44,279 nucleotides of DNA from Clostridia bacterium. GTDB taxonomy: Bacteria; CBDUZB01; JAGLHV01. Below the pieces are notes generated by a model. It did not search any database. It saw only the letters and a program-made list of their open reading frames with translations, and was not told the origin of the DNA. The position numbers were made by a program, and so were the translations under genes. The stretch covers positions 1-44,279 of the forward strand of contig DAOVVV010000023.1 in the NCBI GenBank assembly GCA_030637025.1, given 5' to 3'. Of this stretch, positions 1-44,279 are shown in pieces (position 1 is the first letter of the stretch; every line of letters starts with the position of its first letter).

Positions 1-237
1 TCGTCTCGGAATCAATTCGACTACAGAGTTTTTGTCAGCTTAGCTGACGAGGAACTGAAACACAGGCCCTTCGACTCCCTTCAGTCGTCTCGGAATCAAT
101 TCGACTACAGAGTTTTTGTCAGCTTAGCTGACGAGGAACCGAAACACAGGCCCTTCGACTCCCTTCAGTCGTCTCGGAATCAATTCGACTACAGAGTTTT
201 TGTCATCACAGCTGAAAAAACTCTAAGTCTCATTGAA
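1..237. repeat. 84-bp tandem repeat array (two full units plus a terminal variant; runs off the window start), hairpin-forming
   Basis: Unit TCGTCTCGGAATCAATTCGACTACAGAGTTTTTGTCAGCTTAGCTGACGAGGAAC(T/C)GAAACACAGGCCCTTCGACTCCCTTCAG starts at 1, 85 and 169. The two full copies differ at one base. The third diverges after TTTTTGTCA into a complementary arm (TGAAAAAACTCTAAGTCTCATTGA). Confidence 0.95.
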
Positions 238-288
238 ATTAAAAATTTAAAATCTTTTATTTACAAAACAAATCAAAATAATTATCTA

Positions 289-1212
289 TTAATGAACATT
301 CTTTCTTTTTCGATTATCAAACCCGGGTTTTCTTTTCCATCTTTTATGCATCCAAACCCATTGCTGCGGATACAATCTTATCCATGATTCTATGATTTTA
401 GTTAGTTTTTGAGTGTTCTCTCTGATTTCCTCTTCTTTTTTTTCTTTTTTGATTAACTCAACAGGACGGCTGACCTTCAGACAGTGACCTTTTCCCTTTC
501 TTACAATAAACCCCGGTATAACTACTACATTTTCTCTAGAAGCAAACACCGCCGTACCTATTGGGGTATAAGCCGGACGGCCAAAAAAATCAACAAATAC
601 CCCTTGTACCCTGCTTGTATCCTGGTCAATAAGCATCCCTATAATTTCTTTTCTTTTTAAACTCTGTAAAATTTTCTTAGGAGACACATCCCGTAAAATG
701 GTTTTTGTACCTTTAGATCTCCTTAAGTCCAGTAATGCTTTATTAAATCTTTCATCATCAACCCTCCGGGCAACAACATTTAAAAGATAACCTTTACAGG
801 AAATATATGCCGCCATTAGTTCCCAATTGCCCAAATGGCCGGTAAAATATATTACTTGCTTTCCTTCTTTTAAGGCCCTGTCAATATATTCTAATCCTTC
901 TGCCTGCACTAAATTTATAATATCATCCTTAGTTAATTTAGGAAAAAACAACAATTCACAAAAATTTTTACCGTGATTGATAAAAACTTCCTTACCTATT
1001 TCTTTGATTTCTTCACGGCTTTTATCCGGAAAACTTTTTCCTAAATTATCCAGAGTAGTTTTCCTTTCTTTAAACAGAAGGTAATAAGCTATTTGCCCAA
1101 GGCATCCCCCAAACCATACAGCTATCCGAAAGGGTAAAAAACAAACCACAAATTGAAAACATTTAAATAACTTATAACCTATCCAATACCTAAGTAATTT
1201 ACGCCGCTTCAT
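289..1212 (-). CDS. lpxL: lipid A lauroyl/late acyltransferase (LpxL/HtrB family)
   Basis: HLGNWE catalytic motif, IDQD, FVDFFG, PQQWVWMHKRWK C-terminal motif; downstream of kds genes. Confidence 0.85.
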   Translation of the reverse strand: MKRRKLLRYWIGYKLFKCFQFVVCFLPFRIAVWFGGCLGQIAYYLLFKERKTTLDNLGKSFPDKSREEIKEIGKEVFINHGKNFCELLFFPKLTKDDIINLVQAEGLEYIDRALKEGKQVIYFTGHLGNWELMAAYISCKGYLLNVVARRVDDERFNKALLDLRRSKGTKTILRDVSPKKILQSLKRKEIIGMLIDQDTSRVQGVFVDFFGRPAYTPIGTAVFASRENVVVIPGFIVRKGKGHCLKVSRPVELIKKEKKEEEIRENTQKLTKIIESWIRLYPQQWVWMHKRWKRKPGFDNRKRKNVH

Positions 1213-1265
1213 TACTAAACCTCAAAACCATTAGTTCCTGTGTTAATTAAGACAACTCAAACTAT

Positions 1266-1916
1266 TCAACCCTTTTTAACTCCTGCATCTTTCAAAAAAT
1301 TTTCAACCCCTTTATCAGTAAGAGGGTGTTTAAACATTTGTTCAATAACCTTAGCCGGTATTGTAACAATGTGTGCTCCCATTAAGGCAGCTTCTATTAC
1401 ATGCAAGGGACTACGAATACTGGCAACAATAATTTCGGTCTTAATGTTTTCACTGTAAATTGAAAAAATATTAGCTATTTGACTTACAATTTCCATTCCC
1501 GGTTGACTAAGATCGTCTAACCTTCCGACAAAAGGACAAACATAAGTAGCACCTGCTTTTGCTGCCAATAAAGCCTGTGCGGCAGTAAATATCAGGGTAA
1601 CATTCGTTTTTATCCCTTCTTTAGACAAAATATTTACTGCTTTAAGCCCCTCTTTGGTCATGGGGATTTTTATAACAATATTGTCCCTCCACGGAATAAT
1701 CTCTTCAGCTTCTTTAACAATCCCATCACAATCAAGACTTACTACCTCGGCATTTACCGGCCCTTCAACTTCAGCAGAAATAGTTCTAATAATATCTTTA
1801 AAACTTCCCTTTTCCTTAGCAATTAAAGTAGGATTAGTGGTTACCCCATCTACCAATCCTAAGCTTTGAAAACTTTTTATTTCTTCAATGTTTGCCGAAT
1901 CAACAAATATCTTCAT
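1266..1916 (-). CDS. tal: transaldolase (TalC/MipB/FSA-like small family)
   Basis: GVTTNPTL, Schiff-base Lys in VIKIP (K83), PFVGRLDD. E57 and F129 match the transaldolase pattern rather than the FSA (Gln/Tyr) pattern. Confidence 0.9.
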
Positions 1917-1935
1917 TATTCTATGACTCCTTTAT

Positions 1936-2469
1936 TTATATATTACAATAACTATCTAAAATTTTTTTCTTATCACCCCGGGAATCTAAAAGCCAGTCAA
2001 TTATCTCTCTAACTCCGCCGTCACCTCCCTTTTTAGTTGCTACATAATCAACTATTTCTTTCACTTCCTTAACCCCATTAACTACACTACAGGATATCCC
2101 CACTCTTTTTAAAACCGGTATATCCTGTAAATCATCACCTATATACATTACTTCTTCATTTTTTAAATTTCTTTTTTTTATGATTTCTTCATACGCTATT
2201 ATCTTTATCGGATTGTCCTGATATATTTCATCAAATCCTAATTCTTCTGCCCGCCTTTGAACTGCCTGGGACTTTCTACCGGTAATTATACCCAATAATA
2301 TTCCGCTTTTTTTGGCCATACTAATACCCATTCCATCGTGAACATTAAACTTCTTTATTTCCAAAGAATCATTGCCGTAAATAATTTCTCCGCTGGTTAA
2401 AACACCATCCACATCAAGAATAAGCATTTTTATTTTTCCGGCTCGTTTTATGAATTCACTTTCCCCCAC
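1936..2469 (-). CDS. kdsC: KDO 8-phosphate phosphatase (HAD, YrbI family)
   Basis: DVDGVLT HAD motif, FNVHDGMG, IITGR, YIGDDLQD, GGDGGVRE; overlaps the kdsA end. Confidence 0.92.
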   Translation of the reverse strand: MGESEFIKRAGKIKMLILDVDGVLTSGEIIYGNDSLEIKKFNVHDGMGISMAKKSGILLGIITGRKSQAVQRRAEELGFDEIYQDNPIKIIAYEEIIKKRNLKNEEVMYIGDDLQDIPVLKRVGISCSVVNGVKEVKEIVDYVATKKGGDGGVREIIDWLLDSRGDKKKILDSYCNI

Positions 2470-3289
2470 TTTTTTTTAATGCCTCCCGTATAGCAAGTAT
2501 TTGTTTAAGCAATTCCGGCAACAAATCCATAGGCAACATACTTGCTGCATCACATTTAGCAATGTCCGGTTGTGGATGAGTTTCAATAAAAACAGCATCA
2601 CATCCGGCTGCTACAGCTGCCCGGGTTAAATGCGGAATAAATTGAGGCAAACCACCCCGGGAATCACTACTGGAAATACCATAAATTCTAATTATATGCG
2701 TAGAATCAAAAACCACCGGATAACCAAGATTCTGCATAATAGGGATAGAACACATATCGGAAATAAGACGATTATAACCGAAACAAGATCCTCTTTCGGT
2801 AAGAAGAATTTGCTTATTCCCCACACTCTCAATCTTTTTTACCGGACTAATCATGTTTTCCGGAGCAAGAAATTGTCCCTTTTTAACATTCACTGGCTTT
2901 TGGGTTTCTGCCACTTTTAGGACCAAACTTGTCTGTTGGCAAAGATAGGCAGGTATTTGAATAATATCCAGAACTTCAGCAGCTAAATCTACATCTTCCC
3001 GGCGATGAACATCGGATAAAACAGGAATATTATATTTTTCTTTTATTTTAAGTAAAATCTCTAAGCCTTTTTTTAAACCAGGGCCTTTATACGACTTTTC
3101 CGAACCACGATTATCTTTTTCATAAGAAGCTTTAAAAATAAAAGGCATTCCATATTCATCAGATAAATCAACCAAAGATTGTGCAATTTCAAAAACAATT
3201 GATTCCTCTTCCATTACACAAGGACCGGCAATCAATACAAGAGGATTATCTCCCCCAATTTTAATGTTATTTATTTTTACTTCTTGCAT
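2456..3289 (-). CDS. kdsA: KDO8P synthase (metal-dependent type, divergent substrate loop)
   Basis: LIAGPC, IIQIPAYLCQQT, NVKKGQFLAP, ERGSCFGY, DSTH, FIETHP, CDAA; the KANRS loop reads KDNRG. Confidence 0.9.
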   Translation of the reverse strand: MQEVKINNIKIGGDNPLVLIAGPCVMEEESIVFEIAQSLVDLSDEYGMPFIFKASYEKDNRGSEKSYKGPGLKKGLEILLKIKEKYNIPVLSDVHRREDVDLAAEVLDIIQIPAYLCQQTSLVLKVAETQKPVNVKKGQFLAPENMISPVKKIESVGNKQILLTERGSCFGYNRLISDMCSIPIMQNLGYPVVFDSTHIIRIYGISSSDSRGGLPQFIPHLTRAAVAAGCDAVFIETHPQPDIAKCDAASMLPMDLLPELLKQILAIREALKKSGGK

Positions 3290-3324
3290 AAAACAACCCT
3301 CAAAATATCTATATAATAGGTTGT

Positions 3325-3353
3325 ATTATATCAACCTTTATCCCCTTTGTCAA
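3325..3353 (-). promoter_or_regulatory. consensus sigma70 promoter of the kdsA operon
   Basis: TTGACA (3353-3348), 17 nt, TATAAT (3330-3325), 35 nt upstream of the kdsA start. Confidence 0.85.
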
Positions 3354-3408
3354 TATATTAAATCAGGGAAATAACCGGCTATTATTTTGAAATTATTTTT
3401 TTTTATTT

Positions 3409-4152
3409 TTAGCTATCCAGATTGTTTAATATTCGCAATATAAAAATAGTAATCAATACTACACATCCTGTTTGAAAAAACTGAACAGGAATTCCTATAC
3501 TAGCTAAAAACACAGATTGGTTAATTAAGGAAGCAGGAAAATATTGTATTCTGGGAACAAATAAACCGGTAAGAAAGCCATAAAGCAAAAAATATATTGC
3601 CAGATTAATTAGATTTACAGTACAATGCTTTTTAAATTTAGAAATTTGAAAAAAAACAGCACAAGCACTTAATAATGCTGCAGGAAAACAAATAAAATAA
3701 CTACTATAGACTTTACAATAAATCCACCAATTTCTACTATTGAAAATATTAAATTCCAGAAAAATAAAAGGTAAAATACAAAAAACAAATAAAACTAACA
3801 GTATTATAGCTTTTAGAAGCTTTTTCTTGTTAATAAATATTAAAATATTTATTCCGAACCCAAAAAGACAAAGAAAAGAAACTATACTTAGCTGTAAATT
3901 AATTAGTTTTAAAGCATATAGTATTTTAATTGACCAAAAAGGTTCTTTAATAAAAATTAAAAAATGAATCCAATAAGCAATTCCCTGTAAAATACCAAAT
4001 GCAGCTAACCACCACAAATTGCTGATTATTACTATTTTACTGTTTTTTCTCCCCCGGAAAAAAAACACTAGACCCGAAATAAAAAAAACCAAACCATAAA
4101 CAACAAGAGTGACTGATATATTATTTAAAAAAAAAATTGTTATTGGACTCAT
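3409..4152 (-). CDS. polytopic membrane protein resembling a stand-alone membrane sensor domain
   Basis: About 6-7 hydrophobic segments. YGLVFF..G, WWLAAFGILQG, FFPA-like YFPA and GIPVQFF resemble the N-terminal membrane module of some histidine kinases/diguanylate cyclases. No cytoplasmic output domain. Confidence 0.6.
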   Translation of the reverse strand: MSPITIFFLNNISVTLVVYGLVFFISGLVFFFRGRKNSKIVIISNLWWLAAFGILQGIAYWIHFLIFIKEPFWSIKILYALKLINLQLSIVSFLCLFGFGINILIFINKKKLLKAIILLVLFVFCILPFIFLEFNIFNSRNWWIYCKVYSSYFICFPAALLSACAVFFQISKFKKHCTVNLINLAIYFLLYGFLTGLFVPRIQYFPASLINQSVFLASIGIPVQFFQTGCVVLITIFILRILNNLDS

Positions 4153-4177
4153 TGTTTCTTTATCTATTGAATAATAA

Positions 4178-5137
4178 CTATCGTTTATTTTTTTCTATAT
4201 AAATGTTCCTGCCTAATGTTTTATGATAAGAAGTCCAATTATTATTTTCATTTGAATCTGAATTCATTAATTGTTGAATAGTATTCATTTTAGCATCCAA
4301 ATCATCAACATAATGAAGAATAACAGCTTCAAGAGTTTGAGGTAATTTAGGAGAACCCCATTCATATTGTCCGTGATGAGAAATAATTAAATGCTCGATT
4401 AACATTTGTAAGTCAGCAGGGAAACCGGAAATCGTATTAATTTTTTCCTGAACTATTTTAAAACCAAGCAATATATGCCCTAATAATTTTCCTGCATCCG
4501 TATAATCAACAGCGGGAAGTACTGAAAGTTCATCTATTTTACCAATATCGTGCAAAAGAGCCCCGGTAATAAGTAAATCAAAGTTAATTCCGGAAAAATG
4601 CGTTTTAGCTAAAAAAGAACAAATTTTTGCTACAGAAAGGGTATGTTCCAGAAGTCCGCCAATATAAACATGGTGAATTTGTTTAGCTGCCGGAGATTGA
4701 CAAAACTTTTCCTCAAATTCTTTATCCTCGAAAAATTTATCAAGCAATTGCAAAAAATAAGGATTTTTCACTTCTTTCGAAATCATTCGCAATTCCTGAA
4801 ACATTTTACTTATATCGTTTTGCGTAGAAAAAATAAAATCAGATACATCCAATTCCTTTAATTCTATCTTTTTAATTTTTTTTACATTTAGTTGAAGCTG
4901 TTCCTGATAGGACTGCACAAGAGCTTCAATTTTAACAAAATCATTTTTAGAAAAATCTATTTTTTCTTTATCTTCTTCCCATATCTTTCCATCTATTAAA
5001 CCTGTTTTATCCTGGAAAACCAAAGAAATATACGGTTTGCCTCTTTTAGTAGTTAATTTTTTTTTAGAACTAACTAAAAAACAATCTATAATAGATTGAC
5101 CTTCTTTAATATCTTTTATAAAAATTTTTTTTTGCAT
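4178..5137 (-). CDS. OB-fold plus HD-domain 3'-5' exoribonuclease, YhaM/CBF1 family
   Basis: N-terminal OB fold (GKPYISL..QDKTG), PAA..HH...GGLLEHT, LLHDIGK, GHI, SHHG, DDLDAK. Confidence 0.88.
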   Translation of the reverse strand: MQKKIFIKDIKEGQSIIDCFLVSSKKKLTTKRGKPYISLVFQDKTGLIDGKIWEEDKEKIDFSKNDFVKIEALVQSYQEQLQLNVKKIKKIELKELDVSDFIFSTQNDISKMFQELRMISKEVKNPYFLQLLDKFFEDKEFEEKFCQSPAAKQIHHVYIGGLLEHTLSVAKICSFLAKTHFSGINFDLLITGALLHDIGKIDELSVLPAVDYTDAGKLLGHILLGFKIVQEKINTISGFPADLQMLIEHLIISHHGQYEWGSPKLPQTLEAVILHYVDDLDAKMNTIQQLMNSDSNENNNWTSYHKTLGRNIYIEKNKR

Positions 5138-5165
5138 TTCTTTTCCTTTTTCTTTTCTCTATTTA

Positions 5166-6014
5166 TTAGTTTTGATCAAACCCAACTAAAAACTGATAAA
5201 CACATTGAGCAATATCCTCACTATAACCACCCTCTAACACAGCAAAAGAAGGCTTCTTCATTAGGGATATTTTCTTTCCAATTTCTTTATAAGTATTTAT
5301 ATCCAAAGATAATCCGGTCAGGCAATCTTTTCTATAAGCATCAAAACCAGCAGAAACAGCAATCAAATCCGGATTAAAATCTCTAATTTTTTTTACTGCT
5401 TCTTCCATGATTCTAAGATAGTCTTTTTCTCCCGTACCGGCCAATAAAGGAAAATTTAAGCAATTTTCCCTGGAAACCAATCCTGTTCCCGGATAAATAT
5501 ATTGTTGATGTAGGGAAACATATAAAATCCCTTCATTTCCCAAAAAAATATCTTCTGTTCCATTTCCATGATGGCCGTCTATATCAATTATTGCTATTTT
5601 TTTTATTCTACTCTTAATTTTTTTTACTGCTATGGCTATATTATTAAAATAACAAAATCCCCCCAATCTTGTTTTATCGACATGGTGTCCGGGAGGCCTT
5701 ACTAAAGCAAAAGCCCTTCCTTCTTTTATAGCCAGCTCAGCAGCTTTAATTGCCCCACCGGCAGCAAGTCGGGCATACTTATATATTCCATCAACACACG
5801 GTGTATCCGGGTCAAAAAAATCTGCTTTTTTTACCATTTGTAATAATTTATTATTATGAACTAAAAGAATATCTTCCCGGGAACATAATTGAGGATGAAT
5901 AAATCCAAAAGAATGTTTTTTTAAAAGTAAATAGACATTTTTTACTCTTTGGGCAGATTCAGGATGACTCAAAAATTCATAATTTAAACATTCCTTAGAA
6001 AAAATTATTTTCAT
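5166..6014 (-). CDS. Zn-dependent histone-deacetylase-family protein (AcuC/APAH-like)
   Basis: HPE, RPPGHH, GFCYFNN, DIDGHHGNGT, SLHQ..YPGTG, SAGFD, LEGGY all intact. Confidence 0.93.
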   Translation of the reverse strand: MKIIFSKECLNYEFLSHPESAQRVKNVYLLLKKHSFGFIHPQLCSREDILLVHNNKLLQMVKKADFFDPDTPCVDGIYKYARLAAGGAIKAAELAIKEGRAFALVRPPGHHVDKTRLGGFCYFNNIAIAVKKIKSRIKKIAIIDIDGHHGNGTEDIFLGNEGILYVSLHQQYIYPGTGLVSRENCLNFPLLAGTGEKDYLRIMEEAVKKIRDFNPDLIAVSAGFDAYRKDCLTGLSLDINTYKEIGKKISLMKKPSFAVLEGGYSEDIAQCVYQFLVGFDQN

Positions 6015-6098
6015 TTTCTAATAATTTTTTAACCAATTTAAAATAAACAAAAAAATCAATACGGTCAAAAAAGATATTTATCATATAGAAAAGCATAG

Positions 6099-6494
6099 TT
6101 ATAAAGCAAGACTTTCTATTAACATTATTCTATCTTTTTCATTAATAGAAATAAATTTTACTCCCAACCCATAATCGCCTTTTTCCTTTTTATCTCTGGT
6201 AATCCAAACCACCTTTCCTTTTGCTTTTATAGGATGAGAACTGATGGAAAGAAATATTTCTATAGCTAAACAACTCTCTTGTTGAATTAAATGAGCTAAT
6301 ACATTATCCGGCAAATGAACTGCATTAATCAAAATTCCATCACCACTGAGATTAATTGTTGCAGATTTATATCTTTTTGTATGTTTTCCTATTTTATCAC
6401 AAATTTTAAACTCTACCAAAACATTTAAATGAGCCCTCTTCCCTTTTCTTCTTTCCACCGCCCAAGAATCATTAGATGTTATTTTCTTTCCCAT
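6099..6494 (-). CDS. stand-alone PilZ-domain protein (c-di-GMP receptor)
   Basis: RxxxR (ERRKGKR) and NxSxxG (NLSGDG) motifs, GKVVW, GLGVKF. Confidence 0.85.
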   Translation of the reverse strand: MGKKITSNDSWAVERRKGKRAHLNVLVEFKICDKIGKHTKRYKSATINLSGDGILINAVHLPDNVLAHLIQQESCLAIEIFLSISSHPIKAKGKVVWITRDKKEKGDYGLGVKFISINEKDRIMLIESLAL

Positions 6495-6557
6495 TTTTTT
6501 CCCCTTAACTTAAAAAAAATATTACTAAGATTACTACTTGTTTTCACTCATACTAAA

Positions 6558-6587
6558 ATTTTACAATATTATTCTTTACTCTGTCAA
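6558..6587 (-). promoter_or_regulatory. sigma70-type promoter upstream of the PilZ gene
   Basis: TTGACA (6587-6582), 18 nt, TAAAAT (6563-6558). Confidence 0.6.
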
Positions 6588-6633
6588 TTATTTTCTATAA
6601 AGTTATTATACAATTAATGGGATCAATCTTCGA

Positions 6634-6657
6634 TACCCCGTAGCAAGCTGCAGGGTA
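6634..6657. repeat. short GC-rich palindrome (REP-like family B, copy 1); may double as terminator
   Basis: TACCCCGTAGCAAGCTGCAGGGTA; its reverse complement resembles 30603-30626; 6 nt past the cupin stop. Confidence 0.6.
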
Positions 6658-6663
6658 GTTGAT

Positions 6664-6933
6664 TTACCCGAATTTATAAACTTTTCTTATTTTTTCAATA
6701 ACATTCCACGTACATCTAAGCCCTTTGGGAAATAAAACCAAATCACCTTTATTAATTTCAATTTCTTCCGTAAAAGTCTTCACCTTTACCTTGCCTTCTA
6801 ATATATAACAAGTTTCATCGTCGCTATATTCCCAATCAAAAGTACTGGGGTCACATTCCCATAAACTCCATTCATTTACTCGGAGCATCTCCAATTTTTC
6901 CTTAGCCGGTTTTTCTACTTTAATCTGAACCAT
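6664..6933 (-). CDS. small cupin (Cupin_3/DUF861-like)
   Basis: WECDPSTFDWEY..DETCYILEG, GDLVLFPKG..CTW; AGGAGG RBS. Confidence 0.88.
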   Translation of the reverse strand: MVQIKVEKPAKEKLEMLRVNEWSLWECDPSTFDWEYSDDETCYILEGKVKVKTFTEEIEINKGDLVLFPKGLRCTWNVIEKIRKVYKFG

Positions 6934-7100
6934 TCTGCCTCCTATTTAAATAAAGGATTGTTAAGAACCCCAGGTAGACATTGTTAAACATAACAAATTT
7001 TGATGTTGAGTATTTCTATCTATTAAATCTACTATTTTCATTCTATTTTTGATATTACTTTAAATAATATCTTAGCCGTCAAATACAAATTAATAAGCAT

Positions 7101-7253
7101 TTATTTAAGCTGCAATATTACATAAAAAATTATTGTAGTAAAAATTAAAAAAGTAAAGGTAAAAACAACAGTTAAAATTTTTTTTATTATATAAATTAAA
7201 AGGCACAGAGCAACAATTGCTATACAAATTAAGATTATTAAGTTTAAATTCAT
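7101..7253 (-). CDS. unannotated 50-aa two-helix membrane protein
   Basis: MNLNLIILICIAIVALCLLIYIIKKILTVVFTFTFLIFTTIIFYVILQLK translated by hand; AAGGAA RBS upstream; missing from the ORF track. Confidence 0.55.
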   Translation of the reverse strand: MNLNLIILICIAIVALCLLIYIIKKILTVVFTFTFLIFTTIIFYVILQLK

Positions 7254-7286
7254 TATCAGTTCCTTAATTTATTTCTCAAATACATG

Positions 7287-7359
7287 TGCCCCTAGCAGGA
7301 TTCGAACCTGCGCTCCTGGCTTCGGAGGCCAGTACTCTATCCAACTGAGCTATAGGGGC
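7287..7359 (-). tRNA. tRNA-Arg(CCG)
   Basis: Acceptor stem GCCCCTA/TAGGGGC, D arm GCTC-AGTTGGATA-GAGT, anticodon arm CTGGC-CTCCGAA-GCCAG, T arm GCAGG-TTCGAAT-CCTGC; CCA not encoded. Confidence 0.97.
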
Positions 7360-7374
7360 TAACAACTTCAAATT

Positions 7375-10062
7375 CTATTTTTTAACTATTTCTTTTATTA
7401 TTATTTCAACCTGTTTCAAGGCCTCTTCCAGCTTTTCTTTGTTTTTCCCCCCACCTTGTGCTAAATCTGCTTTTCCTCCACCTGCTCCATCAACAATTGT
7501 TGTTAATTTTTTTATTATTTTTCCGGCATGCAATCCTTTTTTCACTTCACTGTCTGTGACCACACAAATTAAAAACGGTTTATCATCGATTATACTACCT
7601 AAAACAATTATTCCCTTTTTTAACTCGTGCTTTAATTTGTCTCCGTAATTTCTTAATTCTTTACTATCCTCCGCCTCCATTTTATAACTCAACACATTTA
7701 TTCCGCTAATCTTTTTAACTTTATTTTTTATTAAATCAAGTGCTTTAAAATTAAATATTTCCCCCTTCATCCGTGATAATTCTTTTTTCAAATGCTCATT
7801 CCTTTTAACAATTTTTTCTACCTGTACATTAAGCATATCGGAAGGAACTTTTAATATATTAACAATACTCAACAAATTTTCTTCTTTTTCTCTAATAAAT
7901 TGATATGCTGCCGCCCCGGTTAATGCCTCAATTCTTCGTACCCCGGCAGCTATACTTGTTTCATTAATTATTTTAAATAATCCAAGTTCTCCTATTGCAT
8001 GACAATGAGTCCCGGCGCACAACTCAATACTTACTGCATCTTCCGGAGCATCCAATCCTTCGGCGCTAATCATAACTACCCGAACTTTTTCACCGTATTT
8101 TTCTCCAAAATGGGCCATTGCCTGCATTTGCTTTGCCTCACCCATTGTAATTTCCGAAGTAAGAACAGCCAGGTTTCTTCTAATTGTTTTATTTACTAAT
8201 TCCTCTGTTTTTTTTATTTGCTCCGGTGATAAAGCGGAAAAATGAGTAAAATCGAAACGCAAACGGTCACAATCCACCAATGAACCCGATTGTTTTACAT
8301 GCTTCCCCACAATCTGTCTTAACGCCGCCTGTAACAAATGTGTCGCTGTATGACTCCTCATAATTGCCTTTCTTCTTTCCGGATTAATAAAAGCATCAAT
8401 GGTATCACCCTTTTTAAACTTTCCTCTTAAAACTTTTGATTTATGCACAATTAATTTACCTAACAATTTTGTGGTATCTAAAACTTCTATTTCTGCCACA
8501 ATTTCTTTAGCGTTTTCGGCTTTTATTTCTTTTAATATTTTTCCCCTATCACCGACCTGTCCTCCTGATTCTCCATAAAAAGGAGTCTCAGATAAAACAA
8601 TTTGTACTATATCACCTTTTTGAATTTCATCAATAATTTTGTTATTTTGGTCAACAATCATATTAATTTTTGCCAGCAATTTATTAAAAGAATATCCTCT
8701 GAATACGGTCTCTTCTGCTTTTTCATATATTTTACTATATAATTTTTTTTCCTCTTTGTCAGACCCTTTCCACGATTTACTGGCAATTTTTTGTTGTTTT
8801 TGCATTTGACTTTTAAATTCTTTCTCATCGATATCAAATTCTTTCTCCCGGGCAATTTCTTTGGTTAAATCCAGGGGAAAACCATAAGTATCGTGCAACT
8901 TAAACACTTCTTTACCGGGTATCGTTGTTATGCCTTTTTTCTTCAAATCCACAATTAAACTATTTATCATCTCATACCCGACATCTAATGTTTCCTTAAA
9001 TCTTTCCTCTTCCATCTTACAAATTTCACGGATATAATCTCTTTTTGAAACAAGAACAGGATAAAAAGAACCCATGACTTCCACTACTTTATCCGTAAGT
9101 TTATATAAAAAAGATTGCTTTACTCCTAATAATTTACCTTCTTTGGCTGCTCTTCGTAAAATACGGCGCAGGACATACCCTCTTTCTTCATTTGAAGGTA
9201 AAATTCCATCGTTTATTAAAAATACTATTCCTCTTATATGGTCGACAATAATCCGAAGGGAAACATCGTTACGCTTATTTTTATTATAAGAAACCCCTAT
9301 TAATTTACAGGCTTCATCCATAATTGGTTTCAATACATCTGATTCAAAAACAGTAGGAACATTCTGTACTACTGCTGATAATCTTTCTAACCCCATCCCT
9401 GTATCAATATTTTTCTTTGGTAATGGTTTTAATATTCCATCTTTGTTCTTTTCAAATTGAGTAAAAACCAGATTCCATATTTCTAAATACCGGTCACAAT
9501 CACACCCGGGAGCACAATCTGATTTTCCACAACCATATTCTTTTCCTCTATCTATTAAAATTTCTGAACAGGGACCACATGGACCGGTTTCTGCCATTTG
9601 CCAAAAATTAGAGTCTTTACCTAAACGCACAATTCTTTCTTCCGGCAAAAACTTCCGCCAGATGGAATAAGATTCATTATCTTCTTTATATACAGAGGCA
9701 TAAAGGTTCGTCTCTTCCAAACCCATTTTCCGGGTTAAAAATTCCCACGCCCAGGAAATAGCCTCTTCTTTAAAATAATTTCCAAAGGAAAAATTCCCGA
9801 ACATTTCAAAAAAAGTATGATGCCTGTTGGTATACCCTACTTTTTCAATATCACTTGTTCTAAAGCAACGCTGTAAAGAAGCCACTTTAAGAAATTCAGG
9901 CTTAGTTTTACCTAAAAACATATCCTTAAAGGGAACCATCCCGGCACTAGTGAAAAGAAGACTGGGGTCGTTTTCCGGAATAAGAGAACTACTAGGATAA
10001 ATTTTATGTTTTCGTTTTTCAAAAAAATCGAAAAATTCTTTCCTGATTTGAATACCCTTCAT
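7375..10062 (-). CDS. alaS: alanine--tRNA ligase
   Basis: LLFTSAGMVPFK, HHTFFEM.GNFSFG, IDTGMGLER, HTATH, ELCAGTH editing site, GGGKADLAQGG; start moved to the ATG behind the GGAGGA RBS. Confidence 0.98.
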   Translation of the reverse strand: MKGIQIRKEFFDFFEKRKHKIYPSSSLIPENDPSLLFTSAGMVPFKDMFLGKTKPEFLKVASLQRCFRTSDIEKVGYTNRHHTFFEMFGNFSFGNYFKEEAISWAWEFLTRKMGLEETNLYASVYKEDNESYSIWRKFLPEERIVRLGKDSNFWQMAETGPCGPCSEILIDRGKEYGCGKSDCAPGCDCDRYLEIWNLVFTQFEKNKDGILKPLPKKNIDTGMGLERLSAVVQNVPTVFESDVLKPIMDEACKLIGVSYNKNKRNDVSLRIIVDHIRGIVFLINDGILPSNEERGYVLRRILRRAAKEGKLLGVKQSFLYKLTDKVVEVMGSFYPVLVSKRDYIREICKMEEERFKETLDVGYEMINSLIVDLKKKGITTIPGKEVFKLHDTYGFPLDLTKEIAREKEFDIDEKEFKSQMQKQQKIASKSWKGSDKEEKKLYSKIYEKAEETVFRGYSFNKLLAKINMIVDQNNKIIDEIQKGDIVQIVLSETPFYGESGGQVGDRGKILKEIKAENAKEIVAEIEVLDTTKLLGKLIVHKSKVLRGKFKKGDTIDAFINPERRKAIMRSHTATHLLQAALRQIVGKHVKQSGSLVDCDRLRFDFTHFSALSPEQIKKTEELVNKTIRRNLAVLTSEITMGEAKQMQAMAHFGEKYGEKVRVVMISAEGLDAPEDAVSIELCAGTHCHAIGELGLFKIINETSIAAGVRRIEALTGAAAYQFIREKEENLLSIVNILKVPSDMLNVQVEKIVKRNEHLKKELSRMKGEIFNFKALDLIKNKVKKISGINVLSYKMEAEDSKELRNYGDKLKHELKKGIIVLGSIIDDKPFLICVVTDSEVKKGLHAGKIIKKLTTIVDGAGGGKADLAQGGGKNKEKLEEALKQVEIIIKEIVKK

Positions 10063-10095
10063 TTTTCCTCCCAAATACAGTATTCATTCATTATT

Positions 10096-10977
10096 TTAGA
10101 CTATATTCTGTACTTGTTCTTTTAATTTTTCCAACTCATTCTTAATTTTAATTACTTCATGGGAAATCTTATAATTATTTATTTTTGCCCCTATAGTATT
10201 TATTTCCCGATTCATCTCCTGGATTATAAAGTCTAACTTTTTTCCTACCTCATTTTCTCCTTTGAAAGTTTTTCTAAAATTTCCAAGATGACTTTTAAAA
10301 CGAACAATTTCTTCTGTAATCTCCATTCGTTCTGCAATAATAGAATTTATTTGGAATTTTTTTTCGTCATTTTTTTGAGGTTTTTTTAGAAAATCATAAA
10401 GTTTACTCATCAATAATTTATTTTCATATTTTTTAAGAGCTTTCGGTAATTGTAATTTAATTTTAGAAAAACAGGAATTAATTTTTTTAGTCCGTTTATC
10501 AAAATCATTACTTATGACCTTCCCTTCCTTTTTACGCATCTGCTCTAATTTTTTCAAGGACTGATAAAGTGCAATCTTAATATTATTAAGAAGTTTTTTT
10601 GTATTTATTTTTTTCTTTTTTATTTTTAAAATGCCGGGTAGACTCATAAAAAAATCTAATTTTAACTCATCATTTTTTTTTAACATTCCAGCTAATTTTT
10701 CTCCTGCTTTTTTGTAATTTAAAACCATATCTTTATCTATTTCTATTTCGTTACAATTAATAGAATCAGCAGAAATTTCTTCGGACAAGTTCACTAAAAC
10801 ATCAATTCTTCCCCTTTTTATTTTTCGTTTTACGATTTTCTTAATCTCTTCTTCAAAAAAAAATAAAAACGACGGCAATTTTACATTTACTTCACAAAAA
10901 CGGCGGTTTAATGCCCTTACCTCTACTTTACAATTTTCAATTTTTCCCTGGCCAAAACCGGTCATACTTCTAAGCAT
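10096..10977 (-). CDS. yicC: YicC/YloC family endoribonuclease
   Basis: SMTGFG, N.RF, RGRID, EEIVRF.SH, GKKLDF..QEMNREINTIG.K, EQVQN. Confidence 0.93.
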   Translation of the reverse strand: MLRSMTGFGQGKIENCKVEVRALNRRFCEVNVKLPSFLFFFEEEIKKIVKRKIKRGRIDVLVNLSEEISADSINCNEIEIDKDMVLNYKKAGEKLAGMLKKNDELKLDFFMSLPGILKIKKKKINTKKLLNNIKIALYQSLKKLEQMRKKEGKVISNDFDKRTKKINSCFSKIKLQLPKALKKYENKLLMSKLYDFLKKPQKNDEKKFQINSIIAERMEITEEIVRFKSHLGNFRKTFKGENEVGKKLDFIIQEMNREINTIGAKINNYKISHEVIKIKNELEKLKEQVQNIV

Positions 10978-11017
10978 GTTTTTTTCCTTTTATTGAATTT
11001 TTATTTTAACTATTCTA

Positions 11018-11905
11018 TTATCCTCTGGGATGATATTTTTTATGTAAGGCCTTCAGCCTTTCTCTGGTAACATGAGTATAAATTTGAGTAGTAGAAATAT
11101 CAGAATGTCCTAACATTTCCTGAACAAAACGCAAATCCGCACCCCCCTCTAATAAATGGGTAGCAAAAGAATGTCTTAAGGTATGAGGAGTAACATTCTT
11201 ATAAATACCTGCTTTCTTTATATGTTTCTTTACTATCTTCCAAAAACCAGTTCGTGAAAACTTATCTCCACGCTGAGTTAGAAATAAAATATTTTTATCC
11301 GGAAATTTTATATTTCTTACTCTTTCAAAATAATTTTTTACCGCTTTTATTGCCTTTTTACCTACCGGAATAATTCTTTCTTTTCCTCCCTTTCCTAAAC
11401 ATTTAACATATTCCATTTTTAAATTAATATCCGATAATTTTAAATTAATTATTTCAGAAATCCGCATTCCCGTAGCATATAATAATTCTAACATTGCACT
11501 ATCGCGTAATTTATTATCCGACTCTTCGTTACCGTCATTTAAATAATCAAGAAAATTTTCTATATCTTTCCTGCTTAAAACATTAGGAAGATTAAAATCC
11601 CGCCTTGGAGTTTTTAAATTAATAGTGGGATCTGTTTTAGTATATCCTTCCATAATCAAAAACCGGTGAAACATTTTTATAGAAACTAAAAATCTAGATA
11701 AAGAAGAAACTTTTATTCCCTCTTTTTTTCTCGATTCCAAATAAAATAATATTTCTTTATAGGTCAACAAGAACAAAGAACTTTTTCTTTTTTTTAAATA
11801 ATCAAGATAATCACTTAAATCGGATAAATAAGCATTCTGGGTATTTTTGGTAAGCCCTTTTTCAAAAGTTATATAATTAATAAAAGAATCTAAGAAATTT
11901 TTCAT
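11018..11905 (-). CDS. xerD: tyrosine recombinase XerD
   Basis: RDSAMLELLYATGMRISE, GKGGKER, PHTLRHSFATHLL.GGADLR.VQEMLGH.DISTTQIYTHV, HPR end. Confidence 0.9.
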   Translation of the reverse strand: MKNFLDSFINYITFEKGLTKNTQNAYLSDLSDYLDYLKKRKSSLFLLTYKEILFYLESRKKEGIKVSSLSRFLVSIKMFHRFLIMEGYTKTDPTINLKTPRRDFNLPNVLSRKDIENFLDYLNDGNEESDNKLRDSAMLELLYATGMRISEIINLKLSDINLKMEYVKCLGKGGKERIIPVGKKAIKAVKNYFERVRNIKFPDKNILFLTQRGDKFSRTGFWKIVKKHIKKAGIYKNVTPHTLRHSFATHLLEGGADLRFVQEMLGHSDISTTQIYTHVTRERLKALHKKYHPRG

Positions 11906-12534
11906 TTTTCTAAAAGATCCTTCAATACTAAATTATTTTTTTTCTCTTCACCTAATGAAGAAAATGGACCATGTCCGGGAAGAATAGTTAAATTATCATC
12001 TAATCCTAATATCTTTTTCTCTAGAGACTTTCGTAAATCTTCTTTATTTCCTCCCGGAAAATCGTATCTTCCAACAGAATCTTTAAATAGAGTATCCCCG
12101 GTAAAAAGAACATCCTGACCTAAAAGACAGATTCCCCCCGGTGTATGCCCCGGGGTATGAATTACTTTCAATTTCTGCATGCCAAATTTTATAATTTCAC
12201 CATCTACCAACTTCCTGTCTACCGAAAAAGAAAGAGCTAATTCCTGCTGAACAAAAGAAAGGTCGTATCTCCCCATTTCCAGCATGTCTGCATCTTCTTT
12301 ATGAATTAAAATTTTCGCTCCTGTCGCCTTTTTTATCTCCCTGTTTGCTCCCGTATGATCAATATGTGCATGGGTATTTATAATATATAATATTTTAAAT
12401 TTTTCCTCTTCGATGAGATTTATTATTTTTTGCGCCTCATCCCCCGGATCGACAACTACCCCCTCTAATGTCTGATCACAGGCAAACACATAACAATTAG
12501 ACTGTAATTGACCTAATGTTAAAAATCTAAGCAT
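11902..12534 (-). CDS. MBL-fold metallo-hydrolase (glyoxalase II-like)
   Basis: THAHIDH, HTPGHTPG, FTGDTLF..SVGR.D, PGHG. Confidence 0.92.
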   Translation of the reverse strand: MLRFLTLGQLQSNCYVFACDQTLEGVVVDPGDEAQKIINLIEEEKFKILYIINTHAHIDHTGANREIKKATGAKILIHKEDADMLEMGRYDLSFVQQELALSFSVDRKLVDGEIIKFGMQKLKVIHTPGHTPGGICLLGQDVLFTGDTLFKDSVGRYDFPGGNKEDLRKSLEKKILGLDDNLTILPGHGPFSSLGEEKKNNLVLKDLLEK

Positions 12535-12555
12535 TTTTTGCTTTACCTCTCTTGT

Positions 12556-13563
12556 TTAATGCATTTTCTTACTTTTATCATGTTTGTCCATTAATTTTTC
12601 TTCTATTTCTTTCATCAATTTAATATTTTCTTTTAAAGATTTTTTTGCATTTTCTTTTCCCTGTCCCAGTCGCTCACCGTTATAAGAAAACCATGTTCCC
12701 CCTTTATTAATAATTCCATATTCAACACCCAATTCTAAAACACAACCTTCTTTAGAAATTCCTTCCCCATAACTCATATCAAATTCTGCCTGGCGAAAAG
12801 GAGGTGCAACTTTGTTTTTTACCACCTTAACTCGAATTCTCGCACCGGTTACCTGACTATCATCTTTTATCTGGGCAATTCTACGAATATCCAATCTTAA
12901 AGAAGAATAAAATTTAAGCGCTCTACCACCGGTTGTTGTTTCGGGATTACCAAATACAATTCCAATTTTCTGCCTTAATTGATTAATAAAAATAAGAGAA
13001 GTTTTAGACTTAGCAATAGTTGCAGTCAATTTCCTTAATGCCTGAGACATCAACCTTGCCTGTAATCCCATATGAGCATCCCCCATATCTCCCTCAATCT
13101 CTGCTCGCGGAACCAATGCTGCAACCGAATCAATCACAATCACATCCACCGCCCCACTACGTATTAAAGTTTCTGTAATTTCTAAAGCCTGTTCTCCATT
13201 ATCCGGTTGGGAAATTAAAAGGTTATTAATGTCCACACCTATTTTCCTGGCATATAGAGGATCCAAAGCATGTTCTGCATCAATAAAAGCGGCTATCCCC
13301 CCTTTTTTTTGCGCATTAGATATTATGTGCAAAGAAAGGGTTGTTTTTCCTGAAGATTCAGGCCCAAAAATTTCTACTATTCTTCCTCTGGGAATTCCCC
13401 CGATACCAATGGCAAAATCCAATGACAAAGCACCCGTGGAAATAGAATCTATTCCTTTTGTATAACTTTCCTCTCCTAATTTCATTATGGAACCCTTACC
13501 ATAAGATTTTTCTATCTGAGTTACTGCTAAATTTAAAGCTTTCTCTCTGTCTGTTTGTGTCAT
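12556..13563 (-). CDS. recA: recombinase A
   Basis: [38 protein letters not shown]. Confidence 0.99.
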
Positions 13564-13596
13564 TTTACAACCTCCTATTTTGAATTCGTTTATAAA

Positions 13597-14217
13597 TTAT
13601 TCTGTATTTTTAAAAATATCTTTATTTCTTGCAATATAGACTAACCCGGAAAAAACAGTTATACCCGCAGTAATAAACATTAACCAGTACGGAATTTTTT
13701 TTAAAAATAAATCTAAATAATATTTACTCAGACCTCCGGAATTAAATAAAACATTTTCTATATTACCCACTCTATTTATCCATGCATTTACAATTAATAT
13801 CAATAGAATAACAATAATCGTTATTATCTGAGATGTTGTTTTAAACTTACCGCTTATAGACGCAGAAATAATTTTTCCCTGCGATACAGCTATAGTCCGT
13901 AACCCGGTTATGCTAAACTCCCTGCTAATAATAAAAACTACCATCCATGCAGGTATTCGTAATTCTTCCAATCCTACAAATGAAATAAACGCTGCCGAAA
14001 CCAAAAGCTTGTCCGCTAAAGGATCCATAAACTTACCAAAATTAGAAACGCAATTATATCGACGAGCAATACGCCCATCATATAAATCAGTAAGAGCTGC
14101 CACTATAAAAACAAATAAGGAAAATATACGCGTATACATATTATCGTAAAACATAAAAAGCATAAATAACGGAAGCAAAATAATTCTGATAATTGTTAAC
14201 TTATTAGCTAAATTCAT
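13597..14217 (-). CDS. pgsA: CDP-diacylglycerol--glycerol-3-phosphate phosphatidyltransferase
   Basis: MNLANKLT..R, D..DG.IAR......FGK.MDPLADK; the frame stays open to 14280, start set at the homologous Met. Confidence 0.93.
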   Translation of the reverse strand: MNLANKLTIIRIILLPLFMLFMFYDNMYTRIFSLFVFIVAALTDLYDGRIARRYNCVSNFGKFMDPLADKLLVSAAFISFVGLEELRIPAWMVVFIISREFSITGLRTIAVSQGKIISASISGKFKTTSQIITIIVILLILIVNAWINRVGNIENVLFNSGGLSKYYLDLFLKKIPYWLMFITAGITVFSGLVYIARNKDIFKNTE

Positions 14218-14251
14218 TGCTTTAATTGTTTTAAAAACATTCTTTACAAAA

Positions 14252-15598
14252 TTAATAATTAACCATATTTTTTTCAACACAAACTCCCTCCAAGTCGTAA
14301 ATACCTGTTCCTGTTATCTTAATCTGAATAAAATCTCCTATTTTTTTTGCCGCTTTTGAGTAAACATATACAGACCTGTCTATTCCAAAAGCATCTTCTT
14401 TTAATCTTGTTTTTAAATAATTTTTCTTATCACACTGGCTTTCAATAACCACTTCTTTTATCTTACCTAATTCTTTTTTGTTTTTTTCACAAAGAATTTT
14501 TTGTTGAATATTCATTAATTTCCTTTGCCGTTCTTTTTTAATTTTTTCAAAGATTTGCGGCTTTAGAAAAAATGCCTTTGTTCCTTTTTCCCGTGAATAA
14601 ATAAAGGACCCTACGTTTTCAAATTTTATTTTCTTAATAAAATCCAAAAGTTCATTAAATTCTTCCTCTGTTTCCCGCGGAAAACCATTAATAAATACAG
14701 TACGCAAAGAAATGTTAGGAATCTCTAACCGCAAATAATTAATTAAATCTAAAATATCATTCTTGTTATAATGCCTGTTCATTAAAAATAGAATTCTATC
14801 ATTTATATGCTGCAAAGGCAAATCAATATATTTACATATTTTCTTATACCTTGCTATTGTCTTTACTAATTCAGCATTTATATGCGAAGGATAAGTATAT
14901 AATAGTCGAATCCATTTTATTTCTTTTATTTTAGCTAATTCTTTTAAAAGGACAGATAACTTAAATTTTCCATATAAATCCATACCATAAAAAGTAGTAT
15001 CCTGAGCAATAAGATTTATTTCCTTTACTCCTTTTTCCGATAATTTCCTTGCTTCTTCTAAAATAGAAGCCATTGGCCTGGATTTATATTTTCCTCTTAA
15101 AGAAGGGATTAAACAATAACTACACTGATTATTACATCCCTCTGCTATTTTTATATAAGCCATATAAAAAGGTGTAGAAATATAACGAGGAGTTTTTGCA
15201 TCATAAAGACAACCGGGCATATCAGCATAAATTTTTTTCCTCGCCCTGCCTTCTATTATTTTTACTATTTTAAAAATATCTCCCGTACCAACGAAAAAAT
15301 CCACTTCCGGTAATTGGCCAATCAACTTATCCTTATATTGCTGAACCATACATCCGGCTACGATTAACAACTTGCATCTTCCATTTTTTTTATACTTAGC
15401 CAATTTTAAAATAGTGTCAACTGATTCTTCTTTCGCCGGTTGTATAAAACTACAGGTATTAACTATTAAAATATCTGCCTTATCTAATTTAGTCTCAGAA
15501 ACAAGTATAAATCCTTTTTTTATTAATAAACCTATTATAATTTCACTGTCTACTAAATTTTTGGGACACCCTAAACTAATTATTCCAATATTTCTCAT
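14252..15598 (-). CDS. rimO: ribosomal protein S12 methylthiotransferase
   Basis: SLGCPKNLVDSE, NTCSFI..AKEES, CxxxCxxC (CNNQCSYC), IAQDTT.YG.D, PLQH; rodZ-rimO-pgsA context. Confidence 0.93.
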   Translation of the reverse strand: MRNIGIISLGCPKNLVDSEIIIGLLIKKGFILVSETKLDKADILIVNTCSFIQPAKEESVDTILKLAKYKKNGRCKLLIVAGCMVQQYKDKLIGQLPEVDFFVGTGDIFKIVKIIEGRARKKIYADMPGCLYDAKTPRYISTPFYMAYIKIAEGCNNQCSYCLIPSLRGKYKSRPMASILEEARKLSEKGVKEINLIAQDTTFYGMDLYGKFKLSVLLKELAKIKEIKWIRLLYTYPSHINAELVKTIARYKKICKYIDLPLQHINDRILFLMNRHYNKNDILDLINYLRLEIPNISLRTVFINGFPRETEEEFNELLDFIKKIKFENVGSFIYSREKGTKAFFLKPQIFEKIKKERQRKLMNIQQKILCEKNKKELGKIKEVVIESQCDKKNYLKTRLKEDAFGIDRSVYVYSKAAKKIGDFIQIKITGTGIYDLEGVCVEKNMVNY

Positions 15599-16308
15599 TC
15601 CCTGTCCTTTTCTAAAAATATTTCATTAACTTCTCCTCGTTGTCCGGAAATAATATCAATTGATTCCCCATTAAACTTTACCTTTATCCCGAATATATTT
15701 CCAATTCTTATTTTAAACTTTTCTTTCGCTTCCAAAAACATTACTTCATCTTTTTTTATTAAACCTTCATAAGCCAGGTCTCCATCTCCTATGACCCTTA
15801 ACCAGGTAGCTTCTTCCCCTTTAATTTCTAAATATACTTTTTCCGGTATTTTAATTTGTACCGGCACAACCGCAATTTCTTCTTTGTACGTATTTTCCCG
15901 GACAACAACCTTTTTATTTGACTCTGATTTCACCCGAAAAAGCAAAAAAGATAAAACAGTTATTCCCAAAGAAACCCCTACAATTATGCTTATCTTTTTA
16001 AGAATAATATTATTTTTTTCCTTTTTATTAGTTTTAGACAAATTATCACGGGAGTTATTTAAATAATCTTTCTCCTGATGAATCCGCCAGTAATTTTTTA
16101 CCAAATTATCCGCATCCAACCCTAAATATTTACTATAACTATTAAGAAAACCCGTAACATATATTTCCGCAGGAAAAATTTCGTAATTTTCTTTCTCTAA
16201 AGCTCTTAAATATTTTTCTCTTATTTTTATCTCTTGTTCAATATCGCTAAAAGAAAGTTGCTTTCCCTCCCGTGCCTCCCGTAAACTATCTCCAATAAAT
16301 TCTCCCAT
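15595..16308 (-). CDS. rodZ: RodZ-like protein (HTH, TM, DUF4115-type C-domain)
   Basis: IG..LREARE...YL.ALE......Y..GF...Y.KYLGLD, one TM segment, W.RV..DG C-terminal domain. Confidence 0.85.
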   Translation of the reverse strand: MGEFIGDSLREAREGKQLSFSDIEQEIKIREKYLRALEKENYEIFPAEIYVTGFLNSYSKYLGLDADNLVKNYWRIHQEKDYLNNSRDNLSKTNKKEKNNIILKKISIIVGVSLGITVLSFLLFRVKSESNKKVVVRENTYKEEIAVVPVQIKIPEKVYLEIKGEEATWLRVIGDGDLAYEGLIKKDEVMFLEAKEKFKIRIGNIFGIKVKFNGESIDIISGQRGEVNEIFLEKDRE

Positions 16309-16383
16309 ATTCTCCTCCGAAAAAAAATAATATTTATTTTATTTTTAAAAACGCACAACTATAATATTTCTATATCTCAAACC

Positions 16384-17115
16384 TTACTCTAAGAAATCCG
16401 ATGAATCAAAAACACAAACCCCGCGGGGCATTTTAAATTTAAAAATTTTTTCTTTTACTTTAGTATTAATTTTTACATTTAAAATATTTGAAATAATCAG
16501 CATTTCAACAGTCTCGACTTCTATTTTTTCCGGCAACCAGGTAAAATCCGAAACCCATAAAGTTATAGTAAAATTATCAACCTGAGAAGAAACTATTTTC
16601 AATAAATAAAAATCCTTTTGTTTCTTAAATAATATTACCTTTCCCGTTTCCACTAAATTTCTTACTGATGTTCCAAAACCCAAACCTAAAAATTCTCCAC
16701 CTAAACCTAACTTAAGTTTATCATCTTCTAATTTCTGTATACTAACTTGATTATATTCAGGTGAATAAATCCACAATTTTTTTCCGTCGGAAATAACTTT
16801 TTGTAAAATATTATCCTCATTATATATAAGGCCATAGATTTTCTTTGGTTTTTGAAAAACAAATTCCCCTTTTACCTTGTAGTTTTCTTCTGTTACTTTT
16901 ATATTTATTCTCTGATTGAAATCAAATTTAATATTTAAAATTTTAGTTTCGGCAATATCTATATGTTTTAGAACATCTTTTAAGGATAACTCCAACTCTT
17001 CAGCCAACAAAACAGATTTAATTCCTAAAAAAACAACAAACAAAAATAATAATTTATATAAAGTAAAAAATATCTTTAAAATATGAAATAATTTCGTTAG
17101 TTTATTATCTTTCAT
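16384..17115 (-). CDS. lolA: LolA-like outer-membrane lipoprotein carrier
   Basis: N-terminal hydrophobic signal, F.Q, KP, SDGKKLWIYSP..NQV, F.FKMP.GV; coupled to ftsK by a TAATG overlap. Confidence 0.75.
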   Translation of the reverse strand: MKDNKLTKLFHILKIFFTLYKLLFLFVVFLGIKSVLLAEELELSLKDVLKHIDIAETKILNIKFDFNQRINIKVTEENYKVKGEFVFQKPKKIYGLIYNEDNILQKVISDGKKLWIYSPEYNQVSIQKLEDDKLKLGLGGEFLGLGFGTSVRNLVETGKVILFKKQKDFYLLKIVSSQVDNFTITLWVSDFTWLPEKIEVETVEMLIISNILNVKINTKVKEKIFKFKMPRGVCVFDSSDFLE

Positions 17116-19280
17116 TAATTTCTCTTATAATCATCTCTATCTATTAAAATTTTTCGTGATTTACTGCTATCTATTAAAGAACTAATTATTCCTTCCGCCT
17201 CCATACTATCTATCAATTTAGCAGCTCTTATATAACCAATTCCTAATCTTCGTTGAAGAAAAGACGTAGAAGCCTGATTTGATTGAAATATTAAGTTAAG
17301 TGCTTTATCAAATAAAGGATCTTTTTGTTTTTTTTCATCTTCTTTATGTGCTGCATGGAAAAGATTGAAATCATAAGTTGGTTTTCTGCCTTCTTTTATA
17401 AATTCTACTATTTGTTTAGTTTCTTTATCTGAAATAAATGCTCCCTGTAATCTTACCGGTTTACTTGCGCCTGAAGACAAAAAAAGCATATCTCCTTTTC
17501 CAATCAAGTCTTCAGCACCGTTTACATCCAGAATAACCCGGGAATCTATTTTAGAAAGAACCTGAAAAGCAATACGCGAAGGAAGATTTGCTTTAATCAA
17601 TCCGGTAATAACATTTACCGAAGGCCTCTGCGTAGCTAAAATTAAATGAATTCCGACTGCCCGTCCCATTTGAGAAAGACGTATAATTGCTTCTTCTACT
17701 TCGCGGGAAGAAACCATCATTAAGTCAGCAAGCTCATCAATAATAACAACTAAATAGCATTCTTTTTCTATTTTATTTGAAGCAGAAGATTTTTTTGTTG
17801 CCAATTGATTATAAGATTCTATGTCACGAGCCATTACCTTAGAAAATTTTTCGTATCTTTCTTCCATTATTTTTATCAGGTTTTCAAGAGCTATGGTTGC
17901 TTGTTTCGGCTTACAAATTACCGGAACACAAAGATGGGGAATGCCGTCATAAATTGACATTTCCAACATTTTGGGGTCAATCAATACAAATTTTACCTCA
18001 TCCGGTCTGGCTTTATAAAGAATACTGGTAATAATTATCTTTAACCCTATACTTTTTCCAGAACCGGTAGCCCCGGCTATAAGTAAATGAGGCATAGAGG
18101 CTAGGTCAGCAATATAAGGGTGTCCGGAAACAGTTAATCCTAAACCTATAGTCAATTTTGAAGAGGCATTTTGGAATTTATCAGTCATCAATACTTTTTT
18201 CAAACCAACAAAGCTGCTTTTAAGATTCGGTATTTCTATCCCTACTGCTGCTTTACCCGGAATAGGTGCTAAAATTCTTACATTGCCTGATTTCATAGTT
18301 AAAGCAATATCATTGGATAAATTAAGAATACGGCTTATTTTTACACCAGGAGCAAGTTCAATTTCATAACGAGTAATTACAGGGCCCGGATTAATTTGTA
18401 CCACTTTAGCCCGAATATCAAAATTATTTAAAGTTCTTTCCAAAAGAAAAGCATTTTCTTTTAAATCTCCTTCCTTTGGTGTCGTTTTTGCTGCGGATGA
18501 AACAGCCAGAAGATCTAAAGAAGGAAATTTATATTCAACCGGACCCTGGGAAAAATGCTGATCTTTAGAGAAAAAATCTTTAAAGATTCCTTTTTTCTTT
18601 TCTTGATTTAAATATTTTTTGCTATTTAAAAATTTTTCTTTTTCATTGAATTGACCGGGAGAAAACTTATCACAATGCGTTGCTGTTTCTATCTTTATCT
18701 TTTCCCTGTTATCTTGAAATTTTTCTTTCATTCTAAAAAAGGGAAAAATTCCTTTTATTTTTTTTCTAATATAATTAAAAAAACGTAAAGGTTGTTTATT
18801 CAAAAACCTAATTAAAGAGAAACCTGTAGTTAAAATAATAGATATAATTAACACAGTAGCCAATAATAAATAACTTCCTATATATCCAAAACCTCCTACT
18901 AAAAGTTTCAGAAAATATTCTCCAACTGCTCCTCCGGCCATTTTAGATGAACCAAAAAAACTAAATAAAGAGCAGGTCCCAAATAAAAACAATATTATAC
19001 CAATAATTTTAACAGCTATTTTATCTATTTTTTCTCTTCTAAAAATATTGATTCCCACTAAAAACATAATCAAAGGTAAAAAATAACTTCCTGTTCCAAG
19101 ATATAAAATCAAATATTTAGCTAAAAATTCTCCGAACACACCAACATAACTAATTCTACCTGAAGAAATCAAACTCAATAAAATCAAAATAGCAAAAGCA
19201 AAAAAAACAATACCTACTATTTCAGATTTTCCTTCTTTTTCAAGCATAAAAAATAATTGATTATTTTTTTCCTTCTTCAT
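17115..19280 (-). CDS. ftsK: DNA translocase FtsK/SpoIIIE
   Basis: N-terminal TMs, PHLLIAGATGSGKS, IDELADLMM, LATQRPS, gamma domain LQRRL.IGY.RAA. Confidence 0.97.
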   Translation of the reverse strand: MKKEKNNQLFFMLEKEGKSEIVGIVFFAFAILILLSLISSGRISYVGVFGEFLAKYLILYLGTGSYFLPLIMFLVGINIFRREKIDKIAVKIIGIILFLFGTCSLFSFFGSSKMAGGAVGEYFLKLLVGGFGYIGSYLLLATVLIISIILTTGFSLIRFLNKQPLRFFNYIRKKIKGIFPFFRMKEKFQDNREKIKIETATHCDKFSPGQFNEKEKFLNSKKYLNQEKKKGIFKDFFSKDQHFSQGPVEYKFPSLDLLAVSSAAKTTPKEGDLKENAFLLERTLNNFDIRAKVVQINPGPVITRYEIELAPGVKISRILNLSNDIALTMKSGNVRILAPIPGKAAVGIEIPNLKSSFVGLKKVLMTDKFQNASSKLTIGLGLTVSGHPYIADLASMPHLLIAGATGSGKSIGLKIIITSILYKARPDEVKFVLIDPKMLEMSIYDGIPHLCVPVICKPKQATIALENLIKIMEERYEKFSKVMARDIESYNQLATKKSSASNKIEKECYLVVIIDELADLMMVSSREVEEAIIRLSQMGRAVGIHLILATQRPSVNVITGLIKANLPSRIAFQVLSKIDSRVILDVNGAEDLIGKGDMLFLSSGASKPVRLQGAFISDKETKQIVEFIKEGRKPTYDFNLFHAAHKEDEKKQKDPLFDKALNLIFQSNQASTSFLQRRLGIGYIRAAKLIDSMEAEGIISSLIDSSKSRKILIDRDDYKRN

Positions 19281-19317
19281 TAATTATCACCCGGATTATT
19301 TTTTTATCTTTCCTCTA

Positions 19318-20115
19318 CTATACACTTGCAATAACAATCAACCCTAAAATCCAACAATAATAACTAAACAAAATTAAATTCCTGTTTTTTAACAGTTGAA
19401 TTAATAACTTCAAGCTAATATAGCCAAAAACAAAAGCAAAAACCATTCCGGCTAAATATTGAAATAATAAAATCTCTTGTCCACTAAAGTCTAATTCCCT
19501 AAACTGAAGACAATTAGCTCCCAATATTGCCGGAAGCGCAAGTAAGAAAGAAAACCTTACTGTCTCTTCTCTTTTCCAGCCACAAAACAAACCCGCGCAA
19601 ATTGTTATACCAGAGCGGGAAATCCCGGGTAATATCGCTATTCCCTGCATTAATCCAACAAACAGAGCCTCTTTTATTGTTATTTCTAAAATATTCTTCC
19701 GATCTTTTTTTTTAGAAAATTTTTCTATCCCCCAAATTAAAGTTCCTGTTACCAAAAGTAAAACTGCTACTAAAGATATATTTTCAAAAACTTTTTGGAA
19801 ATAATCCTTAAAAAAAAGACCTATTACTGCCGTAGGTATAGACGCAATAAATAACAACCAAAAAGTACGGCTCCAAACGTTAGTTTTAAATTGTTTATAT
19901 TTTAGAAAATTTTTTAAAATTTGCCATATTTCATTTCGATACAAAATTATCACAACCAAGGCAGTACTGAAATGTAATAAAACATCAAATAATACCTGAG
20001 AAGATTTTATCCCTAAAAAATATTGCATAAAAACTAAATGAGCAGAACTGGAAATAGGTAAAAATTCGCTTATCCCCTGAGTCATTCCTAAAACAATTGA
20101 TTTAACAAAAGTCAT
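19318..20115 (-). CDS. uppP: undecaprenyl-diphosphate phosphatase (BacA)
   Basis: QG.SEFLPISSSAH, PGISRSG.TI, FSFLL. Confidence 0.95.
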   Translation of the reverse strand: MTFVKSIVLGMTQGISEFLPISSSAHLVFMQYFLGIKSSQVLFDVLLHFSTALVVIILYRNEIWQILKNFLKYKQFKTNVWSRTFWLLFIASIPTAVIGLFFKDYFQKVFENISLVAVLLLVTGTLIWGIEKFSKKKDRKNILEITIKEALFVGLMQGIAILPGISRSGITICAGLFCGWKREETVRFSFLLALPAILGANCLQFRELDFSGQEILLFQYLAGMVFAFVFGYISLKLLIQLLKNRNLILFSYYCWILGLIVIASV

Positions 20116-20183
20116 TAATTTCTCCCCACTTTGTCCCCGAATATATAGCTCTAATTATAACAAAAACTTCTCTTAAAAACAAT

Positions 20184-20223
20184 AAAAAAATACCTCCTAT
20201 TAACTCTTTTAACAGGAGGTATT
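20184..20223 (-). terminator. intrinsic terminator after the DUF2582 gene
   Basis: Minus strand AATACCTCCTGTTAA-AAGAG-TTAATAGGAGGTATT followed by a T run. Confidence 0.8.
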
Positions 20224-20240
20224 CAAACTAAAAAAATATT

Positions 20241-20438
20241 TTATTTTAATGAAATAGTATACTCTCTCTTTTGTTTTTGTATAATTACTTTGTCTTCTCT
20301 GGCAAGCCATCCAATAGCCATACAAATCAGGGTATTAGAAACTTTTAAATAACTTTTTAACCTCAAAATCGTAACTTCTCCATATTGATCTAAATAATCC
20401 CATATTCTACCAGCTACTTCTCCGACCATGTCAACCAT
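20241..20438 (-). CDS. small winged-helix protein, DUF2582 family
   Basis: VGE.AG.IW..L...GE and AIGWLAREDK match the family signature as recalled; AAGGGG RBS. Confidence 0.85.
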   Translation of the reverse strand: MVDMVGEVAGRIWDYLDQYGEVTILRLKSYLKVSNTLICMAIGWLAREDKVIIQKQKREYTISLK

Positions 20439-20468
20439 TTACAATATTCCCCTTTAATGTTGCAATTT

Positions 20469-20504
20469 AAAAAAAGGGTGGGAAACTCTTCCCACCCTTT
20501 TTTT
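20469..20504 (-). terminator. bidirectional-type intrinsic terminator hairpin between the Lys-rich gene and the DUF2582 gene
   Basis: A7-GGGTGGGAA-ACTC-TTCCCACCC-T7, a perfect 9-bp stem. Confidence 0.85.
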
Positions 20505-20522
20505 AAAGACATAAAAAATTTT

Positions 20523-20651
20523 TTACTTTTTTTTCTTTTTTACAACTTTCTTTTTTGCAACTTTCTTTTTTACAACTTTCTTTTTTACAACTTTCTTTTT
20601 TACAACTTTCTTTTTTGCAACTTTCTTTTTTGCTTTCTTCTTAACCACCAT
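20523..20651 (-). CDS. unannotated 42-aa lysine-rich histone-H1-like repeat protein
   Basis: MVVKKKA-KKKVA-KKKVV-KKKVV-KKKVV-KKKVA-KKKVV-KKKKK; encoded by 15-bp tandem repeats; GGAGGTG RBS 9 nt upstream; terminator downstream. Confidence 0.85.
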   Translation of the reverse strand: MVVKKKAKKKVAKKKVVKKKVVKKKVVKKKVAKKKVVKKKKK

Positions 20652-20702
20652 TTTTTTTACCACCTCCCTTTCATTTTTGTAAATTAAAATACTTACATTA
20701 TA

Positions 20703-20731
20703 ATTATTACCCTAAAAAATATTTCTGTCAA
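20703..20731 (-). promoter_or_regulatory. probable sigma70 promoter for the Lys-rich gene
   Basis: TTGACA (20731-20726), 17 nt, AATAAT; a perfect TATAAT lies 6 nt further downstream. Confidence 0.55.
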
Positions 20732-20837
20732 GAAAAAAATTCATTTTTTTATTTTTTTCTGTTAGACTCCACAAAAACAAAAAAGGAAATACCTAATTTA
20801 AAAATAAGATTACCGTCGACAAATCTTGCTTTTTATT

Positions 20838-21284
20838 TTATAAATAACAAACCGAAAACAATTCTTCTCCATATTTAACAGTCTTTCCATTTTCAACTAA
20901 CATTTGTACTATTTTACATTTTCTCTCTGCTTGAATCTCATTCATTACTTTCATCGCTTCAATAATACATATCGTTTCATCTTTTTCTACAATACTATTT
21001 ACTTCCACAAAGGGCGGAGATTCCGGCGAAGGACTTTGATAAAAAATACCCGGTATCGGAGATTTTATTACATCTGATTCCTTTTTTTTATCTTCCTCTT
21101 CAGAAGGAATCAAACTAACAGGTGATAAATATTCTTTTTCGTCCACCACTGTTTTTTCTTTTTTACTTCTTTCCTCGTTTTTTCTTTTTATTTTTATTTT
21201 ACAATTTTTTTCTTCAACTTCAATTTCCAACAAATCACTATTCACCATTAAATCATAAATTTTTTTTACTTCTTTAAACTCCAT
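20838..21284 (-). CDS. accB: biotin carboxyl carrier protein
   Basis: SP..G.FY.SPSP...PFV, IIEAMKVMNEI biotinylation motif; start set at MEFKEV behind the AAAGGAGA RBS (frame open to 21317). Confidence 0.92.
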   Translation of the reverse strand: MEFKEVKKIYDLMVNSDLLEIEVEEKNCKIKIKRKNEERSKKEKTVVDEKEYLSPVSLIPSEEEDKKKESDVIKSPIPGIFYQSPSPESPPFVEVNSIVEKDETICIIEAMKVMNEIQAERKCKIVQMLVENGKTVKYGEELFSVCYL

Positions 21285-21351
21285 ATCTCCTTTTTCCTTA
21301 CCCTTATTATTTTTCATTACAAAATAAACCTCTTTACAATTAATTTTATTT

Positions 21352-23454
21352 TTATTTACTATCTTCTTCTAAAACTGCTTTCCGTGATAAATTTATTCTT
21401 CCCTGGCTATCTATTTCCATTACTTTAACTGTAATTGCATCGCCTTCATTAACCACATCTTCAACTTTATTTACTCTTTTTCTATCTAACTTCGAAATAT
21501 GAACCAATCCTTCCTTCCCCGGAAATATTTCCACAAAAGCCCCAAAAGGTACTACACGCATAACTTTACCTTTATAAATCTTTCCTACTTCAGCATCCGC
21601 GGTTAAATTCTCAATTATTTTTCTAGCCTGGTCTACAGAAGAACTTTCAGCAGCAGAAATAAATATTTTTCCATCATCATCAATATTAATCTCTACATTT
21701 GTCTGTTCAGTTATTTTCCTGATTGTCTTTCCTCCGGCACCGATAACATCCCTAATTTTTTCCGGATTTATTTGTAAAATTACAATTTTAGGAGCATGAG
21801 GAGAAACTTCCTTTCTGGAATCACTTATTACTTGTTCCATTTGTTCTAAAATAAACAGTCTCCCTTTTTTTGCTTGTTGTATAACCTCACGTAAAATTTC
21901 CAGGCTAAGACCTTTTACTTTAATATCCATTTGTAAAGCCGTAACCCCTTTTCGCGATCCTGCCAATTTAAAATCCATATCACCTAAATGATCTTCTAAT
22001 CCTTGAATATCCGTAAGAACTCTAAATTTTTCTCCTTCCTTAATTAATCCCATAGCCACACCTGCCACCGGTGCAGAAATCGGAATTCCGGCATCCATCA
22101 AAGAAAGACTTCCTCCACAAACCGAAGCCATAGAAGAAGAACCGTTAGATTCTAAAATATCAGAAACAAGGCGTATAGTATAAGGAAATTTTTCATCTGA
22201 AGGCAATACAGATATCAAAGAACGTTCTGCCAATATCCCATGACCTATTTCTCTTCTCCCCGGTCCCCGTTCAGGTTTTACTTCTCCGGTACTAAAAGAA
22301 AGAAAATTGTAATGCAGCATAAACCTTTTCTTGTATTCTTTCTCTAATCCATCAACAATTTGCTTATCAGAACTAGTTCCTAAAGTAGTAACTACCAAAG
22401 CTTGCGTTTGCCCCCTAGTAAATAATCCCGAACCATGTACACGAGGCAAGATTCCTACTTTACAAGTAATAGGTCTTATTTCTTCCGTTTTTCTTCCGTC
22501 TAAGCGTTTTCCTTCTTCCAAAATTAATTTTCTTACACTAACAGACAACAATTCTTTTATTATTTTCCCAAGCAACCCGGAATTATCGCCTAAAATTTCT
22601 TTAAACTCAATTAAAGCTTTATCTTTTACCTCTTCTAATATTTTTTCCCTTTCTTTTTCATCCCCGTTTAAAACAGCATTATTGACATCTTCCCTGCAAA
22701 ATTCTGTTATTTTATTTTTATCTTCCTCGTTTAGAAAAATATTTTCTGTAAATTCTATTTTTTTCTTACCATATTCCCTTACAAATTCTTCTTCTTTTTC
22801 CACTATTACTTTTATATAAGAAGAAGCTAGTTCCAAAGCTTTAAATAAATCTTCTTCCGATACTTCCTGAGTAAAACCTTCCACCATAATAACATTTTCT
22901 TTACTCCCTGAAACAATAATATCCAGATCACTATTTTCCATTTCAGATAGAGTAGGATTTACCTTAAACTCTCCATCAATTCTTCCTATGCGTACTGCTG
23001 CAATGAGATTATCGAAAGGAATATCAGAAAGTCCAAGAGCAATAGAAGCTCCTATAATAGCCGGAACATCTCCATTATTTTCCTGGTCACAGGAAAGAAC
23101 CATTGCTATTATTTGTATTTTTCTATCTATCTGTTGAGGAAACAACGGCCTTACTGAACGATCAATCAACCTGGAAGTTAATATTTCTTTTTCTCTGGGT
23201 CTGCCTTCTCTCTTAAAAAATCCACCGGGAATCTTACCTGCAGCATAAGTTCTTTCTTTATAATCTACAAATAGAGGAAGAAAATCTAATTTTTCATCCT
23301 TTTCGAAAGATGTTGTTACCGTTACTAAAACTATCGTTTCACCGTATTGAACTAAAACAGAGCCACTGGATTGTTTAGCCAATTCCCCCGTTTTAATTAT
23401 TAAATCTTCTTTTCCTATCGTGAATTTCATTTCATTAACTTTTTCCATTTCCAT
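21352..23454 (-). CDS. pnp: polyribonucleotide nucleotidyltransferase
   Basis: AAGKIPGGFFKREG, HGSGLFTRGQTQ, ESNGSSSMAS, GDMDFK, KH and S1 domains. Confidence 0.99.
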   Translation of the reverse strand: MEMEKVNEMKFTIGKEDLIIKTGELAKQSSGSVLVQYGETIVLVTVTTSFEKDEKLDFLPLFVDYKERTYAAGKIPGGFFKREGRPREKEILTSRLIDRSVRPLFPQQIDRKIQIIAMVLSCDQENNGDVPAIIGASIALGLSDIPFDNLIAAVRIGRIDGEFKVNPTLSEMENSDLDIIVSGSKENVIMVEGFTQEVSEEDLFKALELASSYIKVIVEKEEEFVREYGKKKIEFTENIFLNEEDKNKITEFCREDVNNAVLNGDEKEREKILEEVKDKALIEFKEILGDNSGLLGKIIKELLSVSVRKLILEEGKRLDGRKTEEIRPITCKVGILPRVHGSGLFTRGQTQALVVTTLGTSSDKQIVDGLEKEYKKRFMLHYNFLSFSTGEVKPERGPGRREIGHGILAERSLISVLPSDEKFPYTIRLVSDILESNGSSSMASVCGGSLSLMDAGIPISAPVAGVAMGLIKEGEKFRVLTDIQGLEDHLGDMDFKLAGSRKGVTALQMDIKVKGLSLEILREVIQQAKKGRLFILEQMEQVISDSRKEVSPHAPKIVILQINPEKIRDVIGAGGKTIRKITEQTNVEINIDDDGKIFISAAESSSVDQARKIIENLTADAEVGKIYKGKVMRVVPFGAFVEIFPGKEGLVHISKLDRKRVNKVEDVVNEGDAITVKVMEIDSQGRINLSRKAVLEEDSK

Positions 23455-23489
23455 TTAATCTCCTATTAATTTCCTATTTTTTTTGCTTG

Positions 23490-23759
23490 TTATTTACGCA
23501 ACTTCAATTTGCCGATAACCTCTCTGTACTTTTTCAGATTGTACTCCTTTAAATAATTTAACAACTTCCTTCTTCTTCCCACTAACTTTAAAAGTCCACG
23601 ACGAGAATGATGATCTTTTTTGTGAGTCTTGAAATGTTCGTTCAAATACTCAATCCGAGAAGTCAAAAGCGCAATCTGAACTTCCGGAGACCCGCTATCC
23701 TTCTCATGAAGTTTGAATTGATTAATAATTCCACTTTTTGATTCTTTACTTAAAGCCAT
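23490..23759 (-). CDS. rpsO: 30S ribosomal protein S15
   Basis: [31 protein letters not shown]. Confidence 0.99.
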
Positions 23760-23815
23760 TATATTCTACCTCCTTACTTTATTTGAGCTCATTATAAACT
23801 ATTAATTTGAAATTC

Positions 23816-23844
23816 ATTTTATCATATTTCATTCTTTTTGTAAA
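23816..23844 (-). promoter_or_regulatory. sigma70-type promoter of rpsO-pnp
   Basis: TTTACA, 17 nt, TAAAAT with a TGn extension. Confidence 0.6.
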
Positions 23845-23953
23845 CATTTTAAAAATCAAATTCCTTTGACAATAAGAACCTTTTTGAAATTTCATTTACC
23901 CCCCCCTGTTCTTTTAAAAAAAGGTACCGGATAAATTTTATTCTAAATTGACT

Positions 23954-24886
23954 TTAAATTGTTTTTTTTGAAAAAAAATTATGAGCATATTCTATATCTT
24001 TAATCATTTGTTTGATTAATTTTTCTTTAGTAACAAATTTTTTTTCATTCCTTATTTTTTTAATTAACTCTATTTCCACTTTTTTTCTGTAAATATTTTT
24101 ATTAAACCTGAAAATATGAACCTCAACTACTTTTTTACCCGTACCCAAATATAAAGTAGGACGAAACCCAATATTAACAATGCCCTGATACTGCTTTGCT
24201 TTATAAAAAACATTAGCTACATAAACCCCCTCCGGTAAAATTACATTTCCGGAACAACTAAGGTTTGCTGTAGGAATATTCCACTCCAACCCTTTACCCT
24301 TTCCTTTAACTACCATCCCGGAAAGTCTGTAATAATATCCTAACAGACGATTAGCCTTATCTATTTTTCCACATTGTAACAATTGCCTTATCTTTGTACT
24401 GCTTACTAAAACATTACCTGCTTTAAAAGGAGAAATTATCCTTACCTTTATATTGTATTTTTTTGCTTCCCTTTCTAAATCATTAACATTTCCTGTCCGC
24501 CTGCATCCAAAACCAAAATTGTATCCGATAAAAATTTCCCTGCTCCCAATTCTTTTCCATAATATATCTCTCACAAAATCCCCGGGAGAAAGATTTACAA
24601 TATTTTTATTAAAATTTATTACCAACATTACATCTACTCCTATTTTTCGCAATAATTTTTCTTTTTGTTTAAGAGTAGTTAATAAGTACACTTTTTCCCT
24701 AGAAGAAATTATGTTTTTGGGATGTAAATCAAAGGTAACAACCATACAGGAAGAACGTAACCGGCAAGCACGTTTTACAGCAGAATAAACTACTTTCTGA
24801 TGACCACGATGAACTCCATCAAATACTCCCATAGTTATTATAAAATTTTTGTCTTTTAACTTATTTAATCCATAAATAACCTTCAT
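23954..24886 (-). CDS. ribF: bifunctional riboflavin kinase/FAD synthetase
   Basis: GVFDGVHRGH, VSSTKIR, PTAN, NIGFRPT, EVHI. Confidence 0.96.
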   Translation of the reverse strand: MKVIYGLNKLKDKNFIITMGVFDGVHRGHQKVVYSAVKRACRLRSSCMVVTFDLHPKNIISSREKVYLLTTLKQKEKLLRKIGVDVMLVINFNKNIVNLSPGDFVRDILWKRIGSREIFIGYNFGFGCRRTGNVNDLEREAKKYNIKVRIISPFKAGNVLVSSTKIRQLLQCGKIDKANRLLGYYYRLSGMVVKGKGKGLEWNIPTANLSCSGNVILPEGVYVANVFYKAKQYQGIVNIGFRPTLYLGTGKKVVEVHIFRFNKNIYRKKVEIELIKKIRNEKKFVTKEKLIKQMIKDIEYAHNFFSKKTI

Positions 24887-24933
24887 TGCATTTACAACTG
24901 TTTTCCTTAAGAAAAGATAACAATTTTATCCTT

Positions 24934-25944
24934 TTAAATTTTATTTATATGTTTATGAACTACATTTAATACTTGTTTTTTTACATCTTTAAGTGTTCCA
25001 TATATTTTACAACCTGCAGCTTTAATATGCCCCCCTCCATTAAAAAAAGCAGCAATTTCTCTCACATCCGCTTTACCGTTGGAACGAAAACTTACTTTAA
25101 CTTTATCTTTGTGTTCCTGTTGTTCCTGAAATAAAATAGCTACTTCTATCCCGGAAATCATTGAAGCATAATTAATAATACCTTCTGTCTCCTGATCTCG
25201 TATACCTATCTTTTCATATATTTTTCTATTTACTTCCAAATAAGCAATATTCTTTGCCGAATTAAGCTTTAAAGTAGAAAGAACCGCCCCTAATAATTTC
25301 TGTTTCTGGAAACTTTTGTTTTGATAAATTCTTTTTGATATTTCTTTGGGTAAAACCCCTAATTTTAAAAGTTCCCCGGCAATAGAAAAAACCTCAGAAG
25401 TAGTATTACTTTCCTGAAACTTACATGTTTCCGTTACAAGTCCTACATAAATGCATAATGCTTCCTGTAAAGTTAATTTACTTTTTGCTTTTTTTAATAA
25501 ATAATATATTTGTTCAACAGTTGAACTAAATTTGTGGCTGACAAAATTAATATCTCCAAACAAAGGAGTTTCAATATGATGATCAATATTAACCACTATC
25601 TTTGCTTGTTTTTTAAGATTTATAATACCCCCTGTTCTTTCCTGGGAACCACAATCTAAAATAAAAGCTACATCAAATATTCCTTTTATCCTTTTTTTAG
25701 TCTTTATTTTTTCGCTCCCCGGCAAAAAATGATAAATGGAAGGAATTTCATCTGTCATTGCCACACAAACTTTTTTTCCTTTATTTTTCAAATATGATGC
25801 CAAGGCAAGAGTCGAACCAAAACTATCCCCATCAGGATGAATATGACTGGTAATAAAAAAAGTTTCATTTTTATTAATAACATTTAAAATTTTAATTAAT
25901 ATTTCTTTTTCTTTTTTGAGCAATCCTTCCATTGTTATATTCAC
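24934..25944 (-). CDS. nrnA: DHH-DHHA1 phosphoesterase (NrnA-like oligoribonuclease/PAP phosphatase)
   Basis: H..PDGD..GS, NIDHH, SFRS, GGGH..AAG; follows rbfA. Confidence 0.88.
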   Translation of the reverse strand: MNITMEGLLKKEKEILIKILNVINKNETFFITSHIHPDGDSFGSTLALASYLKNKGKKVCVAMTDEIPSIYHFLPGSEKIKTKKRIKGIFDVAFILDCGSQERTGGIINLKKQAKIVVNIDHHIETPLFGDINFVSHKFSSTVEQIYYLLKKAKSKLTLQEALCIYVGLVTETCKFQESNTTSEVFSIAGELLKLGVLPKEISKRIYQNKSFQKQKLLGAVLSTLKLNSAKNIAYLEVNRKIYEKIGIRDQETEGIINYASMISGIEVAILFQEQQEHKDKVKVSFRSNGKADVREIAAFFNGGGHIKAAGCKIYGTLKDVKKQVLNVVHKHINKI

Positions 25945-25945
25945 C

Positions 25946-26299
25946 TTAAGCGGACTTTTTTCTTTTCTTTATCTTTTCTAATAAATCATCAATATGAGAA
26001 GCTTCTTCCGGTATCTGATCATAAAAAAACTCAATACGGGGAGTATGTCTTAGTCTCACCCTCCTCCCTATTTGCCGACGAATAAAAGAACTAGATACTT
26101 TTAAAATTTCAGCTGTTTCTTTTTTATTTTTTTCCGTACCGTAAACGCTATAATAAACTCTTGCCTCTTGCAAATCGTTACTAACTTTTACCTGGGTTAT
26201 AGTTATAAACCCCAATTTAGGATTATTTATTTCCTTTCGAAGAATATTGTTTATTTCTTCTCGTAAAAGCTCACCCACACGTTGGGGTCTTTTAGACAT
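25946..26299 (-). CDS. rbfA: ribosome-binding factor A
   Basis: R..RV, ITIT.V.VS.DL..A.VY, LRHTP...F.YD; start set at MSKR (frame open to 26332). Confidence 0.95.
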   Translation of the reverse strand: MSKRPQRVGELLREEINNILRKEINNPKLGFITITQVKVSNDLQEARVYYSVYGTEKNKKETAEILKVSSSFIRRQIGRRVRLRHTPRIEFFYDQIPEEASHIDDLLEKIKKRKKSA

Positions 26300-26376
26300 T
26301 ATTGCCCCTCTCATACATTCCACTATATTCAATACCTGATAATTCCAATTACAGGCTAAATCTAAATAATATATTT

Positions 26377-28524
26377 TTATAGTACACCCGGCGTTTCTTT
26401 CAATTCAAAAACTTCTACTATATCATTTACTTTAACATCCTGAAAATTTTCCAATACTATACCACACTCATATCCTGCTACCGTTTCACGAATATCTTCT
26501 TTAAAATGTCTTAAAGAGTTAATCTTGCCTTCATAAACAATAATATTATTTCTTAATAATCTCACCAGAGAATTTCTTAAAACCTTTCCTTCTTTTACAT
26601 AACATCCGGAAATAATCCCCATTTTTGAAGCTTTAAAAATTTGCCGTACTTCTACTTTTCCTATAATAATTTCTTCTATTTGCGGTCCTAGCAATCCTTC
26701 CATTGCTGCTTTAATCTTCGCCACCAATTCATAAATAACTCTATAGGTTTTTATATTTACATTTTCTTTTTCTGCCAAAGAAATTACATTTTGCTCAGGA
26801 CGCACATTAAAACCAATTATTAATGCATCTGAAGCCGCTGCTAAAAGCACATCCGCTTCATTGATTCCCCCAACCCCGCTATGTATTATAGCCAATTTTA
26901 TTTCATCAGACTTTATTTTTTCTAAAGAGTCTCTTACTGCCTCTATTGACCCACGAACATCTGCTTTAAGAATTATTTTTAATTCCTTGATTTTTCCTTC
27001 TTCTATCTGTTGATGCAAATTTTCTAAACTAATATGTTTTTTCTTCTTTACCATATCTTCCCGATTTATATTCTGCCGCATCTGACTTATATATCGTGCT
27101 TTTTTATCTTCCTTTATTACCCTGAATCTATCACCAACATGTGGGATATCAACAAAACCCATTATTTCTACAGGAGTAGAAGGTGGTGCTTGTTTTATCT
27201 TTCTCCCATGATCATCCAACATTGCTCTAACTTTACCATAGGTCAATCCCACAATAAAAGAATCCCTTACTTTTAAAGTTCCTTTTTGGATTAATATAGT
27301 AGCTAAAATTCCTTTTCTGGGATCTAACCTTGCTTCAATAACGACACCTTGCGCAAATACGTCAACATCACTGACTAATTCTAATACCTCTGCTTCTAAA
27401 AGGATCATTTCCAATAAATCGTTTAGACCTGTTTCTTTTTTTGCTGAAACTTCAACAAAAACCGTTTTACCACCCCATTCTTCGGAAAGCAAATTTAAGT
27501 TAGCTAAATCTTGTCTTATTCGCTGAATATTCGCTGTTGGTAAATCTATTTTATTCACAGCAACAATAATAGGAACCCCTGCCGCCCGTGCATGATCTAT
27601 TGCTTCCACCGTCTGCGGCATTACCCCATCATCAGCAGCAACCACTAAAATAACAATATCTGTAATCTGCGCACCCCTGGCACGCATTGCAGAAAAAGCT
27701 TCATGTCCCGGGGTATCCAGAAAGACAATATCACCTTTATCTGTTTTTACTTTATAAGCTCCTATATGTTGGGTTATATTGCCGGCTTCTTTCTCCACAA
27801 TTTTTGACTTTCGAATAGCATCCAATAATGAGGTCTTTCCATGATCAACATGTCCCATTATAGTAACCACCGGAGAACGTGACTTAAGTAGAGAAGCATC
27901 TTGTTGCTCTTCTTCTAATATTTCTTCACCATAAAGAGGAATGATCTCTGCTTCATATCCAAACTCTTCAGTTATCAAAGATACTATTTCTAAATTTAAG
28001 CGCTGATTTATAGTAGCTAAAATATTCAATGACATTAATCTTTTAATTAAATCACCCACCCCTATTTGCAACTTTTCTGACAGGATTTTAACAGTAACAA
28101 ATTCATTTATTTTAATTTTTGGTTTTTGTCCTGTTTTAGCTTGAGGAGTTTCTGTTATAATTTTTTCTTCTGCTATTGTTTTTTTCACTAAAGATTTATC
28201 TTCGGAAGGCAAAATACTCTTTTCTTTTCTTTTTATTGTTTTTTTTGTTTTATTTTCGGTTTTCTCTTTTTCTGTTTTTTTCTTTTTATCTTTTTTAATC
28301 TTTACTGCATTTTTAGAAACAGGTTTAACTGTTTTTTTCTTTTTTACTATTTTTTCTTTTTTAACTTTTGATTTAACTTTCTTTTCAGTTGTTGCTTTTT
28401 CTTCTTTATTTTTTGTTTTCTTCTTTACTTTAGCAGAGGCAATCTTTGTTTCTTTTTTTTCTTCTTTCTTTTTAGAATTACTTTCCCCAATAGACTTCGC
28501 ATTGGTTTTTTTCTTAACACTCAT
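26377..28524 (-). CDS. infB: translation initiation factor IF-2
   Basis: [39 protein letters not shown]; Lys-rich N-terminus. Confidence 0.99.
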
Positions 28525-28579
28525 TTTTTTCCCACCTCATTTCTAAGATTCTAAAAAGAAACAACAGCTCCCTTTAAAA

Positions 28580-29818
28580 TCATTCTTTTTTCATTGCCTT
28601 CTTGGCCGCTTTATGTATTTTCTCTGCCATTTTAGGCCCAATCCCCTGAAGAATTGTCAACGTAGAAGCAGGAACATTGACAATACTCTTCAATGAATGA
28701 AATCCCCCGCTATATAACGTTTTTGCCTTTTTTTCTCCAATCCCGGGTAATGAAGAAATTTCTTTCAATCCCAAAGCTATGGTTTCCTTCTTTTGAGACT
28801 CACTTTTTATATCTACATGCCAGCCGGTCAACCTTGCTGCCAAACGAACATTTTGTCCCGACTTACCAATAGCAAGCGATAACTGATCATTAGCAATTAC
28901 GACTTCTGCTTTTTTATTTTCGTTGTTTATTGTTACTTTAAGAACCTTAGCCGGACTCAAAGAATTTCCTATATAAACAACAGAATCATCACTCCAATTA
29001 ATCATATCAATTCGTTCACCGCGTAATTCATCAATAATTGCCCTAATGCGTGAACCTTTTACTCCTACACATGCTCCTACTGGATCGACTCTGCTATTAT
29101 GAGAAAAAACAGCTACTTTCGCTCTTACTCCCGGATCCCTAACTATACTTTTTATTTCTACTGTTTTATCATATACTTCAGGTACTTCTAATTCAAATAA
29201 TTTTTTAATTAATTCCGGATGAGTCCGCGAAACTAAAACCTGCGGCCCTTTTGAAGTCTTAGTTGCGCTCACCACATATACCTTTACCCTCTCTCCTATA
29301 TGATGACTTTCATTTTTTACCTGTTCCCGGGAGGGCAAAATTGCTTCGATTTTCCCTAAATCAATAATAACATTCTTATTTACAAAACGTTGAACAACAC
29401 CATTAAGCACCGTTTTTTCTTTTTCCCTCATTTCATTATATAAATTTTCCCTTTCCTTCTCGCGAATACGTTGAATAATTACTTGTTTGGCTGTTTGAGC
29501 AGCAATTCTGCCAAAATCATCTGTTTCAATTTTTATTTTTATCTCCGCGCCCAATTCAATATTAGATTTTATTTTTTTCGCTTCAGAAAAAGCAATTTCA
29601 CAAGCCGCATTCTTAACTTTTTCTACAACTTTTTTTACTACCCATGCTTCAATTTCTCCGGTATTAAGATCTACTTTCGCTTCCACATCCTGTGTTTTAC
29701 CTGAATGCTTACGGAAAGCAGATATTAACGCTGTCTCAACCATTTTTAATAACTCTTCTTTTTTAATCCCTTTTTCTCTTTCAATTTGCTCTAAAACAGG
29801 CAAAAGTTCCTGCTCCAT
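28580..29818 (-). CDS. nusA: transcription factor NusA
   Basis: FGRIAAQTAKQV, VSRTHP, DPVGACVG..G.R, SLAIGK.GQNVRLA; C-terminal HhH repeats. Confidence 0.98.
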   Translation of the reverse strand: MEQELLPVLEQIEREKGIKKEELLKMVETALISAFRKHSGKTQDVEAKVDLNTGEIEAWVVKKVVEKVKNAACEIAFSEAKKIKSNIELGAEIKIKIETDDFGRIAAQTAKQVIIQRIREKERENLYNEMREKEKTVLNGVVQRFVNKNVIIDLGKIEAILPSREQVKNESHHIGERVKVYVVSATKTSKGPQVLVSRTHPELIKKLFELEVPEVYDKTVEIKSIVRDPGVRAKVAVFSHNSRVDPVGACVGVKGSRIRAIIDELRGERIDMINWSDDSVVYIGNSLSPAKVLKVTINNENKKAEVVIANDQLSLAIGKSGQNVRLAARLTGWHVDIKSESQKKETIALGLKEISSLPGIGEKKAKTLYSGGFHSLKSIVNVPASTLTILQGIGPKMAEKIHKAAKKAMKKE

Positions 29819-29883
29819 AATATTCCTCCCAACAGCTAAATAATATATACCACCTAATTTGTTTTATCAAACAACCTATTAAA

Positions 29884-30363
29884 TTAAATTTCCAAAAATA
29901 ATCGAGCCTTAGCTATTTCCTCTAAAGGGATAGTGAGACATTCCCCCTGCTCGTTTTCTATTTTAATTATTCCTTCTTCGCAACCTATTAATTTTACTGT
30001 GAAATGTCTCTGATTATTCATAGGTTTATAAGTAGTAATTTTAATCCTATGTCCTAAAAATCTTTTAAAATCTTTCTCCTTCTTTAATACCCGGTCCAAT
30101 CCGGGAGAAGAAACTTCCAGAAAATAATCAGAAGGAGTAAAATCTATTTCTCCAAGCAATTCCTTTAATTCTTTACTAACCTTTTCGCAATCACTTAAAT
30201 CTACTCCACCTTCTTTATCAATAAAAACCCGTAACAGCCACTTATTTAATTTATGATATTGAACATCCACTAATTCCATCTCGTTTTTTTCTACTACCGG
30301 ATTAATAATCTTTTCTATTATTTCTTCTATCTTTTTCACTTCTTTTGTTCCCTCAAATAACAA
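29884..30363 (-). CDS. rimP: ribosome maturation factor RimP
   Basis: LRVFIDK.GGV...DC..VS, LEVSSPGLDR; the true start may be the GTG at 30339 (GAGGGA RBS). Confidence 0.95.
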   Translation of the reverse strand: MLFEGTKEVKKIEEIIEKIINPVVEKNEMELVDVQYHKLNKWLLRVFIDKEGGVDLSDCEKVSKELKELLGEIDFTPSDYFLEVSSPGLDRVLKKEKDFKRFLGHRIKITTYKPMNNQRHFTVKLIGCEEGIIKIENEQGECLTIPLEEIAKARLFLEI

Positions 30364-30397
30364 AACCGTTTAAAAAATATATCCTACCCAAAAAAAC

Positions 30398-30422
30398 AAA
30401 AAGCGGGCTATTTGCCCACTTT
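30398..30422 (-). promoter_or_regulatory. rimP leader hairpin/attenuator
   Basis: Minus strand AAAGTGGGC-AAATA-GCCCGCTTTT between a TTGCAA-17-TATAAA promoter (30456-30428) and rimP; a similar hairpin is widely conserved before rimP-nusA. Confidence 0.7.
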
Positions 30423-30602
30423 GATATTTTATAACATATTTTCAAAATCATTGCAAGCTTTTTTTATCTCAAGTAGTATCACCAATTATTCTGACTTTTA
30501 CTTTTTAAGCACAGTGTTTTTCCGCGGATATAATAAAATGCATATTTTAGTGAAAACATTCGTAAATAATACGGAACAATATAAATACTAAAAAAAATCA
30601 AC

Positions 30603-30626
30603 TTTCCCGCAGCTTACTGCGGGAAA
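30603..30626. repeat. short GC-rich palindrome (REP-like family B, copy 2)
   Basis: TTTCCCGCAG-CTTA-CTGCGGGAAA, a perfect 10-bp stem. Confidence 0.7.
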
Positions 30627-30638
30627 TTAAACCCCGAA

Positions 30639-30726
30639 CCCTTCGACTCCCTACGACAAAGCTCATGATCAATTCAACTACAGAGTTTTTGTCAGCGTAT
30701 CTGAAAAATCTCTAAGTCTCATTGAA
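30639..30726. repeat. dispersed copy of the window-start repeat (terminal variant)
   Basis: CCCTTCGACTCCCT...ATCAATTCAACTACAGAGTTTTTGTCA...CTGAAAAATCTCTAAGTCTCATTGAA aligns with 151-237; ends at the proS stop codon. Confidence 0.92.
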
Positions 30727-32439
30727 TCAAAGAATCAAAGAAAGAATTTTATTTTTTATTTCTTCTATGTTCACTTTTTCGGTTTTATTCGTTTTGCGTT
30801 CTTGTATCTCTATTTTGCCTTCGGCTAATCCTTTTTTCCCGATTACTATTTTTATGGGAATTCCAATTAAATCGGCATCCTTAAATTTTACTCCCGGGGT
30901 TTCTTCCCTGTCATCTAAAAGAACTTCCACTTTTGAATCAATAAGTTCACCATATAATTTATCTGCCACAGATTTAACATTTTGGTCATAATAATTCAAA
31001 GCTACAATTAATACTTTATATGGAGCAATCTCGAAAGGCCAGATAATTCCTTTATCGTCGTAATTTTGTTCAATTATTGTACTAATTAATCTGGAAACAC
31101 CGATACCGTAACATCCCATAATCAAGGGTTTTTCCACTCCTTTATCATCAAGAAAATTAGCCCCCAGAGCCTGACTATAGGTTGTTCCCAAATCGAAAAT
31201 GTGATCTATTTCAATCCCCGTTTTCAACATAAGTTTACCCTTACATTTTAAACAAGGTTCGCCCTCTTTTACTGTTCGTAAATCCAGATATTCATCTACT
31301 TTAACATCTCTATCCGGATTAACATTTATTAAATGATAATTTTCTTTATTGGCCCCGGTTACGGCATTACGCATTTCCTTTATTTTATAATCGGCAATAA
31401 TTTTTACCCCTTCTATTTTCACCGGGCCGGCAAAACCACATGGGGCATTGGTTAAATTCTTAACCACTTCTTCATCAGCCAGAGTCCACTGAGAAGACTT
31501 TAAATAGTTTTTAAGCTTTACTTCATTTAATTCATCATCCCCCCGTATTAAAACTAAGATTTTATTTTTCTGGTTTTGATAAACTAAAGTTTTAATTAAA
31601 TCCCGGGACTTCACTTTTAAAAAACGGGAAACCTCTTCTACTGTTTTCATATTAGGAGTTTCTACTTCTTTTAAGGATAATTGGCCTTTTGCTTCTTTAT
31701 TAATTACTGCAGAATTACTTTGGGTAGCTATTTTTTCTATATTAGCCGCATAACCACAACTTTCACAAATTAAAATTCTATCTTCACCGGAATCAGACAA
31801 AACCATATATTCGTGTGAAATTTTACCTCCGAAAGGTCCGCTATCCGCTTCTACTATCTTATAGCTTAATCCACAACGGTCAAAAATACTTTTATGGGCA
31901 TCATAAACTGAGGAATAAGTTTCTTCCAGACTTTTTTGCGTAGAATGAAAAGAATAAGCATCCATCATCATAAATTCACGACAGCGAATAAGGCCGAAAC
32001 GAGGACGAAGTTCATTGCGAAATTTAGTTTGAATCTGATAAAAAAGTTGGGGAAGCTGACGATAAGATTGAATTTCTTTTTTTACTAAATTAGTAATTAT
32101 TACCTCGTGCGTGGCTCCCAAAACCGTATTCCCCCTGCCTTCATTATCCAAAAGACGGTACATTACCGGGGAAAACAAATCCCATCGCCCACTTTCCTTC
32201 CATAAAGACACAGGATGAATAGCCGGCATCATCATTTGCTGGCCACCAATTTTATTCATTTCTTCAATAACAATTTTTTTTATATTTTGTAATATTTTAA
32301 AACCCAAAGGAAGATATACATATACCCCGGTAGCCAATTTACGTACCAATCCGGCACGCAACATAAGTTTATGGCTAATTGTCTCTGCTTCGGCAGGGAC
32401 TTCTTTTAAAGTAGGTATTAAAATCTTACTAAATCGCAT
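30727..32439 (-). CDS. proS: proline--tRNA ligase (bacterial type with INS editing domain)
   Basis: SH.LMLRAG, YQIQTKFR.E.RPRFGL.R.REF.M.DAYSF, GAN, MGCYGIGVSR, GVKFKDADLIG. Confidence 0.98.
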   Translation of the reverse strand: MRFSKILIPTLKEVPAEAETISHKLMLRAGLVRKLATGVYVYLPLGFKILQNIKKIVIEEMNKIGGQQMMMPAIHPVSLWKESGRWDLFSPVMYRLLDNEGRGNTVLGATHEVIITNLVKKEIQSYRQLPQLFYQIQTKFRNELRPRFGLIRCREFMMMDAYSFHSTQKSLEETYSSVYDAHKSIFDRCGLSYKIVEADSGPFGGKISHEYMVLSDSGEDRILICESCGYAANIEKIATQSNSAVINKEAKGQLSLKEVETPNMKTVEEVSRFLKVKSRDLIKTLVYQNQKNKILVLIRGDDELNEVKLKNYLKSSQWTLADEEVVKNLTNAPCGFAGPVKIEGVKIIADYKIKEMRNAVTGANKENYHLINVNPDRDVKVDEYLDLRTVKEGEPCLKCKGKLMLKTGIEIDHIFDLGTTYSQALGANFLDDKGVEKPLIMGCYGIGVSRLISTIIEQNYDDKGIIWPFEIAPYKVLIVALNYYDQNVKSVADKLYGELIDSKVEVLLDDREETPGVKFKDADLIGIPIKIVIGKKGLAEGKIEIQERKTNKTEKVNIEEIKNKILSLIL

Positions 32440-32472
32440 AATTTTTTCTCCTTGTTAAAAATTACTTTTTAA

Positions 32473-33564
32473 TTAAATGTTTATAAGTTTTTTTATTTCT
32501 TTTAATAATTCTTTGGATAATCTTTTTTGCGGTATTTTTTTTATAACTTTTCCTTTTTTAAATAAAACCCCGAAATGTTGACCACCGGCGATTCCTATGT
32601 CTGCTTCTTTTGCCTCTCCCGGACCATTAACTATACAACCCATAATAGCAATTTGTATCGGTTTAATCAAAGAGGGCGATTTTAAATTATAAATCCGCAA
32701 CAGACCTTTTTCGATCTCTTGTGCAATTGCGATTAAAGGTATTTTACAACGTCCACAGGTAGGGCAGGAAATCACTGTAGGACCGTATCGACGCAAACCC
32801 AGACTTTTTAAAATTTCAAAACCGACTTTTACTTCCTCACAGGGATCACCGGTAAGTGATACCCGGACAGTATCGCCAATACCTTTAAACAAAAGAGAAC
32901 CTATTCCTACTGCCGATTTTATCGTACCGGAAAAATAAGTACCTGCTTCGGTAATTCCCAAATGAAGGGGATAATCACACTTTTGAGACATTAGTTCATA
33001 CGCTTTTATTGTAGTAGGAACATCTGTTGCTTTTAAGGAAAGGACTATATTAAAAAACGACCAGTCTTCGAAAAGCTTAATAAACCCTAAAGCACTTTCT
33101 ACCATTGCCTGAGGGGTAACTTTTCCATACTTTTTTAAAATATTTTTGTCTAAGGACCCGGAATTAATTCCTATTCTTATAGATGTTTTTCTTTTTTTAG
33201 CTGCTTTTATTATTTCTTTAATTTCTTCTTTTTTAGCTATGTTCCCAGGATTTAATCTTAATTTATCTGCGCCCTGAGCAATTGCCTCCAGGGCCAAACG
33301 ATAATTAAAATGAATATCGGCAACCAACGGAATATTTATTTTGCTTTTTATCTTACTTAATACCTTTGCCGATGCCATATCCGGAACAGCTACCCGCACT
33401 ATCTCACAGCCTATTTTTTGTAAACTTTTTATCTGTTTTACGGTAGCAGCAACATCCCTGGTATCTGTCTTGGTCATTGATTGCACTAAAACAGGCCTGC
33501 CACCACCGATATAAACCTTCCCTATTTTTATTTTACGCGTTAGTTTCCCCACCCATTTCTCCAT
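32473..33564 (-). CDS. ispG: HMBPP synthase (GcpE)
   Basis: VQSMT, PLVADIHF, RLNPGNI, PLHLGITEAG, CPTCGR, MGCIVNGPGE. Confidence 0.98.
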   Translation of the reverse strand: MEKWVGKLTRKIKIGKVYIGGGRPVLVQSMTKTDTRDVAATVKQIKSLQKIGCEIVRVAVPDMASAKVLSKIKSKINIPLVADIHFNYRLALEAIAQGADKLRLNPGNIAKKEEIKEIIKAAKKRKTSIRIGINSGSLDKNILKKYGKVTPQAMVESALGFIKLFEDWSFFNIVLSLKATDVPTTIKAYELMSQKCDYPLHLGITEAGTYFSGTIKSAVGIGSLLFKGIGDTVRVSLTGDPCEEVKVGFEILKSLGLRRYGPTVISCPTCGRCKIPLIAIAQEIEKGLLRIYNLKSPSLIKPIQIAIMGCIVNGPGEAKEADIGIAGGQHFGVLFKKGKVIKKIPQKRLSKELLKEIKKLINI

Positions 33565-34583
33565 CTGGATATATCAGATTGCATAGCAAAAATAAAAATT
33601 ACCATTAAAAGACTAAGACCTATCATTTGAGCAATTCTTATATTTTTTTCACTTAACGGCTTTCCGGTTAAACCTTCCCATAAATAAAAGGTTATCTGTC
33701 CTCCATCCAAAATAGGAATAGGAAAAAGATTAAACAACCCGATATTAAGGCTAATCAACGCTATTAATGAAATAAAATTCTCCCAACCTGTTTTGGATAC
33801 TTCTGCAACCATATGCCCTATACCCAAAGGCCCGGAAAAATTTGGTTTGGCCAGTGTGGTAAACATTGAAAAAATTGATTTCAAAATAAAAATGGTCCAC
33901 ATAATTGTTTGTTTTATTCCTTTAATAAAAGATTGAAAAAAACCTACCTTTTTCATGTTTACTTTACCTATAATTCCGATTAATCCTATTTTCTTTTCCT
34001 GGTTCAGCTGTGGTATAACTAAAAACTCCATCTCTTTGTTTTCGCGTAAAATTTTTATTTTTAAATTTTTCCCGCTGCTGGGATGAATAATTTCTATTAC
34101 CTCTTGCCAATCAGTAATTTCCTTTCCTTCTATATTAATAATTTTATCTCCTTCTTTTATGCCAGCTTCATGGGCAGGAAAACTTTCTAAAACTTCACCG
34201 ATTATTGGCTCTTTCACTGCTTGTGGTTCTCCCCAAACATAAAAAATTAAAGAAAAAAGTACCATCGCCAATAAAAAATTCATTATCGGCCCTGCTACGG
34301 CAATAAGTATCCTCCTCCACCAGGATTGTGAAAGAAATTCAGCAGGAATCCCCTCTCTTTTTTCCCCGGGATCTTCCCCTGCCATTTTTACATACCCTCC
34401 CAAAGGAATCAAAGATAGTCGATATCTTGTACGCTTTATAGTTTTGCCTAAAAGTTCCGGGCCAAACCCCAGTGAAAATTTTTTCACCCATACCCCGAAT
34501 TTTTTAGCCATCAAAAAATGTCCCAATTCGTGAAAAAATATGACTACACTAAACGTAAATACAACCGCCAAAATAGAAATCAA
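33540..34583 (-). CDS. rseP: RIP metalloprotease RseP
   Basis: HELGH, PLGGYVKM, AGP..N, PDZ domain, NLFPIPILDGG. Confidence 0.96.
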   Translation of the reverse strand: MISILAVVFTFSVVIFFHELGHFLMAKKFGVWVKKFSLGFGPELLGKTIKRTRYRLSLIPLGGYVKMAGEDPGEKREGIPAEFLSQSWWRRILIAVAGPIMNFLLAMVLFSLIFYVWGEPQAVKEPIIGEVLESFPAHEAGIKEGDKIINIEGKEITDWQEVIEIIHPSSGKNLKIKILRENKEMEFLVIPQLNQEKKIGLIGIIGKVNMKKVGFFQSFIKGIKQTIMWTIFILKSIFSMFTTLAKPNFSGPLGIGHMVAEVSKTGWENFISLIALISLNIGLFNLFPIPILDGGQITFYLWEGLTGKPLSEKNIRIAQMIGLSLLMVIFIFAMQSDISRWRNGWGN

Positions 34584-35737
34584 TTTATTACCTCCTTCAT
34601 TTTATTCCTGGTCCATGAATCCACTTCCAAAATATCTTCCAGGGTTGGATTATTAATTAACTTATGTTTATTCATTGCATATTGGATCAAAACAGGAATA
34701 TCCATAAATTTAATTTTTCCGTTTAAAAAAGAATCTACTGCTACTTCATTAGCAGCATTTAATACAGTGGGCATACTCCCCCTCTTACCAGCTGCTTTAA
34801 TTGCCAAACGCAAACAGGGAAATCGTTTAAAATCCGGTTTATCAAAAGAAAGGGAATTTAATTTTTCCAGGTTTAAAGCCGGTAAATTACTTTTTTGACG
34901 ACAAGGATAAGTCAAAGCAAATTGAAGAGGTAAACGCATATCAGCAATTCCCAGCTGAGCAATGACAGCACCATCAACAAATTCTACCATAGAATGAACT
35001 ATACTTTGAGGATGCACCACTATCTGAATTTTATCTATATTTATATCAAAAAGATAATGAGCCTCTATTAATTCCAATCCTTTATTCATTAAAGTAGCAG
35101 AGTCAATAGTAATCTTTTTACCCATAGACCAGGTAGGATGATTTAATGCTTCTGCCACAGTTACCTTCTGTAAATTTCGGCTGGAATAACGATAAAAAGG
35201 GCCACCGGAAGCAGTAAGAATTATCTTTCTTACTTCTTTCTTTTTTTCTCCTCTAAGACATTGAAAAATAGCACTGTGTTCACTATCTAAAGAAAGTATT
35301 TGGATTTTATATTTTAATGCTTCCCTGATAATAATTTCCCCGGCCATAACTAATATTTCTTTATTGGCTAAAGCAATAGTCTTCCTTTTCCTTATTGCTT
35401 CCAGAGTAGGAATTAAGCCTACCGCCCCGACTAAAGAAGAAACTAAAAAATTACTTTTACTGTAAGTTGCTACTTTAACCAGGCCTTTAAGACCATAAAA
35501 AATATGTGCCGGTTTATATTTACATTTAGAAAGTTTTTTTTCTAATTCCCGGCCTTTTTCCTTATCCATCAAGGCAACTATTTCCGGCTGAAACTCTTTA
35601 ATTTGTTTAACCAATAAATTAACATTACCCCCGGCAGTCAGACCAACAACTTTATATTCTTTACCCAGGGATTTTATTACCTTTAATGTGTTTACTCCGA
35701 TAGAACCGGTAGCCCCCAAAATAGAAATTTTTTTCAT
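34580..35737 (-). CDS. dxr: 1-deoxy-D-xylulose 5-phosphate reductoisomerase
   Basis: LGATGSIG, LANKE, DSEHSAIFQ, TASGGPF, HPTWSMG.KITIDSATLMNKGLE. Confidence 0.98.
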   Translation of the reverse strand: MKKISILGATGSIGVNTLKVIKSLGKEYKVVGLTAGGNVNLLVKQIKEFQPEIVALMDKEKGRELEKKLSKCKYKPAHIFYGLKGLVKVATYSKSNFLVSSLVGAVGLIPTLEAIRKRKTIALANKEILVMAGEIIIREALKYKIQILSLDSEHSAIFQCLRGEKKKEVRKIILTASGGPFYRYSSRNLQKVTVAEALNHPTWSMGKKITIDSATLMNKGLELIEAHYLFDINIDKIQIVVHPQSIVHSMVEFVDGAVIAQLGIADMRLPLQFALTYPCRQKSNLPALNLEKLNSLSFDKPDFKRFPCLRLAIKAAGKRGSMPTVLNAANEVAVDSFLNGKIKFMDIPVLIQYAMNKHKLINNPTLEDILEVDSWTRNKMKEVIN

Positions 35738-35761
35738 TCGCCCTCACATTTAAAAATTATC

Positions 35762-36583
35762 TTACATAAAAAATCTGATATAGTAATAAAGCAGCGGTGC
35801 AGCAAAAAACAAACTGTCAAATCTATCTAAAACACCCCCGTGCCCCGGAAGAAGATTACCTGAATCTTTTACCCCTACATCTCTCTTTATCAAAGATTCT
35901 CCTAAATCTCCCAATTGTGCTCCTATACCCAAAATTAAAGCAATAATAAAACAATCCCGATATCTCAATGAATCAAAAAACCACCACTTACTAATAAAAA
36001 GAGTAATTTGAGCAAAAAGTACGGCCGCAACAGCCCCTTCTATTGTTTTATTAGGACTTATTGATTTTGCCAGTTTATGCCGGCCGAATTTCATTCCTCC
36101 CAGATAAGCAGCCGTATCCAAAATCCAGATAGTAACAAATAAAATATAAGTATATTGCCGGCCATAAGGTCTTAAGTTTCTTATTAAAATTAAATAACCG
36201 GAAAACCAGGCCACATAAAAAATACCTAAAAGGGTTGTCCCCAGAGCAGAAATAGACCCGGATACTTCACCTTTAATTATTCTTATGGTAAAGAAAAGCA
36301 GTAAAAAAAAAGTAATCAGCAAACTATTTTCTTCCCCCCCGGCTGTTATACTCAATTTAGCGTCATTTAAAAAAATCAAAATTACTAAAAGCAACCCACA
36401 AATCGTACCTGTAAATCTAAATGGCTTAAAACCCTGCCTTTGAGCTAGGTGATAAAACTCCAATAAGGCTAAGACTACTATTCCACAAACCAGAAATAAA
36501 AAGGGCAAATATCCCCACCAAATAATTAAAAGTAATATAGGAATACCTATTAATCCGGTTATTGTTCTTTTCATTAAAGCCAT
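35762..36583 (-). CDS. cdsA: phosphatidate cytidylyltransferase
   Basis: ISPNKTIEG, GDL.ES.IKR..GVKDSG..LPGHGGVLDRFDS. Confidence 0.97.
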   Translation of the reverse strand: MALMKRTITGLIGIPILLLIIWWGYLPFLFLVCGIVVLALLEFYHLAQRQGFKPFRFTGTICGLLLVILIFLNDAKLSITAGGEENSLLITFFLLLFFTIRIIKGEVSGSISALGTTLLGIFYVAWFSGYLILIRNLRPYGRQYTYILFVTIWILDTAAYLGGMKFGRHKLAKSISPNKTIEGAVAAVLFAQITLFISKWWFFDSLRYRDCFIIALILGIGAQLGDLGESLIKRDVGVKDSGNLLPGHGGVLDRFDSLFFAAPLLYYYIRFFM

Positions 36584-36586
36584 CTC

Positions 36587-37360
36587 TTAGACCCCTCCAA
36601 ACCTTCTATCTCTTTTTTGATAATCCATCACTGCTTTAATTAAATCGCCTTTAGAAAAATCCGGCCATAAAACAGAAGTTATGTGCATTTCAGTATAAGC
36701 AATCTGCCAGAGCAAAAAATTAGAAATCCTCATATCCCCTCCTGTTCGAATCAACAAGTCCGGATCAGGTAAATCAGCACTGTATAAATAAGTTCTAAAA
36801 AAACCCTCATCTATTTCCGACAACCGGCATTTCTTCGCCAAAACATCGGCTGCAATTTTCTTAGTTGCTTCTACAATTTCTTCCCGCCCACCGTAATTTA
36901 GAGCTAAATTTAGAACAATCTCAAAAGAATCAGAGTCCGTTTCCTTCATAACTCTTTCCAATATTTTTTGAGTCGTAGAAGATAATTTCTCAGTTTTTCC
37001 GGAAACAACCAATTTAACCTTGTTTTTTTTAAATTCCATTTCTTCTTTTAAGAGAAACTCTCTTAACAAAACCATTACTATCTTTATTTCCTTTGCCGGA
37101 CGAGACCAGTTTTCCGAAGAAAAAACATAAAGGGTTAAAAAACGAACTCCTATATTCCGGCAGATTTTAACTATTTCTTTGACTCTTTCCGCTCCTTTTC
37201 TATGTCCCAAAAATCTGGGCAACCCTTTTCGTTGAGCCCACCTTCCATTTCCATCCATAATAATCGCAATATGAATGGGAATTTTTTCTTTATTCAAAGC
37301 TTTTAGTGTCTTTTCTTTATTGCTATGAGAATCTTTTTTCATATTTTTTGATTGTACCAT
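36587..37360 (-). CDS. uppS: undecaprenyl diphosphate synthase
   Basis: HIAIIMDGNGRWA, FSSENWSRP, NYGGR, DLLIRTGG..RISNFLLWQ. Confidence 0.98.
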   Translation of the reverse strand: MVQSKNMKKDSHSNKEKTLKALNKEKIPIHIAIIMDGNGRWAQRKGLPRFLGHRKGAERVKEIVKICRNIGVRFLTLYVFSSENWSRPAKEIKIVMVLLREFLLKEEMEFKKNKVKLVVSGKTEKLSSTTQKILERVMKETDSDSFEIVLNLALNYGGREEIVEATKKIAADVLAKKCRLSEIDEGFFRTYLYSADLPDPDLLIRTGGDMRISNFLLWQIAYTEMHITSVLWPDFSKGDLIKAVMDYQKRDRRFGGV

Positions 37361-37404
37361 TTTTAATATTAAAGGTCAAGTATTTGGAATTTGCTTATTC
37401 CTTC

Positions 37405-38718
37405 TTAAAAAAGAGGATTTTTACTTTCTAAAAATCCTTTTTCTTCATCTACAAAATATAAACCAATTAATCCTATAATAAAAAATACTACCAGGGCTAA
37501 AATCGAAATTCTACTGGAATTAAAAATATGCCCTAACAAGGCATAAACAAAAGGGCCCAGGATACTGGAAAATTTACCGCTTATGGCAAAAAAACTAAAA
37601 AATTCAGCACTATTTTCCGGAGGAACAAAAAGGCTAAAAAGAGAACGGCTGGCCGATTGACTTCCCCCCAAAATAAGCCCTACAATACAACCCAAAATCC
37701 AAAATTCCATTTTTGAACGTATAAAAAAAGCCCAAACAACTACTGCACACCAAATAAAAAGGGTTATAACTAAAGAAGTTTTTATATTTATTTTATCTGC
37801 TAAATATCCGAATAAAAGTGCTCCCAGGAAAGCAACCCCCTGAATTAAGAGAAAACATTTAATTATTTCCCCATGAGACATTCCTAATTCTTTACCGGCA
37901 AAAACAGCCGCCATCACAATTACAGTCTGAATCCCGTCATTATAGATTAAATACGATATTAAAAACCTGGTTAGATGTTTATAATTTTTTATTTTTCCAA
38001 AAGTAGACTTAAGTCTGCTAAAACCAATACTCACATAACTTAATAAACATTTTGAAGTTTGCTTTTTACTTTCTTCTTTTGTCCAGAAAAAAATAGGTAA
38101 AGCAAATAAAATCCACCAAAACCCCACACTTAATAAACTTATTCTTACCGGTAAAAAATTTTTATCCGGTATACCGAATAACTGAGGACTTTGAATCATA
38201 GCTAAATTTAAAAGGAGACACAACCCTCCCCCTAAATATCCTAATGCCCAACCTAAACCCGAAATTCTCCCTACATTTTTCTCATTAGAAATTTCCGGGA
38301 GAAAAGCATTATAAAAAACGTTTCCTCCGGAAAACCCAAGATTGGCTATAACGAAAAAAATTATTGCCGAAAGGTAATCCCCTTCCTGCGTAAAAAATAA
38401 TAATCCGGTAAAAATCGCCCCCAGACAACAATAAAAAAACAAGAATTTCTTTCTTGTCCGGGAAAAATCAGCTATTACACCCAGAATAGGACTACTCAAA
38501 CAAACTAAAATCATGGAAAAAGAAACTACATACCCCCAAAGAACATCGCCAGGCAAATTAAAGCCTAAAATTCGCACTCCCTCTGTTCCAACTATTACCG
38601 TAGCAAAATAAACATTAAAAATTACTGCTAAAATCGTTGTAGCAAAAGCTGAATTGGCAAAATCATACATTGCCCAGGAAAAAATTTCTTTCTTTTTACT
38701 TACATTACTAATTTTCAT
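37405..38718 (-). CDS. MFS transporter (UMF1/BtlA/Atg22-like)
   Basis: WAMYDFANSAF, FYNAFLP, SG.GW..GYLGG, Y.DG, GGSQS.SRS, EFF.F; about 12 TMs. Confidence 0.88.
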   Translation of the reverse strand: MKISNVSKKKEIFSWAMYDFANSAFATTILAVIFNVYFATVIVGTEGVRILGFNLPGDVLWGYVVSFSMILVCLSSPILGVIADFSRTRKKFLFFYCCLGAIFTGLLFFTQEGDYLSAIIFFVIANLGFSGGNVFYNAFLPEISNEKNVGRISGLGWALGYLGGGLCLLLNLAMIQSPQLFGIPDKNFLPVRISLLSVGFWWILFALPIFFWTKEESKKQTSKCLLSYVSIGFSRLKSTFGKIKNYKHLTRFLISYLIYNDGIQTVIVMAAVFAGKELGMSHGEIIKCFLLIQGVAFLGALLFGYLADKINIKTSLVITLFIWCAVVVWAFFIRSKMEFWILGCIVGLILGGSQSASRSLFSLFVPPENSAEFFSFFAISGKFSSILGPFVYALLGHIFNSSRISILALVVFFIIGLIGLYFVDEEKGFLESKNPLF

Positions 38719-38773
38719 TTACATCACCCTAGACCTTAACCCTTGTCCCGGCTTACCCCCTATCCTCCCTTAT

Positions 38774-39613
38774 TCAGGTGGAATAGATTTTCTTCATTGG
38801 ATTTTTAACTTTAAATAGGAAATAATCCTTAATTATTCGGCCATGGTCAAAAGCGAATTTTTCAGGTAAGTTTTGCATGGTAAATAGCTTTAATTCCTGA
38901 GCATCACTCCTGGCTTTAGGATTTCCTTTTCCTTGAGCAACAAAAACCGTAGAAACCGTATGAAAACGGGGATCTCTGCCGGGTTTAGAATAAGTGTGAA
39001 ATTGAAAAAGATCTTTTAAAGATAAATTTGTTTCCTCTTTTGCTTCTCTTTTTGCCGCTGTCTCCAGACTTTCACCATATTCCACAAATCCCCCGGGAAT
39101 TGCCCAGCCATAAGGAGGGTTTTTTCTTTTAATCAAAACAATACCTTCTTTAAATTCAATAATAATATCCACCGTAGGAACAGGATAAATCCCTTTTTCC
39201 CTCTGGATATAACCGATACACCCCGTTACTAATTCCTTAAAGGTAGAACAAGTTTTCCTATCAGGAAGGACAAAAATAATTTCTCCTAAAAAAGAGTGCT
39301 TTTCGAAATGTTTGGATATTTCCCCAATCACTATTCGGCATAATCCTTCTAAAGATAAACTTTTATTTCCACTACAGAGAACAGAAAAAGCAATGGAAGT
39401 AATCTTTTTTTCTTCTACTATTTTTAAAACATCCCTTATCGCAAGCTTTATTTTATTTTTATTACCCCCGGCCAAAACCTTTATTCTACGAATAAAAGAT
39501 ACTTCTTTTTTATCTAACACTAAATTATTATCAGTAAAAAAAACTATTGCCCCTACAGTCTGTCTAAACATATTCTTCTGAACAATTTTAACCTTAGTAT
39601 TTTCTATCTTCAT
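38774..39613 (-). CDS. degenerate macrodomain fused to a NUDIX hydrolase (ADP-ribose pyrophosphatase-like)
   Basis: Intact Nudix box ([22 protein letters not shown]), RDPR and AFDH; N-half keeps macro-like AIV and SIAF strands; start set at MKIEN (frame open to 39655). Confidence 0.8.
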
Positions 39614-39626
39614 TTTTTCCCTTTGA

Positions 39627-40388
39627 TTATGTAATATTAAACAGCGCTTTAACATTTTGCATAGTACTTTTTTCTAATTCGGATAAAGAAACCCCGCGAA
39701 TTAAAGCAACTTCCCCAAAGGTATGTTTTATAAAAGATGGTTCGTTTCTTTTTCCCCTTACCGGTTGAGGAGCAAGATAAGGAGCATCTGTCTCCAGCAA
39801 TAATCGATTCTCTGGAATTAATCCGGCGACTTCTCTCATTATTTGTGCTTTAGGAAAAGTTACTATCCCGGAAAGAGAAATATAAAAACCAAGATTTAAA
39901 CACTCTTTTAATTCCTCCTTATTACCGGAAAAACAATGCATTACTCCGAAATTAATTTTTTCCTCTTTAATTATTTGAAGAGTATCTTTCATTGAATTGC
40001 GGCTATGAATAATCACCGGTAATTTGAACGATTTAGCTAATCGTAACTGTTTTCTGAAAACTTCCTTTTGAATAACCACGGAAGAGTTTTTATAATAATA
40101 ATCCAGTCCTATTTCTCCCAGAGCAACTATTTTAGACCTTTTTAATGAATTTTCAAGACTTTGCCAGATTTCTTTGTATATTGCTGCCTGATGAGGATGA
40201 ATACCAATGGATGCATAAATAAAATCATATTTTTTAATCAATTGAAAAAAATCAGACAAGCACTCTTCTTTAAAATCAGAATAAACACAAATAATCCCGG
40301 TAACCCCTTTCTTCATTCCCTCTTCTATGATTTTTTCCCGGTCATTATCAAAATCTTTACTGGATAAATGGGCATGAGTATCAAACAT
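39627..40388 (-). CDS. tatD: TatD family DNase
   Basis: DTHAH, GIHPH, GEIGLDY, IHSR, HCFSG, ETDAPYL.P.P.RGKRNEP. Confidence 0.96.
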
Positions 40389-40478
40389 TAAACACCCCTT
40401 CTTTTAACAATATCAGTGGAATCTATTTTTTATGTTATGAAGCAAATATGGAAGGAAATAAAAGACTTTAAAAAAATT

Positions 40479-40847
40479 TTAATAAATATATCTTTCATCT
40501 AAAAGAAAAGCATTTTTTATTAACTCCACCGTATCACCACAAATAGCTACCACATCAAAACGTAAACGGGTATGAGCAATATTTTTTTCTTTGACATAAC
40601 ATAAAGCAGATTTTGCGATTTGATTCTGTTTTCTTTTATCTATTGCTTCCAGGGGAAAACCAAACCAGTCAGATGCCCTATATTTAACCTCTACAAAAAC
40701 AACTGTTTCCTCATCCCGGGCAATAATATCTATTTCTCCCAGCTTTGTACAATAATTTTCACAAATTATTTTGTATTTTTGCCGGCGCAAATAATTTACC
40801 GCTATTTTTTCTCCGTCTTTACCCGATTGTAAATATTTGTTTCCCAT
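40479..40847 (-). CDS. yraN: YraN family (UPF0102) putative endonuclease
   Basis: G..GE..A..YL, GEIDII, VFVEVK.R, RFDVV. Confidence 0.93.
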   Translation of the reverse strand: MGNKYLQSGKDGEKIAVNYLRRQKYKIICENYCTKLGEIDIIARDEETVVFVEVKYRASDWFGFPLEAIDKRKQNQIAKSALCYVKEKNIAHTRLRFDVVAICGDTVELIKNAFLLDERYIY

Positions 40848-41461
40848 ATTAAACTCTTTACCGGTTGAAAAGTCTTACGATGTATAATACAAGGACCGTA
40901 TTTAGTAAGTGCTTCCATATGAATTTTTGTTCCATACCCTTTATTACTAGCAAAACTGTAACAGGGGTATTTCTTGTCCATATCCTGCATAATTTTATCC
41001 CGTGTCACTTTAGCCAGAATAGAAGCCGCAGCAATAACTGCACTCTTTCTATCACCGCCAACAATACTTTCCTGACAAACATCAATTCCGGGAATAATAT
41101 AATTCCCATCAACTAACAAACAATCCGGCATAAAATTCATATTATTAAAAGCTCGACCCATAGTGTAATAAGTAGCTTTAAAAATATTCATCCGGTCAAT
41201 TGTAGATTCATTAACAATTGCAATTCCCATACTTAAACAATTACTAGAAATAAATTGAAAAAGTTTTTCTCGTTTTTTTGCACTCAGTTTTTTAGAATCA
41301 TCTAAGCCTTGAATATATAAATCACCCGGTAATACTACCACTGCAGCTACTAAAGGCCCGGCTAAAGGCCCGCGTCCTGATTCATCACACCCAGCCAGCA
41401 ATGGAAATCCTTTTTGTCTTATTTTTCGGTCAAAAACAAATAATTCCTTAGAACTTTGCAT
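40802..41461 (-). CDS. rnhB: ribonuclease HII
   Basis: DESGRGPLAGP, DSKKL, DGN, IAAASILAKVTRD, NKGYGT..H. Confidence 0.97.
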   Translation of the reverse strand: MQSSKELFVFDRKIRQKGFPLLAGCDESGRGPLAGPLVAAVVVLPGDLYIQGLDDSKKLSAKKREKLFQFISSNCLSMGIAIVNESTIDRMNIFKATYYTMGRAFNNMNFMPDCLLVDGNYIIPGIDVCQESIVGGDRKSAVIAAASILAKVTRDKIMQDMDKKYPCYSFASNKGYGTKIHMEALTKYGPCIIHRKTFQPVKSLIWETNIYNRVKTEKK

Positions 41462-41484
41462 TTAATTCCTTAGAATTTTTAAAT

Positions 41485-41838
41485 TTATTTTTTTTCTTTG
41501 ATTCGGGCAGCCTTACCTATTTTTTTCCTCAAATAATAAAGAGCAGCTCTTCTTACTCTACCTTTTCTAACCACTTCAATTTTATCCAAAGAAGAAGAAT
41601 GAAGAAGAAAAGTTCTTTCTACCCCTATTCCATAAGATATTTTTCGCACGGTAAAAGTACTACCTAATCCTTGTGCTTTTCGACGAATTATATCTCCTTC
41701 AAAAATCTGAATTCTTTTATTTTCACCTTCAACAATTTTTATATACACCTTCACCCTATCCCCGGATTTAAAGGGAGGAATACTTTCTCTAAACATTCCC
41801 TTAAATATTTTAGTTTCTATCTCTCGTATTGAATTCAT
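41485..41838 (-). CDS. rplS: 50S ribosomal protein L19
   Basis: GD.V.V...I.EG...[30 protein letters not shown]. Confidence 0.98.
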
Positions 41839-41876
41839 TTTCTGACTCCTTTTTTTAATATAAATTAATTTTTATT

Positions 41877-42674
41877 TTATGGTTCTACTTTCTTCTCTTT
41901 CTTATAAGCTAATTTAATTCCAGCCAATATTTCCTTTTCTTCCTTACTCTTTCTAATTTTTTCCAGGAGTTCCGGTTTATTATAAAAAGTATTTTTTACA
42001 GCTTCAATCTTTCTCCATTTTTTAATCCGGCTATGATTTCCCGACAAAAGCACCTCAGGTACTTTCAAATTTTTAAACACTTCCGGCCGGGTATAATGAG
42101 GATAATCAAGTAACCTCCCCGAATATGAATCCTTCCTCACAGACTCCAGTCTGTTTACTGCCTTAGGAATTAACCGTGTCACTGCATCAATTACCACCAT
42201 TGCCGGTAATTCCCCGCCGGTCAAAACATATTCCCCAATCGAAATTTCATCGGTAATTAATGTCTTAACCCTCGCATCAACCCCTTTATAATGACCGCAA
42301 ATAAAAATTAAGCACCTTGCACTCTTTAACCCTTCAGCCATTTTTTGGTTAAACTGTTTTCCTTGAGGAGACATTAAAATTATACGAATATCACTCAATT
42401 TTATATTCTTTTTCCCTTTGGTACGTTCATCTAATATTTTTTTAACCCCACCAAAAATAGGTTCGGGTTTCATAATCATTCCCGCCCCGCCCCCATAAGC
42501 ATAATCGTCAGTAAGGCGATGCTTATCCTGTGTATAATCCCTCAAATTATGTAAATTTATTTGAATAACCTTTTTTTCTTGAGCCCGTTTAATTATACTT
42601 TCAGTAAGAGGACCGGAAAACATACAGGGGAATATAGTCAAAACATCAAATATTAACTTTTTTTTATAACCCAT
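41877..42674 (-). CDS. trmD: tRNA (guanine37-N1)-methyltransferase
   Basis: DD..YGGGAGM, SPQG, CGHYKGVD, SIGEYVLTGGE, P.YTRP, LLSGNH. Confidence 0.97.
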   Translation of the reverse strand: MGYKKKLIFDVLTIFPCMFSGPLTESIIKRAQEKKVIQINLHNLRDYTQDKHRLTDDYAYGGGAGMIMKPEPIFGGVKKILDERTKGKKNIKLSDIRIILMSPQGKQFNQKMAEGLKSARCLIFICGHYKGVDARVKTLITDEISIGEYVLTGGELPAMVVIDAVTRLIPKAVNRLESVRKDSYSGRLLDYPHYTRPEVFKNLKVPEVLLSGNHSRIKKWRKIEAVKNTFYNKPELLEKIRKSKEEKEILAGIKLAYKKEKKVEP

Positions 42675-42912
42675 CTAATCCTTCTAAAAGACAAACTACC
42701 ATTTCCCTCTTATCAAGGTCTATTTTCTTCACCACTTTTTTTATAGCAGGAATGAGTACTTCTCTTTCATCATTTTTTACTACATACACATCATTAGCTG
42801 CTGTTTTCCAAACGCGAGTAATAATTCCTAATTTATTTCTATCTTCGGAAAAAACACTTAATCCCATCAAGTCCTCTATATAGAAAAAATCTTTGCCTAA
42901 TTTATTATTCAT
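42664..42912 (-). CDS. rimM: RimM C-terminal PRC-barrel only (N-terminal domain absent)
   Basis: FY..DL.GL.V, T.ANDVYVV, LIPA....V..ID, LEGL; canonical position between khpA and trmD but only 82 aa. Confidence 0.8.
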   Translation of the reverse strand: MNNKLGKDFFYIEDLMGLSVFSEDRNKLGIITRVWKTAANDVYVVKNDEREVLIPAIKKVVKKIDLDKREMVVCLLEGLDGL

Positions 42913-43014
42913 TATTATTATTTCATGTGTTATTTCAAAAAATCAAATCCTTTTATTTTCCATTATCTGTATTTTGAACAATTATCGTTGCAGTAAAATA
43001 TTCACCCGAATTAC

Positions 43015-43245
43015 TCACTCTACAAGCTCTACTGCCACTTTTTTCCCCTGCTTTATAGCGGCAGTATTAACAATAGTTCTTATTGCCTTTATTATTCTAC
43101 CCTCTTTCCCAATTATCCTTCCCAAATCGTTAGAATTAACTATTAATTCTAACGTAATATCTCTTTTTCCTTTTACTTCTTTAACCTGTACTTCTTCAGG
43201 ATTATTTACCAATAACTTTGCCAGATATAATAAAAGTTCTATCAT
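43015..43245 (-). CDS. khpA: KH-domain RNA-binding protein
   Basis: LV..PE.V, D.GRIIGKEGR...AIRT; follows rpsP. Confidence 0.93.
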   Translation of the reverse strand: MIELLLYLAKLLVNNPEEVQVKEVKGKRDITLELIVNSNDLGRIIGKEGRIIKAIRTIVNTAAIKQGKKVAVELVE

Positions 43246-43268
43246 TTTTTTTCTCCCGAAAACAAAAA

Positions 43269-43583
43269 TTACTTATCGCTTTTGGGTTTCTTAGATTTTT
43301 TGGGCAGCTTTTTTTTAATCCATTTCTTTTTAATACTAATTCCTTCTATCTTACTTAAAAAACTGCTCACTGTCCCTGAAGGAACCGCTCCACAAGACAG
43401 CCAATGAATAACTCTTTCTTTATCCACCGTTATTTTCTCTGAGTTTACTGCTTTTCTTGGATCATATTGCCCCAAAATTTCTAAAACTTTTCCCGTCTCT
43501 CTTTTTCTTGCATCCACAACTACTATTCTATAATACGGTTTTTTCTTTACACCTACCCTTTTCATTCTTATTATTACACTCAT
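43269..43583 (-). CDS. rpsP: 30S ribosomal protein S16
   Basis: IRMKR.G.KKKPYYRIVV.D.R, LG.YDP, WL..GA.PS.TV; Lys-rich tail. Confidence 0.98.
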   Translation of the reverse strand: MSVIIRMKRVGVKKKPYYRIVVVDARKRETGKVLEILGQYDPRKAVNSEKITVDKERVIHWLSCGAVPSGTVSSFLSKIEGISIKKKWIKKKLPKKSKKPKSDK

Positions 43584-43614
43584 AAAACCTCCTCCTCCAA
43601 ATTTACAAACATTT

Positions 43615-43643
43615 ATAATATCCTAAAAAATCAATTATGTCAA
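43615..43643 (-). promoter_or_regulatory. sigma70 promoter of the rpsP operon
   Basis: TTGACA (43643-43638), 17 nt, TATTAT (43620-43615). Confidence 0.7.
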
Positions 43644-43648
43644 TAGAT

Positions 43649-44279
43649 TTAATAAGAAAGATTTTTTAAGTATTTTATTGTCTCTCCTAAATCTTCTGCC
43701 TGATAAAGAGCCGAACCAACAACTAATATGCTTGCTCCTGAAGAAACTGCTTGTGCTGCTGTTTTGATATTTATCCCACCATCAACCTCAATATCTAAAT
43801 TCAGTTTTTCCTTTTCTATTATCGCCTTTAATTTTTCTATTTTTTTCAGGACAGAACAAATAAATTTCTGCCCTCCAAACCCGGGAAAAACGCTCATTAA
43901 CATTACCAGATCTAATTCCGGCAAAAATTTTATTATCTTTTCAATAGGGGTATCCGGGTTTAAACAAACACCCACTCCTTTACCAAGGCTTTTTATTTTA
44001 TTTATAGTATTTCCTAAATCTTTGCAGGACTCAATATGTACCGTAATAAGATCTGCTCCGGCCTGACTAAACGGCAATAAAAATTCATCTGCATTTTCAA
44101 TCATTAAATGTACATCAAAAAATAAATTCGTTTTTGGCCGTAAAGATTTTACCACCATCGGGCCAAAAGAAAGATTGGGAACAAAATGGCCGTCCATAAT
44201 ATCCAAATGCAACATATCCACTTTTTCCTTTTCCATCTTTTTTACTTCTCCGGTTAAATCACTAAAATCACAAGTCAAA
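43649..44279 (-). CDS. rpe: ribulose-phosphate 3-epimerase (5' end beyond the window)
   Basis: HLDIMDGHFVPN, DVHLM, MSV.PGFGGQ, EVDGG. Confidence 0.97.
   Translation of the reverse strand, partial: LTCDFSDLTGEVKKMEKEKVDMLHLDIMDGHFVPNLSFGPMVVKSLRPKTNLFFDVHLMIENADEFLLPFSQAGADLITVHIESCKDLGNTINKIKSLGKGVGVCLNPDTPIEKIIKFLPELDLVMLMSVFPGFGGQKFICSVLKKIEKLKAIIEKEKLNLDIEVDGGINIKTAAQAVSSGASILVVGSALYQAEDLGETIKYLKNLSY

Follow-up and report, generated by a model that had tools for sequence, protein, structure and literature searches.

Do a polylysine gene and a DUF2582 winged-helix gene between accB and uppP form a two-gene linker histone analogue, or are they neighbours by descent?

Linker histone H1 consists of a winged-helix domain and a Lys-rich disordered tail. 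Could a bacterium encode two such parts in adjacent genes? This question is raised by a 44,279 nt stretch of DNA from a Clostridia bacterium (the window in the following), in which the initial annotation had listed a promoter, a ribosome binding site, a Lys-rich ORF, a hairpin, a DUF2582 winged-helix ORF and a terminator, and had read them as one inserted unit encoding a split linker histone. All of these parts were recovered on the minus strand between accB (Biotin_lipoyl, 20838-21317) and uppP (BacA, 19318-20115), both identified in a Pfam scan, in the order promoter-like site, Shine-Dalgarno (SD) sequence, Lys-rich ORF, hairpin, DUF2582 and terminator.

The Lys-rich ORF extends from an ATG at 20651 to a stop codon at 20523 (20523..20651, minus strand; ORF calling); the version of the ORF caller has 46 aa and starts from a GTG inside the SD sequence. 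The product of 42 aa contains 26 Lys (62%) and no acidic residue, and is a (KKKVV/KKKVA)n chain of pentamers encoded by a 15-nt tandem repeat (20532..20631, minus strand; TRF score 186, 6.7 copies, 96% matches). Among the 17068 ORFs of at least 25 aa in the 2.36-Mb genome, it has the highest Lys content (K 0.61), and only four of them reach K 0.40. The ORF is preceded by the SD sequence GGGAGGTGG (20660..20668, minus strand), assigned by reading of the sequence, and by a sigma-70-type promoter-like site (TTGACA-17-AATAAT, 20731..20703, minus strand) with 11 of 12 matches. This site is the best of ten in the region 19900-21400, where the number of sites itself is not significant, as shuffled sequences give 6.3 ± 2.2.

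Promoter, SD, start, stop and hairpin of the Lys-rich gene are kept in the three species of the genus. In the congeners G001 and G003, the −35 hexamer and the sequence around it are unchanged, the −10 hexamer is a perfect TATAAT, and the SD core GAGGTGGT is retained. Their ORFs encode 37 and 32 aa, compared to 42 aa here, the gaps being in-frame (15 and 30 nt), and indels are solely multiples of 15 nt. Substitutions at codon positions 1/2/3 amount to 1/3/14 between this ORF and G003 (38 codons each), 1/1/7 between this ORF and G001 (33 codons), and 0/2/8 between G003 and G001 (33 codons). Based on the excess at third positions, the conserved expression signals and hairpin, and a Lys content unmatched in the genome, we conclude that this is, very probably, a genuine gene. 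A low-complexity tandem repeat in a genome of 33.5% GC might also be an untranslated A-rich intergenic repeat of 15 nt, or a small RNA, which is open merely by chance; in addition, none of the 40 candidates from a protein search with the peptide reached E ≤ 0.01, although composition correction blinds such searches. However, this explanation is scarcely credible given the period-3 substitution pattern, the restriction of indels to multiples of 15 nt, the conserved SD, ATG and stop, and one locus of 69% GC which encodes the same peptide motif with AAG codons.

RNA contigs from two RNA runs, out of 15 runs, were considered as a transcript of this locus and rejected, as they align to the repeat alone (bins 20505-20666), mostly with less than 95% likeness. 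Since they are restricted to the repeat and run into unrelated sequence, they derive from Lys-rich genes of other organisms.

The peptide belongs to the H1-tail/Hc2 compositional type, and the earlier view of a strongly signalled H1-tail-like gene is borne out in this respect. According to part of one source, Hc2 (hctB; Pfam HC2, PF07382) is a Lys-rich, DNA-binding protein with pentamer repeats, the number of which varies between strains (PMC2848022). Similarly, the ORF of this genus is made up of KKKVV/KKKVA pentamers with a 15-nt repeat, and is 32, 37 or 42 aa long in the three species. In contrast to Hc2 (165-237 aa), the 42-aa product contains little but pentamers, and no Pfam (E ≤ 0.1) or NCBIfam family was matched by it, PF07382 included; the resemblance is one of composition. 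H1-like Lys-rich low-complexity segments are also described for AlgP of Pseudomonas and DdbA of Streptomyces in excerpts of two further papers (PMC9239181, PMC3643593). In these proteins, as in SWIB proteins, the Lys-rich segment is combined with a small globular domain in one polypeptide, whereas two genes are found here. As far as the excerpts go, AlgP is tied to the spacing of polyphosphate granules, so DNA is not necessarily the target of such tails.

The DNA pattern (KKK[AV][AV])x3 was detected in 8 of 301 genomes and in none when the reversed pattern served as control. Of these eight genomes, five are unrelated, and in them the motif occurs as stand-alone ORFs (24 and 44 aa), as the tail of a SWIB protein and as a tail on a Cys-motif protein. 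The SWIB protein of G146 combines a (KKKVA)n tail with a SWIB domain (PF02201, 1.4e-28) and reaches 19.1 bits with the HC2 profile, below the cut-off of 40. PF10771, the DUF2582 family, is present in one of these five genomes only (G140), on a different contig from the polylysine ORF. This distribution counts against a bipartite linker histone, since four of five other genomes with a polylysine ORF have no DUF2582 and linkage is missing in the fifth.

An RNA- or ribosome-associated role would fit the location of the gene, since it is enclosed by a supercluster for translation and RNA processing (proS-rimP-nusA-infB-rbfA-...-rpsO-pnp-accB). In that case, the peptide would resemble the tiny basic lineage-specific ribosomal proteins, be no part of the nucleoid and have no relation to DUF2582; mycobacterial bS22 and bL37, for instance, are Lys/Arg-rich proteins of about 24-33 aa. 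The expression signals are like those of ribosomal proteins, and the genome has genes for two HU proteins already. Nevertheless, we regard such a role as improbable: a pure repeat of variable copy number is poorly suited to a fixed ribosomal site, the motif is joined to the chromatin-associated SWIB domain in G146, and among the Atlas clusters bearing a Pfam family, the nearest (0.89) is one in which 21% of members carry HC2, a weak match to be taken as a lead only. The Atlas places the peptide next to 30 unnamed clusters (34-39 aa).

Are the Lys-rich ORF and DUF2582 transcribed together? Between them lie a stop codon and a spacer of 84 nt with a strong hairpin (20466..20507, minus strand; −27.5 kcal/mol, z −5.66). 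Its GC core GGGTGGGAA/TTCCCACCC is flanked by A7 and U7, resembling an intrinsic terminator in both directions, and with a GC-rich core of 9 bp followed by the U7 tail it has the appearance of a complete intrinsic terminator. It escaped the terminator scan, as its U run is paired with the upstream A7. A second hairpin 3′ of DUF2582 (20188..20224, minus strand; stem of 16 pairs, then a T run; −20.1 kcal/mol, z −5.70) was called by the scan and is a predicted intrinsic terminator. For both (z about −5.7), 0 of 200 shuffles fold equally well, and the congeners G001 and G003 retain the stem of the intergenic hairpin, from which they differ by a paired change and in the loop, which is variable. DUF2582 has an SD-like sequence, AAAGGGGAA (20447..20455, minus strand), 9 nt 5′ of its start codon, where the congeners carry AGAGGAG. 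No promoter was recognisable in the approximately 40 nt following the hairpin and, consequently, DUF2582 is probably transcribed by read-through of the hairpin. For uppP, a promoter-like site with an extended −10 element (TTGTTT, 17 nt, TGtTATAAT; 20154..20182, minus strand), conserved in G003 and G002, indicates a separate unit; this site is absent from the promoter scan as its −35 hexamer matches at just 3 of 6 positions.

The order of a short ORF rich in a single amino acid, a terminator hairpin and a promoterless gene resembles the layout of classical attenuators, and the identical layout recurs in the distant locus L009 described below. The ORF could, therefore, be a cis-acting leader peptide, in which stalling or sliding of ribosomes on the AAA/AAG runs modulates the hairpin and sets DUF2582 expression. 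This is very improbable. When the whole 262-nt region of leader, ORF and spacer was folded (20439-20700), the intergenic hairpin was the sole stable element, no competing antiterminator as in an attenuator was found, and the ORF was essentially unstructured. The stop codon lies 27 nt 5′ of the hairpin's GC core. In other genomes, comparable polylysine sequences form free-standing ORFs or are joined to domains, and so act as proteins, and the downstream DUF2582 has no link to lysine metabolism.

The second gene (20241..20438, minus strand) encodes a DUF2582 protein of 65 aa, which matches PF10771 over profile positions 4-64 of 65 (Pfam E 6.8e-18; 65 bits, gathering cut-off 24.2) and is the only copy in this genome. 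In its AlphaFold2 model (pLDDT 95.1), three helices and two strands (H-H-H-E-E) form a winged-helix fold like that of two solved structures, PDB 2L02 (BT2368; sequence E 2.9e-7, Foldseek TM 0.84, VIA Z 11.0) and 2L01 (BVU3908; sequence E 5.7e-5, Foldseek TM 0.86, VIA Z 10.9). Both have the Pfam family as well as the fold in common with DUF2582, and are structural-genomics entries titled ‘uncharacterized protein.’ The best VIA matches, PKZ Zalpha (Z 11.3) and ZBP1 (Z 11.2), are tied with these structures. As 169 chains score Z ≥ 8, the Zalpha match of DUF2582 is a match to a common minimal fold. As modelled, DUF2582 adopts a minimal winged-helix fold of a generic kind, nearest to Zalpha and ArsR/MarR cores. 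Its likeness to the Zalpha and DprA winged helices is one of fold only, and no membership is claimed; the conserved GWLAREDK motif at the end of helix 3 presumably differs from the Zalpha recognition set. The C-terminal winged helices of DprA score against PF10771 by HHsearch, according to part of a preprint titled as a study of DprA recruiting ComM (bioRxiv 10.1101/2024.10.21.619469). A full-text literature search for “DUF2582” returned no match, and among the matches listed for PF10771 none is about the family itself.

Several properties of this protein argue against a bipartite linker histone. Its winged helix is DUF2582 and not Linker_histone: the Pfam scan (E ≤ 0.1) gave PF10771 only, with no match of the Linker_histone profile. 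In addition, no H1/H5 entry is among the top 50 rows of Foldseek or VIA, although both folds are winged helices and may be similar nonetheless. The domain is near neutral, with two acidic residues in GWLAREDK. A complex of DUF2582 with the Lys-rich peptide was predicted with a score of 0.00, compared to a mark of 0.32, and the pLDDT of the partner was below 50; this result speaks neither for nor against binding.

The genomic neighbourhood of DUF2582 contradicts the proposal that the two genes were inserted as one unit. A pnp-accB-DUF2582-(spoVG)-(uppP)-ftsK block exists without a Lys-rich gene at about 12 loci in several lineages. Upstream of DUF2582, Biotin_lipoyl was found in eight loci; BacA, SpoVG or FtsK follow downstream, and G140 and G011 share the same pnp-accB-DUF2582-ftsK block. 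DUF2582 is, thus, an old resident of the pnp-accB-DUF2582-(uppP)-ftsK block, ancestral at this site, in several distant lineages. A window-based scan for neighbours with at least 8 Lys in 15 residues revealed a true Lys-rich neighbour among 87 loci only in this genus and in L009, and none in 80 metagenome loci (69 with at least 300 nt upstream). In total, 163 of 167 surveyed DUF2582 loci have no such neighbour, so the expected association was seen in two lineages and failed in the remainder.

Two kinds of candidates were set aside in this survey. “Lys-rich” ORFs near DUF2582 in loci labelled Gastranaerophilales turned out to be rpmF read in the wrong frame and were dropped. L153 and L156, identical in sequence, have an upstream ORF of 116 aa which is mildly basic and has no polylysine repeat; it was not counted.

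L009 belongs to a distant lineage (DUF2582 54% identical, pnp 58%) and has a 23-aa (KKKVA)n ORF between accB and DUF2582, with the same order of promoter, SD, ORF and hairpin; it is the only (KKKxx)n ORF found in that genome. The site shared by the two lineages may reflect plain inheritance within a conserved block. A tree of concatenated pnp, ftsK, accB and uppP does not separate one gain from two, with support of 57-66 on the relevant branches and with L104 and L006 about half complete.

Basic tails fused to DUF2582, which the initial annotation had suggested looking for, do exist. Lys/Ala/Pro/Ser-rich N-terminal tails are present in a DUF2582 subclade of seven members (SH-aLRT 94, in a quick tree only) and in the proteins P0123 and P0156, while P0128 has a basic tail at the C-terminus. 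Most representatives lack them: 84 of 156 are single-domain proteins whose tails, if any, are shorter than 20 aa, and of 51 tails of at least 20 aa, eight pass K ≥ 0.15 and a net charge ≥ 0.12. The tail-then-domain fusions, in the same order as the gene pair, are evidence of the Rosetta-stone type for cooperation.

These fusions, together with the same-order adjacency in two deep lineages, where each ORF is the sole (KKKxx)n gene found in its genome, and a DUF2582 gene without an obvious promoter of its own 3′ of the hairpin, are what favours a bipartite linker-histone analogue. In such a system, the winged helix would position the pair and the peptide would neutralise charge; the tail would act in trans as a separate polypeptide in this genome and be part of a fusion in other lineages. 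The likeness to H1/H5 is one of analogy, i.e., a winged helix plus a Lys-rich disordered part. Unlike in H1/H5, the tail is not covalently joined to the domain and is encoded by a separate gene beyond a terminator-like hairpin. Further, the long tail of H1 is C-terminal, whereas that of the fused subclade, which comprises other lineages only, is N-terminal. Considering also the rarity of the pairing and of the tails, the polylysine ORFs in genomes without DUF2582, the generic fold, and a shared site which may be inherited, we judge a bipartite analogue unlikely. The same applies, with distinct doubt, to a two-gene, trans-acting H1 analogue cooperating on DNA, paired beside ftsK in two lineages and fused in another clade. 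What stands of the split-H1 proposal is the real Lys-rich gene, the fusions and the pair in L009.

On balance, we lean towards two separately insulated genes which are neighbours by descent: a gene for an Hc2/H1-tail-like polycation and a winged-helix gene which need not be related to it, with no obligate partnership of their products. The Lys-rich gene would yield an acid-free, intrinsically disordered polycation of 42 residues with a charge of about +26. Most likely, it would coat or condense cellular polyanions non-specifically, DNA first and possibly RNA, ribosomes or polyphosphate, for which Hc2, the C-terminal tail of H1 and protamines may serve as models by analogy. Slippage on the 15-nt repeat would allow the number of pentamers to drift. 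DUF2582 would be a minimal winged helix and a long-standing member of the pnp-accB-DUF2582-(uppP)-ftsK housekeeping block, the accB|DUF2582 spacer of which appears to hold the Lys-rich gene in no lineage but this genus and one other.

Three observations sit less easily with mere neighbourhood. The pair in L009 occupies exactly the same spot with the same layout despite deep divergence; DUF2582 occurs in tail-then-domain fusions; and the promoterless DUF2582 may share a transcript with the Lys-rich gene.

Stand-alone (KKKVA)n mini-proteins of 23-46 residues with strong expression signals are found in scattered bacterial lineages. Routine annotation passes over them as too short and repetitive, and their repeats are where assemblies break. 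If they coat DNA or RNA, they would be nucleoid or ribonucleoprotein components of a class that has been overlooked and, by design, the shortest relatives of Hc2 and H1 tails. For DUF2582, a family with solved structures but no known function, two leads offer testable handles: the stable address pnp-accB-DUF2582-uppP-ftsK in Elusimicrobia-labelled and allied genomes, and the recurrent association with basic tails. Should the two-gene H1 analogue prove true, it would provide the first function for DUF2582 and a new bacterial chromatin module.

Between the flanking genes accB (20838-21317) and uppP (19318-20115), both on the minus strand, every element named in the initial annotation was found on that same strand. 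A promoter-like site (TTGACA, 17 nt, AATAAT; 20731..20703) matches the consensus at 11 of 12 positions; such sites are not significantly numerous in the region (10, against 6.3 +/- 2.2 when shuffled), but this one is the best-scoring and is conserved. It is followed by the Shine-Dalgarno sequence GGGAGGTGG (20668-20660) and the Lys-rich ORF, 42 codons from an ATG at 20651 to 20523. Its product comprises 26 Lys, 12 Val, 3 Ala and 1 Met and lacks acidic residues; the ORF is built on a 15-nt repeat (20532-20631; 6.7 copies, 96% matches). A hairpin (20466-20507; -27.5 kcal/mol, z -5.66, equalled by 0 of 200 shuffles) separates this ORF from the 65-aa DUF2582 ORF (PF10771; 20241-20438; E 6.8e-18; 65 bits, cut-off 24.2), with a terminator 3' of the latter (20188-20224). 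uppP has a promoter-like site of its own (20154-20182), whose -10 is of the extended type (TGtTATAAT); the site is conserved in the congeners G003 and G002 and absent from the consensus scan because its -35 hexamer matches at only 3 of 6 positions. Most of the window is read in this direction: 44 of 47 greedy ORFs of at least 70 aa lie on the minus strand, one of the three on the plus strand being an antisense reading of the Lys-rich repeat, and a minus-strand tRNA (7287-7359) is the only Rfam family reaching its gathering score in positions 1-44279.

The intergenic hairpin combines a GC-rich core of 9 bp with a 4-nt loop and a U7 tail, and an upstream A7 makes it two-way. From hairpin to DUF2582 start there are only about 40 nt, in which no credible promoter was seen on reading the sequence and the congener alignment; expression of DUF2582 would therefore probably depend on read-through. 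Public RNA runs yielded nothing usable on transcription of this locus. A putative cis-acting leader peptide is an improbable explanation of the Lys-rich ORF; in the fold of the 262-nt leader-ORF-spacer the hairpin was the sole stable structure and an antiterminator alternative was not found.

The Lys-rich ORF was compared with three further species of the same genus. It is kept in place in two of them, with 37 and 32 codons, the lengths differing by 15- and 30-nt in-frame gaps; in the third (G002) the contig stops 35 nt past the DUF2582 start and is uninformative on this ORF. The -35 hexamer, -10 element (TATAAT without mismatch in the congeners), Shine-Dalgarno core, ATG, stop codon and hairpin are conserved in the DNA alignment, the stem pairing of the hairpin being preserved by two-sided change while the loop varies. 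Substitutions at codon positions 1/2/3 number 1/3/14 between the window and G003 (38 codons), 1/1/7 between the window and G001 (33 codons) and 0/2/8 between G003 and G001 (33 codons). This period-3 pattern is not expected of a non-coding repeat, which we regard as the least probable reading, and the ORF is very probably a real gene. It is also an unusual mini-gene: among 17068 ORFs of at least 25 aa in the genome (2.36 Mb, 33.5% GC) it has the highest Lys fraction, and just four reach at least 0.40. Assemblies break at the 15-nt repeat, either within it or alongside. In run X1 the Logan contigs stop at 20561 and restart at 20602, contig C28 of G002 (L004) ends just short of the gene, and contig ends truncate the polylysine ORFs of two other genomes (G087, G140). 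Polylysine genes of this kind are probably under-represented in MAGs.

A homologue search with the Lys-rich peptide gave 40 candidates, none at E <= 0.01, sequence searches being blind to such a peptide, and no Pfam or NCBIfam family matched. A DNA pattern for three (KKK[AV][AV]) pentamers was present in 8 of 301 genomes (reversed control: 0), three of the window's genus and five unrelated (G087, G140, G146, G247 and G262). G146 carries a polylysine ORF of 44 aa that stands alone and is preceded by an AGGAGG Shine-Dalgarno sequence (L099 1456-1590, +) and, in addition, the (KKKVA)n motif as N-terminal tail of a SWIB-domain protein (PF02201, 1.4e-28; L094 1495-1869, +). In G247 a 24-aa polylysine ORF lies in a 69% GC locus, and in G262 the motif makes up the body of a roughly 100-aa Cys-motif protein. 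Downstream of the polylysine ORF of G140, a 78-aa basic protein (L095 1058-1291, -) with two internal repeats (GYLYF..D..GDIS...M.RGRK) matched no Pfam family. In the Atlas, the peptide has 30 neighbouring clusters at >=0.9. None of them is named, and the three best listed measure 34-39 aa; the nearest Pfam-bearing cluster, at 0.89, carries HC2 on 21% of its members and is a lead only. Chlamydial Hc2 is reported to consist of Lys-rich pentamers in variable copy number and to bind DNA (PMC2848022). Given these traits and the Atlas lead, Hc2 is by analogy the closest known design, although reduced here to 42 residues. A putative ribosome- or RNA-associated role of the peptide appears unlikely.

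The initial annotation had proposed a split linker histone, in which the polylysine peptide and the DUF2582 winged helix would form a joint module. The check suggested there was carried out. Neighbours were surveyed in genome contigs for the best 80 of 519 relatives plus 7 loci from a separate genome search, scoring at least 8 Lys in 15 residues in any ORF of at least 12 aa. In these 87 loci, a true polylysine ORF adjoins DUF2582 only in the genus (L003, L005 = L008) and in one other lineage, L009, where accB and DUF2582 are separated by a 23-aa (KKKVA)n ORF that has a TTGACA-type promoter-like site, a Shine-Dalgarno sequence and a hairpin (-33 kcal/mol). No such ORF was found in a further 80 metagenome loci, of which 69 have 300 nt or more upstream. 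The remaining matches were set aside as out-of-frame rpmF readings or as about 2-3 kb distant. In six Gastranaerophilales-labelled loci (L059, L060, L071, L077, L079, L087), DUF2582 lies between leuD and rpmF, followed by plsX- and fabD-like ORFs named by eye only; the L32 proteins measure 85-152 aa, the L32p profile covers residues 2-51 only, and apparent polylysine ORFs there are out-of-frame readings of the Lys/Glu-rich C-terminal extensions. PF10771 had no match in four of the five unrelated polylysine-ORF genomes, G146 among them, and in G140 the two genes are on separate contigs. A pattern of two pentamers plus KKK occurs in the genome of L009 at the accB/DUF2582 site only and was not found in those of L010, L011, L013 and L014, genomes of unstated completeness.

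Fusions were sought in 156 DUF2582 proteins (the best 150 representatives of 718 matches and 6 from a search for longer proteins): 84 are single-domain and tail-less, 41 single-domain with a tail of at least 20 aa, and 31 have 2-4 tandem domains. The predicted Lys-rich fusions do exist, with tail then domain as in the gene order here, but as a small minority; 8 basic tails have K >= 0.15 and net charge >= 0.12. In a quick tree, one group (SH-aLRT 94) unites seven of the tailed proteins (P0146, P0002, P0136, P0005, P0006, P0003, P0004); P0123, P0156 and P0128, the last with a C-terminal tail, fall outside it. This tailed subclade and the same layout in L009 speak for a split linker histone, which we nevertheless consider doubtful.

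The claim that the whole unit is inserted does not hold for DUF2582, which belongs to a conserved block, pnp-accB-DUF2582-(spoVG)-(uppP)-ftsK (window 17115-23454), common to the genus, to several MAGs labelled Elusimicrobia and to further deep lineages. Biotin_lipoyl (accB) lies directly upstream on the same strand in eight loci (L009-L014, L023, L049), with BacA, SpoVG or FtsK downstream. Using the window's pnp, accB, uppP and ftsK, tblastn recovered pnp-accB-DUF2582-(uppP)-ftsK in the accB loci and in G140 (L104), and a version without accB and uppP in G011 (L006). In the window the block extends a housekeeping array that lies wholly on the minus strand, running from proS-rimP-nusA-infB-rbfA-DHH-ribF-rpsO-pnp on the upstream side to ftsK-lolA-rodZ-(radical-SAM/TRAM methylthiotransferase, miaB/rimO-like)-pgsA-recA on the downstream side. 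The polylysine gene therefore fills the accB/DUF2582 spacer in two of roughly seven block-sharing lineages. Support in a concatenated tree is too low (57-66) to settle how the window, L009, L010-13 and L104 are related; the gene may have been gained once, anciently, with later losses, or twice independently.

DUF2582 is single-copy in the genome. Its AlphaFold2 model, built from a 74-row alignment and with pLDDT 95.1, shows a minimal winged helix in the order H-H-H-E-E, with G6, A9, G10, W13, L16 and a GWLAREDK motif closing helix 3 most conserved. Foldseek placed 2L01 on top (TM 0.86), above HlyU/ArsR, MarR, 2L02, AspA, CadC, SSV1 F-112 and Zalpha domains; an exhaustive VIA search gave PKZ Zalpha (Z 11.3), ZBP1 (11.2), 2L02 (11.0) and 2L01 (10.9). 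As 169 chains reach Z >= 8, the fold is common. H1/H5 was not among the 50 rows of either search, with which a general winged-helix similarity is still compatible. Tandem copies, in P0007 (309 aa), P0014 (237 aa), P0154 (311 aa) and 28 two-domain proteins, recall paired Zalpha/Zbeta domains. A full-text search found no paper naming 'DUF2582'. According to a preprint titled 'DprA recruits ComM' (bioRxiv 10.1101/2024.10.21.619469), C-terminal winged helices of DprA match PF10771 by HHsearch; it is therefore plausible that the fold could bind proteins and not only nucleic acids.

The best-supported reading, which we hold with somewhat better than even confidence, is a putative non-specific polyanion-binding polycation of the Hc2/H1-tail kind beside a conserved winged-helix gene, the pairing reflecting shared ancestry in the conserved block. 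Since the genome has two HU genes, the Lys-rich peptide would add to, not replace, the usual nucleoid proteins, and for DUF2582 the block is a stable address beside the DNA translocase FtsK.
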